Assembly: GCA_950097015.1 (NCBI GenBank) | Contig: CATNEN010000024.1 | Coordinates: 310,001 to 374,000 of the forward strand | Length of the DNA stretch: 64,000 nt | Direction: 5' to 3' | Source of the DNA: Macrostomum hystrix | Taxonomy: Eukaryota > Animalia > Platyhelminthes | Shown: one piece after another, positions 1 through 64,000 of the stretch | Numbering within the stretch: position 1 is the first letter of the stretch | Layout: every line of letters starts with the position of its first letter | Position numbers and translations under genes: made by a program | Notes under the pieces: model-generated | What the model was told of the DNA's origin: nothing | What the model saw: the letters and a program-made list of their open reading frames with translations, nothing else | Database searches by the model: none

Positions 1-3000
1 CAACCTCCTCTGGCGGGCTGCCGGAGCAAATGTCGGTGAAGCCGACAATGTCTGAGAAGAGCACAGTCACCATTGAGTACTTCTCAGCATCGACTCGCTC
101 TCGGTTGCGCAACGACTCGGCGACTCGCTTCGGCAGCATCTGGTAGAGCAGGTTGTCCGTCTTGCGCTTCTCCGCATTCAGGGCCTGCGTTGTCTTCGAG
201 AGCTGCGCAGTGGCCTCATTCAGCTTCTGGCTGTTTTAACATTTAGGGTAGGACAAAGTTCTTGCAGTGGAGAGACAAAGTTCATCACGTACCCATGTCG
301 GCTATTGTTGTTAATATTTTGTATTGATTATATAGTAAATTTCATATTTTTTTAACCAATATGGATTGGCCACAGAGTTCCGGGCAATGATAATTGTCCT
401 TGTCACCAGGGTCTTCGGTTTTCGGTTTTGAGAGCTATCGTGAAGTAGGCAGTTGTCTTTCAACAGGGGGAGGGTATCGTAGTCTTTCTACTGTTGATGA
501 GAGTTATAAAGAATGTTTGCGTTGGTTGTTGGCACTGACACACTTGAATTAATGTGAGTAGCATAACCTCAGAGCCACCAAATCCTCCTACTTTGTACGT
601 AAGTATGCTCACTTAATAGTGTGGTCCGCCTTCTGCTGCTGGTTGATTGTGATGAGCTCGCGTGTCACATCGAACAGCGGAATGTCGGACATGTACAAGC
701 TGTCCTGCTGCATCTGGTCCAGATTGGCCACCCGCAGGGAGCCCAGGAACACCAGCAGGCCCTGCTCCGGCAGGTGACGCATCTGGCCTGGAGACCGGGA
801 AAGGCGTACGGAATCATTCGCTAATTGGTAAGCATCTGCGTCAGCAGTGAAGCCTCTCTTTCTAGGAAAAATTCCACATTGCGTTTCGACCGGAAGTTTT
901 CACCTGTAACTACTGGCGTTGACAGTGCAAGCTAGTTGACGAAATCAGCTGCTTTAATAAAAATAATAATTGCAGGATTGCTGTGGGCACTGGCCATTAT
1001 CTAGTGACATTACTGGACCCTCAGCCAGCGTGAGGCAACTCTGCCCACTCCGCTGACTCCTGAGCACACACTCACACAAGTGTGTACATCTGCACTGACT
1101 TCTCATTGTCAGACAGTATACACTCTCATTCTTTTCCAAGCCACCAAGCCTTCTCTCCGCGGCTGTGCCCCTAATGAATGTGGCCTCGCCGCGGAATCGA
1201 GCTCAGTACCTCTGCGCGAGAGGCAAACGAATTCACCGCTCTGCCATTCACCACTCTAAATCAATGAGCTGCTAGTTAAGGAAAACGCGAACGAACTTTT
1301 CAGGGATAACTGTGATTTAGGCGCTACGGTTTTCGGAGAAATGTAAACCTTTCACGAAGACAATTCGTGGCACCACATCGATGCTTTCAACTGGGCCGTC
1401 CAGCCGGCGGAAGGCCAGCGTGAAGGCGGAGTTGATGAAGCGCAGAATCTCGGCGAACTCGGCGCCCACCAGCGGATTGGCGATGCTGAACGCGTCGGAG
1501 AAGGCGGCGCCGGGCCGGATTCCGGAATTGAACTGGCGCAGCTTCCGGCCGCACTGCACAATGTTCATCTGCCGGTCCAGCACCAGGTGATACGGCAGCA
1601 GGCTGGTCAGCTGGGCGTTGCTTAGCAACGGCTCCTGCCCGGCGCACTCAGCCCGGACGGATTCCGAATCTTCGTCTGTACTGCGAGATATTAGCGAAGC
1701 TCTGGATGCTGAGTCGCCGACAACGCGAATCTCGAGGCACACCTGTTCCACATAGGCTGTGCCCTCTGGGAATTCCTTGTCGACCCGCTGGGCTACGATC
1801 TTCACCTCCTGGTTGTAGATCTGGGCCGCCACGGCTCTTAGGAGACCTGCCAGTTTTATGGTCAATTGATTGGCGGCAATATTTTGGTGTTTACTTCGGA
1901 TCAGACTCTAAATTTAGGATATTTTCGGAAAGATCTAAGCATTGTGAAGGATAGTGTCAACAATATCAAAAGCTTAGCGAAGGACAGCGTCGACAAGATC
2001 AAAACCTTGGGGAAGGGTACTGTCGGCAAGATCAAAAGCTTAGCCAAGGATACTGTCGGCAAGATCAAAAGCTTAGCCAAGGATACTGTCAGCAAGATCA
2101 AAACCTTAGCCAAGGATACTGTCGGCAAGATCAAAAGCTTAGCCAAGGATACTGTCAGCAAGATCAAAAGCTTAGCCAAGGATACTGTCAGCAAGATCAA
2201 AACCTTAGCCAAGGATACTGTCGGCAAGACTAAATCTTAGCCAAGGATACTGTCGGCAAGACCAAAAGCTTAGCCAAGGATACTGTCGGCAAGATCAAAA
2301 GCTTGGGGAAGGATACTGTCGGCAAGATCAAAAGCTTGGGGAAGGATATTGTCGGCAAGATCAAAAGCTTGGGGAAGGATACTGTCGGCAAGATCAAAAC
2401 CTTAGCCAAGGATACTGTCGGCAAGATCAAAAGCTTGGGGAAGGATACTGTCGGCAAGATCAAAAGCTTGGGGAAGGATACTAATCAAAAATCTTAGTAA
2501 AGGATGAAATCCAAAAATGCGTGTACACATATATTTACAAGCTAACTCACCAACAGCAATCGGATATAGGCCTCGTCGTGTACTGTTGTATGTGACTAGC
2601 ATGTCGGGTCCGTTGCTCTCACCACTGCAATGTCGGAGATAAGGGTTTGTGTTTTATTGTTCCCTGAAATAGAATACGAGCTATAGCGTTTGTTCACTAA
2701 TGAAAACACTAATTCAGGAGTATATGGTAAAATACTATTTTACCTCGATATTCGATTCAATTCAGCCAGGAGTCAATGATGGAAGGTTTAGTAATCATTA
2801 TTTTTCAAGCCTTTTTAGCATTTTTAGGTATTTCATAACCTGGAATCAGTAAAGGCCACAGCAATGACAAAAATAACAAGATGCAAGCCTGAATATAAAA
2901 TAATTTTTCTTCAGCAGTCATAATAAGCTTAATTAAGACACCTATTTTTTGCCTAATTAAATCTGGCATTTTCAGTGGATTAGACACACACTTGAAACAG

Positions 3001-5673
3001 ATTATTATTAATTAAGGCATGGCAAAAATTTTGTTGATATGGGAAAGGCTTTAGACTTAAGGGCGTTCTGAGAGTTTAGATGTGAACTGGCTATGGTTTG
3101 TGGGGGTGCAGTTGGTGGAGGTATGAACTGGCTATGGTTTGTGGGGGTGCAGAGGGTGGAGGTGTGAACTGGCTATGGTTTGTGGGGGTGCAGTTAGTGG
3201 AGGTGTGAATTGGCTATGGTTTGTGGGGGTGCAGAGGGTGGAGGTGTGAACTGGCTATGGTTTGTGGGGGTGCAGTTGGTGGAGGTGTGAACTGGCTATA
3301 GTTTGTGGGGGTGCAGATGGTGGAGGTATGAACTGGCTATAGTTTGTGGGGGTGCAGAGGGTGGAGGTGTGAACTGGCTATGGTTTGTGGGGGTGCAGTT
3401 GGTGGAGGTATGAACTGGCTATGGTTTGTGGGGGTGCAGAGGGTGGAGGTGTGAACTGGCTATGGTTTGTGGGGGTGCAGTTGGTGGAGGTGTGAACTGG
3501 CTATAGTTTGTGGGGGTGCAGATGGTGGAGGTGTGAACTGGCTATGGTTTGTGGGGATGCAGTTGGTGGAGGTATGAACTGGCTATGGTTTGTGGGGGTG
3601 CAGTTGGTGGAGGTATGAACTGGCTATGGTTTGTGGGGGTGCAGTTGGTGGAGGTGTGAACTGGCTATGGTTTGTGGGGGTGCAGTTGGTGGAGGTTTTA
3701 TCTGGCTCTGGTTTGTGGGGGTGCAGAGGGTGAATGTGTATAGGAACACTATTTTATTGAGTTGAAATGATTGGATAAATTAGCGCAGAAGAGCTCACAG
3801 AAATGATGGCGGCACCATTTCAGTGTAGGTGAGCTGCAACAGGTTGTGCAGCGAGTCCAGATTCACAATGAAGGTGGCCAGGTCATCGCCGAGGGACCGA
3901 ATCATCGAGGCGAAGTTCATGCGCACAGCGTAGGTAAGAAAATATTCGCCGTAGAGTTCCAGTAGGGCCGGCACTTCTATGCCTGTATAATTAAGCAAGC
4001 AAACACAAGCGATTGCGGGCAAAGAAGAATTGAGTACCGTTCTTAGAGCTAGATGAGATATGTTGGGTCAACGGCTTAGCCAGACTCGTGATTAAATCTG
4101 CGAGTGAAAATGCAGTCAAAGCTGGCTTAGCAAAAGTTACAATAAAGTTTTAAAAGGGCAAGCTCAACTCTTGCTGGATAATTAAAATCTCTGATAGCAA
4201 AGTAGCTAAGCGTGCATTCCACTTTTAAATCAGATTAATCTGGTTATGCTTCCACTCTCAAAAGCCGAAGCACAGGTCGCGTTTTTCAAATGAAAATTCG
4301 AAGAGCGCGCAAATTAATGCAAATAACGTGCGCCATTTTTTTATCGCCCAAGCTTTGAAAACTAATCGAATACGAAAACATCCCCTCGACGGGCTAAAAA
4401 CAACTCAACAACAACACCCACCCCAGTAGACCACAATACCCACCCCAGTAGGCCACAACACCCACCCCAGTAGACCACAATACCCACCGCAGTAGACCAC
4501 AACACCCACCCCAGTAGACCACAATACCCACCCCAGTAGACCACAATACCCACCCCAGTAGGCCACAACACCCACCCCAGTAGACCACAATACCCACCCC
4601 AGTAGGCCACAACACCCACCCCAGTAGACCACAATACCCACCCCAGTAGACCACAACACCCAGCCCAGTAGACCACAACACCCACCCTAGTAGACCACAA
4701 CACCCACCCCAGTAGGCCAGCACCCACCCCAGTAGACCACAATACCCACCCCAGTAGACCACAATACCCACCCCAGTAGGCCACAACACCCACCCCAGTA
4801 GACCACAATACCCACCCCAGTAGACCACAACACCCAGCCCAGTAGACCACAACACCCACCCCAGTAGACCACAACACCCACCCCAGTAGGCCAGCACCCA
4901 CCCCAGTAGGCCACAGCACCCACCCCAGTAGACAAGCACCCACCCCAGTAGGCCAGCACCCACCCCAGTAGACAAGCACCCATCCCAGTAGGCCACAACA
5001 CCCACCCCAGTAGGCCATTAGCCACCCTAATGTGCCACAAGCCACTAACCACCCCAATATGCCACTAACCACCCCAATAGGCCACATAACCACCCCAATA
5101 TGCCACTAAAAGGTCATCGCAAAATTGATTGAGACCAAATCTATGAATGAGCTCACCAACAACCTTGGAGATGGTTTCAATCAGTATGAAAGTCTTCCTG
5201 TCCGGGTAGCCCTTCAGCAGTTGAAAATCTTCGTAGTCGTCAAGGTCAGCCAGAATCCTGCAGTTATCGAGACATATTCAACATATAAATATAGACCAAT
5301 TTTAGCCTAGAAACATATTTTTTTAAGTTATCACGTCATGTTGCAGCAAAAGTCGTCAACTCGTACAAGATTCGAGCCCAAGTCCGTTCGTCAAACTTCT
5401 CGAGCACCATCTGCTTGGCGCAAAAGTGAATATGGCCAAACTGAAATGCATTGATGGGCGGCTGAGTGGCGGGGGTTGTAAATGCGTTTGTCCCCAGGCG
5501 AGGCCACCATTCAAAAGTCAGGCCAGATGTACACACCTGTGTGTGTGTGTGCTCAGGGGTTAGCGGAATGGGCAGAATTGCCTCCTGGCTGTGGGTCTAC
5601 TGTCTCCAGCAAATAAGTTGCTTCATGAAATATTTGTGTTGTTTTCAAACACCGCGGACCAGTGTCTCACCAT
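1..5673 (-). CDS. Soluble (heme H-NOX) guanylate cyclase, beta2/GCY-35-like; 3' end runs off the window
   Basis: Exons read manually with GT-AG ends and consistent phases: 5673-5671 (ATG|GTGAGA), 5440-5367, 5257-5157, 3982-3799, 2624-2551, 1846-1349, 787-613, 230-<1. Translation gives an H-NOX domain (MFGHIHF..., DSLH with His at residue 105, YNSTR = YxSxR heme motif), HNOBA/PAS (GQMR..LYMSDIPLFDVTRELI), a coiled coil and the cyclase start VTVLFSDIVGFT. Confidence 0.93.
960..1255 (-). mobile_element. SINE family A copy (diverged) in sGC intron
   Basis: Same body (CTCACACAAGTGTGTACATCTGC, AAGCCTTCTCTCCGCGGCTG, GGAATCGA, CCGCTCTGCCA) and ATT tail as the 27332 copy. Confidence 0.82.
1925..2495. 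repeat. 33-bp minisatellite in sGC intron
   Basis: Unit AAGATCAAAAGCTTAGCCAAGGATACTGTCGGC. Confidence 0.95.
3082..3725. repeat. 41-bp minisatellite in sGC intron
   Basis: Unit GTGAACTGGCTATGGTTTGTGGGGGTGCAGTTGGTGGAGGT. Confidence 0.95.
4405..5105. repeat. 22-bp minisatellite in sGC intron
   Basis: Unit CACAACACCCACCCCAGTAGAC. Confidence 0.95.
5455..5610 (+). mobile_element. SINE family A fragment in sGC intron 1
   Basis: AAAGTCAGGCCAGATGTACACACCTGTGTG...CTCAGGGGTTAGCGGAATGGGCAGAATTGCCTCC matches the SINE A 3' half. Confidence 0.75.
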
Positions 5674-7507
5674 TTCGAACTGTGTCAGGCCGTTGTGAAT
5701 CGCGAAGCCCTTGCGTGAATGCCTGCTGGATTCTGAGCAGACAAACGGCCTCTGGGCCTTCCGACTTATTACTGCCTTGGCAAAGACTTGGCTCAGCCAA
5801 TCACCGACCGGGGATTAGAGCGCAGGTTAATTCAGGGCTGGAGATTACTCTCCCGCGTCGCCAGGTAGTCAGATTTCGAACTCAGTCTCCAATCTTCATA
5901 ACGTGGATCGCATTTCCTATAGTTGGAAATTCAATTTAAACAACTCGTCTTCCCCCTGGCCCCGCATGAGGCAATGCAGAAGGAAGCCCACGATGTGCCA
6001 TTCGAGCGGACTGGCACGCGAAACATTAATCAGGGCCTCTCCAAAAGGGAGTTCCGATCATTGCCCAACAGGTGCAGGGCTGAGGGCACGCAATTAGAGG
6101 CGTTGGAGCGGGTGCTCAAAAAATAGCTGCAAACCAGTACAGTATTAGCAGAGGCCATGTTTCATTGATGAATCTGCATTAGATCAATTGTCTATTTGTT
6201 TGGTTGTTTGCTAGGCTTCGCTTTAATCATAATTATTCGAAATTACGAGTTTCTTTCGACTGAAGAAAACTCGGGTTTTTTAATGATTCCCAGGTATTTA
6301 ACTATTGAACATACTCGAACTAAAAGTACCGCACACTAAGCAGCTTTACTATGCTTACAATGCTACAATGGCGGCCCAATTTAAAGTAAAAAAAGCTACC
6401 GCTTCGGCGAGCAAGAACTGGCTGGAAGTCGTCTAATTAAAATGTTTTCGTTCTCAAAGTCCATAATGTTCTACTTTATTCCGTTTCTTTCCTTAAAAAA
6501 TAGTCTCGCGCGTTCTGTAAAAAATGAGCAGTCATTGGATTTAGACCTTCTAGAACAAAATCAAAAAGTAAATCGAAAGCACCTAAATGAATCGATTGAA
6601 GCCACGTCAAGCTAGACAGACGGTCGTAGGTCGTAGATTCGTAAAGAGCAAATTGAATTGCGAGTATTGAAGCTTCACTCTAATTCCCACGCTTCACAGG
6701 ACAGTGGGTGCAAGGCTTCGCCGCCAATAGAATTAATATATATAATTCTATAATATAATTACAACAAAAAACTAGCAATACTTGTACAGCAGCTATTTGA
6801 AAACTTGCCTTCGCCTGTTCATTGTTAATCCTAATAATTAAACAAGGGCCAGTGAATAGAGCATCGGACTTTTGACCGACTAGCTTAAAACTGGTCTAGG
6901 CGCAATTTCTATTCCCGTCTTGAAACAAAGCAACAAGTGCAACGCAACTAAATTTAAGTTTAGATACATAGAGCGGCAAAATGAATCGAATGAAGCATTG
7001 CACAATGCATGTTGTCTTAGTCGATATTAGTAATTTCAAGTTTATTTATATGATAATGTGAAACAGCTGGGTAGGATAAGACTTCGTTTAGCGATCATAA
7101 ATGTAAAAAAAGCTGATAAAATGCAAATTACTTTGTGTAAAGTGGCTTAGAAAAATAGAAGATTTTCCACACTAAATACACTGCTAGGAATATAAAGAGC
7201 AGCACCAGATAAATTTAGGGACATTGAGTACTAGACAGTGGTAAAAAGTAGATTTACCGCCAATTGAAATGCAGCGTAACGTTGACAGATGACTGGAGAA
7301 AGAATGATTGCACACATTCGAATAGTAAATACTCAGGTTTAAAATGGGGGATAAATACAATATGCATAAAATGCCTTTCACTTACAGAAAATCGGGATCA
7401 GCTGTATTTGGATAGTTTTGAAATCGGAAACGATAATTCAGACGCAAACACTTACGGCTTCAATACAAGATTGGATCACAATATTTATTACTCAGCTGCA
7501 GTGGAAT

Positions 7508-10500
7508 TTACCTGCGTCGTACAGTATTGCCGCTCCAGTCTATGCGGCCCTCGACGCGCAGCTGATTGAGGGCGTCCTCCAATAGGTCGCGGCTAATTAG
7601 CCTCTCGGTGCGGGAGCGCACCTCCTCTAGCAGCTTGTGCATGGTTAGCACCTTGGCGCCGCTGTCCTCCAAATAGGCGGCCACCGCCTGGGCCACCTCG
7701 TGGCGGCGCTTACGCAACGAGACCGACATGCCTGGGAGAAGAATTTAAGGAAGAAAATGTCCAAGGTATTGTACCTCAAAGCCGAAATCTACCCAAGGCA
7801 AACTGAGAGAGCCACATTCACTCACCTGTAGTGAGAATATTGACATCGATAAGGCCAGTAGCGGGATCGGTGGCCGCCTGTTTCAGCGCTTCACGCTGCA
7901 GTCTGCGAGCCTCGCGACAGTCCATCTCGGTGACTTCGCTGCTCCAACGCATACGGGCGTGCGCCTCGGACAGACGAATGAGAGACTCCAGCTGGCGAGG
8001 ATAGGCGGATACGGCGCCTCGGCCGGCGATGCGGCGCATTTCGACGTACTCGGACACCAGGTAGATTTGAGCCTCCTGGGATAGGCGAGGCTGGAAATTC
8101 GCCTTGGCGTAGCCAATGTAGTCGCGCATCAGCTGGGCATCGGCGGACTCCTCAGTCATGGCGTCCTGGCCGCGATAGTAGCAGCTGACCAGGTGCCTAG
8201 CCAGTCGGGCGTCGTACATCTCGTCCTGCGGATCCAGCATCAGGAAGATCAGATCAAAGCGGCTAAGCAGAGCGTGGCCCAGTTGAACATTCTCAACAAT
8301 GCTCTTGCGCATGTCCCAGTTGGAGTGGGCGGGATTAGCGGCGGCTAGGATTGAAGTGCGCGCATTCAACTGACAGATAATGCCAGCTTTGGCCAGTGAC
8401 AGAGTCTGCTGTTCCATCACTTCGTGCAGGATGGATCGGGTCTGATCGGTCATCTTGTCGAACTCATCGATGCAGCAGATGCCTGAAGATTTTTTGGCAG
8501 CGGGGGAGGCTGGCTAATTGAACAAAAGAACAGTGTTGCTCGAGCAGCTTAAATTAGTTAATAAATTGATAGCTGTACTTTTATTTTTAAGGTGCTATGA
8601 GGATATAGGCATAGACATGGGATGACACATTGATGTGGTGATTTGGCAAGGGAAAGAATTTTATACAAGTAGGTGAATTTCGCCCCAGGAAAGTGTGCGG
8701 AAGCAATTCTCTCTGATATTTAAATTAGTTCTCGCTATTTAAGACGAGCAGTAAGAGTGCAAAAAGATTGAGTAGGTACGTGTACGTTGAGTACACACTG
8801 AGCATTCGGATCTGTTGCAAAAAAGTTACCCAGAAAGGAAACAGTTAACGACAAGAATACAGATCTAAATAATATTGGAAAAAAGGACCCGACAAGCTTA
8901 CCTCTATCAGCCAGAACCAGGGCGCCAGTCTGCAGGGCCACCTGGCCAGTATCTGGCTCCTTGGTGACGTAGGCAGTAAGGCCAACAGCTGACGAGCCCT
9001 TACCGGAGGTGTACTGGCCCCGTGGCATTAGCCGGTACACATAGTGCAACAGCTGCGATTTTGAAGTGCCCGGATCGCCGCACAGCAGGATGTTAATCTC
9101 CGATCGGAAATGGCCGGCATCTTTGAAGTGTTTGTCGGCTCCGCCGAACAGTTGCAATAGCAGGCCCTTTTTGATGTCTTCGTGCTCGTAGATTGACGGA
9201 GCAATGGCGGAGCTGAGTCGCTCGTATAGGTCAGACTTTCGGTTGAGAGCTCGCAGCTGTTCCACCCGAGCCGGGGTCAGGCAGCTACTGGCGTCGCCGG
9301 TGTCTGGGCCGCTCTTCTCACGCTCAAAGTGCACCACATCGATGTGGGTTTGGAACACTGACAGAATCGAAGTCTGCCTGCAAATAAAACCGTCAAATCA
9401 TAAGAATCAATTCGTCAACTTCAATTTGACTAGTTACGGTTGTGGGAGTCTATGCCAATTGACATGTGGCTAAAAACGAACCTTGGATTAGCCCTCATAG
9501 GCGTGGCCCGGTAGATGCCGGTAATGGTGACCCGGTCGCCGGGCAGCACAGTGTCCACTAGATCGCCGTAGGCGTACACCAACAGAGTCTGCGGAGTCTG
9601 ACCGGGTGGCATTTCGTCTGGCGACTCTTGCAGTTTGACGCGCTGCTTGTCAGTGAATTTGCAGCGATTGTGCACCAGGTCGAAGGTGTTGCGGCCCTGA
9701 GAAAGTTGTTTATTTTATTTCTTTTATAAAAAAACTATAAATATGACGTGTAGGCCAATTGATGATGTAGTAAGGCTACGGACAGGTCAATTGATGATCT
9801 AGTAAGGCTACGGACAGCTCAATTGATGATCTAGTAAGGCTACGGACAGGTCAATTGATGATGTAGTAAGGCTACGGACAGGTCAAGATGAGGATCTAGT
9901 AAGGCTACGGACAGGTCAAGATGAGGATCTAGTAAGGCTACGGACAGGTCAAGATGAGGATCTAGTAAGGCTACGGACAGGTCAAGATGAGGATCTAGTA
10001 AGGCTACGGACAGGTCAATTGATGATGTAGTAAGGCTACGGACAGGTCAAGATGAGGATCTAGTAAGGCTACGGACAGGTCAATTGATGATCTAGTAAGG
10101 CTAGAGACAGGTCAATTGATGATGTAGTAAGGCTACGGACAGGTCAAGATGATGATCTAGTAAGGCTACGGACAGGTCAAGATGATGATCTAGTAAGGCT
10201 ACGGACAGGTCAAGATGATGATCTAGTAAGGCTACGGACAGGTCAAGATGATGATCTAGTAAGGCTACGGACAGGTCAAGATGATGATCTAGTAAGGCTA
10301 CGGACAGGTCAAGATGATGATCTAGTAAGGCTACGGACAGGTCAAGATGATGATCTAGTAAGGCTACGGACAGGTCAAGATGATGATCTAGTAAGGCTAC
10401 GGACAGGTCAAGATGATGATCTAGTAAGGCTACGGACAGGTCAAGATGAGGATTTGGGAAGGCAGGCTGATTCGAGAATTTTGTCAGAGACAAGCATACA

Positions 10501-11579
10501 ATGCAACTTACGTGAGGAATCAAGAAGGTGCACTTAAAATTAGACAGAAATGACGTAAAGTCAGAGTGAAAAGAGGGAGAGATGCGAATTAATTGCTAGA
10601 ATTTCATCATTTCTCTTCATCAAGAGAAACCAGAAACATTCGCAGTTCCAAAAATAAAGATGATTTGTGAAGGGCGAAACAGAGCATGCTAATGCTACTC
10701 GTATTAGAATTGATAAAATTAAGAACACACCTGACACGTTGGACACAGAACAGGCTCAACAATGCGGCCCCTATCTAGCACACTCTGAGCCTGCTGATCG
10801 CACAGGGAACAACAGAACAGACCAACTCGCATCTCGGGTATGATAGGCGACAGTCGGGTGACCATGCCGCGTACAGTCACCAGCTGGTCAATATCCTCGG
10901 GATCTAGGGCGCGCAATGACCGGGCTCTGTCGCAGTTGAATGGCCGGACCATGATCTCCTGTTCTAGTACGGCGTCTCTGTACTGCTCGGCAAACATGGC
11001 GTTGGTGACAACATCTAGAGCTGGAATAACTTCGCCAGGATAAGTTACTAGCTGGCGATAGAGTTCAGCTGAGAATTGGCGCAGGTGGGCGCAATCAATA
11101 TCCAGGTGGCGATCGCCGAGTACGTAGATCTCGTCTAATTTGCCCATGTAGTGAGGCGCCTCACCCTCCTTCAGTACAAAAAAGTGATTAAACATTTTTT
11201 AGACTAGTTTTTGAAGGACACGAATTCAAATTAAAACTGAAGCACTCACCCGCGAAGTGAATGTAGTAATAAAGGTGCGAAATTCGCGCTCAATGCGGCC
11301 AACATTCACATCGGTGCCCCAGATAACAACGCCACCGTCGTCCGCATTGGGCTCTAACGCAATGGTCCGCCGTTCAGCCTGGTCCTCGCGAAGGCCCGGC
11401 CGCATGTTCGAGCGATTGGAGGCGGCAGCGCCGGCGCCAGACACCGAAGTTGGCTGCTGCCCGGAGGGCGGGCCGCCACTTGGTCCATAGCGCAGCGGCG
11501 AGCTATAGTCGACCTCGGAGTCGTGGATGCCGCTAGGCTCGCCAACGCCAGCTCCGCCTCGCCGGTCTGCTTCAGACAT
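7508..11579 (-). CDS. MCM4: DNA replication licensing factor MCM4
   Basis: Exons 11579-11250, 11168-10731, 9696-9482, 9377-8902, 8482-7826, 7731-7508 (sum 2340 nt, 780 codons). Contains IWGTDVNV, a C4 zinc finger (CSLC..CPTC), Walker [12 protein letters not shown], Walker [10 protein letters not shown], arginine finger SRFD and a winged-helix C-terminus. Confidence 0.96.
9757..10455. repeat. 33-bp minisatellite in MCM4 intron 2
   Basis: Unit AGGTCAAGATGATGATCTAGTAAGGCTACGGAC. Confidence 0.95.
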
Positions 11580-11934
11580 TGTTTGATGTCTTGAGAACTC
11601 AAGCTAGATTTGCTCTTTTATTAATAAAACGGAGATTCGAAACAATGCTGCTTAAATGGAAATTTAAAGCTATTGTTTACTACTTATAGTAGAAAGTGTG
11701 AATCAACCGATGAATGCATCAATTTTTGCGTCTAAAAAGATTTAGGCTGCAGCCTTAACAGCCTGTACAACTCTCTTGTCAGGGGTGTGCCAGATCTGCT
11801 ACTCTCGCGGTCCTAGCTGTCCCGACCCCTAACCAAACAATGAGGCATTTTCCATGCTTAGGGCTTCCCTGACTCACCTTGCAAAGTCAGTTTGAGTTTG
11901 CAATTAAGCACATCTAAATGCCTATCCCGGTCAG

Positions 11935-12213
11935 ACCTGCAACCAGCGAGGAAGCAATTCTTACTCCTGAGCTGACTCCTGAGCACACACGCTCACACAG
12001 GTGTGTACATCTGCCCTGACTTTCTCATCGTCAGGCAGTGTACACACTCAGTGTGCCTTGGAGATTGGCCCTCAAGGGCGTAAATTGCACGACAAGCCCC
12101 AAAAGCCTTCTCTCCGCGGCTGCGCCCCAAATAAATGTGGCCTCGCCGTGGAATCGAACTTAGGGACCTTGGTGGGAGAGGCAAACGCGATAACCGCTCT
12201 GCCAACGACCCCC
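11935..12213 (-). mobile_element. SINE family A copy between H2A.Z and MCM4
   Basis: Near-identical body and tRNA head to the 27332 copy; the 3' tail is degraded. Confidence 0.88.
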
Positions 12214-12889
12214 TATCATAAGGACTATAATAAGTACTAATAGAAAGCAGAAGATTTAAACGAATTAAACGAGTTAATTTTAGACAGTCTACAGACAGAT
12301 CGAGTGCTTAACTCGTTTATTAATTAAAATAAAATAATATTTATTGCTACTATGTGTTTTGGTCAAATACAAACAGCAGGGACGTATGTATTTTATAAGC
12401 GCATAAAAACGGAACAAAAATAGCAATCACTTGGAGCTAATTATATAAGTGGCTAAAAACGGCACACCACAAATAAATATTAAGCTGATGGGAGTTAAAT
12501 GTAGGCACAACATAAAAAGCTAAATGTTTATTATACACCTTTAGATTATAATGGCCTTGCAGTTAAAGCATGTGTATACTTACAAGTATAGAAATTAGAG
12601 AAATGAAAATGATGATGACAGCGCTGGGCCGGACAAATGGCTAGATTGAAATCTGTTAAATCAGTGCCCGTGTTATAATATACAAAGTACTAAGAGTAAA
12701 AAAGAAAAGCAGAGCTGCCAGAAAACACGCTAAAAATAGATACACGAAAAAAATTAACGACAAAACAAAAAACAGGCTTAGTTTAGTAGAGAGAATCGTG
12801 TGATTCGAGTTGCATTATACTAATAGGAGCCCAAACTGCTCAAGGATGCATTTAGCTAGCGATTGTTACATTTGCATGCATGCTGGGTT

Positions 12890-13288
12890 TTACTGGCCCT
12901 TGGGCGGCACAGTAGCGGCGCCCTTCTTGTTGACTAGGCTCTTGTGAATATGCGGAATGACACCGCCGCCAGCGATGGTGGCCTTGATAAGGGTGTCCAG
13001 TTCTTCGTCACCGCGAATAGCCAGCTGAAGATGGCGCGGCGTGATACGCTTAACTCGCAGATCCTTACTGGCGTTGCCAGCCAATTCCAGCACCTCGGCA
13101 GTCAGGTACTCCAGGATTGCGGCGCTGTATACTGCGGCTGTGGCGCCAACACGGCCGTGACTAGTTGTACGCGTTTTCAGATGACGATGAATACGACCAA
13201 CGGGGAATTGTAGGCCGGCGCGGGCCGACCTAGAGATGGCCTTCTGCTTGGCCTTGCCGCTGTCTTTGCCTGCTTTGCCACCGGCCAT
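12890..13288 (-). CDS. H2AZ: Histone variant H2A.Z/H2A.V (intronless CDS)
   Basis: [14 protein letters not shown]...[15 protein letters not shown]...[38 protein letters not shown] is near-canonical H2A.Z. A polypyrimidine/CAG acceptor lies about 25 nt upstream of the ATG. Confidence 0.98.
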
Positions 13289-14377
13289 ATTGAGCAAGAG
13301 AAGCTTTATTGCTGGAAAAATATGACAGGTAAGAAATTTGTTAATTGTCGAGAACGACTCACAACTAAAAAATCTTGAGAGAATCTACAATAGATCACAA
13401 TGTATCACCCATCACCAGCTTTAGATAAAGGGCAATATCGGTAGATGTGGCTCCCTAGTCCATGGACAGCTAAACTATGTACACTTGGCCCAACTGTGTA
13501 AGTTCCTAATATATCTTCCATCTTACACAAATCATTCAGCGCAATATATATAGATCTTGGCATGCAAATTTAGTAAATAAAAATATTAAAAGCACAAGTT
13601 AATGATCATTAAACGTATCAAAAATCAGTGCAATACAAAACGGCAGATCATCATCATTATTACTAATTTAAACTTTCGCAGCAAAACAATCAGATAAACG
13701 AAACAAAATAACAAAGAGCTAGTACAGTGTTTCACTTCTTATCCAGCAAAAAATACGAGCAAACAGCAAAACAGATGAAAGAAAACGACTCTACGAGTTC
13801 AGAAACAAACATTTTCATAGATAAGTATTCAATTCCTGTAGTAAATTTGAAATATAATTGTTGGTCTTTGTGGTGCGAAAATAGTTTTGAGAATATTAGG
13901 TAGAAAAATACACTCGAAAATTTTCATGATCGACTTTGTAAGTAATTTTTAGGAACACCGAATCACTGGAAATAGTATGCACGAAAAAATACGATGCTGA
14001 TGAAAGTGATTAATAGTCTGCGAGCCCGCCACCAAAAAGGACAAAAACAAACAAAAAAGTTTAATTGATTTAAAGCAACTGATTAAGTGATAGTATGCTT
14101 TCAAAAAGCGTCAGATGGATCACGATGAGTAAGAGTTATAAGTTGAAAAAAGTGAATTACAAATAGAATTAAAGAAATTTGGATTACAAAACATTTTCAC
14201 TGGAAAACAGCAGCCGCATAGTTTACTAAATAGTGCAGGAATTGGGCTTTAGCTGGGTGAAGGGAGAAATGCCTTAAACAGCTGATGCAATAACGAAAGC
14301 GTCCAGAAAGTTAATGCGATTGAAAATCCAGAATGAAAAATCTAGCTTAATGTGCATTGTTTAGTTTTTATAGGACC

Positions 14378-16540
14378 TCAATAATCCGCAGTGACTGCAT
14401 CCACTAGGCCGCCAGTATAAACTGTGATAGCTTTTAGCCTGCCATTGAGCAGGTTTTGTTCCACCTCCACAATGCCGGCGCGACATCCGGCCAGCAGGCG
14501 AGTTAGCTGGCCAAGGTCGGTATTGCGCGGCAGGTAAATACCTACGCTAGCGCAGTGACAAAGTGCTGCGCGAATGCAGTCGGCAACAGATCGATCGCCG
14601 GACAAGACTGGGGCGTCCAGGTCAAACACATCCTTGTCCAGATAGCTGGGACCGCCCCAGGGAGGCGACAAAAAGACTGCATCAGCGATTGGCCCAACAC
14701 GAGGAATGGCGTCAAAAAAGTCGGCGCACAAGAAGCTAACACGATTGAGCACATCGTAGACACCGGCATTGTGCTCAGCCATGGTTAGACGGCTAGGATC
14801 AATGTCGATTGCAACAACATGGCCGCAAAGCTGGGCAAACTGAATCACGTTACCACCGGCACCGCAGAATGCATCGATGAGAACGCCGGAGACCTTTAGA
14901 CGCTCAGCCTGATGACGGGCTATGCGTTGCGGCGTAACGCTGAACCAGGCCTCTCTGTCCAGCTGGATGCCTTGATCAAATCGATCGAAGAAGCGATAAC
15001 GCTGGTTCCAGTATTTATTCAGCGCTGGATCTTGCAAAGCCGTCTTGGCTTCGACAGCCTAAATGAAAATGGTTTAGAAAGCATGAGCTCTTTGATGATT
15101 TTTTCTCATTTTTTAAATTCTAATACTATAGTTTCCCGGAGTAATTCTGGCATCAATAATGTGCAGTTTAGCCTCGGGATTTACTTTACAGCATTAGCTG
15201 TTAACAAACAGATGCTACATTAATTATCATTACTATGACTCGATTTCTTTACGTTATATTTGTAAAATCTACATTCTGATATATTCCTTATTCTACATTC
15301 TACATATACTTTAGGAATAGTTTTTAATAAAAATCACCTCAGTCTCTTCGTCTCTCTCAATCGCCTGCCTGTCCTTGTACGACAAGCGTGAGGCAACTTG
15401 GCCAGCTGGCATCAGTAGATAGTGGCTAGAAGCTACATGATCCTGGTCTAGGTGTGCCTTGTAGACAAAGCCTAGCCGTTTAGCTAGCTTTAGGGCCGAC
15501 TGCTTAGCACCCTGACCAGGTCGGTAACGTGACACAAGTCTAAGAATCTCGACCCAGTAGGCTGTTTCAGTATTTCGCTGCCACTCCAGATCCCAATCCT
15601 GCACCGGTAGACCAGGTGGTACACTGGAGCACTGAGTTTCACGCAGAAGTTGAAGAAACTCCTCGTCTTCACGCAGGCTTAGCGGCATGCCAGACCAGCT
15701 TTCCTCTGTCATGTAGGCGCCAAAACGACGCACCCAAGCTAGCCAGACACAACGATCACGATTGATGCTCCATTGGCGTTCGAATTCGGCTGAAATCCAC
15801 TCATAATCGGGCCAATGTGGACCATAGTATACTATGTCATTATCTGTGCTCTCAGCGCATACATCCTTGTTGCTATTGTCTTTTTCTGCGTCATCGTCGA
15901 CTACAAATTCTGGAATTGACTTGCGTCTCTTTGGAGACTCATCACCAGCACTAATATTTCCATCTTCGATTTGAGCGACTGGCGCATCCAAATCCTGAAT
16001 TATGTGACGCTTTCCTGGCTTGCGGCCAGAGCCACCATTCTGACGCTGCTGTCTTTGGCGGACAGCAAAATTAGTTGGCAGACCCAAACGCGCCATCATC
16101 TGTTCCTCACTTTCTTGAATGACTCTAGCCTCGCAGGCATCGTCTTTCATTTTCGGGCTTGTTTCCTTAGCTTCTCTACTGATTTGACGAGTCTCCTCTT
16201 CGCCGTCGCAAGCAGCTCCAGAATCGGCTGAAATGCATAATTCAGCCAGCTTATCTGAAACAACATCATCAGACGCAATGGATGCTACTGTAGGCTGAAT
16301 CTCATTTTCATCTGGATTAAGTGAATCATCAATATTTTTGTTAACTTCTGCTTGATCTTCATTAATTTGCTTTGGCTTTTGAACTTTTCCATTGTAAATT
16401 TTTCCATCTGTAATATAAGCTCTAGTGAGAAAAGCACGCAGTGGATTATCTTCTTCAAACTGCTTATATGCTACAGCTAGATGAGCCAGCCGTTTCCAAT
16501 GACGCGCAGTGAAGCCTTGAAACACCTGATCACTAGACAT
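14378..16540 (-). CDS. TGS1: Trimethylguanosine synthase TGS1/PIMT (RNA cap hypermethylase)
   Basis: Exons 16540-15338 and 15058-14378 (phase 0). The C-terminal domain has KYWNQRYRFF, WFSVTP, DAFCGAGGNVIQFA and VFLSPPWGGP. Exon 1 carries TGS1 N-terminal-type motifs (MMARLGLPTNF; FERQWS..VWLAW; WDLEW). Confidence 0.95.
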
Positions 16541-16922
16541 CTTTCTGTTGGCTTTGCACAGTAGATAGTAGAAGATCAACGAGTGTTTCTAATTGGTCTA
16601 TATGATTATCAACACTTGCTGTGTCGTTTGCAAGAAGTTTAGCAGGTAGATCACGTAAACAGAACTGCTCGATATCACGCAGAACACTGCTGAAGGCTGC
16701 AGTATCAACAAATTCGCGTTTGTACAACAATCGTGCTCTTAGTGCACCAAGTCTCTCAGCACGCGGCTCAGAACTTTGAAACTCTTTGTCAAAAGAATTT
16801 TGTTGATCCAATTCGCTTTGGTTTGCAGCGCCGTCCTTAAAACCAAGTTTACCAATCTGATCCAATTGTTTCTGACAATCTTTTGAAACTAAAACCTGCT
16901 CAGCATCAGAGTCAGAATCCAT
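16533..16922 (-). CDS. YAE1: YAE1-like protein (Yae1_N/deca-GX3-type Fe-S maturation adaptor)
   Basis: 129-aa ORF. DSDSDAEQVLVSKDCQKQLDQIGKLGFKDG...QNSFDKEF...LGALRARL aligns by eye with human YAE1D1 as recalled (DEEADESLLAQREWQ..VKEGYRDG..QQGFNQGY..YGRLRGTL). Its stop overlaps the TGS1 start. Confidence 0.75.
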   Translation of the reverse strand: MDSDSDAEQVLVSKDCQKQLDQIGKLGFKDGAANQSELDQQNSFDKEFQSSEPRAERLGALRARLLYKREFVDTAAFSSVLRDIEQFCLRDLPAKLLANDTASVDNHIDQLETLVDLLLSTVQSQQKDV

Positions 16923-19900
16923 CCATTTAGGATGCAGCTAGAGCTGAAGATCAAATTCAATTAATGAAATTAGATCTGTAAGACAGCAAATCTTAAAATG
17001 ATTTCTATTAAAGGAAGAGAAAATGTTATAAGTTTGCTTGAATGTATGAAACAGACAATGGCAATGTTACACCTAAATTTTATTATGACGTCCCATAATG
17101 TTGGTTTGACCCAAAGGCAAATATGAGTAGAGTAAGGCCTAGGATCTGAAGCACAAAGTGAAACATTTTCAGCTACAAGTAAAATATAATAAGTTTGCCT
17201 GTATTTTTAGAGCCTTTCTTACCTTAACATTAGGTAGTAAAATAAATTTGGTGATAAAAAAAGTACAAAATTGCTGTCAACAAAAAAATGCAATTATGTG
17301 AAGCAATCAAGTCTAATTAAAGGTAATTTAGTTCTTTCAATTTCCAGTGTTTGATGCTGAAACATAGCCAACCAACAGGAAAATCGTTATATCTCTATGG
17401 TTTAGCAAAATAGGTATTGTAAACTGACATAGCGGACATGCTTATGTCCCTTATCCTGGTCACAAGCTTCTATGCAGCTAGGCAAACAGTCAAATTGTCA
17501 GTGGTTGCAAAACTAGTTTTATAAGTAATTAGCTAAATGTCTTGATGTTAGAAAGGATTCTAATCCTAAACATGGAATCCCTATTTCGCCAATTAAAATG
17601 CCAAGAACCTGGGTTATGCATTACTATTACATTGTAAAACATCAAATAAAATATACAAATTATAAGCCTTGTGTACAAAAAGAATTAAGTAAAAATTCAC
17701 AATAAATGTATTAAAATTTTTTGATAAAAGAGAAATTGAAAGCACTAGCCATTGTAAATATTTAACTAGCAAACTGTTACTTTAGTGATCTGCATTAACT
17801 AAAATGACGACTAACAAACTCTACTCTAGTCCATTTATTGTAAATGCACAAGCTACCACATGATATATGACTGAATTCCTATGGAAATTGGATATGATTA
17901 ATAAACAGAAACTACAAAATGAACTTCATTACAATCAACAAATTACATTTTTTTATTTTTACAAATTATATTAGCTTGATAATGACATTTCCCTGTGCTC
18001 TTAAAACAAAAAAAATTTCTACAATTAAGTGCAACTCATTAAACATAGGTAAGCCAGATTAAAAACCCTTGTCAACATTAACCCACCTAGAATCCCTACT
18101 CATTATTCTAAAAACATAGACCTTGCTTGGCTTCTAAAAATGTAATCATAAACACAAAAAATAATAAGATCTGTCTTTTCTTAGTATTGCTTATATTATT
18201 TTGATCATTTTATATTAATAACTATTTTAAATTAAACTTTTGTAATTTTTAAAATTGCTTGTCCAATATGCAAATTTTTTGACAAATCATATCTACTATG
18301 CACAATAGAATAAACATTAGAAGAATTGAGGTCTGACAGTAGGCAAACTTAACTGAAAGCATAGGCAAAACACACTTTCTCTTAATTTTAAGAGGCTTCC
18401 TTTGCAACCAACAAAAATCTAGATAATTATGCATGGTCCTACATAAAAACTATGCTTTCAATTGGTCCAAGTTAAAAAAATTGCACTAGACATTAAACAT
18501 CTTAGACAATTAGTCTAACAGAATATTCTAGCAAGTTAATATGTATATAAGGCTATAAGCAAAACAATTTTGAGCATGAACCATATAGTTATGTCAGAAT
18601 AATAACTACAGATGTGTGGATGCATGTATGAATCAAGGAAGTTGAGTCACTTCAACTTGAAGTTAAATATGGAATTAAATATTTTTGACTAAAAATGTTT
18701 GAGAACACATTAAAATGGTAAAATTGTAAAAAAATCAGTATTTATTCATTTTGTTGTTTTTTAATTAGCTAATTACCAGAGTGCACCATAAACTAATTTG
18801 TCATTTAAATGCTCAAAAAAATTATTGCCACTAAAATGGACTGAAATCACACTTAAACATATATTTTAGTCACTTAAACATTACCTAATTAATGCTAAAT
18901 AGCATCTATGAGCTAAGTGTTAAATTGGTTTAATCACTGAGGTTTAGGAAAAAAACATTAAAAAGCTTAATCAAAAACTCTCAAAGCTCTTGATTAATCG
19001 AATTGAATGTGTCTGAATATTGAATTTCTTAGAAAGCATATGGGAAAATTGATATTTTGTTATAAACATGACTTGTTTAAAATGAATGAATTCATATTAT
19101 TTTATACTATATAAAACTTTGTTAATGTTTCTGCCATTTATATTACAAAAAAGTATAAATAATACATCAGAGTTAGCAAAAGAAACTTGACTTTTGCGGT
19201 TTGATACAAAGTTTGTATACATTACTCAGAAGTGTTTTTTCATTCTTTATAAAACATACAAAGATAAATACTAAAATTTCAAAAAAGAGTAGAAAGTATT
19301 GCTATACAGTTGAGATCATAGGTAACACTCTTGGGAAAGCCTAAACTTAGAAATATATACATATAATTAAGTAATTGGTCAGAATAACTAAATAGGCTAC
19401 CTAGGCTAGTTATTGTATTACAGATAATAACTAAATATGATACTAAGAAATTCTTTGAAATATATAAAATATATTCTCAGAGGCTAATTCAAAGATAATA
19501 TTGAAATTACTTAGACAAACCTCTAAAATACCCCTATAACAACTTTTGTAAGATATTAAAAAGTAGAACTCACACAACTTTGGTGGCATTATGAAAATAA
19601 AGTTAGAATAGTAATTAATCCTACAAAAACTTTGGTGACATATTCTAGAGTAATAATTTAAGAAGCATTAGGACAACTCTGGTGGCAATATTGGCATAAG
19701 GACTTTACTAAAAAGTTAGGTCTATGACATTAATTTGAGTAAATAAAGTTACCAAAATCTATTTGTTTAGCAAAGATGGGCATTTGCTTGTATGGCTTGT
19801 ATATATATATGTTCATAATGTGGTGGCCTATTATAATAAACTGCTACGCCTATAAAGATAAGGTGGGCATTTTTGACATGGTATATACAAAGCTGACAAT

Positions 19901-20792
19901 TGTCTGCTAGCCTAATAAAACAAGCAGCAATGTGGAAAATTTGGGCATTTACAAATCTATGTTACTAAAGTTGACTATAACAATAAGCACGAATTTTCAA
20001 AACTTGTCAAGAAAAATGATTGTGTTTAGCCCTAGGTAAAAAGGGTCTAGAAAAGATATAAAATAGCTGCTAAATGCTTGCTTATTTATAAAATTATAAA
20101 CTAATTTTTAATAGGCTTGAGAAGCTGAAACATGTAAATTTGAGAAAGTTTTAGCCTAGATTACTTTAAAAAGGATTAAGAAATGTTTCACTTAGTTTTC
20201 TTATAATTTTAGGCGTGATTTGTTGTTTACATGTCACAGATTTTGAATTTCAGTCAGCTAGTTAAACTATAGCATTTTGTCTATGGCCAAAAAAGTTAAA
20301 ATTGCATACAAACATGACTGTACCATGTGGGTCTGTGGGCCAATTCAAAGCACAAATGGCAGAGCTTATTCCCACAGTCCCATGCCAATAATTTCAATTT
20401 TATCCACATGGATCCATGCCAATAATTTTCTGCTTAGGCCTATCCACATGGCAGCTTGTATGAATCCTATATATCCTAGGCCTGAAATGAGGCTCTTTCA
20501 GGTTTGAACATTTTATTGAACCCTTGAGCCAATAGATCAATAAAGTTGTCAGTGTGTTTATAACAGTGTTTACATTTTGACCTACTCATTCATTAACTGA
20601 CATTAATGTTAATCCTTTTATATTATTGTAATAAAAACTTACTAAATCTTTTGCGATTTCTCATTCTATTGTTAGCAACATAATGTTACATTAACAATTG
20701 GAATTAACAATTATTCGAATGTTAATTAATGTGTGCATTGCTCATAATTAAAAGAGGCACTACTGCAGGTTCTGGAAAACATGTAGGCCTAT

Positions 20793-21290
20793 GGTCCCAG
20801 GTCATTTCGGTGACAAGACATTTCGGTGACAGTCATTTTGGTGACAACTTAAGTCATTTCAGTGACATAATTAGGCCTAGGCCTAGTCAAATTGGTGACA
20901 ACTATTTTTGCACCTAAATATGCTAAAAACGGCCTTCCATTTTAACTATGCACATTTATAAAGTATTAATTAAATAATGCTATAAGTACTAATAAGAAGC
21001 TGCATCGCTCTGATTAAGTCTGGGTTTTACTTTAAATGAGTTAAATTATTAAATTATTTAATGAGTAGTCAATAGTTTCAATAGTTATTCGTTGCTAATT
21101 AAATGTGTATAATAATCATTTTTCAAGTTTTGGATTGACAAGGCAAGTGTAGGCTTTAAGCAGCTGCTGGATCGTGGAAGGCTGTTTTCTCAGCATATTT
21201 AGGTACAAAAATAGTTGTCACCGAACTGACCAATTCTGTCACCGAAATGACTGTCACCGAAATGTCTTGTCACCGAAATGACCTGGGACC
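20793..21290. mobile_element. MITE (non-autonomous DNA transposon), 498 bp, 8-bp TSD
   Basis: TIRs of more than 50 bp (GGTCCCAGGTCATTTCGGTGACAAGACATTTCGGTGACAG... and its reverse complement) built from CATTTCGGTGACA subrepeats. TSD AGGCCTAT at 20785-20792 and 21291-21298. Confidence 0.9.
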
Positions 21291-22581
21291 AGGCCTATAG
21301 GCCTAGCCAGTTGTATATAGTACATGAAAATTGCTACACAGTTCCTATAAAATATGTGCTTTAAGTTCTTAAAGTTATCGGCAAAATAAGCTGCCATGTG
21401 GATTGGATAGGCAGAGAATTATCGGCACGGATCTGTGTGGATAAAATTGAAATTATCGGCACGGGACAATGGAAATAAGCACTTCCAGCACAAATTCCAG
21501 AGCATTTACAGCAAACCCAATGCTTTGTTCGAGAGTGAGCTAGAAGAGTTCTTATGACAGCAGCTGTACCTTAAAAGTGTTTGCTATGAAATTCTCTTCA
21601 GGATAATTTGTAACTTTCCACAGTGAACAAAAATAAACACTCAAGTAGTTACAACGGGTACAGAACGGGGCGTGCTGCGCCGCCCTACTACACCATGAAA
21701 CAGCTCACTTGTCTAATGTTCACAAATACTGTTTAGGTTGTTCATGTGAGTATTTCTTACATTGCGACAAAACGCTTATTGCAAAAACCACTCAATGAAG
21801 AGAGCCAAACGCAGTTACTTCTAACGTTATCATATGAGCCTAAACAGCGTTGCTCTCTTTCCAGTGTTACGTGACAACATGGCCGATAAAGGTTTGGTCA
21901 AATCAATTTTGCGGTAGTTTAAATTTAGTTTTTGTAATTAAAACAAAGTGCTCCTAATTTGATTAGAAAAAAATACAAGTACATAATAATATATATATCT
22001 ATATGTAGCTAAATCCTTACCTTTGTACTGATTTGTTCAAGAATAAATAAGAAACATTATTTGCCCTTAAAACTCCCTTCAAAATTTTCTTTGAAATTGG
22101 TTATGAATCACTTATAGCTTGCCTGTTGCATTGCCATAAGGATTCAATTCCCCATATACTAGAAATAGTAGAGCACCGAGTACTAAGTTATGAATTAGGT
22201 TATGTTGATCCAGTGTCCTATTTTTCCATATTTTGCAGGCCAATAGACTATAATAGCATGTACTATGATGACAGCAAGCATATTATCACAATATTGTTAA
22301 CATTTACCTTAAGCTAGCCTAAAGGGTAAAGTAATGGCTTCTACGTATAGGCCTAGCAATCCTAGCATTGTTGAAATGTTTTTTGTTGTTTTTTGTCTTA
22401 AATTTTATCCAACGCAAAACCTATGTTGGATAGCTAAAGTCGAGATAGCTAAGTCTTATGATTCGACAAACATATTGATATTGTCCCTATGTGCAAGCTT
22501 GTCATTTTCATCTAGTTGCCACAGTTTACAGACAATCCTTGTGAACTGCAGTCTCTCTCTCTCTCTCATGCTACTATATTA

Positions 22582-23524
22582 GGATCCTAGACACTTCGTC
22601 ATCTTATAACTTCGTCAACCACTTGGAAGGTAGGACACTTCGTAATCCAGCCAATTGGCATGCTTTAAAGTTTTGTCAGTTCGTCATCTAGGCCTACTAA
22701 TAACAAGCAATCAAGTTTGTCATCAATAAAGTGAGGGTGGGTGGTGAGGCAGGAATTCCGGTCATTTCGGCCATGTATAGTTTAGGCCATAGCCACTTCG
22801 GCCAAAAGCTGAATGAGCATAATAATGCTACATTATTATAGTCTGTAATTTTCAGTACATTTAAGCAGTCCTTAAAATGAGTTAAAGCCTAAAGGGCTGT
22901 ACATCTTTGATTCCACAGCAGTAAATGCCTTGGACTCTGCAGCCAAACTCATTGGCAATACTCGTAACGGAATATGAAATGCACTCATCAGCAGTAGGGC
23001 CTACTGAACTATTCACATTAGTGCAGACTATTTATGTTTTTACCATTCTTTGTGTTCCAAGTCCTCTACTTTTTTACTTTTAACTGCACAAATACTTAGA
23101 GCATGTATTTAAAATTCTTATAATTGTAAAAGTCAAATTTGTGCTTTCCTTAGTTGGCGACAATTTGTCGCTAGGGCCTAATCACTATCAAATAAAATTA
23201 ATAACTCTTAAATAAATTAGAAATTAGCCATAAGAATGTTACCTAGGGCACATACTTGTGGGTATAGGTGTGAACACACTTCACACTCTAAATTGTCAAA
23301 AAGAGGTGATCAAAACTGATTTCATTATAAGAATTGAAAGACAGGTGCCAACACAATGTGAAAAGAGGTGGGGAGGGGTGGTTTGGTTCTTTCTTTGAAA
23401 ACTTTTGTTTTATAAATGACAAAGTGTCCAGAAGTCTAAGTCTCTTCATCATCCACCCTCTGAGATATTGGACAGATTGTCATCTAAATGAAAAAGTTGT
23501 AAGATGACGAAGTGTCCAGGTACC
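22582..23524. mobile_element. MITE, 943 bp, 8-bp TSD
   Basis: Left GGATCCTAGACACTTCGTCATCTTATAACTT versus right reverse complement GGTACCTGGACACTTCGTCATCTTACAACTT. TSD CTATATTA at 22574-22581 and 23525-23532. Confidence 0.88.
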
Positions 23525-24581
23525 CTATATTATGTAATCACATCTGGCTCTGTGTGTGCTACTTATTTTTTGGCTGAAGCCAAATAGAATGTGTAGTGCT
23601 TTGCTCTTGTCTGCGCTCATCACAGATCTCACCATCAGATCCCTAGCAGCTTTGACAGCAGATGTGGCACATTTTGTTTGTTTGCCAAGATTAGGCTGCT
23701 CATCAATGAATGGCAGTGTGTTTGAGAATGTGTTTAGCAACTTTTTCTATTATAGCTAAATATATTTTTATATCACTAAATAAAAGTATATAAAAGTTAA
23801 TATCTATTACTATATTACTAAATCTAAATTATTAATTAGGCCTAATTTCTTCCATAATTAAACTAGTTATTCAGTCCTACTGTAGTCAGTTATAGTTACA
23901 GTCAGTTTTGGTGTTTATATGGAGAGGCTACCTAAAGTAAATTTCAGCTATTTAATTAGAAATTTTCTGGTGGTGTTTAACTATTTTTAAATAAGTTTTA
24001 CTTATTTTTAATGCAATTGGTTTTCTATAAAAAATTCTATTTAAAAAGCAAAATTGTTTAATAAATAAATTGATAGTTATGCTTTTTGGAACCAATATGT
24101 TGCCATGTACATATTAAGTAAAACAACTATGATTAGTAAAAAAAGCAATTTTCTACAATCAATTGTCTCTTAAAGCATGTGATTTGTAATATTTGATTAT
24201 TTTGAATTTTAGTAAAAAGGATTATCTTATTTAGCAGTCATTTAAATAAAAATAACTTTAGTAAGAATCTTTTTTAAAGCTTATTAGCATGCCTCTATAT
24301 AATGACTATGCTAAGCCTGATTGTCTATTAAGGATAATGCCAAGCTTATCTGCATAGCAGCTTCTAATAACTGTGCTCTTCTATACTGTATTCAGTGCCA
24401 ATCATAGCTATTTATGTATATTTAATCTTCACAGCTGAAAATTTGTTATTAGTTGCTATATATTTTCAAGGATTTTTTTGTGATAAAAGAATATAGTTTG
24501 TAAACATTTATAATATTTTATAATATAGTTAATGATAACATTTGTCTGCAATAGCAAAAAATATATATAATTATTTACATA

Positions 24582-24824
24582 CATGCGCAACCTCCCAAAT
24601 CTTAGCTGGCCGTGCGACTTAGTTTTTGCTCTCATTTTCGACTTAGTTTGCTCTTATTTGCTCTCTTTTTCTCTCCCCTTTTTCCATTTCTTCACGCCTT
24701 CCTTTTTTGTCTCTTGGTCCCCCCTTTGATTTTTTGCACTTGGTCGATTGTTTTTTGCGACTTACCTTGCTTGGCCCTCGTTTCACCTGGCCGGTTTGGC
24801 TGGGTTGGCCGGGTGTTGCGCATG
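24582..24824. mobile_element. Possible small MITE with TA TSD
   Basis: TA|CATGCGCAAC ... GTTGCGCATG|TA; a GC-richer island in AT-rich DNA. Confidence 0.45.
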
Positions 24825-25643
24825 TATAATTATTTATCTCAGTATGAAATTAAAGACATCATAATTATTAGCCTATTGAAATGGAATGAAGTGAAATGAA
24901 ATGGACTTGTGGTAGCACTACAAGAGTATTGTTTTATTAAGAATAAAGAGAAGTAGATGAGCAAAACAATATAATAAAACAATGCCTTCATTTTCAACTT
25001 CAGCTGTTGTTATTACTTTATATGTATATACATAAATTAGTCACTGACCTAAATATGTTTAGAGTTAGCAAAAATCACATTTTCTATGTTATATAATAGC
25101 TAGATCCAAAAATTTTAAATCTTATAGTTGCAGCAGTATTATTGAATATCTATCTTATTTTCGTTATTAATCTAGTTTTGGCAATGCTTGTTGCATTCTA
25201 AATAGAGCCCATAAAGCCTTTAAGGCTATATGTTGTTTTATTCCTTCGAATTTTTCAAAGTACTGATTATCTGTCTAATGGAACTGTGTACTTTGGATTA
25301 GAGAGAATTAAAGTACAGTGTATACAATTCTTGATCTAAGAACACAGTAAGTAGCTAGGAACAAGCAACCTTGATTTGTAGTGCTTAAAGAGTTACTTTT
25401 ACTACCTAAGAACTTTCTAAATTTAAAGAAATATGTTAGGTCTTTGTACTGATTGTAAAGGTAAATATCGTAATAAGATGATTTTTGTTATTAAACCAAA
25501 AATACAACCAAGTTCCCATTGCTTGATTTCATTTTCCTTGTTATCTTCAGAAGCTATATTTGCTATATTTTTATCATTCTTAATGACACTATCTTAGCTG
25601 TCCTAAAATTACATTATCTACCCGCAGCTTACAAAAGCAAATC

Positions 25644-26087
25644 ATGTCTAAGACAGCCGAGCTAGACATTGAAGAGATTCGCGACACATTCCGCCTATTC
25701 GACATTCGAGGCGATGAGAAAATTGAAGCCAGACAGATTGGCGAAGTTGTCCGCGCTCTGGGCCTCAATCCTACTGAGGCGGAGATTAAAAAGGCCGGCT
25801 ATGACAAACAGCCAGAGATGCGTATCACATTTGAAACCTTTCTGCCAATCTACAAAGATTTGGCTAAGAATGCCGACAAGGTCAAGCCGGAGCAGTTTAT
25901 TGACGGCTTCCGCGTGTTTGACAAAGATCAGAATGGCACAATCAGCGCTGCCGAGCTGCGTCACCTGCTCACCTCACTAGGCGAGAAGCTCAAAGACGAA
26001 GAGGTTGAACAGCTACTAGCCGGCATGGACGACATTCACGGCAATATTAACTACGAGGATCTTGTGAGGAATATCATGAGTGGTTGA
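25644..26087 (+). CDS. Myosin essential (alkali) light chain, EF-hand, intronless CDS
   Basis: [68 protein letters not shown] is typical of MYL6/Mlc-c. CAG acceptor just upstream; AATAAA immediately after the stop. Confidence 0.95.
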
Positions 26088-26664
26088 CAAAAATAAAAAA
26101 CTATCAGTCTTATTGAGTGTGCACTTTTTTGATAACTAACTCTGAATATTTATTATTTTATTTATATTTGCCAGCCTAACTGCTCTATCCTTGCTAACGA
26201 AAGTTATCTTTCCACTGTTAAAAAAGGTCCGAAAAATTTTAATCCGAGAAGCGTATCCTCTCTGTCGTAACAAAATTTTATTACGCATATCCGAACCACC
26301 CCCGCCTGTACGCCGCTTTGTGTTTAACTTTCCCACCACTACGCCTTAAATACAGTTGTCATTATTGATACTTAATATCGTATTTTGCATCTAATTCTCT
26401 CGCTGTCACCCTCAAACTTTAGTGTATTTCGTGTTTCTAACTGTAGAGCTGCATGCGCCGTTCAGTTTTTAAACATCAATCAATTATTATTATTTTAAAT
26501 TAACATTTGCTAATGAAAGGCACGATTGAGAAACTGTGTTTCCAAATTAAAAACAATGTATAATTTTTCGCTACGGCACACTTTATTGGCCTTTAATCTG
26601 CATAAAAGCTTAAAGATGGCTAATAGAATATTTAATTAGTCAGGGCTGGTACACGCTATAACTA

Positions 26665-27083
26665 CACGCTAAAAATAGGGATGTTTCTTTGGGTGATTCC
26701 AGTTGGAATCTGCGGTGTTTCCAGAAAAAGAAACAGCCGAACGCTGGAAACATACCAATCGGATGATTCCATGCTTAGAATCTACCCAACTGGGCGTTTT
26801 CTCGGTGCTTCTTGGTGGCGAAATGGAATCACCCAAAGAATCCTCCAGTTCGGAAGATTCCATGCTCAGAAACCGCCGAGGAATCGCCCGTAAATAATTC
26901 TCTGGTTGTCCCATGGGCCACTGGTTCGGGTGATTCTTCGGCGGTTTCCGCACAATTTACGGTTACATCGGCTGCTTCCTGGGTGGTTTCTCTAACTCAT
27001 GCGAGATAGGGGGGATTTTGGTAGATTCCACTCCTATTTTGCATAAAAAACCCGCCGAAGAAGCAGCCGAATTTTTTACAGGG
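26665..27083. mobile_element. Possible non-autonomous DNA transposon (EnSpm/CACTA-like ends, TA-flanked)
   Basis: Left CACGCTAAAAAT versus right reverse complement CCCTGTAAAAAA, both flanked by TA; internal GGGTGATTC/GAATCACCC repeats. Confidence 0.35.
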
Positions 27084-27331
27084 TAATAATAACATACCAA
27101 TCGCATGCTCTTGCTTCCGCTAATTTGTATGCTCACTTGCTTTCTTTAAACATCAATATAAAACTTTTTAAAATTTAATCTGCCTTTTCTGAACGTGATT
27201 TGTAATCGGTTAAATACACGAAATAATGAAGCAAATTAGAATCACTATGCAGTTCTTTTACACACAAACCAGCGATTTGCATTTATTTATTTGGGGAGGT
27301 CACCAGAGCCATCTAAATCCTGTCCTAGCCA

Positions 27332-27697
27332 TAATAATAATAATAATTGCAGGAGGGCTGCGGGCAATGACACATAATTTGGTGACACTAGACCCGCAGC
27401 CAGGGAGGAGGCAATTCTGCCCACTCCTGAGCACACAGGCACACAGATACCGTACGCAGGCACACGCTCACACAGGTGTGTACATCTGCCCTGACTTTCT
27501 CATCGTCAGGCAGTGTACACTTCACTGTGCCTTGGAGATTGGCCCTCAAGGGCATAAATTGCACGACAAGCCCCCCAAGCCCCAAGCCTTCTCTCCGAGC
27601 TGCGCCCCAAATAAATGTGGCCTCGCCGTGGAATCGAACTTAAGGACCGTGGTGCGAGAGGCAAACGCGTTAACCGCTCTGCCACCGACCCCCAATG
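27332..27697 (-). mobile_element. tRNA-derived SINE family A, full-length copy with TSD
   Basis: Head GGGGGTCGGTGGCAGAGCGGTTAACGCG...AAGTTCGATTCC (A/B boxes), conserved body, (ATT)n tail, 12-bp TSD CTGTCCTAGCCA at 27320-27331 and 27698-27709. Confidence 0.9.
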
Positions 27698-27876
27698 CTG
27701 TCCTAGCCAATGCAGGTACCCATTTTACAGGTGTGTAAATTGGAGTGTAGCTATTAGTTATGCTCAAAGACTCGAATTGTTTCCATTTCACGTTCAAAGG
27801 AATATCATTTCAACAGGCTGTCATTATTCTATTTCAGTCTTTAACGCCAAAAAGCCAGCTATTAGAATAACATCAA

Positions 27877-30800
27877 ATGGCGGAGCCGCCCCCAAAGCGG
27901 TTTCGTTTTGAGCCCGGCAATTCGCGGTCAAACAGCGGCGCTGCTACCAGCAGCAGCAGCAGCAGCAGCAGCAACAGTAACAATCATAATAATAATAACA
28001 ACTTTAGCACAGCGAATAAGAATGCCAACGATGATCCCTGGGGCGATGATATTGTCTTCGATGAACAGTTCGAGCGCCAGTTTCAAGAGATCTGTTCGCA
28101 GAACATCTCCACAGTTGTTGATTTCAATCGTAGAAGCTCACATCCCAGTCAGCATCCTCAGCAGCCAACTTTGGCACATCCTCACGCACCCACTCAGCAG
28201 CGCCCCCAGCTTCAGCCTCAGAGGCTTCATCCACAAACGTCGGTTACGGCCCCCTCTGGTATGCCCGGCAGTCCCACAATCAGGCGCTCCATTTCCAACC
28301 AGTCAACTGTGTCTTTCTCTGCATCGGGCGCTGCTTCTGCCGCTGCTCCCGCAGCAGTGGCCAGCGGAGTCAGTGCTTCATCGAACGCTGGTCCTACTCA
28401 GCGTCCGTCTGGACTGTCGTCGCAATACTACAGTTTTCAGCGTCAAAAGCAGCCCGCAGCTCCAGTTGCCATGCCAGCCTCAGTTGCGGCTTCTGCGCAT
28501 CCCTCGGTTGCCAGGTTTCCCGCAGCAGCGGCGTCCTCGATCAGCAGCACGCAGAGAAAACCTTCCGGTTCTGATGCACTCGCTGATATTCGCGATCGTC
28601 TGTTTATCACTGAAGGCGTCAGAGCGGCGTTGCAGGAGAAGCTGGACGCGGCCAATCGGGCCCTAGCTGCCGAGCAGGCCGCGAAAGCTGCGGCTGAGGC
28701 GGCCGTTAGAAAATTAGAAACTGAGCGCGCGTTTAGCGTGAAAGAAATTGAGACCCTGCAGTCCGAGAACCAGTCTCTGAGCATTCGCCTGCGCAAACGG
28801 GAGGAGCAGCAGCAGCAGACGCAGCTTCAGTTCACCCAGCTGTTGAATCGCGATGTTATACCGCCAACCCAGCTAATGGGTCAGCAAGTGCAGCAGCAGC
28901 AACAATTTCCAAATATGGCTAGTTTTTGCAGCCGCAGCCCCATTGCCGGACCCTCATCTTTAGGCATGCGCTCGCCTCAGACTCCTTTGCGAGCTCAGCA
29001 ACCGGTAGCGCGGCAGCCGCTACCGCCTGCGCCGCCGCTGCCCACCAGCGGCTCTCCTTCACCGTCCGTCGCTTCAACGGACGACTTGGACTATGATGAT
29101 GACGATGAAGCGGCTATCGCTTCTGCCGCCTCCGTGTCCGTCACTCCAGGCGGCGGCTCCGGCTGGCCGTCTGATCAGTTGGACTCGGACGAGTCAGACT
29201 CCTGGCCGGCGGTTGCTAAGCAACCGGAATCGGCAAGCTGGCACAGGCGTCGGGCCGAGCTGTTAGCCATGTATCCGGGTCTGCTGGCTCAGTGCTCCAA
29301 TGCAGAGCGCGCCCTGCGCTATTTGAATGGGCCTCAGCAGTCCCAGCATCAACGCCAGCTGCCTGCCGACATTTTGGACGACCTGCCGGCCGCAGCGTGG
29401 TCGCCGGAGGCTCGCCGTGAAGTAGCCGACGCTTTGGACTGCTTGGCCAAGCTGACTACGCGAGAATTGGAACCGACCACAATGACGCGCTCTGCCTACG
29501 GACCCGTTGAAGCTGAGCGCCTCCTGGCGCCGATTCGTTGCCGCCTGTCGGGCTATCTGCTAGCGCTACGCCTTCGCGGCTTCGATGCCGCCGTCTGCGC
29601 TCGCCAGATCGCTTTGGCACTGAGTACATCTAGCAATGATTCTATCGCATCTGATAGCGCTCTTTGCGATTCGTCTACTACTAGTAGTTATCAGCGCTCA
29701 TTGACTCCCACGCCAGTTCAGCTGTCCAATCTGGGTTTGGACGCTCTTCAACAACTTTGGCGTCTCTGCCAATTGTCCAGCGAGGCGACTCTGGGCGTGC
29801 TGCGAAATATTGGCCGACGAGAGACCGCCTTATTGGTCGACCTGTTCGATCTGGTTCGCCTACTGCCTAGCGATTCCGAGCTGTCCGTCTGTGATCAAGA
29901 ATCTCTGCACTGCTGCCTGCAACTATTGCACTATCTGCTATTGCGACTGCCTGAGAATAGGCGGCACCAGCTAGTGGAGTTCTTCTGCACCGGTCTGGAG
30001 CCTGACGCCCGTCGTAGGCTTGTTCGCAGTCGCTATAGGCCATCTGTCACACTCTATGTGAAGATACTAGCAGTGGTACACTCTGGTGTCGAGGGTTATT
30101 GTTGCTTGGCTGCACACAATGGTGAGGCTTGAATTTTCGCGATTGCGTATAGAAACGATTCCACCTGCCCAATTTAGCCAGATGTGCAGTCGACAGCACA
30201 GTCGCAGCTATTGCGCAGCACATCTGAAGGCTGCGTACTGCTGTTCAGTCCATGGACTGGGGGGACGCCACACCCACCTTCAATTATCCCAGCTGATGTT
30301 GGTACCCATTTAACGGCTGGGCGAGCTAAAGCAATCCAGAGTTAAGTGTCTTGCTAAAGGGCACAATTTGTTTGAGGCGAGTCGGGAATCGAACCCCCGA
30401 CCTTTAAGTCGTGGGTCCGCCGCCCTAAATACAGCACAGCCCCCTTAAAAATGTTGCGACATGTAACCTACGCTTACGAGCACATCCTTAATTTGCTTAT
30501 TACAGGTAATATCTTATTGCTGTAGTTACTGTGCTTCATTTTTTACTAATTCGCAGAGCCTTGTCGCATAGTTGAGCTGGCTCAATGCCTGGAGCTCCAG
30601 TCGGACGCCAAGCCCAACTCGGATCTGCTTCAAATGATCGACGCCCTGACCTGCCTGATTCGCGAGTGCATCGCTTTGGAGAGGATGCACAAGCCGTCAA
30701 CTGGTCTTACTCTGCTCAACCGCGATTGTCACAATAAGTGCTTCTTTAAGGTGTGCGCTGCAAGGGATACAATGTGTTCTTAAATAGGCTTATGGCAATG

Positions 30801-32301
30801 AGTATACCTTTAGGGTAACAGACAAGACCAAATTCAAGGGGCATCAGATAAGGGCAAGGGGTAAGGGTTTCTAATAAGAACAAGGGGTAGGGCTATCAGA
30901 TAAGGGCAAGGGGTAGGGCTATCAGATAAGGGCAAGGGGTAGGGCTATCAGATATGGGAAAGGGGTAGGGCTATAAGATAAGGGCAAGGGTTAGTGGCAG
31001 TGATATCAGATAAGGGCAACAGATAAGGTATTAGATTTAAGTATTTAAGTATTAAGATATTATTAGTCAAAATATTCATGTTTATAATAGGTAATCTGCG
31101 CCTTGTCAAACGCCCTGGCCCAGCTAATGCCGCTGTACTATTGCGCCACAGTCTGCGTCAATTCGGGTTTAGTGTCCAGCATTCACGGCTATATGAGAAC
31201 TATGGACGCGTTGAAAGACTACCTGGACGTGCAATCGTGCAAAGAGCTAGTGCGTCAGGACAAGACTCACTACTTCATCATTAGCGTAGTTGAATGCTTT
31301 AAAGATCTTACTATTGATAAGAAGTACCAGGAAGAAGGTGAGTTTATTTTTGTTTTATCCCCAAATTGGGCCGTGTAATGTCTTCATAAAATAAATTGAG
31401 TCTTCGCATAAGAGAGTCTTGACGGCACTGACGGCACGAATCGAAGAGCGGCAGGGCAGGCCGTTTAGGCCGGGAATCAAATAACCAAGAGATAAGAAAG
31501 GGGGGCTGAAGAGTAAAAGGGTAGAGGATGGGCCAGAGGGTAAGAGCTGAAAAGGACGGGGTGTGGAAAGAGAGACGAACAGCTAGCCAATCAGAGACGG
31601 GGGAGAGGAAAGAGAAGTGAAGGTCAGCTAAGAAGTTAAACATAAAAGGGGAGAGACGATAAAGTACAATAAAAGGGCGCGCGAGCGTAAACAAACTTAG
31701 AGGAAGGAGAAGCATAATAATAATTGCATGAGGGCTGCGGGCAATGGTTCATCATTTGGTGACAGTAGACCCGCAGCCAGCGAGGAGGCAATTCTGCCCA
31801 TTCCGCTGATTCCTGAGCACACACGCACACAGATACCATTTGCAGGCATACGCTCACACAGGTGTGTACATCTGCCCTGACTTTCTCATTGTCAGGCAGT
31901 GTACAACTTCACTGTGCATAGGAGGTTGGCCCTTAGGGCGTAAATTGCACGACAAGCCCCCAAGCCTTCTCTCCGCGGCTGCGCCCCAATTTAATGTTGC
32001 GAGACCTTGGTGCGATAGGCAAACACGTTGACCGCTATGTCACGAACCCCCCCCCTGGAAGAAGAATCAATAACAGGCCGTTTTATCAAATAATTAACTA
32101 AACGACTCATACTTTGGCAGCTTATTATGCGTATTCTTTAAATAAATTCAGTGGTTCGTGTAAAATGATAGTAAAAACGTGAAAGTTTTGCGATTAAAGT
32201 AGCACGAATTCAAACAATATTTTCCGCTCGTTTATAAATTTAAGCGCTTTTCTAAACTTTCAGAGTACGTGGCACCATGCCGACCGTCCCTTGACGCCTA
32301 A
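27877..32301 (+). CDS. ATRIP: ATR-interacting protein (ATRIP)-like
   Basis: Exons 27877-30121, 30557-30750, 31091-31337, 32264-32301 with consistent phases. N-terminal PPPKRFR plus acidic DPWGDD..F..ICSQ motif (compare recalled human PPSKRAR..DPFG..DFTADDLEELDTLASQ), then a coiled coil ending LETERAFSVKEI and a helical C-terminal region. Confidence 0.72.
30238..30440 (-). mobile_element. tRNA-derived CORE-type SINE (family B) in ATRIP intron 1
   Basis: Reverse complement has B box GGTTCGATTCCC followed by TGTGCCCTTTAGCAAGACACTTAAC...AAATGGGTACC (CORE-domain-like) and tail CCCAGTCCATGGACTGAACAG. Related pieces at about 49772-49850 (+), 54218-54375 (+), 51915-51985 (-), 40555-40610 and 13450-13472. 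Confidence 0.72.
30845..31030. repeat. 26-bp minisatellite in ATRIP intron 2
   Basis: Unit TAAGGGCAAGGGGTAGGGCTATCAGA. Confidence 0.9.
31385..31428 (-). pseudogene. Degenerate full-length SL exon copy in ATRIP intron 3
   Basis: Reverse complement GTGCCGTCAAGACTCTCTTATGCGAAGACTCAATTTATTTTATG shares TGCGAAGACTCAATTTATT (19 nt) exactly with the 55106-55145 copy. Confidence 0.72.
31712..32055 (-). mobile_element. SINE family A copy in ATRIP intron 3
   Basis: Same tail hairpin, (ATT)n tail and body; head partially deleted. Confidence 0.85.
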
Positions 32302-33074
32302 TAAGTCAAGCGCGTGACCAATTCTGCTGTCCAATTAAGCATAATTGGATAATAATAAGAATTAACATATCATCCCTCAGAGTTTCTGATGCTCTGAGCG
32401 CATTTTTTTCTACTGATAGCCAGGCTTTCCCGGTGTGTATTGCGATTGCGATATTGAAATGGTTGTTTTGTTTGCCAAACAGTTCTTAGTAGCCTGTATT
32501 AGTTTTTTGCTACCCTACATTATTTAGGCATGTCAAATTGTTGTCACCAGGCAAAATAACCATTAAAACAAAATCATTCCCCCTGCTTAGAAAAATTCTG
32601 AAAATTAGATCCATTTTTGGCTGATGAAATCGATTTTATCGATCTGAAAGTATTGTCTATAGTCACGCTAGAAATGTTCCGTGTTGTTAGAAATTTGTAT
32701 TTATTTTTCATTTTAGAGCACGATAAACTGCATCCTATTTGTTCATTAGTTCGCTTGTTCAGCATTTTTACTAGCTATTTTGTGTTGTAATATTGTTCCT
32801 GCTTAGCGATACTAAATCATACTACAAAGTGTTATTAATAAAATACTTGTTTAATATAACATTTCGATTACTTGAATAATATTGTTTCAAGTATGCCAAT
32901 TTTTTTTAGTTTTATTGTTTACAGAAATGTTGCTTATCTAAAAGACTATATTTATTTTTTATTTTTGTGACTATTTTACTATGGGTCGCATCAACTTCAC
33001 ACCACTTATTTTAGCGGGTTGCAGCTGCTAATAGTGCATATGCATAATTTGGAAATAGTCTAAATACACGAACA

Positions 33075-33240
33075 CAGCCTGAAGACACTAAGGTGACGCA
33101 GGTGTGTATATTAGCCCTAACTGTCTCATCGTCAGGCAGTGTACACTCTCACTGTGTTTTGGAAATTCGCTCTGTTAAAAGCGTAGATTGCGCGATAAGC
33201 CCTTAAGCCGGATTCGAGCTTAGGACCCTGGGTTGTAGGC
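33075..33240 (-). mobile_element. SINE family A degraded fragment
   Basis: CTCATCGTCAGGCAGTGTACACTCTCACTGTG..GATAAGCCC..GGATTCGAGCTTAGGACC. A second fragment in the opposite orientation lies at about 33630-33695. Confidence 0.65.
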
Positions 33241-33327
33241 TTCGAAGCTACTATTCGCACCCGTGCATGTATTTCTATATCGTCTGTACTCTTCTTAAAC
33301 TAAATTAAATAAAAACAAAACTTCCAG

Positions 33328-36300
33328 ACATCGAAGTCCGCTTGCACGGCAGCTGTGCCTAGCGACACCGCGTCGGTGTCCTGGACGGTAGCCGACATAC
33401 TAACCCAGGATGAGTATTATTGTGAATCGGCGCCTGAGCAGCGCTTCCGCTTAGAGCCCAGGGTGGCGCGCAACCTTGCCGGCCTGCTCAGCCAGGTAAG
33501 CGAGTGCTCACTTGATAATATTGGAATGGAAAGCGGTTTATGATGCTGAAAATGTGCGTTACGCTACTTAGAGTAGATGCGATCATTCTAAAATGGATGA
33601 GTAGCGTGGTAATGCGTTCTAAGGCACAGTGAGTGTACACTGCCCGACAACTAGAAGCAAAATGTACACACCTGTGTGAGTGTGTGCTCAGGGTCAGATT
33701 TATTATCTGTTCTCAACACACCTCTTGAATTAGTTTTCTTTCTTGGTTCTCAAATCAGGGCGCCACTGTGCCATTCATAGCGCGCTATCGACGCGATCAG
33801 ACGCACGACGCGCCAACAGAGGTTCTCAGGCAAGTTAAAGAGCGCTACGAAGAACTAATGGAGGTGACGGAGATGGTTAGGAAAACGGTGAAGAAGATTG
33901 ACAAGCTGGGCAGCCTGTCGCCAGGCCTGCTGCAATCACTGCGCAGCTGCACTAGGCCTCAGCAGGTCGCCTATTTGGCCGCTTCTGAGCCGTCTATCAG
34001 CAAAAAAATGGCCGCCTCTGCGGACGGCGGCGGCGGCACTCTGGCTCAACGTGCCCGTCAGCAAGGTCTCGAAGGCCCAGCTTTGACCCTTCTCCGCGGC
34101 GATGCCAACAGTCAATCGGTTTGGCCAATCGCCGAAGAATCTCGCTTAGTTGGCATAGGTCACATCATCGCCGATGTCGTTGCAAAAGATGCCGAAGTTC
34201 TAGCCGAACTGGAACGGCTGTGTACATTGTACGCGCCATTCCTGTGCAGCCAGCGAAGTCGCCTAGCCAATAAGCTTCAGTCGGACAAGTCTCAGCTAGC
34301 GCCAGCCGATTTCAAACTGCTCAAAGATGTTCAGAAACTTGGCCAGTATGGCGAACAGTTTCGTTGCAATGTGAAACACCTGCGAGCACATCAGATTCTT
34401 AAGCTAAACCGATTCGAAGCGAAGAAGTTGCTGACTGTGAAGCTGGATTTTCCTGAACAGGTCTATAAGCTCTACTGCCTGTATCTGCATCGCAGGTTGG
34501 TTTAATAACTCTGATGGATAACTCAAGACATAATATAAGACCTTCGTTTTTGAAGTCCCTAGTATAGGTTACTTCAATTTGACCCTCCAGTCAGTCACCA
34601 TTTCTTCTCTAGACCCTTGTCTACATAATTCAGTGAGTCGCCCCTTCTCTAGATCCTCCAGTGAGTCGCTACTTCTCTAGATCCTCCAGTGAGTCGCTAC
34701 TTCTCTAGATCCTCCAGTGAGTCGCTACTTCTCTAGATCCTCCAGTGAGTCGCTACTTCTCTAGATCCTCCAGTGAGTCGCTACTTCTCTAGATCCTCCA
34801 GTGAGTCGCTACTTCTCTAGATCCTCCAGTGAGTCGCTACTTCTCTAGATCCTCCAGTGAGTCGCTACTTCTCTAGATCCTCCAGTGAGTCGCCACTTCT
34901 CTAGATCCTCCAGTGAGTCGCTACTTCTCTAGATCCTCCAGTGAGTCGCCACTTCTCTAGATCCTCCAGTGAGTCGCTACTTCTCTAGATCCTCCAGTGA
35001 GTCGCCACTTCTCTAGATCCTCCAGTGAGTCGCTACTTCTCTAGATCCTCCAGTGAGTCGCCACTTCTCTAGATCCTCCAGTGAGTCGCTACTTCTCTAG
35101 ATCCTCCAGTGAGTCGCTACTTCTCTAGATCCTCCAGTGAGTCGCTACTTCTCTAGATCCTCCAGTGAGTCGCCACTTCTCTAGATCCTCCAGTGAGTCG
35201 CTACTTCTCTAGATCCTCCAGTGAGTCGCTACTTCTCTAGATCCTCCAGTGAGTCGCTACTTTTCTAGATCGTCAAGTGAGTCGCCACTTCTCTAGATCC
35301 TCCAGTGAGTCGCCACTTCTCTCGATCCTCCAGTGAGTCGCTACTTTTCTAGATCGTCCAGTGAGTCGCCACTTCTCTAGATCCTCCAGTGAGTCGCCAC
35401 TTCTCTAGATCCTCCAGTGAGTCGCTACTTCTCTAGATCCTCCAGTGAGTCGCTACTTTTCTAGATCGTCAAGTGAGTCGCCACTTCTCTAGATCCTCCA
35501 GTGAGTCGCCACTTCTCTCGATCCTCCAGTGAGTCGCTACTTTTCTAGATCGTCCAGTGAGTCGCCACTTCTCTAGATCCTCCAGTGAGTCGCTACTTCT
35601 CTAGATCCTCCAGTGAGTCGCTACTTTTCTAGATCGTCAAGTGAGTCGCCACTTCTCTAGATCCTCCAGTGAGTCGCCACTTCTCTAGATCCTCCAGTGA
35701 GTCGCTACTTTTCTAGATCGTCCAGTGAGTCGCCACTTCTCTAGATCCTCCAGTGAGTCGCCACTTCTCTAGATCCTCCAGTGAGTCGCCACTTCTCTAG
35801 ATCCTCCAGTGAGTCGCCACTTCTCTAGATCCTCAGTGACTCGCCACTTCTCTAGATCCTCAGTGACTCGCCACTTCTCTAGATCCTTCTCTAGATCATT
35901 TTCTAGATCATTTTCTAGATCCTTCTCTAGATCCTTGTCTAGATCCTTGTCTAGATCATTCTCAAAATCCCCAGTGAGTTACCACCTCTTGTCTAGATTA
36001 TTTGTGAGTCGCCACTTCTCCGTTGGCTTCTGATTCAGTTTCTTGCATCGCTAATTAGCAAAGCTATTTTATCGCGCATTCTCATTTTCCAGATTTCAGC
36101 TGGACAATCGGCCTAGCGCTATTGTTGAATTTCTCCGCTCAGCCTTCAAAGACGGCTACGATCGCCTGCTTCTGCCGTTTATGTCCAGGCAAGCGCGGGC
36201 CACCCTGACCCGATTCGCCGAAGAGGAGGCCCTGCGTGTGTTCGCCGACAACCTGCGCCACCTCCTACTGCAGGCGCCTGTCCGAGGCTGCTCTATAGCC

Positions 36301-38614
36301 GGCTGGGATCCCGGCTATCGGCACGGATGCAAGCTGGCCGTGGTTGACGCCAACGGCGACGTGCTGGCCACGGAGACGCTGCACATTAGCGGATCATCGC
36401 AGCAGCAGCAGCGTCAGGCCTCGATGGCGGCTGCCGCACTTGCGGAATTGTATAGACGAAGCGGTGGCTTTCGCTACATTGCAATCGGCGATGGCCAGGT
36501 AAGCGTTGCTTTTCATATTGTCACATGTTGTTTTTCACCGTCAAATCCCATCCCTCAGTTGTTCCCCACCGTCTAATCCCATCCCTCAGTTGTTCCCTAC
36601 CGTCAAATCCCATCCCTCAGTTGTTCCCCAGCGTCAGATCCCATCTTTAAATTGTTCCCCACCCTCAAATCCCATCTGTCAGCTGTTCCCCACCCTCAAA
36701 TCCCACTTTTCAGCTTTTCCCGTCCCTTGAATCCCATCTGTTAAATGTATTCATTGCGCAGGGTCGTCGCGAATCCATGGAGTTTGTCTCGGCCTGCCTG
36801 CCTAACCTGCCAGGCGGTGTGCGCTACGCCCTAGTGTCGGAGGACGGCGCTTCAGTTTACAGCGCCTCCGACCTGGCTGCCAAGGAGCTGCCCGGAGTGG
36901 ATATTGCGCACCGTGGCGCTGTGTCCATCGCTAGGCGATTGCAGGTTTGACTTGCGTGTTATATGTTCTAATTTATGTTACATTAGAGTTGATATTCGTT
37001 TATTTCTGCTGTTAGTAGCAAAAATATCATATAAATGCTTTTCCCCACTATTCTTCCGACTGTACAGGATCCGCTAGCTGAGCTGGCCAAGCTGGACGCC
37101 CGCCATCTCGGTGTTGGCATGTATCAGCACGACATCAGCGAGAAGGCGCTAGAGCGTCGGGCACTAGCCGTTCAGCAGGAGGTGATTAGCTTCGCCGGCG
37201 TGGATTTAAATTACGCGCCGGAGCACCTGTTGGCTCACGTGGCCGGCTTGAATCGCAGCCTGGCTACCCGCATTGCCAGCTGGCGCCGGGTCAATGGCGC
37301 TTTCATTTGCCGCGATCAGCTGCGCGAAGTGACCGGCATCGGGCCGGCTGTGTTCGCCCAGTGCGCCGGCTTTGTGCGCGTCCTGCCAACTGCGGCGACG
37401 TCGGCAGCTGCGCCAGCGGCAACAGCGGTGGTGGCTGCTGCTGCATCGACCCATTGTGGAGCTTTAAATACGGTTAGCCTTGCAATTTTTCATGATCCCA
37501 TGAAACTAACTGATCCCATGGGCTGATATCAGAACAGGTGGATGTGGACCAATCAGGTTAAAAAGAGGCGAAAAGTGACATAGACCAATCAAGTTAAGGA
37601 AAGGTGAAAGAAACGCGGACCAATCAGGTTAAGAAGAGGTGAAAAGAGACGCGGACCAATCAGGTTAAGGAGAGATGACCGAGACACGGACCAATCAGGT
37701 TAAGAAGAGGTAAGTAAGACACGGACCAATCAGGTTAAGAAGAGGTAGGTAAGACACGGACCAATCAGGTTAAGAAGAGGTGAGAGAGACACGGACCAAT
37801 CAGGTTAAGGAGAGTTGAGTGAGATACGGTCTAATTTTTGTAAAATTAGATACGGAGATATTGACCACGAATTCTTAGGGGATATCCGCGAGATGCTGAT
37901 CAATCAGGATAAGTAAAAGCCAGAGAGGCACTGATCAGTCAGGTGATTTATCACAAATTTCAGGTACCTGAAGCATTCGAAGAACCCATGGACATTGATG
38001 ATTATCCGCAGCAGCAGCTTCCGCAGCCGGCTGTGACAAAAGGCGGTAAACGGAAACGGACAGCGGCAGACGGCGCTGCTGACGGCAAAGGCGGCGGCAA
38101 GCGAGCTAAACGGTCGGCTATCAGCTATCGGCCGAATCCTCTGGACGCAACCTGCGTCCACCCGGAGTCGTACGCGGCCGCCGATAGCCTCCTGCTGCGC
38201 CACGGCCTGCGTTCGGACTCGCCTAATCTAACCTCGGCCTGTCAGCGCCTTCTAGAGTGCTTCTCCGGCTCGGACGATGATCGGCGTCTGCTGGAACTGC
38301 TATCCGGCGGCGGGCCAACCTCTTCAACGGACTCTGTGGGCGCGGCCGGGGCGCCTCTGTTTCTAGACGCCGTCACGGACATCAACTCGCTGTCCGCCGG
38401 CCAGTCTGTCACCGGAGTGGTGAAAAATGTTGCAGAATTTGGCGCCTTCTGTGACATCGGCTGCCCCTGCGCGGCCCTGCTGCACGTCAGCCGGTATCCC
38501 AAGGATCCGAAGGCGCGCAGTCGGCTGCACCTTGGCGCCAGGTTTACAGCCATTGTGGACTCAGTGGATCCTGCTAAAGAGGAGATCAGACTTAGAGAGA
38601 TGCAGTTCTGTTGA
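33328..38614 (+). CDS. SRBD1: S1 RNA-binding domain protein SRBD1 (Tex/YhgF family); start codon not located
   Basis: Exons 33328-33495, 33759-34495, 36093-36498, 36762-36944, 37068-37472, 37964-38614. Motifs [26 protein letters not shown] (YqgF/RNase H-like), [33 protein letters not shown], HhH VTGIGP and a C-terminal S1 domain ([16 protein letters not shown]). Confidence 0.93.
34640..35990. repeat. 28-bp minisatellite (about 1.3 kb) in SRBD1 intron
   Basis: Unit ATCCTCCAGTGAGTCGCTACTTCTCTAG. Smaller arrays of about 31 bp (36535-36740) and about 35 bp (37545-37815) occur in later SRBD1 introns. Confidence 0.95.
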
Positions 38615-38818
38615 TAAATAATAAATTTGAGGTTCTGGGTTCGTATCCTGGCATTAGGTAGATGAAAAATAGAGTCTTGCATTTTCGTTACCAAGCTAAG
38701 CATTGATTAAAAGCGCAAATATATGAAATACTTTTTCGTATAATTTATTTTTCATAAAAAACTAAGCCTTTCATATTCAATTGCGTTCCATTAAACGATG
38801 ATAAGTGTATCCTTTATC

Positions 38819-40220
38819 ATGTTTGCCAGTCAATGTAGTTGTAATCAGCGTTACGCTAAGCTGTTTCAATTTGATATTATTAAACTGCCTAGTTATACAC
38901 TCGCTTGTAAGTTCTTGCATGTGTTTCTCCAGTGCCAATTCATGTGCAGGACTGTACTCTAGATTAAAAAGTTTTCTTATTATGTAAGTTTGTGATACTC
39001 ATTTGCTAAGTCATTTTTAAAATGATCTAATTAAAATGACAACTAATAGCTTAATATATGCGTAGATTAATATGACTGCATTATTTGTCTATTTAACACT
39101 TACCCAGCTAACACTTACAGCAGCTCACCAACACCCAGAAGTACACCAACTCACCCAGCAGCTCACCAACACCCAGAAGTACACCAACTCACCCAGTAGC
39201 TCACCAACACCCAGAAGTACACCAACTCACCCAGCAGCTCACCAGCTCACCCAGAAGCTCACCAACTGACTCAGCAGCTCACCAACTCACCCAGCAGCTC
39301 ACCAACACCCAGAAGTACACCAACTCACCCAGCAGCTCACCAGCTCACCCAGAAGCTCACCAACTGACTCAGCAGCTCACCAACTCACCCAGCAGCTCAC
39401 CAACACCCAGAAGTACACCAACTCACCCAGCAGCTCACCAGCTCACCCAGCAGCTCACCAACACCCAGAAGTACACCAACTCACCCAGCAGCTCACCAGC
39501 TCACCCAGAAGCTCACCAACTGACTCAGCAGCTCACCAACTCACCCAGCAGCTCACCAACACCCAGAAGTACACCAACTCACCCAGCAGCTCACCAGCTC
39601 ACCCAGCAGCTCACCAACACCCAGAAGTACACCAACTCACCCAGCAGCTCACCAACTCACCCAGCAGCTCACCAACACCCAGAAGTACACCAACTCACCC
39701 AGCAGCTCACCAACTCACCCAGCAGCTCACCAACTCACCCAGCAGCTCACCCAGCAGCCCAAACGCATACATTCCAGCCATGCTAGCCGCCTACCAGTCA
39801 ACGGTTCGTGAGTTCGGCGGCTCTCTGGCCGGCCAAAAGTTGACCTTTGCCACGCCTGAGGAAGAGCTGCTCACCTATGAACTGCTGGAATTTCGCGCCC
39901 TACAATTGAGGCGCATAGCTAACGAGGCGGACGAGCAGAGGGCATTGCGCTTGCTTAATGAACGATACCTGACTGGCAGAACCTATCTGTTAGGCGAACG
40001 GCTAACAGCCATAGATCTGCTTCTATACAAAGACCTAGGCGGTTACGTAACAGAGCGCTGGTCCTGCCAGGAGAAGGAGCGCTTTGCTAACATTACTAGA
40101 TGGTTTTCTCACCTGCACTATTTGCTAGAATCCGCTGCTAAATCATCTGCCAGCTGTCCAATGTTTTATCGACCAGGTCCGGTGCATTTTCAACGAATGC
40201 CATTGTACAGTGGTTGCTAG
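38819..40220 (+). CDS. EEF1E1: Eukaryotic elongation factor 1 epsilon-1 / AIMP3 (p18), GST-C fold
   Basis: Exon 39778-40220 encodes TPEEELLTYELLEF..RTYLLGERLTAIDLLLY..QEKERFANITRWFSHL. A putative exon 38819-38906 (ATG...T|GTAAGT, phase 1) splices in frame to give 176 aa, close to the AIMP3 size. The first exon is less certain. Confidence 0.82.
39110..39755. repeat. Compound minisatellite in EEF1E1 intron
   Basis: Subunits CAGCAGCTCACCAAC / ACCCAGAAGTACACCAACTCACC. Confidence 0.93.
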
Positions 40221-40811
40221 CGGCTATGAAATAAACACTTGACAACAAACATTCTATCAAGTTCCAAGACCAGCTTTCTTCCTTGTAGAACGAATGTCGC
40301 TTTTGCGATCAACCACTGTTGCATATGAAGTGATAGAAAATTAAATCCTAATTCTAAATGCAGCTACCTACTTCGAGTAGTGCGTTTAATCTTAATCTAT
40401 TTTACACCCCATTTTTACGCTATTAGTATCGATTACTTTGCTGTTTCAAGTACAACCTATTCAATGTGGGGACATAAGAAATAAGGAATAAAGAAGTCCA
40501 GGTGTAACTAAGTAGAATATATTAGAATTTACAGCTTCCGAATCTGTATTCAGCTTTTCAGTCCACGGACTGGAGGAGGGGCCCCCAAAAACACCCACCC
40601 GATTGTCTACCCCGATTGATGCCTGTACCTATTTTATAACTGAGTAAACTAGAACAGTAGTGAATTTAGCATGTTGCTTAGGAACACAAAGAGTTTTTCT
40701 GATGTCGACGATCGAACCCCCGACCTTGCGGTCAGAAATTCCAGCGGAATTCTACTCAAGTCAGACGCGGAATCGGATCAACCAAACGCTGCTCAGACAC
40801 AGGTTAAACGC

Positions 40812-42629
40812 ATGTCCGGCCGCCGAATAGCAACCGTACAGGAGAGCTTCGACTGTCGCGACGATGATGCCGGCGAGGCGCAGTCGCGCGACATCGACGA
40901 CACCGTCTCGGAGAGGAGCAGCCAGCAGCCGCTCCGTTCTCAGCTACTCGGGCTCTGCCTGTGCGCATTCTATGCCTCATTTCTGATAGCCGGCCTAACA
41001 CTGCTGGGCCTGTCCGCCTGGCTGCTGGGCATTCGCCTCTGGACCTGCCCAGTGTTTGCCGCCTACTATGCTCCTCTGTGGCTATTCCTGGTTTCCGGCA
41101 TCCTACTGCTTGTGTCCGGCATGCTGGGTCTGTTGTACATCTGCTGCCTGCAGCAGCGCTATCAGCAGCAGCCGCAGCATCAGCAGCAGCAGGCACTACT
41201 TCAGCAGGTGGCCACCGCCCTGCTGGCCCTGCTGGTGCTGTCTGTGTGCGGCCTGTTTGGCGCCCTCGTGCTGTCCGCCAAGTACGGCAACGAGGCACAG
41301 GTTCGGCTGCTAACTTTTTTTAGTAGATGACGAGGCGACTCCCTTTATAGAAATAGTCATAGTTGCTCAAGTCGTTGCTTAAATTGAACTACCAAGTTGA
41401 GCCCCCTACAGTGAGCAAAGAATTTTGTTACTTTAGTCGTACTACTTCGTACTTCGATGAATTCTGCCGCAGTTCTGATTTCTGACAAGTAATCCCTTTC
41501 ATTTCTTAAAAATGCCGCAGTTTTCAAATTATCCCTTTAGTTTGCGAATTATCCCCCCCAGTTAAGCAAGTTCCCCCCCCCCCAGTTATGCAAATTATCC
41601 GCTCAGTTTAGCTAATTATCCCCGCAGTAAAACTAGTTTTCCCCTAGTTAAGCAGATGATCCCTAAGTTTAGCGAATTTTCCCCAATTTTAGCAAATTAT
41701 CCCCAATTCATGCAAATCCCTTCATTTGGCGATTTCTCCCCCAGTGCCAGCTAAAAATCCCTAACAATTCCATGGTACAGGCTCGAGATACAGCCCAAGA
41801 AGTTCAGAGCCTATTCGTTCAAGCCAAGCTGGATTACATGGAGGGCCTAAATCGCGGCAGCGGTGGCAGCGGCTCCGACCGGGGTTCTTCATCATCCTCG
41901 GCATCCAGCGTCCTGATGTGCTGGGAGTCGCTTCAGTCCACCTTTGGCTGCTGCGGCGCAGAGTCCTACGCTGACTGGTACTCCTATCGCAACGGCAGCC
42001 GCTATTACGATTCGCCGCGCTTTATCGCCTCGTCGCCGCCAGTAGGCGACTACGGCGACACTTCCTCGCCGTCATCGACACCAACTTCTAGCGACGCGTC
42101 CAGTGTATCAGTTTTGTCAACCATGTCGACAACAAACGCGCCGGCATCGGTGGGCGGCGGCGGTTCTGTCGCAGAGTTGATCCTGATTGCGCCTATTTCC
42201 TGCACCTGCCAGGATTACCAGAAGCAGCAGCAGCAGCAGCCTTCTAACAGCAGCTCGGGGCCTCCTTGCGTCCCTGTAGTTGGTCTTACATTGAACGGTG
42301 CCAACGGCAAGCCGTCCTCGCCCTACAGAGTGCACGGCCAGGGCTGCATCGGGCCGGTGAAATTCGCCATTCGCCAGCACATGGACGTCATGACGTCCGC
42401 TTGTCCTGTGGCTGCGGCTCTGGTAGTGGCGCACTTTATATTTGCCTGCCTGCTGCCCAGGCTCAGCCAGAGACCAGAGAGCCGCTGCATCTACGCCGTA
42501 GACTTTGGGCCGCACCCGACTGCTTACATTGCCCAGACTAATAAGCGCTACGATGTCACGGCGTTTGCCTCCGCGGCCGCCGGTGCGTCAAGGCTGGGGC
42601 CGCACGGTCCCAGAGGAGAGGCGTTCTAG
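40812..42629 (+). CDS. Tetraspanin-family membrane protein with expanded large extracellular loop
   Basis: Exons about 40812-41300 and 41781-42629. Three hydrophobic helices, then a loop with LQSTFGCCGAESYADW (CCG motif), SCTC and QGC, then a fourth TM (VAAALVVAHFIFACLL). The start Met is uncertain. Confidence 0.85.
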
Positions 42630-42904
42630 GCGTCTAAAACAATAACTGACTCTTGCATGCACTTTTAAGCTTCTGGATCCTAGTCCTGAGGTTTGTATTC
42701 CGCCGTGTTTAGAGGCTTTGTCCTCTTTAATCTCCATTCTTAAAAGATTGATCCTCAACCTTACATGATTCATTAGAAATCGTCACTCTTGACACCCCTC
42801 TCTAATCCCAGATCCTCATTCTTTAGCACCTCACCCTAATCCCCAACGCCTAACCCTCACTGGTCCCCGATCCTCATTCTTAAATATTCAGTGCCCATTA
42901 TCTC

Positions 42905-43410
42905 AGTGTCCTCATTCTCGACAGCCCCATCATCTCAGATCCTCATTCTCGACAGCCCCATAATCTCAGATCCTCATTCTCGACAGCCCCATCATCTCAG
43001 ATCCTCATTCTTGACAGCCCCATCATCTCAGATCCTCATTCTCGACAGCCCCATCATCTCAGATCCTCATTCTCGACAGCCCCATCATCTCAGATCCTCA
43101 TTCTCGACAGCCCCATCATCTCAGATCCTCATTCTCGACAGCCCCATCATCTCAGATCCTCATTCTTGACAGCCCCATCATCTCAGATCCTCATTCTTGA
43201 CAGCCCATTATCCCAGATCCTCATTCTTGACAGCCCATTATCCCAGATCCTCATTCTTGACAGCCCATTATCCCAGATCCTCATTCTTGACAGCCCCATC
43301 ATCTCAGATCCTCATTCTTGACAGCCCCATCATCTCAGATCCTCATTCTTGACAGCCCCATCATCTCAGATCCTCATTCTTGACAGCCCCATCATCTCAG
43401 ATCCTCATTC
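42905..43410. repeat. 31-bp minisatellite downstream of the tetraspanin
   Basis: Unit CATCATCTCAGATCCTCATTCTCGACAGCCC. Confidence 0.95.
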
Positions 43411-44339
43411 CGAAAAGCTGCATATCTATTTGCTACTTTTAACGGGTATCGTTCCCTTAGAAAAGTCCATGCTGCACTGTAAGAGCTTTCAGCTGAGATT
43501 TGTACTTTTAGTTACCTAAAGGATTGTTTTTTTAATTATAAGAATTTAATTATATTATACCGTTCTATTATATTCAATTGTACCCATTATTTTTCCTACA
43601 GTTGTGTTACTCGTAATAGAATATAGATGCTCACACTTGAATCTCTCTTATCCCATGGACGCGGTACATCTATAGCGTTCGACATTTATTTCTATTTCTA
43701 TTTTATTTTCAAGGACACATTCCACGCAATAATTTTTCTTTGCACAAATTTGCTACTTTTATGTTTTTTACTTTTTTAAACATTCGAAAGTATGCTTCTG
43801 TTATTCCCTATCTAAAAGTGCAAAGGAGAACAAAATTGTTTTCTAGTCAATTAATGTATTTCTAATAGTTCATTTTATAAGATCCTAACTTTTGTGTTAC
43901 CAGACACATTTTAAGTTTACAATAATTTATTTTCTTTTATATAAGTTGCTTTGTTGTTCTCCTGCTTTTTTCCGTCCACAAAAAGCAACTTATTTTATTT
44001 ATTCTAAGGTGCATCTTTGAACTTTGTTCAGGTGCTTCAAGAACTGTAACACGTGAGATGCAACAAATGCTTCAAAAGCGTTACTAATAAGATGACGAGG
44101 CATTGGACATGACTAAGATAGAGAATTGCTATTCAAACCGCTTAGTTACGATTAAAACAAAAATGTTAAAAGACAGATTGAAATTTAAAGCGTAATTTTG
44201 AGACACACAACCATGTTCTGTATTTAAAATAATATTTTTTGATTGACAGCCTTCATGATTACATCCTTTTGGTTTATAATTCGCTTACTTCGTTTATAAC
44301 TTTTGATAGGTGTATCTTCTCTGCTCATAATCTCACCCA

Positions 44340-45100
44340 TCTTAACATCCGTCCATCCTCTTCTCTCCCACCTTCATTTCCTCATACCTTTATTCTCTCC
44401 CACTTTCATTTCCTTATTCATCTCTTCTCTCCCACTTTCATTTCCTTATTCATCTCTTCTCTCCCACTTTCATTTCCTTATTCATCTCTTCTCTCCCACC
44501 TTCATTTCCTTTTACCTCTCTTCTCTCCCACTTTCATTTCCTTATTCATCTCTTCTCTCCCACTTTCATTTCCTTATTCCTCTCTTCTCTCCCACTTTCA
44601 TTTCCTTATTCCTCTCTTCTCTCCCACTTTCATTTCCTTATTCCTCTCTTCTCTCCCACTTTCATTTCCTTATTCCTCTCTTCTCTCCCACCTTCATTTC
44701 CTTATTCATCTCTTCTCTCCCACTTTCATTTCCTTATTCCTCTCTTCTCTCCCACTTTCATTTCCTTATTCCTCTCTTCTCTCCCACTTTCATTTCCTTA
44801 TTCATCTCTTCTCTCCCACTTTCATTTCCTTATTCATCTCTTCTCTCCCACTTTCATTTCCTTATTCCTCTCTTCTCTCCCACCTTCATTTCCTTATTCA
44901 TCTCTTCTCTCCCACTTTCATTTCCTTATTCCTCTCTTCTCTCCCACTTTCATTTCCTTATTCCTCTCTTCTCTCCCACTTTCATTTCCTTATTCATCTC
45001 TTCTCTCCCACTTTCATTTCCTTATTCATCTCTTCTCTCCCACTTTCATTTCCTTATTCATCTCTTCTCTCCCACTTTCATTTCCACATACCTCTTCCCT
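44340..45100. repeat. 32-bp polypyrimidine minisatellite upstream of DUS2
   Basis: Unit TCTCTTCTCTCCCACTTTCATTTCCTTATTC(A/C). Confidence 0.95.
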
Positions 45101-45285
45101 TCTCTCCCACCCTCCACTCCTTTACCCTCCTCTTTACCTCTGGCCCTTAAAATGACTCCATTTTTCCTAATTCGTCTGAATATTACAAAACAGCTAGGGT
45201 GCTGAAATTCAATCATACCAAAAATTGCAGATCTAAGCCGCACACGCACGAATCGGCTTGTAACACGAATTAAATAAATAGATAA

Positions 45286-52276
<6,991 letters not shown>

Positions 52277-53138
52277 TCGACTTCTGTCGTTCAATATTTT
52301 TATATTTATTCATGCTCGTCTTATGCTACTTGTAGTAAGTGATTTGATACAAAGAATGCAACTTTGGAATCATAATTGTATGGCGCTATCTTCTGGGTGC
52401 TTGGCCGTGTTCTTAAATAATATATAATCTGCTAAAGCTATTTCTCAATTCCTAATATCTGCATTTCTGATAGTAAAACACTTTCAGCTAAAGAGTTTAC
52501 ACATTTTTTTCTTTGTATTCTTCTTTTCTAGATTGAAGGCTAAGTAATTTGTAGGAGTTTCAAATTAAAGTCCCCAAGCTGATTACGGTTGTGCCATAGA
52601 CAAAAAGTAGACAGCAAATATTTTGTTTTAGCAGTCCTTTGAAAATGTAGACTATCGATTGATGTACAGGCTCTGTAGATATAGTTGTTTATAGAAAAAA
52701 ATTGTTATTGAAAATATTGTCTACCCTTTAAATAATGAGTCTATTCCGGAGCTGTTTGTCAAAATATGAGACAGGAAAAAATTTTATATGACTCTTATCT
52801 AAATGGTGTTTGGAGAACTCAAATCGAAGCTTATATTCGCAGCCCAGCGCACATTGCGGGTACGTGAGAGTGCAGTCCAAGGAGCGCAGTTTCAATATTT
52901 CAGCAATGCTCTTCAGTTTAATCTAAAAAGATAAGAGGTGATTCTAGGCCTATGGTCCCTCCCTGACTGGCAGGTATACAGGTAGAGACAACTGTCGGCT
53001 TATTTCTTAGCAGCTGAGAAAGCAGAAAGCAGCTCTGGTTGAGAAGGAAAAATTAATTTTCAATAAAGAAACTGGCAAACAGACTGGCTTATTGTCCAAA
53101 GCGATCAATTGACAAGTCTATTATAGAGGCTAAGCACA

Positions 53139-53873
53139 ATGTTTCTGCGCAGGGACAGTGCTGCTCAGTTGATGTACCTGTACCCAACGACAACTCAGTC
53201 TCCGCCACGCTGGCGGTCAGATGCTTCCGAGCCGGGCATTGCTACGACAACCCTGTCATTTCCCGGCGGAGGTCGCTACAGCGACTTCTCCGGCGTCCTG
53301 TTCAACGCGCTGATCATACTCAGCATCGTCTTGGCCGTCGGCCTGGTGTTCTTCTGCATGTGCAGCTGGTGCAAGGTCATGGCTTGCAGGCCCTGCTGCG
53401 CGGCATCAGACGACGAAATCGACGATTATGAAGAAGATCCGCCGTCTGGGCGGCGTCGTCGACGATCTCATCGTCGGCGACATCACCAGGTGGCGCCGGC
53501 TGCAGCGCGCCGTCGATCGATGCCAGCCTGGCTAGCCGGCTCGAGAGGCGCCACCGACTTCGGCCGCTATCCGACACCGCCTCCGAGCTACTTTGAGAGC
53601 GTCGACGAGCTGGGCATGCCACCGACACCGCCGCCTGGCTACTTGTCGTCGACCAGAGCGGCGGCGTCTGCAACGCCGGCCGCACCGGCGCCTGCTATGG
53701 CGAATCAGCCAGTTGTCAATAGAGACGAGGAGGACAAGCCCGTCGATGAGGTGGACCTGGCCACCGCGCTAGCCAGCTTGAGCTATCGCCGGTCGTGTCC
53801 CAACATCCGGCTGGTGGCTCCGGCTCCAGCGGCTAGAACTACCGCGCTGCAGGACCCGGCGCCGTCGAGCTGA
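53139..53873 (+). CDS. Single-pass membrane protein with juxtamembrane Cys cluster and PY motifs (PPSY, PPGY)
   Basis: 244-aa intronless ORF with exon-like GC content, one hydrophobic helix (VLFNALIILSIVLAVGLVFFCMC), CRPCC, PTPPPSYF and PPPGY. The family is not identified. Confidence 0.72.
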   Translation: MFLRRDSAAQLMYLYPTTTQSPPRWRSDASEPGIATTTLSFPGGGRYSDFSGVLFNALIILSIVLAVGLVFFCMCSWCKVMACRPCCAASDDEIDDYEEDPPSGRRRRRSHRRRHHQVAPAAARRRSMPAWLAGSRGATDFGRYPTPPPSYFESVDELGMPPTPPPGYLSSTRAAASATPAAPAPAMANQPVVNRDEEDKPVDEVDLATALASLSYRRSCPNIRLVAPAPAARTTALQDPAPSS

Positions 53874-54217
53874 CAGGGATATCCTTCCTGGTATTATTGT
53901 TTAAAACCTTCGAATTGTACACTATTTAAGTATACGAGCTATCATGTACATTTGCAGATGGGCAATGGGTGCCTTAGTGTGTGCGAAGTAGGCAACAATA
54001 TTGCCGGTGTTCTCTTAATAGCTAAAAAGAAGTGACTATTTTTATTCCGATTCGCGCTTTCTGCTTTTGCCACACGTGGTTTCACAGTATTTGCTTCTAC
54101 TTTTTTATTCCTGCTTAAAATGGCACGTTAAAGTTCTTCTTCTGTGGACTTTGGTCTCTTAACGAACGCCGCCACATTAACTCTGCACTACTAATACTAC
54201 TGATATGCTTGCTACTG

Positions 54218-54375
54218 CTAGAATAGTGGTTGAAGCTGCGGACTCCCTGACAGAGAGGTCTGGAGTTCGAATCTAAGCCCCAAGGGAAGCAGTTTGTCCT
54301 AGGGCAAGGCACCTAAATTCCCTAGTGCTTGAGTTCACAATTAAATCGCAGTAACAGTTCCCAGTCCACGGACTG
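54218..54375 (+). mobile_element. SINE family B copy
   Basis: A box TAGTGGTT, B box GAGTTCGAATC, TGTCCTAGGGCAAGGCACCTAA, tail CCCAGTCCACGGACTG. Confidence 0.65.
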
Positions 54376-55105
54376 TTGAAATTTTGGTGCAGATTCTTCT
54401 CACATCTCACAATCTACTAAAATCCGGTATTTTCCAAGTGCAATATAAGTGCAAATGTTTTAATTACTTGCAGATTGTGCATCTAATTTATTTTGACCAA
54501 GCTTGCAAAGAATGTAAAAGTACTTAATTCTGTTTCATTTCATTAAAATCTGATATTAGCACCGGATATTAGCTATAATTTTATTTCGCACAGAAGATCA
54601 GATAAAATGGAAATACTTCAATTTTCGCGAATGTTCTTCGTACGAATTAGGCGCAATGTACACCCATAGCTTAAGTATTTAGCTAACTGAAAAACTACTT
54701 CATACTGTTGCTAAGCGCGAACAATAAAATTCTGAGAGTGACCAGATAGTTTAACACGAGTTGCAGGTGAGTTTAAACCTGTACTGAATAGTTTGTTGCT
54801 GTTATGTTTTTAATTTTCATGCACGACTGCGTTGCATCACAACCTTTTAACTACGTATGTCAGACACCAACTCGTTGATCTTAGGCAAATCAATTCCAAG
54901 ATAGATATTCCATTTGGTAAGTTTCATTAAGCTTGAATTCCAGCATGCCTACAAACCCGTAGCTAGCTGAAAACCAACCCAGAGGCGGGGCTGTTGAGCG
55001 ACATCTATGCACTCAGTCAGAAGGCAGTCAACAATGCACATTCCAAATAAACCACTTGTCTTTACTTCAAGTGATAACGATTTACGAAGCGAAGCGAGTT
55101 GTAGC

Positions 55106-55145
55106 CATGCAATAAATTGAGTCTTCGCAGTAAGAGAACGTCTTT
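55106..55145 (-). other. Genomic copy of the spliced-leader (SL) exon lacking a GT donor
   Basis: Reverse complement is AAAGACGTTCTCTTACTGCGAAGACTCAATTTATTGCATG, 39/40 identical to the 3' 40 nt of the Macrostomum lignano SL as recalled (GCCGTAAAGACGGTCTCTTACTGCGAAGACTCAATTTATTGCATG). It ends in the flatworm-typical AUG and is followed by GCTAC, not GTAAG. Confidence 0.8.
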
Positions 55146-55931
55146 GCACAATGGAAGTGGGTTATTTTACCTGAAGGCCTGATTTACGAATGTTTGTTTG
55201 GAATCGATGCGTTACTTCCTACAGGTTTAGGAGTTTTAAAAGAGTTAAAATGCGCTGTATGGATAGACCAAGTTAAAAAACAATAAGAAATCACAATGTT
55301 TGGGATACGCTTGGTACTAATTATGAAAAGTAGTCGCAAACGCATCTGGCCGCAAAAAACGGTACCCAAGACCCCTGAACACTCATTCCCATAGGAGCCG
55401 GAGTATGAATGATTCCTATATATGAAGATTGTGAGATAAATATTGAGAGTTTATTTGAGAGTTTTGAGAGTTTTGAGGGCCCCCCAACCCACCCAGGCCG
55501 CCCCCGGGTCGTGAGTTACAGGATTAAGTGTTGTAATTCTTTCGTATTGTCGGCAGTTCGCCAACGCGGTAGTGGGGGTTCGGGTACGGACCGCCCACAG
55601 CTTGCCGGGGGTAGAGGGGGGAAGCAGCGACCCTCGAGGCGTCCAGACACTCCAAGGAGAGACGGGATGGACTTGGAGCGTACCGACACTCGCTAAGCCC
55701 TGACTGAAGGTTTTGACTGCGAGCGGGTAGCCACTCGACAGCCCAAGAGAGAGGTAGATGATGGTCTGGAAGCGTACCGACACTTCGCAGACTCGAGGAA
55801 GACTCTGGAGGAGAAGGATGATGGTGAGTTTTTGGCAGCAGCCGAGGTTGGGCAGAGGAACAAGATTCGATAATAAAGAAATAAATAACGCGTGAATGCT
55901 TTTCTTACCGGGAGGGGTTGAACGTGGAACT

Positions 55932-55951
55932 CATGCAATAAATTGTGCTTC
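55932..55951 (-). other. SL-like 3' fragment
   Basis: Reverse complement GAAGCACAATTTATTGCATG; the last 14 nt are identical to the SL 3' end seen at 55106. Confidence 0.5.
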
Positions 55952-56537
55952 AGGCTGCGTCGTTTATTATGGATTCTACTTTCTAATGTTGTATTAGCTT
56001 CGCCAACGTTCTCGCCCTAGTACTCTGGCGGCGCGGGGCTGGCCACGGGCAGCGCGCGCAAATAAATAACCGCGTGGGGTGGGGCGAGGGCATAGGGCTG
56101 GACGGGGTAGGGCTAAGCCACGCAGGGCTGGGGTGGGGTCGGCTGCAAGCCGAGAGAGAGAGAGAAGGAGACCGGCTAGCCAATCAGAAGCCTCCTTGGC
56201 GAGAGGCCTGATTGGACTAGCGAGGACGGCACAGGGGACAGCCAATGGGCGAACGACAAACGACAAACACGCCAACGGAGGGTGGCCTAAGCCGGGGCCG
56301 GGCAGAACCGGATTGAGCAGGCGGCTGGGGTGGAAGGGCTGGAGACGCAGGGGTCGGGGCAAGGTCGTTATGAGACGCAGCTCACAACATAAGCGACTAG
56401 GCAGCCTGTCCTGGGAAGCTTGAGAGCCGGAGTTCCGTCAGCCCCCGACTCCCGTCCCAAGGACGAGGCCCCTGCTTGCCACAGCACCACAGCCAAGGCG
56501 ACCAGGGAAGGCAGGAGGACCCTATGGATTTGAGTGA

Positions 56538-56960
56538 CTGATGCCCCTGAGCACGTAAAAGGCCCCACACGAGTAGGGGTAATTCGACCTAGGACCGGCC
56601 AACACTAGAAAACCGGCCTTTCGGACGCACCCCAGTACGAGCAGCAAGGGACCAATGGGCTCAGAGGAGCATCCGATTGGCAGCGAAAACAGCCCCGAAC
56701 ACCTTTAGGCTCTAAGGGAAGCCCCGCTGAAATATGATTTTGAATGCCTGATGCCCCTGAACACCTAAGAGGCGCCACACGAGTAGGGATGCTCAGACCT
56801 AAGACCGACCCCCCCCCAAAAGCCGGCCTTTCGGCTGGACCCCAGTACGAGCAACAAGGGGCCAATGGGCTCAAAGGAGCATCCGATTGGCAGCGAAAAC
56901 AAACCCCGAACACCTTTAGGCTCTAAGGGATGCCCCACTGAAAAGAACACGATTTGGATT
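56538..56960. repeat. Two tandem about 210-bp GC-rich units
   Basis: CTGATGCCCCTGA at about 56537 and 56748; shared CCGGCCTTTCGG, CCCCAGTACGAGCA, GAGCATCCGATTGGCAGCGAAAAC, CCCCGAACACCTTTAGGCTCTAAGGGA. Confidence 0.85.
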
Positions 56961-57207
56961 TTTAACCTCCGGCCTGAATAGGCCATTGGTTTGGAACCCC
57001 GATGGGAAAGATGAAAATTTTTTTATTATTTTAACGGCAAAAAAATTGTTTTTGTCGTAGAAAAGTCGTAATATACTACTTTTGAAAAAATGATGAAAAG
57101 TAGTAGTTGGAGAATTTTATCTTTGTTCTGCCTCCGGCAGCGGTGAGTGGTACTAGCATTCTGGTTCAAAATGCCAGCGCAAAAACTACAGAGTGGCCAA
57201 GAGGGTC

Positions 57208-57226
57208 AAGAGACCGTCTTTACGGC
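57208..57226 (-). other. 5' half of the SL exon
   Basis: Reverse complement GCCGTAAAGACGGTCTCTT is an exact 19-nt match to the recalled SL 5' end and overlaps the other two copies in sequence. Confidence 0.65.
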
Positions 57227-57532
57227 CAATCCTCAAACGAGACAGAGAGCGCAAATGGGGGATGACTCAGGATGGCCCAGAGGGCCTTCTAGAGACACGC
57301 TATATTTGAACTTAAACCCTAGCGGCTGGAGAGAAGCGATCGATAGTAGGGATAGGGTTAAACCCCGCCTCAGATGTACATAGGCAGACGAAGGAAAGAG
57401 ACGAAAGGGGGGTTGGGGTACAATCGTGGAGAGTATCAGGGGCAGGGGGAAGGAGGGGGTGCAGCGATTTAGAAAGGAGAGACACAATCAGAGCAAGTAA
57501 AAACTAATCGCATAACCAAAATTCGCTACACC

Positions 57533-60500
57533 TTGACTTACTTGACTTATCTGCAGGGCGGTCCGATGGACACAGCGGGGAGGCGGAAGTCGCCCATTCC
57601 GCTAATCCCTGAAAGATTCCCTAATCGTTTCGCTGCCGCAGTGCCGCTCGTTGGGGGACGAAGCGCACACCGGCATCAAGGAGACGCTGGGCGGTTTTTG
57701 CCGCCTCACCGCGGATAAAGATATCAAGCGGGAGGATGTTCAGGAAGGCGCTGAGGCCATCGAAGGGGGCGGATGGCTGGGCGCTCATGATCATGCGACA
57801 TGCGCGACCCTGCACTATCCAAAGAGTCTCATGGCAGGTCTTAAGCTGCAGGGCGCTAGCCCAGATCAGTCCGGCGTACGAAACAGCCGGTCTGACCATA
57901 GCAGTGTAGATCCACCAAAGGCGTTTGGGGGTGAGACCCCAAGTGTTGCCTACCGCCCTGCGCAGCTGCGCCAGAATCGCAAAGGCCTTTTTGGCTTTAG
58001 CGTGGACATGAGGAGTCCAGCTGAGCCTGTGATCGAGCGTTATGCCCAAGCATTTAGTTTGCTTCTAGAAGGTGATGTCCTTTCCATACAGCTGGAGGGG
58101 GCGAATATGCCATTTGTTTTTGCTGGTGAACATGATCGCCGCTGTCTTAGACTCGGAGAGCTTCAGACCACAGCGAGTTGCCCATCTTTCAGCGTTGTTA
58201 ATAAAGTTTTGCAGAAGGTCTCGGAGGGCCTCTGGTACCGGGCCAGATGCCACTGCCGTAACATCATCCGCGTAGCCGACCTTTAGGATGGGATCCGGCT
58301 GAGAGTCCCGTAAGAGCTCGTCGATAACCATGTTCCAGAGAACTGGTGAGAGGACGCCGCCTTGTGGGCTACTTTTACAGACAGTGACCGTCCGCTGGTG
58401 TCCAAGAAGGTGTGCCGTAGCAGTGCGGTGGCGGACCATGTACATGATCCACCTCCTAAGATGCGAATGCGTGTGCCGCATACGTAGGGCCCTGTCAAAC
58501 GCCTCGAAGAGAACGTTGTCGAAGGCCCCATCAATGTCCAGGAAGATGCTGGCTGGGAGCAAAGCCGTTCCCGAGGACGGCCTTTTCCAGAGCGCCCACC
58601 AGAGCGTGGAGAGCGCTTTCGGTGGAGCGTCCCGACCGAAAAGCGTGTTGATTGTCGCTTAGCGGCATATTTTTCAGCTCCACAGAGAGGAGGCGCCAGA
58701 GCACCAGTCTCTCCATCAGTTTGACCATGGTGGAGGTTAGACTAATTGGCCGGAACGATTTAATGGAATGGCAGTCCGGGCGGCCTGGCTTGGGGATAAA
58801 TACCACCCTCGCCTCGGTCCATGCCTTCGGGACGGGTCCACGAGGTTTGCCAGCCGGAAGGTTGCCAGCCGAAGGTTGCCAGCCGGAAGGTTGCCAGCCG
58901 AAGGTTGCCAGCCGGAAGGTTGCCAGCCAGAAGTTTGCCAGCCGGAAGGTTGCCAGCCAGAAGTTTGCCAGCCGAGAGGTTTGCCAGCCGGATGGTTGCC
59001 AGCCAGAAGTTTGCCAGCCGAGAGGTTTGCCAGCCGGAAGGTTGCCAGCCAGAAGTTTGCCAGTTTGTCCCATTCCCCCCATTATTCAAGAGTTTGACTC
59101 AACTCCCTCTCCCCTCCATTTAACCGTTTCAGCGTTGATTACTTTCAGGTAGACAATCAGAAAAGCCAGACGTGACTAGTCATAAAAACATTCTCCTTTC
59201 TATTTCCAGATCAGCTAGTTGCTCAAAAAACTTCAACGAGCCAGCCGAGTCCCCGAGCCCTTATTTCATATTGATTTCGATTGAGAAGACGAAATTATGC
59301 TGCAGAAATATGTAACAGTAATTATATTCAGGAACTCAGAACCCCCACCCCCTATCATGAGTTCCCAAAAACAAAAAAGACAGAAAATGGTATTACACAT
59401 TATTACAGACTCTTGTACAAAACTATTATTACTGCTTTATTACTACGCTATTACACATGATGGCACGTGCAAAGAGTTGGAACTGTTTGAGGAAAAGTGC
59501 GACTCAATACAGTAAAAAGAATTCGGTGCAACAGCGCAACAAAATGTTTCTGTGTAACTCAAGCCGGGAAAAACTGTATTACAAAAAGCAGCACCACAAA
59601 AAGGTAGTTAAGCATTCGCCATCATCAGCTTCTGGGCAAAAGCGACTCTAAAAGTTGCTAGTGCTTACTTGTATTAAGTATAATTCATCCTTCTTTAATT
59701 ACTTCGGAACTTTTAAAAGCATTTTCATTATTAAGAGTGCCACCCAAGACCAAGATAGTAAAAATAAAATACTGAAATAAGGGACCGAACTGCAAATGTA
59801 AGAGAAACTGACAAAAACAGCAGCACCCTGAAAGTTTGAACTCGTCTAACTTCTGCCTCACAATTTGCAACGAATGTGATTATAGAAAGATTATCCCCTG
59901 GTCTTTTACCTGTAAAACAATTATGTCACTATTTCACCGCAGTATTGACAGCTTGTCATTTGATAAACAATTGCCAGCTATTACTTGCTCAAGTGATGGG
60001 CGATGCCCCTCAGTAAGGAGCGCAACGGAAAGTCAGCTGGCAGTCCACCGTCATTCCAGCGTTGCGTGATGCGCAGGACCATCGCGTTGCTCTGCGCGTA
60101 CTTCTGCCTCTCTTGTGGCACTTCGCCCGCGGCAGCTCGCTGCATCAGTAGGCGCTGATGGTCTTGTTCCTTTTTGAGGCAACTGAGTAGCCTGAAGACT
60201 TGCGGACTACTGCACGCGAGCACGACTTGAAGCCTTCGATGCCAAGCTTCCACACAGTTGTTGGTCCGATGCCGACCCTCAAGCGTGCGCTGACATTCCA
60301 GAAGGCTAGTTCAAACCTTGGTTGCCGCCTCTGGCCATTTGGAAGACGCCGACCAATCCATTGATCCTCAAAGTAATTCGCCACCGGCGTGAGCTGCTCT
60401 GGGAAACCAGGCATCATTATCAGGTTGTCAAACGATGTGGCGACGGAGTCAATGGGCACAAATGCCAGAGCAGTGAGGCAGCGCATCCAGAGCGATATTT

Positions 60501-61665
60501 CCCCATCGTCCTGCTCCAGCTGTTGCTTTAGGCCTTCAGATATGGCCTTGCGGTACACGCACTGCCCTAGGTGAAATAGACACCCAGACGCGACAATGTC
60601 AAAAACGTGCCTGATGGCGTTCATGTGCGCTCGCTCGAAGTCGGCCATCCACCTGATCCACCCGTTCTGAATCACTGATTGTAGTGAGACCAAATTGTTG
60701 CTGGTGAGAGACATCCTGGACAACGTCATAGCAAACTGTCCAGCAGCTGGCAAACTTCCGGCTGGCAAACTTCCGGCTGGCAAACATCTCGGCTGGCAAA
60801 CTTCTGGCTGGCAACCTTCCGGCTGGCAAACCTCTCGGCTGGCAAACTTCTCGGCTGGCAAACTTCTGACTGGCAACCTTCCGGCTGGCAACCTTCGGCT
60901 GGCAACCTTCCGGCTGGCAAACCTCGTACTCCCCTTCGGGACATACCCAAGCACAATGCATGCAAGCTTTAAGGAGCTTGCAAATATTTGTGAGGAAACC
61001 ATGGCATTTTACCGCCTCGCGAATGAAGGCTGGTATAATGCCATCCGGCCCCGGGGATTTAAAGAGTTTGAAGGACTGGGCTGCCTTGGTAACCCGGTCT
61101 TCGGTAATGATGGACGCCGCAAGGATATGACCTCCCTCGGTATGATCCGGGGGGTCTGTCCCTGCTGGCACGCTGGGGAAGAAGGCTGTGAGCAAAGTGT
61201 CAAGCGTTTCCCCAGGGTTCTCGGTGGGCATTTTGTCCAGCGTGAGGGCTTTGACAACTCTGGAGGTGGGGCGAGTGCCCTCAAGCTCCTCACAGTATTC
61301 CCGCCACTTACTGTTTTTGGCGTTTCTGACTTCCTTCTTGAAGCTATGAATGGCTTCAAGATACGCAGCCTGATCAGCCGGGTTTTTAGTTTTCGTGGCC
61401 CTGCGGTGTAGCCGCTTCGCTGCTCGACGGAGCTCGCCGAGCTGCGGATTCCACCATGGGGCAGATGTTTTGCCTCTGTAGGCTTTGAGGGGGCAGGAGG
61501 CCTCGAAGGCGGTGGTCAGCGAGTTAGTGAGAAACTCAGCTAGTTCATCCGCTTCATCGCAGGTGCTGGCAGGGGGGCTGAGGTTTCGTTGAGTTCCTTC
61601 GAGGTTATACCTGAAGGCTTCTCAACCGGTGCTCCTAGCGTTCCTTTTCCAGGAAGTCGCTACAC
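57533..61665 (-). mobile_element. Non-LTR retrotransposon (R1/LOA-type, I group), 5'-truncated, disrupted, internally deleted, interrupted by a MULE
   Basis: EN-RT linker (PWWNPQL), KSPGPDGI, GYVPKAWTEARVVFIPKPG, FRPISLTS, FLDIDGAFD, PQGGVLSPVLWN, YADD, GITLDHRLSW, TWGLTPK..WIYTAMVRP. Contains frameshifts and a nonsense codon. 3' tail TAAGTCAAGTAAGTCAAG at 57533-57550. Confidence 0.92.
58834..60933 (-). mobile_element. Mutator-like (MULE) DNA transposon with partial transposase, 2100 bp, 9-bp TSD
   Basis: TSD CTTCGGGAC at 58825-58833 and 60934-60942. Ends GGGTCCACGAGGTTTGCCAGCCGG / GGGAGTACGAGGTTTGCCAGCCGG, with TIR arms made of TTGCCAGCCGGAAG subrepeats. Transposase fragment about 59981-60660: DFE.A.MNA, GCLFHLGQC (CxxH), LTALAFVP, YFEDQWIG, then frameshift to RTNNCVEAWHRR. 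Confidence 0.93.
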
Positions 61666-61714
61666 CACTTAAGGACTTAAATAAAAGCTGAGAAGGTTGC
61701 GAATGACGTACTGT

Positions 61715-62940
61715 AAGAATTAAAGAAGAGGAGATGTAGCGTATAACCCACAGAAGAGCATGAAGAAGAGTAAAAAAAGTAGCGAATAAACCACAGAAGA
61801 ACATGAAGAAGAGTAAAAAAAGTAGCGAATAAACCACAGAAGAACATGAAGAAGAGTAAAAAAAGTAGCGAATAAACCACAGAAGAACATGAAGAAGAGT
61901 AAAAAGTAGCGAATAACCCACAGAAGAGCATTAAGATGAGTAAAAAAAGTAGCGAATAACCCACAGAAGAACATGAAGAAGAGTAAAAAAGTAGCGAATA
62001 AACCACTTGACTTACTTGACTTAGCGGCAGGGGGCCTCCATGACGGACGCAGCGAGGAGGCGGCTGTTGCCGCCCATATCGCTAACCCCTGGCAGCCAGA
62101 CGGCCTCCAGCGAGGCGGTGCCGCTCAGGGTGGTCCGTCGGTCGGTTCCGCCGCGCGATCTTCCTCGCCATAGGCTGGGAAGAAATCAGCTCGGCCGGTA
62201 TCCCGGAGGAAGTGGGCGAGCTGAGGGATGTTCTCGGGCGAGCAGGCTTCGGCAAGAGTCGGTGCCGGCCCGAGGTGTTTTAGCCTAGCCCGGGTGAAGG
62301 CCGGGCAGTGGCAAATGAAATGCTCGGCGTTTTCACGGCCGGAGCAGCAGAAAGGACACGTTTCCTCAGGCACGTGGCCTTGGAGGTAGCGGTGTCTGGT
62401 GAAGCAGCCATGTCCCGAAAGGGCCATGGTGACTGCTCTCAGGTCTCTGCGGTTTAGCCTGAGTAAGGCCTTACGCAGGTTACTAGAGGGGGTTGGCACC
62501 GCAGCCCTGGACTGGCGACAGTTCAGGGTGCTGGACCACCTCCTCCGGTGCTGGGTCTCCATCCAGTGGTTGATGCTGGAGTTGACAACGGAGGCGGGGA
62601 TCGGGGATTCCGGGCCCGGGCCCATCAGGGAGCTGGCTGCTCCAGCCTTAAGAGTAAAAAAAGTAGCGAATAAACCACAGAAGAGCATTAAGAAGAGTAA
62701 AAAAGTAGCGAATAACCCACAGAAGAGCATTAAGATGGGTAAAAAAAGTAGCGAATAACCCACAGAAGAACATGAAGAAGAGTAAAAAAAGTAGCGAATA
62801 AACCACAGAAGAGCATTAAGAAGAGTAAAAAAGTAGCGAATAACCCACAGAAGAGCATTAAGATGAGTAAAAAAAGTAGCGAATAACCCACAGAAGAGCA
62901 TTAAGAAGAGTAAAAAAGTAGCGAATAACCCACAAAAGGA
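61715..62940. repeat. 43-bp purine-rich minisatellite split by the LINE insertion
   Basis: Unit ACATGAAGAAGAGTAAAAAAAGTAGCGAATAAACCACAGAAGA on both sides (61715-62004 and 62649-62940). Confidence 0.93.
62005..62648 (-). mobile_element. 5'-truncated 3' end of a second R1/LOA-type LINE
   Basis: ORF end [12 protein letters not shown] (post-RNase H), [23 protein letters not shown] (C-terminal CCHC), 3' UTR and the same TAAGTCAAG x2 tail. It is inserted in a 43-bp minisatellite. Confidence 0.9.
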
Positions 62941-63590
62941 CCCGAATAAACTTTAGTCATCTGAGGATTTTGCTTCCTACGTGTCTTGTTTATTATCGAC
63001 AACCGTTTCCTATCTCCGCAGTTTATTTTAACTAGACGCATGGTTGTTATAAGGTTTTGCAACGTTAGTCATACGTTGACCGACGTATGCGTGGGTGGTA
63101 CATGGATGCGTCATAGCAATGGTCATAGGGGTCAACTTTTGATTGCATAACAAGGATTTCCCCAAGAGCAATGAGTGTGAAAATCACATTTGACCCGCGT
63201 GCTGGGATATCCCTACGCACATTGTGACGTACAGCTCCAGTGTACTAAGGTTACGCCGGGGTCGCAGGGTACTGTACTTCCGTGCACATTGTGGTGTACA
63301 AATCAATGTACTAAGACCACGATCCTTTCCTATCAGTACATTTGTACATGTATGTAACGTACGTTGATTTCTATACGCTCTTGATAAATTATACAACCCA
63401 TGTCCCAATTATATTACTTTTATATTCTTATAATGAGTAATATACATTGCATTTCCCTAACAAGTTTTATTAAATACTTTTTGTTCTTTTTCGAATTTTC
63501 ACATTACATAAGCGCATGGGTCTGATTCGCATCTCTACAGTCTATTCTGCTGTGTTAAATCTTAAGTCTAACTATTGATCCCTCTGCAGC

Positions 63591-63884
63591 ATGCAGCCCG
63601 TTACTCCTCTGCAGCTTAAACAGTCATTTAACCCGAATGACTTACAAACGTCCGCCTTGATTTCCAAGTACTGCCTCAGCGAGAGGTCTCAAATGAATCT
63701 CAAAAGCGCAGCGCAGCTTTCCGAGCTACTCTGTCTGGCTATTGATCGAGCCACGAAGCAAGGCCATTGGAACGACGCCCTGGTCCTGGCCAGGCAGATG
63801 ATGCAGTCACGCATGGATCCGCTGGCTCGCGCCTACTGCTGTGAGGTCGGCCTAACAAGAGCAGCCAAGTGTGGCCAGTTGCAG
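63591..63884 (+). CDS. Coding exon of an unidentified gene continuing beyond the window
   Basis: CTGCAG acceptor immediately before the ATG, helical-looking ORF (LSELLCLAIDRATKQGHWNDALVLARQMM), CAG|GTTAG donor at about 63884. Confidence 0.5.
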
Positions 63885-64000
63885 GTTAGATTGCGTCATT
63901 CTGCAGTGATCAGAATCTTGTCGACTTTAACTAGACCTGGAAAGACTTAAATAGATTATTTTGCTCGTACATATTCGTTAGCTCACTCACAAAGAATAAC

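What the first reader, a model, noticed from the sequence alone, without database searches (positions are those of the whole stretch)
16533..16978. YAE1 and TGS1 ORFs overlap (ATGTCTAG) with a leaky-scanning signature: candidate bicistronic mRNA
Seen (sense strand): ...CAG AAA GAT GTC TAG ends YAE1 (stop 16535-16533), and the +1 frame ATG TCT AGT starts TGS1 at 16540, an 8-nt overlap. In the 381 nt between the two start codons there is only one other ATG in any frame (16906, closing after 5 codons), versus several expected by chance. All three upstream ATGs (16926, 16922, 16906) have a pyrimidine at -3, whereas the TGS1 ATG has A at -3. An alternative or additional mechanism is visible: a pyrimidine-rich stretch ending CCAACAG|AAAGATG gives a possible 3' acceptor at 16545 inside the YAE1 CDS, so YAE1 coding DNA could double as an intron/outron for TGS1. 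Established (recalled): Drosophila Tgs1/DTL is the downstream cistron of a bicistronic mRNA with moi; the calicivirus RHDV stop/start is AUGUCUGA. No UGGGA TURBS motif is seen upstream. Inference: one transcript couples an Fe-S/ABCE1 maturation adaptor with the TMG cap methylase that SL/snRNAs need.
Basis: partly seen in the sequence, partly recalled or inferred. Interest (0 to 1): 0.8.

Follow-up and report, generated by a model that had tools for sequence, protein, structure and literature searches.

The report
Two-gene YAE1-like/TGS1 flatworm mRNA
In Macrostomum flatworms, one spliced-leader-capped mRNA appears to carry two overlapping genes, a small YAE1-like protein followed by the cap-methylating enzyme TGS1, and the first gene lacks AUG codons in three species, which suggests that ribosomes scan through it to reach TGS1.

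Summary
On the minus strand, a 129-codon ORF (16922-16533) ends 8 nt after the TGS1 start (16540, ATGTCTAG). The only ATGs upstream of TGS1 are 16926, 16922 and 16906, each with a pyrimidine at -3. TGS1 has A at -3.

RNA contigs from two runs join the Macrostomum spliced leader at acceptor 16945-44. They run unbroken through both ORFs, lack the 279-nt intron, and continue into the 3' UTR.

Two M. lignano copies and a third species' transcript contig show the same layout: an 8-11 nt overlap, the same three upstream AUGs, and about 366 AUG-free nt. Synonymous sites between the species are saturated. ORF-A is under purifying selection (pN 0.16, pS 0.74). None of its 12 possible synonymous ATG sites is used, against 62 of 126 in TGS1.

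No spliced-leader junction, YTNCAG acceptor motif or TURBS motif lies near the TGS1 start.

"YAE1" is only partly verified. Pfam and HMMER find nothing, but protein-language-model neighbours are all Yae1_N.

Best reading: a conserved dicistronic mRNA in which TGS1 is reached by leaky scanning or by reinitiation after mini-uORFs. This is a new member of a known kind, like Drosophila moi-Tgs1 and the green-algal bicistrons. It has not been shown on single molecules.

The parts
16944..16945 (-). AG of the spliced-leader trans-splice acceptor (tcttcAG|CTCTAG). The mature mRNA starts at 16943 behind the 35-nt leader.
   Evidence: the X5 and X6 contigs carry 20 non-genomic nt, GAAGACTCAATTTATTGCAT (sense), abutting 16944. 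With the following G this equals the last 21 nt of the M. lignano leader given in PMC8629364. The site fits the YTNCAG motif.
16938..16943 (-). CTC TAG. Together with the AUG that ends the leader it forms a 2-codon mini-ORF (AUG CUC UAG).
   Evidence: M. lignano has the equivalent AUG CUG UAA.
16912..16926 (-). Mini-uORF 1: ATG GAT GGA TTC TGA (MDGF*). It is out of frame with the ORF-A start, overlaps it, and has -3 T.
   Evidence: It is identical in M. lignano and in L002.
16533..16922 (-). ORF-A, 129 aa plus stop, a YAE1-like protein. Its start has -3 T and +4 G, and it has no internal Met.
   Evidence: It is 72% and 64% identical to the M. lignano and L002 orthologues. pN is 0.156 against pS 0.742. 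All nearest Atlas clusters are Yae1_N. There is no Pfam or HMMER hit.
16889..16906 (-). Mini-ORF 3: ATG CTG AGC AGG TTT TAG (MLSRF*), with -3 C.
   Evidence: It is a 5-codon ORF in all three species.
16541..16903 (-). AUG-free stretch with no ATG in any frame, inside ORF-A.
   Evidence: The gap is the same size in the other species, 369 nt. None of 12 potential synonymous ATG sites is realised, against 62 of 126 in TGS1.
16533..16540 (-). Start/stop overlap ATGTCTAG. The TGS1 AUG (-3 A) lies 5 nt before the ORF-A UAG.
   Evidence: M. lignano has ATGTTTAG (8 nt) and L002 has ATGCCAAGTAA (11 nt).
15338..16540 (-). TGS1 exon 1 (401 codons).
   Evidence: The donor is GAG|GTGATT. It is 67% identical to M. 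lignano TGS1 P0003.
15059..15337 (-). Intron of 279 nt, GT..AG.
   Evidence: it is skipped in contigs of X5, X6 and X2.
14378..15058 (-). TGS1 exon 2 (226 codons plus TGA), the cap guanine-N2 methyltransferase domain.
   Evidence: PF09445, E=1.1e-39; TGS1 of many animals, E about 1e-60.
13702..14377 (-). 3' UTR. Contigs end at 13812 (X5) and 13702 (X6). AATAAA lies at 14065.

Best explanation
The locus makes a mature dicistronic mRNA that is conserved across the genus Macrostomum. The pre-mRNA receives the 35-nt spliced leader at acceptor 16945-44. Its one intron (15337-15059) is removed, and it is polyadenylated about 600 nt after the TGS1 stop. The mRNA encodes a 129-aa YAE1-like protein and then, in the +1 frame and overlapping by 8 nt, the 627-aa trimethylguanosine synthase TGS1. 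Every AUG before TGS1 has a pyrimidine at -3. These are the leader's own AUG, 16926, the ORF-A start 16922, and 16906. Three of the four open ORFs of only 2-5 codons. Some 43S complexes therefore pass them by leaky scanning, or resume scanning after a mini-uORF. They then cross a 366-nt stretch kept free of AUGs and initiate at the first good AUG (16540, A at -3) to make TGS1. The ribosomes that start at 16922 make the YAE1-like protein. Shown here: the trans-splice junction, the intron removal, RNA contigs that are continuous over both ORFs, purifying selection on both ORFs, and conservation of the overlap, the AUG contexts and the AUG desert. Inferred: that a single molecule carries both ORFs, that TGS1 is translated from that molecule, and that scanning is the mechanism.
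For:: X5 (2862 nt) and X6 (2972 nt) each give one contig running from leader plus 16944 to 15337, then from 15057 to 13812 or 13702. X1 contig 3 (16437-16700) spans the overlap. The only loose end in four runs is the leader at 16944. One search gives the leader sequence; two M. lignano copies and the independent transcript contig L002 (SRR30276804) have the same ORF order, an 8- or 11-nt overlap, three upstream AUGs with -3 pyrimidines, a TGS1 AUG with -3 G or A, and a 369-nt AUG-free gap. ORF-A has pN 0.156 and pS 0.742 (saturated), so the shared features are not simply inherited identity; none of 12 potential synonymous ATG sites is used in ORF-A, against 62 of 126 in TGS1 (Fisher P=5e-4, or P=4e-3 when shared columns are collapsed). 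There is no internal Met in any of the three species. Codon-shuffle P(0 ATG) is 0.005, 0.006 and 0.015; synonymous sites are free in the last 30 codons (1 of 13 identical) and conserved in the first 10 (4 of 7). This places the constraint on the AUG cluster and not on the stop/start region. There is no TGGGA and no YTNCAG within 80 nt of the TGS1 AUG. TGS1 exon 1 has no A[AT]TAAA in the window or in M. lignano, so no obvious separate 3' end for ORF-A; the same design rules were shown experimentally for green-algal bicistrons, namely a weak ORF1 Kozak sequence, no AUGs before ORF2, and sometimes overlapping stop and start.
Against: All RNA evidence comes from de Bruijn contigs. Contigs can merge overlapping transcripts and drop rare variants, so no single molecule, read start or poly(A) site was seen. 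No ribosome or protein data exist. In the window species alone, given its amino-acid sequence, the AUG count is not significantly low (synonymous resampling P=0.24). The argument therefore depends on three related species. An AG lies 12-14 nt before the TGS1 AUG in all three species, behind a T-rich tract. That could be a weak internal acceptor. Four upstream AUGs, two of them with G at +4, would let only a minority of ribosomes through.
Confidence: 0.6

Rival explanations
1. The locus is an operon-like precursor with alternative processing. The full-length RNA serves only ORF-A, or is a precursor. Functional TGS1 mRNA is made by trans-splicing the leader to a weak acceptor inside the end of ORF-A, at the reader's 16545 or at the AG 12-14 nt before the AUG. 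ORF-A coding sequence would then act as an outron.
For: About 15% of M. lignano genes are in operons resolved by the spliced leader. A T-rich tract followed by an AG lies at -12 to -14 in all three species, and further AGs lie at -1 to -8. In X2, contigs cover TGS1 up to 16404 but none covers ORF-A, at low depth.
Against: No leader junction or loose end appears anywhere except 16944 in four runs, and the contigs do not break at the overlap. L002 is also unbroken. None of the candidate sites fits YTNCAG, whereas the real acceptor does. Synonymous sites there are unconstrained. This model does not explain the conserved AUG desert or the weak upstream contexts.
Confidence: 0.2
2. The mRNA is dicistronic, but TGS1 is made by termination-reinitiation. 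Ribosomes finishing ORF-A at UAG 16535-33 slip back 5 nt and restart at AUG 16540, as at calicivirus or influenza B stop/start overlaps.
For: The stop/start overlap is kept in all three species (8, 8 and 11 nt) in the same relative frame.
Against: There is no UGGGA (TURBS motif 1) in ORF-A of any species, and there is no synonymous-site conservation in the 90 nt before the restart site. Reinitiation after a 129-codon ORF without such an element is inefficient, by established knowledge of reinitiation. This mechanism needs neither an AUG desert nor weak upstream contexts, yet both are conserved.
Confidence: 0.12
3. ORF-A is not an independent gene. It would be either a regulatory uORF whose peptide is irrelevant, or the N-terminal part of a YAE1-TGS1 fusion made by +1 frameshifting, or the product of an assembly frameshift.
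For: ORF-A has no Pfam or HMMER relatives outside Macrostomum. The TGS1 frame is open for 13 codons upstream of its AUG.
Against: ORF-A shows strong purifying selection on its amino-acid sequence (pN/pS about 0.2 or less). The frame offset is identical in a genome window, two M. lignano genomic copies and RNA contigs of several runs. TGS1 conservation begins at its Met, and the upstream TGS1-frame peptide is not conserved. The Yae1_N embedding neighbours are specific.
Confidence: 0.04

Closest known systems
Drosophila melanogaster moi-Tgs1 (CG31241) bicistronic locus
   Same: A single transcript carries a small upstream ORF (Moi) and then TGS1 as the second cistron. Both proteins are functional and can be rescued separately (PMC7605716, PMC7289441).
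   Different: Moi is described as a fast-evolving telomere-capping protein, not as YAE1. No paper in the library links the two. The Drosophila mRNA is not trans-spliced. The Moi sequence could not be fetched here, so homology to ORF-A is untested. TGS1 loci of Oikopleura and Tigriopus and two other transcript contigs have no YAE1-like upstream ORF. The linkage is therefore not general.
Green-algal nuclear bicistronic mRNAs translated by leaky scanning (PMC11291117)
   Same: They share a weak ORF1 start context, few or no AUGs before ORF2, a better ORF2 context, and at some loci overlapping ORF1 stop and ORF2 start. These are the same sequence rules as seen here.
   Different: The lineage and the gene pairs differ. 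The mechanism was shown there by mutagenesis and ribosome profiling, but here it is only inferred from sequence. Here the mRNA is spliced-leader capped and has extra mini-uORFs, including the leader's own AUG.
Spliced-leader-resolved operons of Macrostomum, nematodes and Ciona
   Same: The transcript is leader trans-spliced at its 5' end, and gene pairs are co-transcribed.
   Different: Operon cistrons are separated by about 100 nt, and each downstream gene gets its own leader. Here the ORFs overlap by 8 nt and no internal leader junction or YTNCAG motif was found.
Viral termination-reinitiation (calicivirus TURBS, influenza B M1/BM2)
   Same: The stop and start codons overlap, with the AUG a few nucleotides before the stop.
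   Different: There is no TURBS motif 1 and no conserved upstream RNA. An AUG desert is not a feature of those systems.
YAE1 (Yae1/YAE1D1), the LTO1 partner that delivers ABCE1/Rli1 to the cytosolic Fe-S assembly machinery
   Same: All 40 and 30 nearest ESM-Atlas clusters carry Yae1_N, with scores of 0.95-0.96. The best non-Yae1 cluster scores 0.75. The protein is small and helical and has a conserved KLG[FY]K[DE]G...LGAL core.
   Different: There is no Pfam PF09811 hit even at E<=10. A profile search of 1.8 billion representatives finds no HMMER relative outside Macrostomum. The glycine repeat is largely degenerate.

Membership tests
TGS1 (trimethylguanosine synthase) | RNA cap guanine-N2 methyltransferase domain (Pfam PF09445) | tested here: met
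   E=1.1e-39, 136 bits, in exon 2. TGS1 of many animals at E about 1e-60.
YAE1 (Yae1_N, PF09811) | Match to the Pfam Yae1_N profile at or near the gathering score | tested here: not met
   no PF09811 hit at E<=10 for the window, M. lignano or L002 proteins or for their core segments.
YAE1 (Yae1_N, PF09811) | Sequence relatives that are annotated YAE1 proteins | tested here: not met
   only the M. lignano orthologue and one weak repetitive hit, in 5.8 billion (word search) and 1.8 billion (HMMER profile) proteins.
YAE1 (Yae1_N, PF09811) | Protein-language-model neighbourhood made up of YAE1 clusters | tested here: met
   40 of 40 hits, top score 0.95, 216 of 256 features shared. M. lignano orthologue, 30 of 30 hits, top 0.96; without PF09811 the best score is 0.75.
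YAE1 (Yae1_N, PF09811) | Deca-GX3 glycine repeat that pairs with LTO1 | tested here: inconclusive
   with period 4, only G27, G31 and G59 are Gly. The other positions are Q, D, S, E, S, A and A. The canonical motif is recalled from memory, not from a tool.
YAE1 (Yae1_N, PF09811) | Binds LTO1 and recruits ABCE1 | not testable with these tools
   This needs biochemistry or co-folding with the Macrostomum LTO1, which was not available.
Eukaryotic dicistronic mRNA read by leaky scanning | Both ORFs present on processed (capped or leader-capped, spliced) RNA | tested here: met
   leader-capped, spliced contigs of X5 and X6 span both ORFs. L002 does the same. This is assembly-level evidence only, and no single molecules were seen.
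Eukaryotic dicistronic mRNA read by leaky scanning | Weak context at upstream AUGs and a better context at the downstream AUG | tested here: met
   -3 is T, T and C upstream, against A, G and A at TGS1, in three species.
Eukaryotic dicistronic mRNA read by leaky scanning | Depletion of AUGs between the two starts, maintained by selection | tested here: met
   the gaps are 366-369 nt, 0 of 12 potential sites are used against 62 of 126, and codon-shuffle P is 0.005-0.015 per species.
Eukaryotic dicistronic mRNA read by leaky scanning | Downstream ORF output falls when the upstream start is strengthened, and ribosomes occupy both frames | not testable with these tools
   This needs reporters and ribosome profiling.
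Spliced-leader-resolved operon | Own leader acceptor and an intercistronic spacer before the downstream gene | tested here: not met
   no junction other than 16944; no YTNCAG within 80 nt of the TGS1 AUG. The spacer is -8 nt.
Termination-reinitiation (TURBS type) | Motif 1 (UGGGA) and conserved RNA upstream of the stop/start | tested here: not met
   no TGGGA in any species, and 1 of 13 synonymous codons conserved in the last 30 codons.

The most novel reading that the evidence does not exclude
The YAE1-TGS1 dicistron may be ancient and not a Macrostomum invention, with the Drosophila moi-Tgs1 bicistron as its descendant. Moi, now known as a fast-evolving telomere-capping protein, would then be a diverged YAE1. 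On this reading TGS1 has been a scanning-dependent second cistron since before flatworms and insects split. My evidence does not exclude this, because the Moi sequence could not be fetched or compared. The absence of the linkage in the tunicate, the copepod and two unidentified transcript contigs argues for independent origins.
Probability: 0.1. Interest if true: 0.85.

Novelty: new member of a known kind. Interest (0 to 1): 0.55.

Why it matters
Natural dicistronic mRNAs in animals are few, and their translation rules are mostly inferred case by case. This one has clean, conserved sequence rules: an AUG desert, weak upstream starts, mini-uORFs and a stop/start overlap. It occurs in a flatworm genus where transgenesis exists, so the mechanism can be tested directly. 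It also exposes an annotation trap. M. lignano gene models carry only one CDS per transcript, so one genomic copy is annotated as the small ORF and the other as TGS1. TGS1 makes the trimethylguanosine cap of spliced-leader RNA, so its own leader-capped mRNA depends on its product. TGS1 is also the second cistron in Drosophila, which raises the question of whether low, scanning-limited TGS1 output is selected repeatedly.

Tried and rejected
1. Pfam scans of ORF-A from the window, M. lignano and L002, and of their core segments, at E<=10 gave no Yae1_N hit.
2. A word-index search and a full HMMER profile search for ORF-A relatives found only the M. lignano orthologue.
3. A PDB sequence search gave only a chance bacterioferritin hit.
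4. An AF2 model of ORF-A (pLDDT 70.6, five helices) gave only generic helical bundles in the Atlas fold search. The Atlas's own structure search did the same.
5. An exact-product lookup of the window's ORF-A in public assemblies found nothing on record.
6. I looked for the linkage outside Macrostomum. Two Logan TGS1 transcript contigs (L004, L005) and the Oikopleura and Tigriopus loci have no YAE1-like ORF or PF09811 gene next to TGS1. The Daphnia lookup failed.
7. Drosophila Tgs1 and moi could not be fetched, because Tgs1 was not among the 120 listed hits and the searches were exhausted. Raffa 2009 and Komonyi 2005 are not held in the library.
8. A frameshift fusion, an assembly error and a non-coding uORF were considered and rejected (see the rival explanations).
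10. Scanning the window for other overlapping ORF pairs found this pair only.

Full report
**What is in the sequence**

All features lie on the minus strand. A 129-codon ORF, here called ORF-A, runs from ATG 16922 to TAG 16535-16533. A second ORF starts at ATG 16540, so the two share the 8 nt ATGTCTAG.

The second ORF continues to a GT donor at 15337, and a 279-nt intron follows. A second exon (15058-14378) carries the cap guanine-N2 methyltransferase domain (PF09445, E=1.1e-39). The spliced product is 627 aa. It matches TGS1 of M. lignano (67% identity over exon 1) and of animals generally.

Upstream of the TGS1 ATG the only ATGs are 16926 (MDGF*, 4 codons), 16922 (ORF-A) and 16906 (MLSRF*, 5 codons). 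Their -3 bases are T, T and C. The TGS1 ATG has A at -3.

**RNA evidence**

Four public runs hold this stretch. In runs X5 and X6, one contig each (2862 and 2972 nt) covers 16944 to 15337, skips 15337-15059, and continues to 13812 or 13702.

At the 16944 end both contigs carry 20 extra nucleotides, GAAGACTCAATTTATTGCAT. Together with the next G, these are the last 21 nt of the published 35-nt Macrostomum lignano spliced leader (PMC8629364). These runs are therefore RNA, the organism is a Macrostomum, and the acceptor is tcttcAG|CTC at 16945-44. That site fits the published YTNCAG trans-splice motif.

X2 shows the same intron removal. An X1 contig (16437-16700) spans the stop/start overlap. The leader at 16944 is the only loose end reported in any of the four runs, so no leader junction was seen near 16545.

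All of this is contig-level evidence. It shows that processed RNA covers both ORFs without a break. It does not prove that one molecule carries both.

**Conservation**

ORF-A has one database relative, M. lignano BOX15_Mlig019700g1 (72% identity). The window therefore comes from a different Macrostomum species.

The M. lignano locus L001, a second copy L003, and an independent Logan transcript contig from a third species (L002, SRR30276804) all show ORF-A followed directly by TGS1. L002's TGS1 is 51% identical in the N-terminal part. The overlaps are ATGTTTAG (8 nt) in M. lignano and ATGCCAAGTAA (11 nt) in L002, in the same relative frame.

The ATG map is the same in all three species. Each has a 4-codon MDGF* uORF, the ORF-A start 4 nt later, a 5-codon ORF 16 nt after that, and then no ATG for 366-369 nt until TGS1. 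The -3 bases are pyrimidines at the three upstream ATGs and A, G and A at TGS1.

After trans-splicing, the leader's own terminal AUG reads AUG CUC UAG in the window and AUG CUG UAA in M. lignano, a 2-codon ORF in each.

**Is ORF-A a gene, and is the AUG desert selected?**

Between the window and M. lignano, ORF-A has pN 0.156 and pS 0.742. Synonymous sites are saturated while the protein is conserved. ORF-A is therefore translated and under purifying selection, at least as strongly as TGS1 exon 1 (pN 0.184, pS 0.684).

Because synonymous sites are saturated, the shared absence of ATGs is not inherited identity. In the three ORF-A sequences there are 12 codon pairs where a synonymous choice would create an out-of-frame ATG. 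This count sets aside the conserved codon-6 ATG and the TGS1 start itself. None of the 12 is used. In the three TGS1 coding sequences, 62 of 126 such sites are used (Fisher P=5e-4, or P=4e-3 after collapsing shared columns).

ORF-A has no internal Met in any species. It also has fewer potential ATG sites per 100 aa (2.3-5.3, against 8.4-9.2 in TGS1). Codon shuffles of the core give P(no ATG) of 0.005, 0.006 and 0.015.

For the window alone the signal is weaker. Synonymous resampling given its amino-acid sequence gives P=0.24, and about 5% of all 366-nt windows in the 64 kb are ATG-free. The case rests on the comparison between species.

**Choosing between mechanisms**

Synonymous codons are conserved in the first ten codons of ORF-A (4 of 7 identical in all three species), where the AUG cluster and mini-uORFs lie. 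They are free in the last thirty codons (1 of 13). No conserved RNA element precedes the stop/start, and no TGGGA (TURBS motif 1) occurs in any species. This argues against virus-like termination-reinitiation.

No YTNCAG motif lies within 80 nt of the TGS1 AUG. An AG does lie at -12 to -14 behind a T-rich tract in all three species, so a weak internal acceptor cannot be excluded.

TGS1 exon 1 has no A[AT]TAAA in the window or in M. lignano. That gives no obvious 3' end for a separate ORF-A mRNA.

The AUG desert and the weak upstream contexts are needed only if ribosomes scan from the 5' end to the TGS1 AUG. Two routes fit this. One is leaky scanning past the upstream AUGs. The other is resumed scanning after the 2-, 4- or 5-codon mini-ORFs. 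The stop of the MDGF uORF lies only 5 nt before ATG 16906, which is too close for re-acquisition of initiator tRNA by established rules, so the next usable AUG is TGS1.

I put about 0.75 on a true dicistronic mRNA and about 0.6 on scanning as the route to TGS1.

**Identity of ORF-A**

Alignment-based methods fail. There is no Pfam hit at E<=10. The profile search of 1.8 billion representatives finds no relative beyond Macrostomum, and the PDB search finds nothing. The AF2 model is a five-helix protein that matches only generic bundles.

The ESM-Atlas feature search gives a different answer. It returns only Yae1_N (PF09811) clusters, 40 of 40 with a top score of 0.95 for the window protein and 30 of 30 with a top of 0.96 for the M. 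lignano orthologue. Once PF09811 clusters are excluded the best score is 0.75.

The conserved core KLG[FY]K[DE]G...DQQ..FD..F..SEP.AERLGAL.ARLL looks like a degenerate version of the YAE1 GX3 repeat as I recall it. I call ORF-A "YAE1-like", with roughly 0.75-0.8 probability of being the orthologue. Membership is not proven.

**Comparison with known systems**

Drosophila Tgs1 is the second ORF of a single transcript, behind moi (PMC7605716, PMC7289441). Green-algal bicistrons follow the same design rules and were shown experimentally to use leaky scanning (PMC11291117).

No paper in the library links YAE1 with TGS1, YAE1 with Moi, or Macrostomum with bicistronic mRNAs.

The linkage is not general. 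Oikopleura and Tigriopus TGS1 loci and two other TGS1 transcript contigs lack it. This is therefore a new member of a known kind. It is conserved at least within Macrostomum, and there is an untested possibility of a deeper link to moi-Tgs1.

**Limits**

The single calls allowed for run finding and for read laying were both used. Raw reads, long reads, read starts and poly(A) ends were not available.

Noticed in passing
L001:5978-5987 versus L003:3586-3596: One M. lignano genomic copy reads cTTATTGCATGctg where the other reads cTTATCTTCAGctg. The six bases of the trans-splice acceptor are replaced by the last six bases of the spliced leader. This is either an RNA-read polishing artefact in assembly GCA_002269645.1 or a cDNA-mediated conversion. 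If it is real, that copy has lost its acceptor.
   Followed up: partly
window 12890-13297 (-): A histone H2A.Z-like ORF ([17 protein letters not shown]...) lies about 400-500 nt downstream of the TGS1 3' UTR on the same strand. M. lignano has a Histone/H2A_C gene in the same position in both copies (L001 10765-11187, L003 8081-8503). The synteny is conserved, and the genes may form a spliced-leader operon.
   Followed up: partly
window 55119 and 55945 (-): Exact copies of the last 14 nt of the spliced leader occur here.
   Followed up: no
window 13935 and 14059-14159: The X6 contig differs from the window by a 12-nt deletion and nine substitutions clustered in the TGS1 3' UTR, whereas X5 shows only the deletion. 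This is an allele or a recent paralogue in the sequenced population.
   Followed up: no
window 17084 (-): An AATAAA lies 140 nt upstream of the leader acceptor, the spacing typical of an upstream operon gene. However, there is no minus-strand ORF of 70 aa or more for about 6 kb upstream, and no RNA contig in 16980-18800.
   Followed up: partly
L001 and L003 (M. lignano annotation): NCBI gene models annotate only ORF-A on one copy (BOX15_Mlig019700g1, 'partial') and only TGS1 on the other (BOX15_Mlig033998g6). This is what one-CDS-per-transcript pipelines do with a dicistronic mRNA, so each copy appears to lack one of the two genes.
   Followed up: partly
window 16541-16553 (-), L003 about 3987-4000, L002 about 392-405: An AG sits 12-14 nt before the TGS1 AUG in all three species. 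It is formed by the only invariant residue of the ORF-A tail (Gln123, CAA or CAG, followed by A) and lies behind a T-rich Leu/Phe-codon tract. It could be a weak internal 3' splice site.
   Followed up: partly

Follow-up and report, generated by a model that had tools for sequence, protein, structure and literature searches.

The window, as we call the whole 64,000-nt stretch of Macrostomum hystrix DNA analysed here, carries on its minus strand at 55145-55106 a stretch of 40 bases, 39 of which are identical to the published Macrostomum spliced leader (SL). This bears out the 40-nt match that had been noticed in a first, sequence-only reading of this DNA. The minus-strand letters are AAAGACGTTCTCTTACTGCGAAGACTCAATTTATTGCATG, followed by GCTACAACTCG..., and correspond to nucleotides 6 to 45 of the 45-nt leader, with the ATG of the SL as the last bases (55108-55106). 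The sole mismatch is a G to T exchange at 55138. The leader sequence given in that reading proved correct against the published leaders. The SL of M. lignano, given as a 35-mer (PMC8629364), agrees with the window copy at 34 of 35 positions. For the SLs of M. hystrix (43 nt) and M. cliftonense (45 nt, beginning GCCGTAAAGACGG; both PMC10468722 supplement), the agreement is 39 of 40. An exact match to the 29-nt SL core occurs once in the window and in none of 100 shuffles. Behind the ATG, the window copy continues with GCTACAAC and not with the donor GTAAG, and the open reading frame starting at this ATG comprises only 8 codons (MATTRFAS*); the missing donor and the length of the reading frame had both been noted before.

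Of the 62 SL core matches, 30 were read together with their flanking sequence. The 49 nt after the SL ATG recur behind the SL at seven other places. An all-against-all BLAST with 12-kb flanks defined a repeat unit that reaches from about -312 nt to +79 relative to the first base of the SL core and ends with ...GTAAAGACA; beyond ...GACA, the sequence of every copy differs (BLAST; alignment A1). In all aligned copies the unit starts with TGTAGCGA and ends with GTAAAGACA, which gives the TGT...ACA termini of a long terminal repeat (LTR). The LTR unit is common to at least 8 of the copies read, and at least 20 near-full-length copies are present genome-wide. Four other copies are flanked by 5-bp target-site duplications (TSDs; AGTAC, TGTGG, GCTAT and CCACC). 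Two 5' LTRs are directly followed by the primer-binding-site (PBS)-like motif TGGCGC(C/A)CGAACG (TGGCGCCCGAACG), the partner LTRs of these two copies lie 5.0 and 3.6 kb downstream, and a GGGGGAG polypurine tract (PPT) precedes both 3' LTRs. This arrangement, PBS-like motif after the 5' LTR and GGGGGAG before the 3' LTR, is found in the paired copies C7:8556098-8561478 and C7:5516297-5520154. Genome-wide, LTR pairs are 4.4-6.8 kb apart, several of them at 6.66-6.84 kb. We take the PBS-like motif to resemble the textbook tRNA-Lys3 site; a search of the window and 25 loci gave no tRNA that would match it.

The 5.4-kb C7 copy contains frameshifted internal ORFs, and fragments of a Pao-type pol lie between the paired LTRs. 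Two of the C7 ORF fragments matched Peptidase_A17 (Pao; PF05380) with 52 and 47.7 bits (cut-off 22.3; E-values 1e-13 and 2e-12). An RVT_1 match on the C7 ORF fragments (4e-6) stayed with 27 bits under its cut-off of 29.6, and DUF1759 and Peptidase_A2B gave weak matches in the same copy. An integrase had no match in this reference copy, which is degraded and frameshifted. Based on the Pao-type domain matches, we assign the SL-bearing LTR to a BEL/Pao-type family of LTR retrotransposons. Within the LTR of about 398 bp, the SL is positioned near the 3' end, 49 nt away from it and just upstream of the PBS.

In the window, this LTR is split into two parts. The 5' part, LTR-A (57530-57208, minus strand; BLAST, alignment A1), starts with TGTAGCGAA at 57530 and consists of a U3-like region together with nt 1-20 of the 45-nt leader (GCCGTAAAGACGGTCTCTT, up to 57208). 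This part of 324 nt is 84.9-91% identical to the sequence that immediately precedes the SL in six other copies, lies in the window 2.07 kb upstream of the SL and ends with ...GGCCGTAAAGACGGTCTCTT. Between the two parts we found a composite insertion of 2,062 bp (55146-57207, minus strand; BLAST and direct reading), which is bracketed by two 14-bp TSD copies that are identical at 13 of 14 positions. The first one, AAAGACGGTCTCTT (57208-57221, minus strand), and the second one, AAAGACGTTCTCTT (55132-55145, minus strand), were read directly, and the latter holds the single mismatch to the SL. A TSD-flanked insertion of this kind accounts for the only mismatch of the SL match as well as for its abrupt beginning at the 5' side, and we conclude from the arrangement of the sequence blocks that the 2,062-bp insert landed inside the SL.

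The insert itself is a low-copy repeat (57207-56395 plus 55524-55146) with three other copies at 72-83% identity, and it includes a 210-bp tandem duplication. Nested within it is an 861-bp repeat (55529-56389, minus strand; ends read directly and supported by copy matches) with TG...CA ends and a 4-bp TSD (CTTA), of which at least 40 copies exist at 82-97% identity. This nested repeat, which is probably a solo LTR of another family, has its own degenerate 3' half of the SL, CTGAAGCACAATTTATTGCATG at 55953-55932, with CAATTTATTGCATG at 55945-55932. Retrotransposons that specifically target SL RNA genes are known from trypanosomatids (SLACS, CZAR and CRE) and from C. elegans (NeSL-1). The window resembles these systems in that a retroelement and an SL are physically joined and that an element landed inside an SL copy. 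In contrast to them, the three other copies of the insert are not beside SL matches, on which ground an SL-site-specific element of the NeSL/SLACS type was rejected, and the SL that was struck was already part of an LTR.

Downstream of the insertion, the relic SL (55145-55106) is followed by the LTR tail (55105-55057, minus strand), a U5-like stretch of 49 nt that ends with ...GTAAAGACA and is 88-98% identical to seven other copies. The adjoining 14 nt, AGTGGTTTATTTGG (55056-55043, minus strand), are flanking non-LTR DNA, as the other copies diverge exactly after ...GACA. This border also decides about a hairpin (TCACTTG/CAAGTGG, 55074-55052) and a motif, GGTTTATTTGG (55053-55043), which the sequence-only reading had likened to the Sm-site region of flatworm SL RNAs. 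Both strings are indeed present at these positions, yet 5 of the 7 bases of the 3' arm of the hairpin and the whole Sm-like motif lie outside of the repeat unit and do not occur in any of the other copies, so that the region is flanking DNA and not an Sm site. The same reading had named as its possible weak point that the leader sequence was wrong and the segment an ordinary repeat; the first part did not apply, as described above, yet the segment does lie within an ordinary repeat.

Internal retrotransposon sequence of the family was not detected in the window and the next 10 kb (74 kb altogether), and a partner LTR is not nearby. A TSD around the window LTR itself was not found, with CAAGG upstream versus AGTGG downstream, and the LTR is designated as a solo LTR because these 74 kb lack internal sequence. 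On this basis, we classify the window LTR as standing alone, i.e. as a solo LTR. Directly upstream of it are frameshifted reverse transcriptase ORFs (57621-59082, minus strand; RVT_1 2.8e-19 and 6.6e-8), which belong to a different retroelement with a LINE-like C-terminal tail. They were rejected as the pol of the LTR family, giving an E-value of 0.55 against the family RT and no DNA match to the reference copy. In another part of the window, a minisatellite at 50398-51602 is made up of 52 copies of a 23-bp unit with 96% matches.

The sequence-only reading had offered two explanations for the leader copy, of which the first was a relic SL left by reverse transcription of a trans-spliced mRNA. 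The idea of a relic SL was supported only for a scar borne by the LTR, the one of a 5' end of a processed host-mRNA copy was not, as the SL is an internal part of the LTR. Such a copy of a trans-spliced host mRNA, reverse-transcribed by LINE machinery and inserted here, would fit with the window SL ending exactly at the splice junction. SL-bearing retro-inserted RNAs do exist elsewhere in this genome, where at the locus L005 the SL heads a LINE with an APE endonuclease ORF. At the window locus, however, the 49 nt behind the SL are the LTR tail common to all family copies, with homology stopping at ...GACA, and the sequence upstream of the SL likewise is part of the repeat. A processed retrocopy would be expected to have the body of an mRNA behind the SL, a poly(A) tail, a long TSD and a parent gene that provides an AG acceptor; at this locus, the 8-codon reading frame is followed by no long ORF, poly(A) tail or downstream coding body. 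The retrocopy test proposed in the earlier reading, a BLAST of the downstream DNA, returned no parent locus preceded by AG and matched only a duplicate of 75 nt 9.7 kb away. The duplicated stretch lies just downstream of the LTR (54962-55036) and is repeated with 92% identity at G000:C24:374784-374857, past the window end. As LTR sequence is shared on both sides of the SL, the host-mRNA explanation is refuted for the window locus, and we rate it as very improbable.

The second explanation was a variant or pseudogenised SL RNA gene. To evaluate it, we compared the window copy with the true SL RNA genes of this genome. Genome-wide, there are 27 exact matches to the SL core, and 19 of them continue with GTAAGACACCG and represent true SL RNA genes. 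These are organized in tandem units of about 11.6 kb on the contigs C15, C17 and C42, plus one copy on C1. In the 109-nt gene, CUUAC and the GUAAG donor are paired in stem I, behind which come hairpin II, AUAUUUUUAG and hairpin III; in flatworm SL RNA genes the Sm-type site is located between hairpins II and III. The window copy shares the leader exon with the true gene (109 nt also in M. lignano; PMC8629364). In contrast, GTAAGACACCG with its GTAAG donor, stem I with CTTAC, hairpin II, AUAUUUUUAG, hairpin III and the position in 11.6-kb units beside U1 are features of the true genes that are all lacking at the window locus, which has neither the three-stem fold nor the Sm-type site. The folding z-score was -4.02 for a true SL RNA gene and -0.04 for the 109-nt stretch of the window, which is at the level of shuffled sequences, as is that of an intact LTR copy of the same family (+0.6). 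A covariance model (CM) built from the true SL RNA genes of this genome scored the 19 true genes with 113-136 bits, and exactly these 19 loci reached that level genome-wide. The window locus obtained 25.4 bits in this search, which had also been suggested in the sequence-only reading; this corresponds to the contribution of the exon alone, is far under the score of the true genes and left the locus out of the genome-wide matches at E <= 0.01. It also lies outside of the 11.6-kb SL/U1 arrays. An Rfam search of the window gave no match, which is uninformative, since Rfam also misses the true M. hystrix SL RNA gene.

As an SL RNA gene, the locus would have a longer exon with a donor at 55063 (GAA followed by GTAAAG). 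Indeed, GTAAAGACA at the LTR end looks like the true intron start GTAAGACA and is conserved among the copies. With p about 0.6 this likeness lacks significance, the ends of LTRs are conserved in any case, the Sm site and the hairpins are absent, and the sequence past GACA differs in every copy. Together with the shuffle-level folding and the low CM score, these findings led us to reject the variant or pseudogenised SL RNA gene, which we consider extremely improbable.

The search for true SL RNA genes yielded several further observations. In the one unit of the C15 array that was scanned, a full-length U1 snRNA gene (Rfam RF00003, 151.7 bits; L006:1838-2000, minus strand) is located about 290 nt upstream of the SL RNA gene on the same strand. 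The lone SL RNA gene copy outside of the arrays (L001, G000:C1:16047903-16048011) has TCATC instead of GCCGT as the first five leader bases, and its 1.5 kb downstream are 97% identical to the array unit, so that it looks like a displaced array piece starting inside the SL. A different tandem array on contig C39 (G000:C39:12,667,874-12,754,124) has a period of about 927 bp and at least 70 copies, with strays at C39:8860922, 11342966, 12402384 and 13173946. Its unit contains an SL-like exon variant ending with CTCTTTTTTGCATG, behind which the canonical donor and the beginning of the intron, GTAAGACACCG, are exactly preserved; the BLAST match extends over SL nt 8-45 and the first 21 nt of the intron at 89%, and the CM gave 47.7 bits. 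Judged by these matches, the array may be a second family of SL RNA genes, for which it is a candidate, or else a satellite that arose from a fragment of an SL gene.

SL-like sequences besides the true SL RNA genes are numerous. Allowing up to 3 mismatches, the last 25 nt of the SL have 236 matches in the genome, while the reversed pattern used as control has 0. The window itself contains another copy of the SL at 31385-31426 (minus strand), which is more decayed and reads GCCGTCAAGACTCTCTTATGCGAAGACTCAATTTATTTTATG, with AAGACATTACA behind it. Its upstream sequence resembles the L002/L030 repeat family, and it is probably another LTR-borne relic. At L005:482-1545 (minus strand; G000:C7:9274918), a complete SL with one mismatch lies 62 nt before an ORF of 320 amino acids with an APE-type endonuclease domain (Exo_endo_phos, 3.6e-11), and we interpret this locus, by its domain content, as a LINE that has an SL as its 5' end. 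The full SL, together with shared upstream sequence, is also found in at least two more families of repeats (L002, L030, L028, L029 and L054, at G000:C3:9792961, C7:6865140, C2:3775227, C2:8228715 and C1:19308508/19312663). They end 10-17 nt past the SL in ...ACA, and the C1 pair is part of a 4,155-bp tandem duplication.

The boundaries of the LTR-borne SL bear on how it came into the element. Homology between the LTR and the true SL gene is limited to the exon plus or minus 3 nt (query 294-342), and in all families whose flanks are unrelated, the SL is present from base 1 up to precisely the splice junction. When the post-SL sequences of eleven loci were compared with the SL intron, the alignments were no better than those of shuffles (p = 0.14-0.99), and a derivation of the post-SL bases from the SL intron was rejected, as the local alignments were at shuffle level. 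Since neither an SL-less ancestor of the LTR nor an ancestral AG acceptor (...AG joined to GCTTCAACTCG) was found genome-wide, the entry route of the SL is one that we infer. Taken together, it is very likely that the SL match is a dead copy of the leader within a BEL/Pao LTR, which most likely goes back to a trans-spliced element RNA and was split here by an insertion.

In detail, an RNA of the element would have received the SL by trans-splicing and would then have been reverse-transcribed up to its 5' end. Reverse transcription would have put the SL at the U3/R border of both LTRs of the new copy, resulting in a once-complete 45-nt SL copy built into the R/U5 end of the LTR, which would from then on have been copied passively along with it. 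Later on, the 2,062-bp insertion hit the SL and duplicated 14 bp, leaving the U3 together with SL nt 1-20 at 57530-57208 and SL nt 6-45 together with the 49-nt tail at 55145-55057.

The same LTR anatomy could also result from an entry of the SL by capture at the DNA level or by a template switch to SL RNA that was unspliced. The LTR and the true gene resemble each other in three or four bases before the SL (TTTG/CTTT), and in the L030 family the post-SL bases are weakly similar to the intron start (9 of 11 aligned). However, homology stops at the exon boundaries in all families read, the intron likeness is not significant (p = 0.14-0.99), and the sequence of the SL promoter and of the U1 array is absent from the LTR, so that we regard an entry of this type as quite unlikely and favor the trans-spliced element RNA.

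How the SL was maintained after its entry can be deduced from the family copies. In the main subfamily, the same two substitutions in the SL (...GATTCAATTAATTGCATG) occur in both LTRs of paired copies. Across LTR copies, the SL columns are diverged to the same degree as those of U3 and U5 (93.7% versus 93.4% and 93.8%). Substitutions that are inherited in both LTRs and an SL that diverges like the rest of the LTR rule out that the SL is renewed by trans-splicing in each transposition cycle. At the level of sequence, the comparison of these copies shows passive inheritance of the SL within the family, with no sign of special constraint. The window copy in particular is most likely inert debris, as it is cut off from its U3 and has no donor, Sm site or SL RNA fold, and no function of the locus is evident from its sequence.

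A different possibility is that the DNA-encoded SL was kept because it is useful to the element or to the host, to which we assign a low probability. The persistence of the SL in many families and copies, given the 236 25-mer matches versus 0 in the control, speaks in favor of it. The SL sits at the would-be U3/R border in the BEL/Pao family and at the 5' end of a LINE, and unrelated retroelement families with an SL may profit from an encoded leader, or solo LTRs may hand the SL exon on, although there is only a small chance of either. One way of use would be a leader that mimics trans-spliced mRNAs, which seems unlikely. In the other one, solo LTRs would donate an SL-bearing first exon to downstream genes via the GTAAAG at the LTR end. 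There is a precedent in Echinococcus, where a solo LTR splices in cis to a former trans-splice acceptor (PMC4558846); for M. hystrix we give this variant a slim chance. Against a functional SL stand three points: the SL columns evolve no slower than the remaining LTR, substitutions of the SL are tolerated in the main subfamily, and the window copy is 2 kb away from its U3. If usefulness did hold true, the scar would not be debris but a module that is in use.

Scars of the SL in LTR and LINE elements are, as a kind, already known from flatworm genomes. In parasitic flatworms, 597 SL-like loci in LTR and LINE elements have been reported and the same explanation has been proposed for them (PMC12582326; Mol Biol Evol 2025). 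Like the copy described here, these loci have the leader without other features of an SL RNA and are embedded in retrotransposons. They come from parasitic species only, contain partial leaders and were discarded in one paragraph; in contrast, the host studied here, M. hystrix, is free-living, its family carries the complete 45-nt SL, and the place of the SL in the LTR as well as its passive inheritance were worked out. The relict SLs of dinoflagellates (PMC5585692, PMC3229502) are likewise SL copies in DNA that go back to trans-spliced RNA which was reverse-transcribed. While those are found where processed retrocopies of host genes begin (5' end) and have often undergone serial rounds of trans-splicing, the M. 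hystrix copy lies inside an LTR and spreads with the transposon. Within the genus, the 'SL RNA' of the M. lignano ML2 assembly was found to be mis-assigned; it lies at the 5' end of a gene that codes for a protein (PMC8629364). Both cases are genomic Macrostomum SLs without the canonical three-hairpin fold and are not SL RNA genes, but the M. hystrix window copy maps to a solo LTR. A recent survey of LTR retrotransposons in M. lignano does not mention SLs (PMC12801592).

New are the assignment to a BEL/Pao family, the exact place that the SL occupies within the LTR, the evidence that it is inherited passively, and the insertion nested in it. For the genus, these data mean that most of the matches to the SL in Macrostomum genomes are scars of transposons. 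With 236 SL-like 25-mers compared to 19 true SL RNA genes, masking is needed in SL-seeded gene searches, in the mapping of SL reads and in the calling of trans-splice sites. Given the entry route that we infer for the SL, the scars would show that RNAs of retroelements are trans-spliced in free-living flatworms and are able to complete retrotransposition afterwards, and they provide a datable marker of trans-splicing and retrotransposition events.

Follow-up and report, generated by a model that had tools for sequence, protein, structure and literature searches.

Spliced-leader copies in a Macrostomum hystrix contig very probably mark a nest of dead retroelements, not spliced-leader genes

The cluster of spliced-leader (SL)-like sequence at 55-57.5 kb of the window (the whole stretch of 64,000 nucleotides analysed here) is very probably a nest of dead retroelements on the minus strand, and not a group of SL genes. 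Its three SL-like pieces are SL copies borne within the terminal repeats of two retrotransposons, and the pieces at 57.2 kb and 55.1 kb belong to one and the same SL copy, now divided, and are not separate members of an array. They appear as separate pieces of 19 and 40 nt because a retroposon splits the SL copy of one of these terminal repeats, LTR-A, between SL nt 19 and 20. The features are as follows.

57531..59082, minus strand: degraded non-LTR (LINE) element, whose 3' tail ..ATAAGTCAAGTAAGTCAAGG stops at 57531, directly against LTR-A
57208..57530, minus strand: LTR-A, 5' part; U3 at 57530-57227 (starting TGTAGCG) plus SL nt 1-19 at 57226-57208
57208..57221, minus strand: target-site duplication, copy 1; AAAGACGGTCTCTT, equal to SL nt 6-19 and single in intact LTR-A copies
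56390..57207, minus strand: SL-site-specific non-coding retroposon, 5' part; starts GACCCTCTTGGCCAC, with a 210-bp tandem duplication at 56529-56943
55529..56389, minus strand: LTR-B, a probable solo LTR of a second family, 861 bp; TGTTG...ACAACA, 4-bp duplication CTTA
56187-56175, minus strand: CCAAT-type motif in LTR-B, the same 13-mer as in the 31.4-kb repeat
55952-55932, minus strand: decayed SL relic GAAG-CA-CAATTTATTGCATG in LTR-B
55146..55528, minus strand: retroposon, 3' part; its final ~145 bp (55290-55146) occur in the window copy only
55132..55145, minus strand: target-site duplication, copy 2; AAAGACGTTCTCTT, 13 of 14 positions identical to copy 1
55057..55145, minus strand: LTR-A, 3' part; SL nt 6-45 at 55145-55106 plus a ~49-nt tail ending ...GTAAAGACA at 55057
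31374..31714, minus strand: LTR-C, a 341-bp LTR-like repeat of a third family; TG...CA, starting at the tail of a SINE/LINE-like repeat

All three minus-strand pieces that a sequence-only reading had placed here were present. The sequence at 57226-57208 is exactly GCCGTAAAGACGGTCTCTT, the 5' 19 nt of the 45-nt SL, and is the sole match to this 19-mer in the window at up to three mismatches (0 in 100 shuffles). SL homology in the 55.1-kb piece begins at 55145 with one G>T change, and positions 55136-55106 match the 3' 31 nt of the SL exactly, a match absent from the shuffles. At 55945-55932 there is an exact match to CAATTTATTGCATG, for which shuffles gave 0.05 matches at up to one mismatch; once the neighbouring GAAG-CA is included, local alignment to the SL scores 16, where shuffles score 9.6 +/- 1.2 and 1 of 1000 attained 16. 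The SL copy reported at 31.4 kb is likewise real and spans 31426-31385.

LTR-A is the LTR of a BEL/Pao retrotransposon. In searches of the M. hystrix genome (220,453,370 bp, 42 contigs), its 5' part showed 83-91% identity to more than 22 copies of an LTR of ~383-400 bp, while its 3' part aligned with the 3' end of all LTR-A copies, with 87-98% identity to the closest. The genomic copies form co-oriented pairs 3.6-6.8 kb apart, with TG..CA ends and 5-bp duplications (e.g. CCACC, AGCGT, TGAAT and ATCTT); a primer-binding site, TGGCGCCCGAACG, comes after the 5' LTRs, and the 3' LTRs have a purine tract, ...TTTGGGGGAG, before them. With BEL/Pao elements LTR-A thus shares its TG..CA LTRs and 5-bp target duplications, together with adjoining open reading frames for DUF1759 gag (E 5e-32), the Peptidase_A17 Pao protease (6e-14) and DUF5641 (3e-14), all above the Pfam cut-offs, whereas the match to the rve integrase core was weak (E 4e-6, 27.4 bits, under the Pfam cut-off of 32.6 bits). 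Three LTR-A elements have LTR pairs that are 100% identical, indicating a young lineage. Relative to its family, the LTR-A in the window is one old LTR without an internal part, i.e. a solo LTR. The flanking 5-mers do not match (CAAGG versus AGTGG), which counts against a simple solo-LTR history.

Each LTR of the LTR-A family contains the host 45-nt SL exon in full, as a DNA copy lying ~50 nt short of the 3' terminus of the repeat. This copy ranges from 45/45 down to 37/45 matching positions and always ends at ATG, followed by GCTTC or ACTTC and never by GTAAG. Purifying selection on it was ruled out, since identity between old and young LTR-A subfamilies is 84% in the SL copy and 95% in U3. 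The sequence-only reading had also placed a LINE 3' end beside the SL region, and this stands: the element abuts at 57531, and its minus-strand open reading frames at 58065-58562 (E 2.8e-19) and 58531-59082 (E 6.6e-8) match RVT_1. A chimeric LINE-LTR retrocopy, considered as the cause of this abutment, was ruled out by the order of the parts.

The remaining SL-like sequences lie in two other repeat families. LTR-B has at least 40 genomic copies with sharp TG..CA ends at the same positions and 82-97% identity, and its SL relic is conserved in 14 copies. Among the LTR-B copies there was only one close pair (C1:9561306 and 9562814, separated by 1.5 kb), and no coding partner was identified. LTR-C has at least 194 candidate genomic copies at 74-89% identity; its SL copy matches at 38/45 positions and lies 11 nt from the 3' end of the repeat. 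SL 26-mers occur inside LTR-C copies on contigs C5 and C2, and LTR-C is related to a further repeat, L030, in the sequence upstream of its SL copy. Comparison of LTR-A, LTR-B and LTR-C outside the SL revealed no homology except one 13-mer CCAAT-type motif. Of the CCAAT/GC-rich module said to precede two of the window pieces and the 31.4-kb copy, what holds is therefore the 13-mer CTGATTGGCTAGC, found at both 56187-56175 and 31594-31582; there is no wider homology between those upstream modules, and upstream of the 57.2-kb piece lies something else, the U3 of LTR-A.

The SL copies may have entered these LTRs by reverse transcription of trans-spliced RNA. The element RNA would first have been SL-trans-spliced, minus-strand strong-stop DNA would then have copied the SL at the 5' end of that RNA, and after strand transfer the copied SL would have become the start of R in both LTRs. 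Capture of this kind would explain the extent of the homology to the SL gene, which begins at base 1 of the exon and breaks off precisely at the splice junction. Counting against the model, strand transfer would have to proceed, inefficiently, despite a 3' flap without homology. As cDNA-derived relics, the copies also suggest that the SL exon is 45 nt long, 10 nt more than the published leader.

A different reason for the presence of the SL would be function, the LTR families retaining SL-like sequence where transcription begins, which would let their m7G-capped RNAs pass as trans-spliced mRNAs and be translated or handled as such. Such mimicry would accord with the occurrence of the relic in at least six repeat families, with a TATA-like box ~33 nt upstream of SL nt 1 in L002 and L030 (relatives of the 31.4-kb family), and with the persistence, among young LTR-A elements, of a short CCGT..ACGG stem and of the terminal TTGCATG. 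We nevertheless consider it improbable. The SL segment is less conserved than U3 between the old and young LTR-A subfamilies (84% versus 95%), and the elements with identical LTR pairs keep only 37-38 of its 45 positions. The trimethylguanosine cap comes via trans-splicing, and a DNA-encoded SL copy would not receive one. In addition, the TATA-like box of LTR-A lies ~69 nt upstream of the SL copy, so present-day transcription may start ~35 nt before the copy, and the box is too far upstream for such mimicry. A gain of SL-type translation by the elements, as envisaged in the sequence-only reading, is not favoured.

The SL copy of the window LTR-A is itself interrupted. A retroposon of ~1.2 kb separates SL nt 19 from SL nt 20, and SL nt 6-19 are present on both sides. 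Outside LTR-B it contains no open reading frame of at least 120 aa, and Rfam and tRNA searches of it gave no match. Its 5' part has three homologous copies elsewhere in the genome. In other copies of the 3' part, homology ends at query position 189-235 of 380; the last ~145 bp of the window copy have no genome match, its 3' junction pattern occurs in the window only, and it carries no A-tail beyond an ambiguous AAA. The 5' junction recurs: AAAGACGGTCTCTT|GAC(T/C)CTCTTGGCCAC was also found at C35:56955, C1:23260209 and C1:13634209, and a fourth further copy, at C3:8380841-8380881, agrees with the window at 93% from SL nt 1 through the junction to element nt 20. The step from SL nt 19 to element nt 1 is therefore common to five loci, the window included. 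The flanks of the four non-window loci are known from pattern matches and BLAST coordinates only; none of these copies continues into LTR-A U3, so that only the window copy has an LTR-A context, and the C1:13.63-Mb copy has SL-gene-like upstream sequence. The C1:23.26-Mb copy (1446 bp) and the C35 copy (1105 bp) end in an A-tail, AAAAAGAA or AAAAAAAA, followed by the duplicated target GACGGTCTCTT and then by the rest of the SL.

Because the same junction occurs at four loci outside LTR-A, two of them with an A-tail and a duplicated target, the retroposon is SL-site-specific. It would have landed in the LTR-A SL copy between SL nt 19 and 20, duplicating SL nt 6-19, possibly through target-primed reverse transcription by a LINE enzyme acting in trans and primed on the TTT facing SL nt 6-8. 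LTR-B, a probable solo LTR, would have entered the retroposon afterwards; the C35 and C1 copies of the retroposon are without LTR-B. No autonomous partner was identified, the one candidate examined being L005, an SL-preceded APE-type LINE. Its endonuclease query matched at least 125 places, none beside the C1:13.63-Mb junction, and no link was found.

An early view of the 2.06-kb interruption as an ordinary low-copy repeat was overturned by the junction searches. It would still be untargeted if the element had spread through ectopic recombination or gene conversion, or if the 19-nt SL head were built into the retroposon. The missing A-tail and unique 3' end of the window copy fit such an origin, and an SL head joined to the element in all five copies is what a built-in 5' end would give. 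However, the SL head in the window is continuous with LTR-A U3, as in intact LTRs, and SL nt 6-19 stand on both sides of the insertion; in two other copies an A-tail leads into these bases again and then into the remainder of the SL. For gene conversion, arms of 19 and 40 nt would offer very little homology. Even if spread were untargeted or the head built in, the downstream flank would be an SL copy at no fewer than three loci. We accordingly judge untargeted spread or a built-in head very unlikely, and retain insertion at the SL site.

Genuine SL genes in this genome look different from any of the window pieces. They read ...TTGCATG|GTAAGACACCG, with an Sm-like site and three stem-loops, and fold with a z-score of -3.8 into three hairpins with UAUAUUUUUAG between; folding of the SL copy in the LTR was no better than that of shuffles (z -0.8). 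Arrays of SL genes with an 11.6-kb period, each unit containing a U1 snRNA, are found on contigs other than that of the window, namely C15, C17 and C42. Genome-wide, the 3' 26-mer of the SL has 230 sites at up to three mismatches, against 0 for a reversed control, and the SL intron was present in 19 of the 27 perfect SL copies read. Downstream of the window pieces stand GCTACAAC at 55105, AGTTCC at 55931 and, after the 57.2-kb piece, the retroposon. Rfam gave no match, either for the whole window at gathering score or for 54.9-57.6 kb with the threshold relaxed to E 1, and ARAGORN found no tRNA. A relic array of three decayed, co-oriented SL RNA genes 0.8-1.3 kb apart, as the sequence-only reading had entertained, is hence scarcely credible: the pieces are indeed co-oriented, and SL genes are often tandem, as here, but none of the three is followed by the SL intron GTAAGACACCG, a GT splice donor or an Sm site, Rfam finds nothing, the sequences around them are LTR-A and LTR-B, dispersed families whose members have TG..CA ends and target duplications, the true arrays have an 11.6-kb period with a U1 snRNA in each unit, and two of the pieces are halves of one SL copy. 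The other suggestion of that reading, an undescribed repeat family placing SL-like sequence near its transcription start, was right in substance, the repeats being LTRs of LTR retrotransposons, and its mention of SL-targeting retroelements was apt, as one sits inside the window SL copy.

Incomplete SL sequences have already been reported from LTR and LINE elements of parasitic flatworms, with integration of retrotransposon copies after trans-splicing of their transcripts as the proposed origin (Mol Biol Evol 2025, PMC12582326). Our observations agree in that SL-like sequence occurs in mobile elements without other SL-RNA features, and in the origin proposed. Whereas that paper sets aside 597 such loci from parasitic species in a few sentences, the host here is free-living, and the relic comprises all 45 nt of the exon, sits at a constant position within the LTR of one defined BEL/Pao family (including three elements with identical LTR pairs) and is also present in at least five more repeat families. 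We found no description in the literature of an SL exon copy in the LTR as a BEL/Pao feature. In dinoflagellates, relict spliced leaders encoded in the DNA of genes show that trans-spliced RNAs have returned to the genome by reverse transcription; retroposition there recycled cellular genes, whereas the carriers here are retrotransposon LTRs, in which the relic is inherited at each replication cycle.

To our knowledge, published SL-targeting retroelements are RLE-type only and belong to trypanosomatids and nematodes, and we found none from flatworms in the literature. Like NeSL-1 of Caenorhabditis and SLACS/CZAR/CRE of trypanosomatids, the M. hystrix retroposon has one fixed insertion point in the SL exon with a target duplication, and shares with them a multicopy target as safe haven. 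Those elements are autonomous and encode a restriction-like endonuclease (PMC4640811), whereas the flatworm retroposon is non-coding, measures ~1.1-1.4 kb and has an A-tail in two copies; its place in the window is an SL relic inside an LTR, not an SL gene.

M. hystrix has ~230 SL-like sites and only ~19 SL RNA genes, and genomic SL copies can therefore pass for SL genes or for evidence of trans-splicing; such mistaking of genome-encoded SL copies has a precedent in M. lignano (PMC8629364). One locus here displays two interactions between retroelements and trans-splicing, in that LTR elements preserve the SL as a fossil at the expected 5' end of their RNA, and a small retroposon uses the SL sequence as an address. 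The presence of the retroposon in an LTR SL fossil shows that a short DNA sequence is recognised and not the gene context. Tentatively, and as a real possibility rather than the expected case, Macrostomum may host an independently evolved retroposon system specific for the 45-nt SL DNA anywhere, for which LTR SL fossils would be extra landing pads, and the young BEL/Pao lineage may have mutated the target, SL nt 6-21, and so escape.

The sequence-only reading had reported three minus-strand pieces of the host spliced leader (SL), and all were recovered at the positions it gave:

57226-57208, minus strand: 5' 19 nt of the SL, an exact match to GCCGTAAAGACGGTCTCTT
55945-55932, minus strand: exact SL 14-mer, extending to a 21-nt local alignment
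55145-55106, minus strand: SL nt 6-45 with one change, the last 31 nt exact

The last 31 nt of the 55145-55106 piece had no match in shuffled sequence, and the 21-nt alignment of the 14-nt piece was reached in 1 of 1000 shuffles. The additional SL copy claimed at 31.4 kb also proved real. The leader agrees with the M. lignano SL CGGTCTCTTACTGCGAAGACTCAATTTATTGCATG, which is 35 nt long (PMC8629364).

That these pieces are the relic of an SL gene array, one of two alternatives put forward in the same reading, was rejected by comparison with bona fide SL RNA genes. A genome search with an SL 29-mer matched 36 places, and 19 of the 27 perfect copies were followed by GTAAGACACCGTTGATCC. All but one of these intron-bearing copies (18/19) belong to tandem arrays on contigs 15, 17 and 42 whose ~11.6-kb units each include a U1 snRNA gene. 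The predicted fold of the SL RNA has three hairpins, with an Sm-like UAUAUUUUUAG between them (z -3.8). Donor, intron and Sm site were absent from every SL piece in the window and an Rfam search returned no matches, thereby refuting the array reading. Within the genuine arrays, ~300 bp separate the SL RNA gene from the U1 snRNA gene (L006:1838-2000 in a contig 15 unit; RF00003, 151.7 bits). Three array units (L012, C17:37.7 kb; L025, C42:43.2 kb; L027, C42:73.8 kb) share a ~7.3-kb insertion, 97.5% identical over 1.5 kb, that terminates in ...GTAGTAAACA, 12 nt short of SL nt 1; it represents either a single event multiplied through unequal crossing-over or another element that targets the SL locus.

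One repeat of ~383-400 bp (LTR-A; 57530-57208 and 55145-55057, minus strand) accounts for the sequence on the upstream side of the 57.2-kb piece and on the downstream side of the 55.1-kb one. It has more than 22 genomic copies, many of them in co-oriented pairs spaced 3.6-6.8 kb apart. An alignment of 22 copies defined its ends as TGTAGCG at the start and GTAAAGACA at the finish. The 5' copies are directly followed by TGGCGCCCGAACG, the 3' copies are preceded by ...TTTGGGGGAG, and 5-bp duplications border both pairs and lone copies. Adjoining open frames match DUF1759, Pao peptidase A17 and DUF5641, with a sub-threshold match to the integrase core (rve), and three elements carry identical LTR pairs. 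LTR-A is the LTR of a BEL/Pao LTR retrotransposon. The SL exon, running from GCCGT through ATG, is present in every LTR, ~50 nt short of the LTR end. Its identity to the SL is 45/45 or 44/45 in an older subfamily that includes the window copy, grading via 43 and 42 to 37-38/45 in a young subfamily. In both subfamilies the ATG starts a conserved 8-codon frame, M-A/T-S-T-R-F-A-S-stop (LTR-A alignment, L032-L053).

Homology between LTR-A and the SL gene breaks off precisely where the exon ends, as is characteristic of copying from spliced RNA. We infer that RNA of the element was trans-spliced, which would give it the SL as its 5' end; the SL would next be copied into strong-stop cDNA, and strand transfer would bring it to the U3/R border in each LTR, where it would be inherited thereafter. 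An origin via trans-spliced element RNA has also been proposed in parasitic flatworms, for 597 loci that were discarded (PMC12582326). Between the old and young subfamilies the SL copy is 84% identical versus 95% for U3, giving no sign that it is maintained as a functional mimic of the SL.

In the window, the SL copy of LTR-A is split after nt 19 by 2,062 bp (57207-55146), with SL nt 6-19 on both sides (AAAGACGGTCTCTT and AAAGACGTTCTCTT). This interval includes LTR-B, an 861-bp TG..CA repeat (56389-55529) flanked by a 4-bp CTTA duplication, with at least 40 copies sharing identical sharp ends, which we read as a solo LTR. The 14-nt SL piece lies within LTR-B and is kept in 14 close copies; a CCAAT-type motif occurs ~200 nt upstream of it, and the 31.4-kb repeat has the same 13-mer ~155 nt ahead of its own SL copy. 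Without LTR-B, the insert is ~1.2 kb of non-coding sequence including a 210-bp tandem duplication, and three homologues elsewhere in the genome all lack LTR-B.

Junction tests overturned the possibility that this insert is an ordinary low-copy repeat. A 29-mer joining SL nt 6-19 to the first 15 nt of the insert was present at three other loci, while a 35-mer with LTR-A context occurred in the window only. BLAST with the junction region identified these three loci and one on contig 3. The match begins at nt 6 of the SL at one of the four loci and at SL nt 1, or a few bases ahead of it, at the others, and nowhere continues into the LTR-A U3; at C1:13.63 Mb the upstream sequence is SL-gene-like. 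Two loci, with inserts of 1,446 and 1,105 bp, terminate in AAAAAGAA or AAAAAAAA, after which come GACGGTCTCTT and the remaining SL. An A-tail and an 11-14-nt duplication fit target-primed reverse transcription. The junction and end patterns at the five loci, those outside the window being known from coordinates and short pattern matches, argue for independent insertions of a retroposon at an identical position within a 45-nt sequence in at least two cases and probably in all five. The window copy has no A-tail, and its last ~145 bp (55146-55290) match nothing elsewhere in the genome; 3' transduction and internal priming are possibilities. Five of the seven SL changes between the LTR-A subfamilies fall within nt 6-21, the retroposon target, which is suggestive of escape by the young subfamily, although not significant on its own.

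SL relics are also carried by other repeats. The SL 3' 26-mer had 230 genome matches at ≤3 mismatches, while the reversed 26-mer had none genome-wide at that threshold. Several matches form co-oriented pairs spaced 1.8-7.2 kb apart (for example C1:10196334/10203548, C8:3485179/3492339 and C1:19308511/19312666), suggesting that SL relics are present in several additional LTR families. The 31.4-kb repeat, LTR-C, is 341 bp long, TG..CA, with at least 194 candidate copies; its SL copy lies 11 nt short of the repeat end. In its relatives L002 and L030 a TATA-like box ~33 nt before SL nt 1 fits the SL being the RNA 5' end, i.e. the U3/R border. At L005 (C7:9273418-9276446) a complete SL copy lies directly upstream of an APE-type LINE ORF (PF03372, E 3.8e-11; at least 125 genome matches to the endonuclease); L005 is a LINE whose 5' end carries an SL relic. 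The start of both LTR-A (57531) and LTR-C (31715) directly abuts a non-LTR element's 3' tail, with no matching target duplication at either; these tails have only a 41-nt 3' similarity in common, and the repeat at 31.7-32.05 kb has ~4,450 candidate genomic copies.

The GCCGT start of the SL copies precedes the published 35-nt Macrostomum leader by 10 nt. It recurs in three or more unrelated repeat families (LTR-A; L002/L030; LTR-C), as read at L002, L030, L036, L052 and window positions 57226 and 31426, indicating that the SL exon is probably 45 nt.

To our knowledge, the SL-targeting elements described in print are LINEs of the RLE type, from nematodes and trypanosomatids. The planarian relatives given in PMC4640811 target rRNA and tRNA genes, and no flatworm SL-targeting element was found in the published literature. 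SL relics in flatworm retroelements have already been published, in passing (PMC12582326); the window contributes a copy of the retroposon within an LTR-borne SL fossil.
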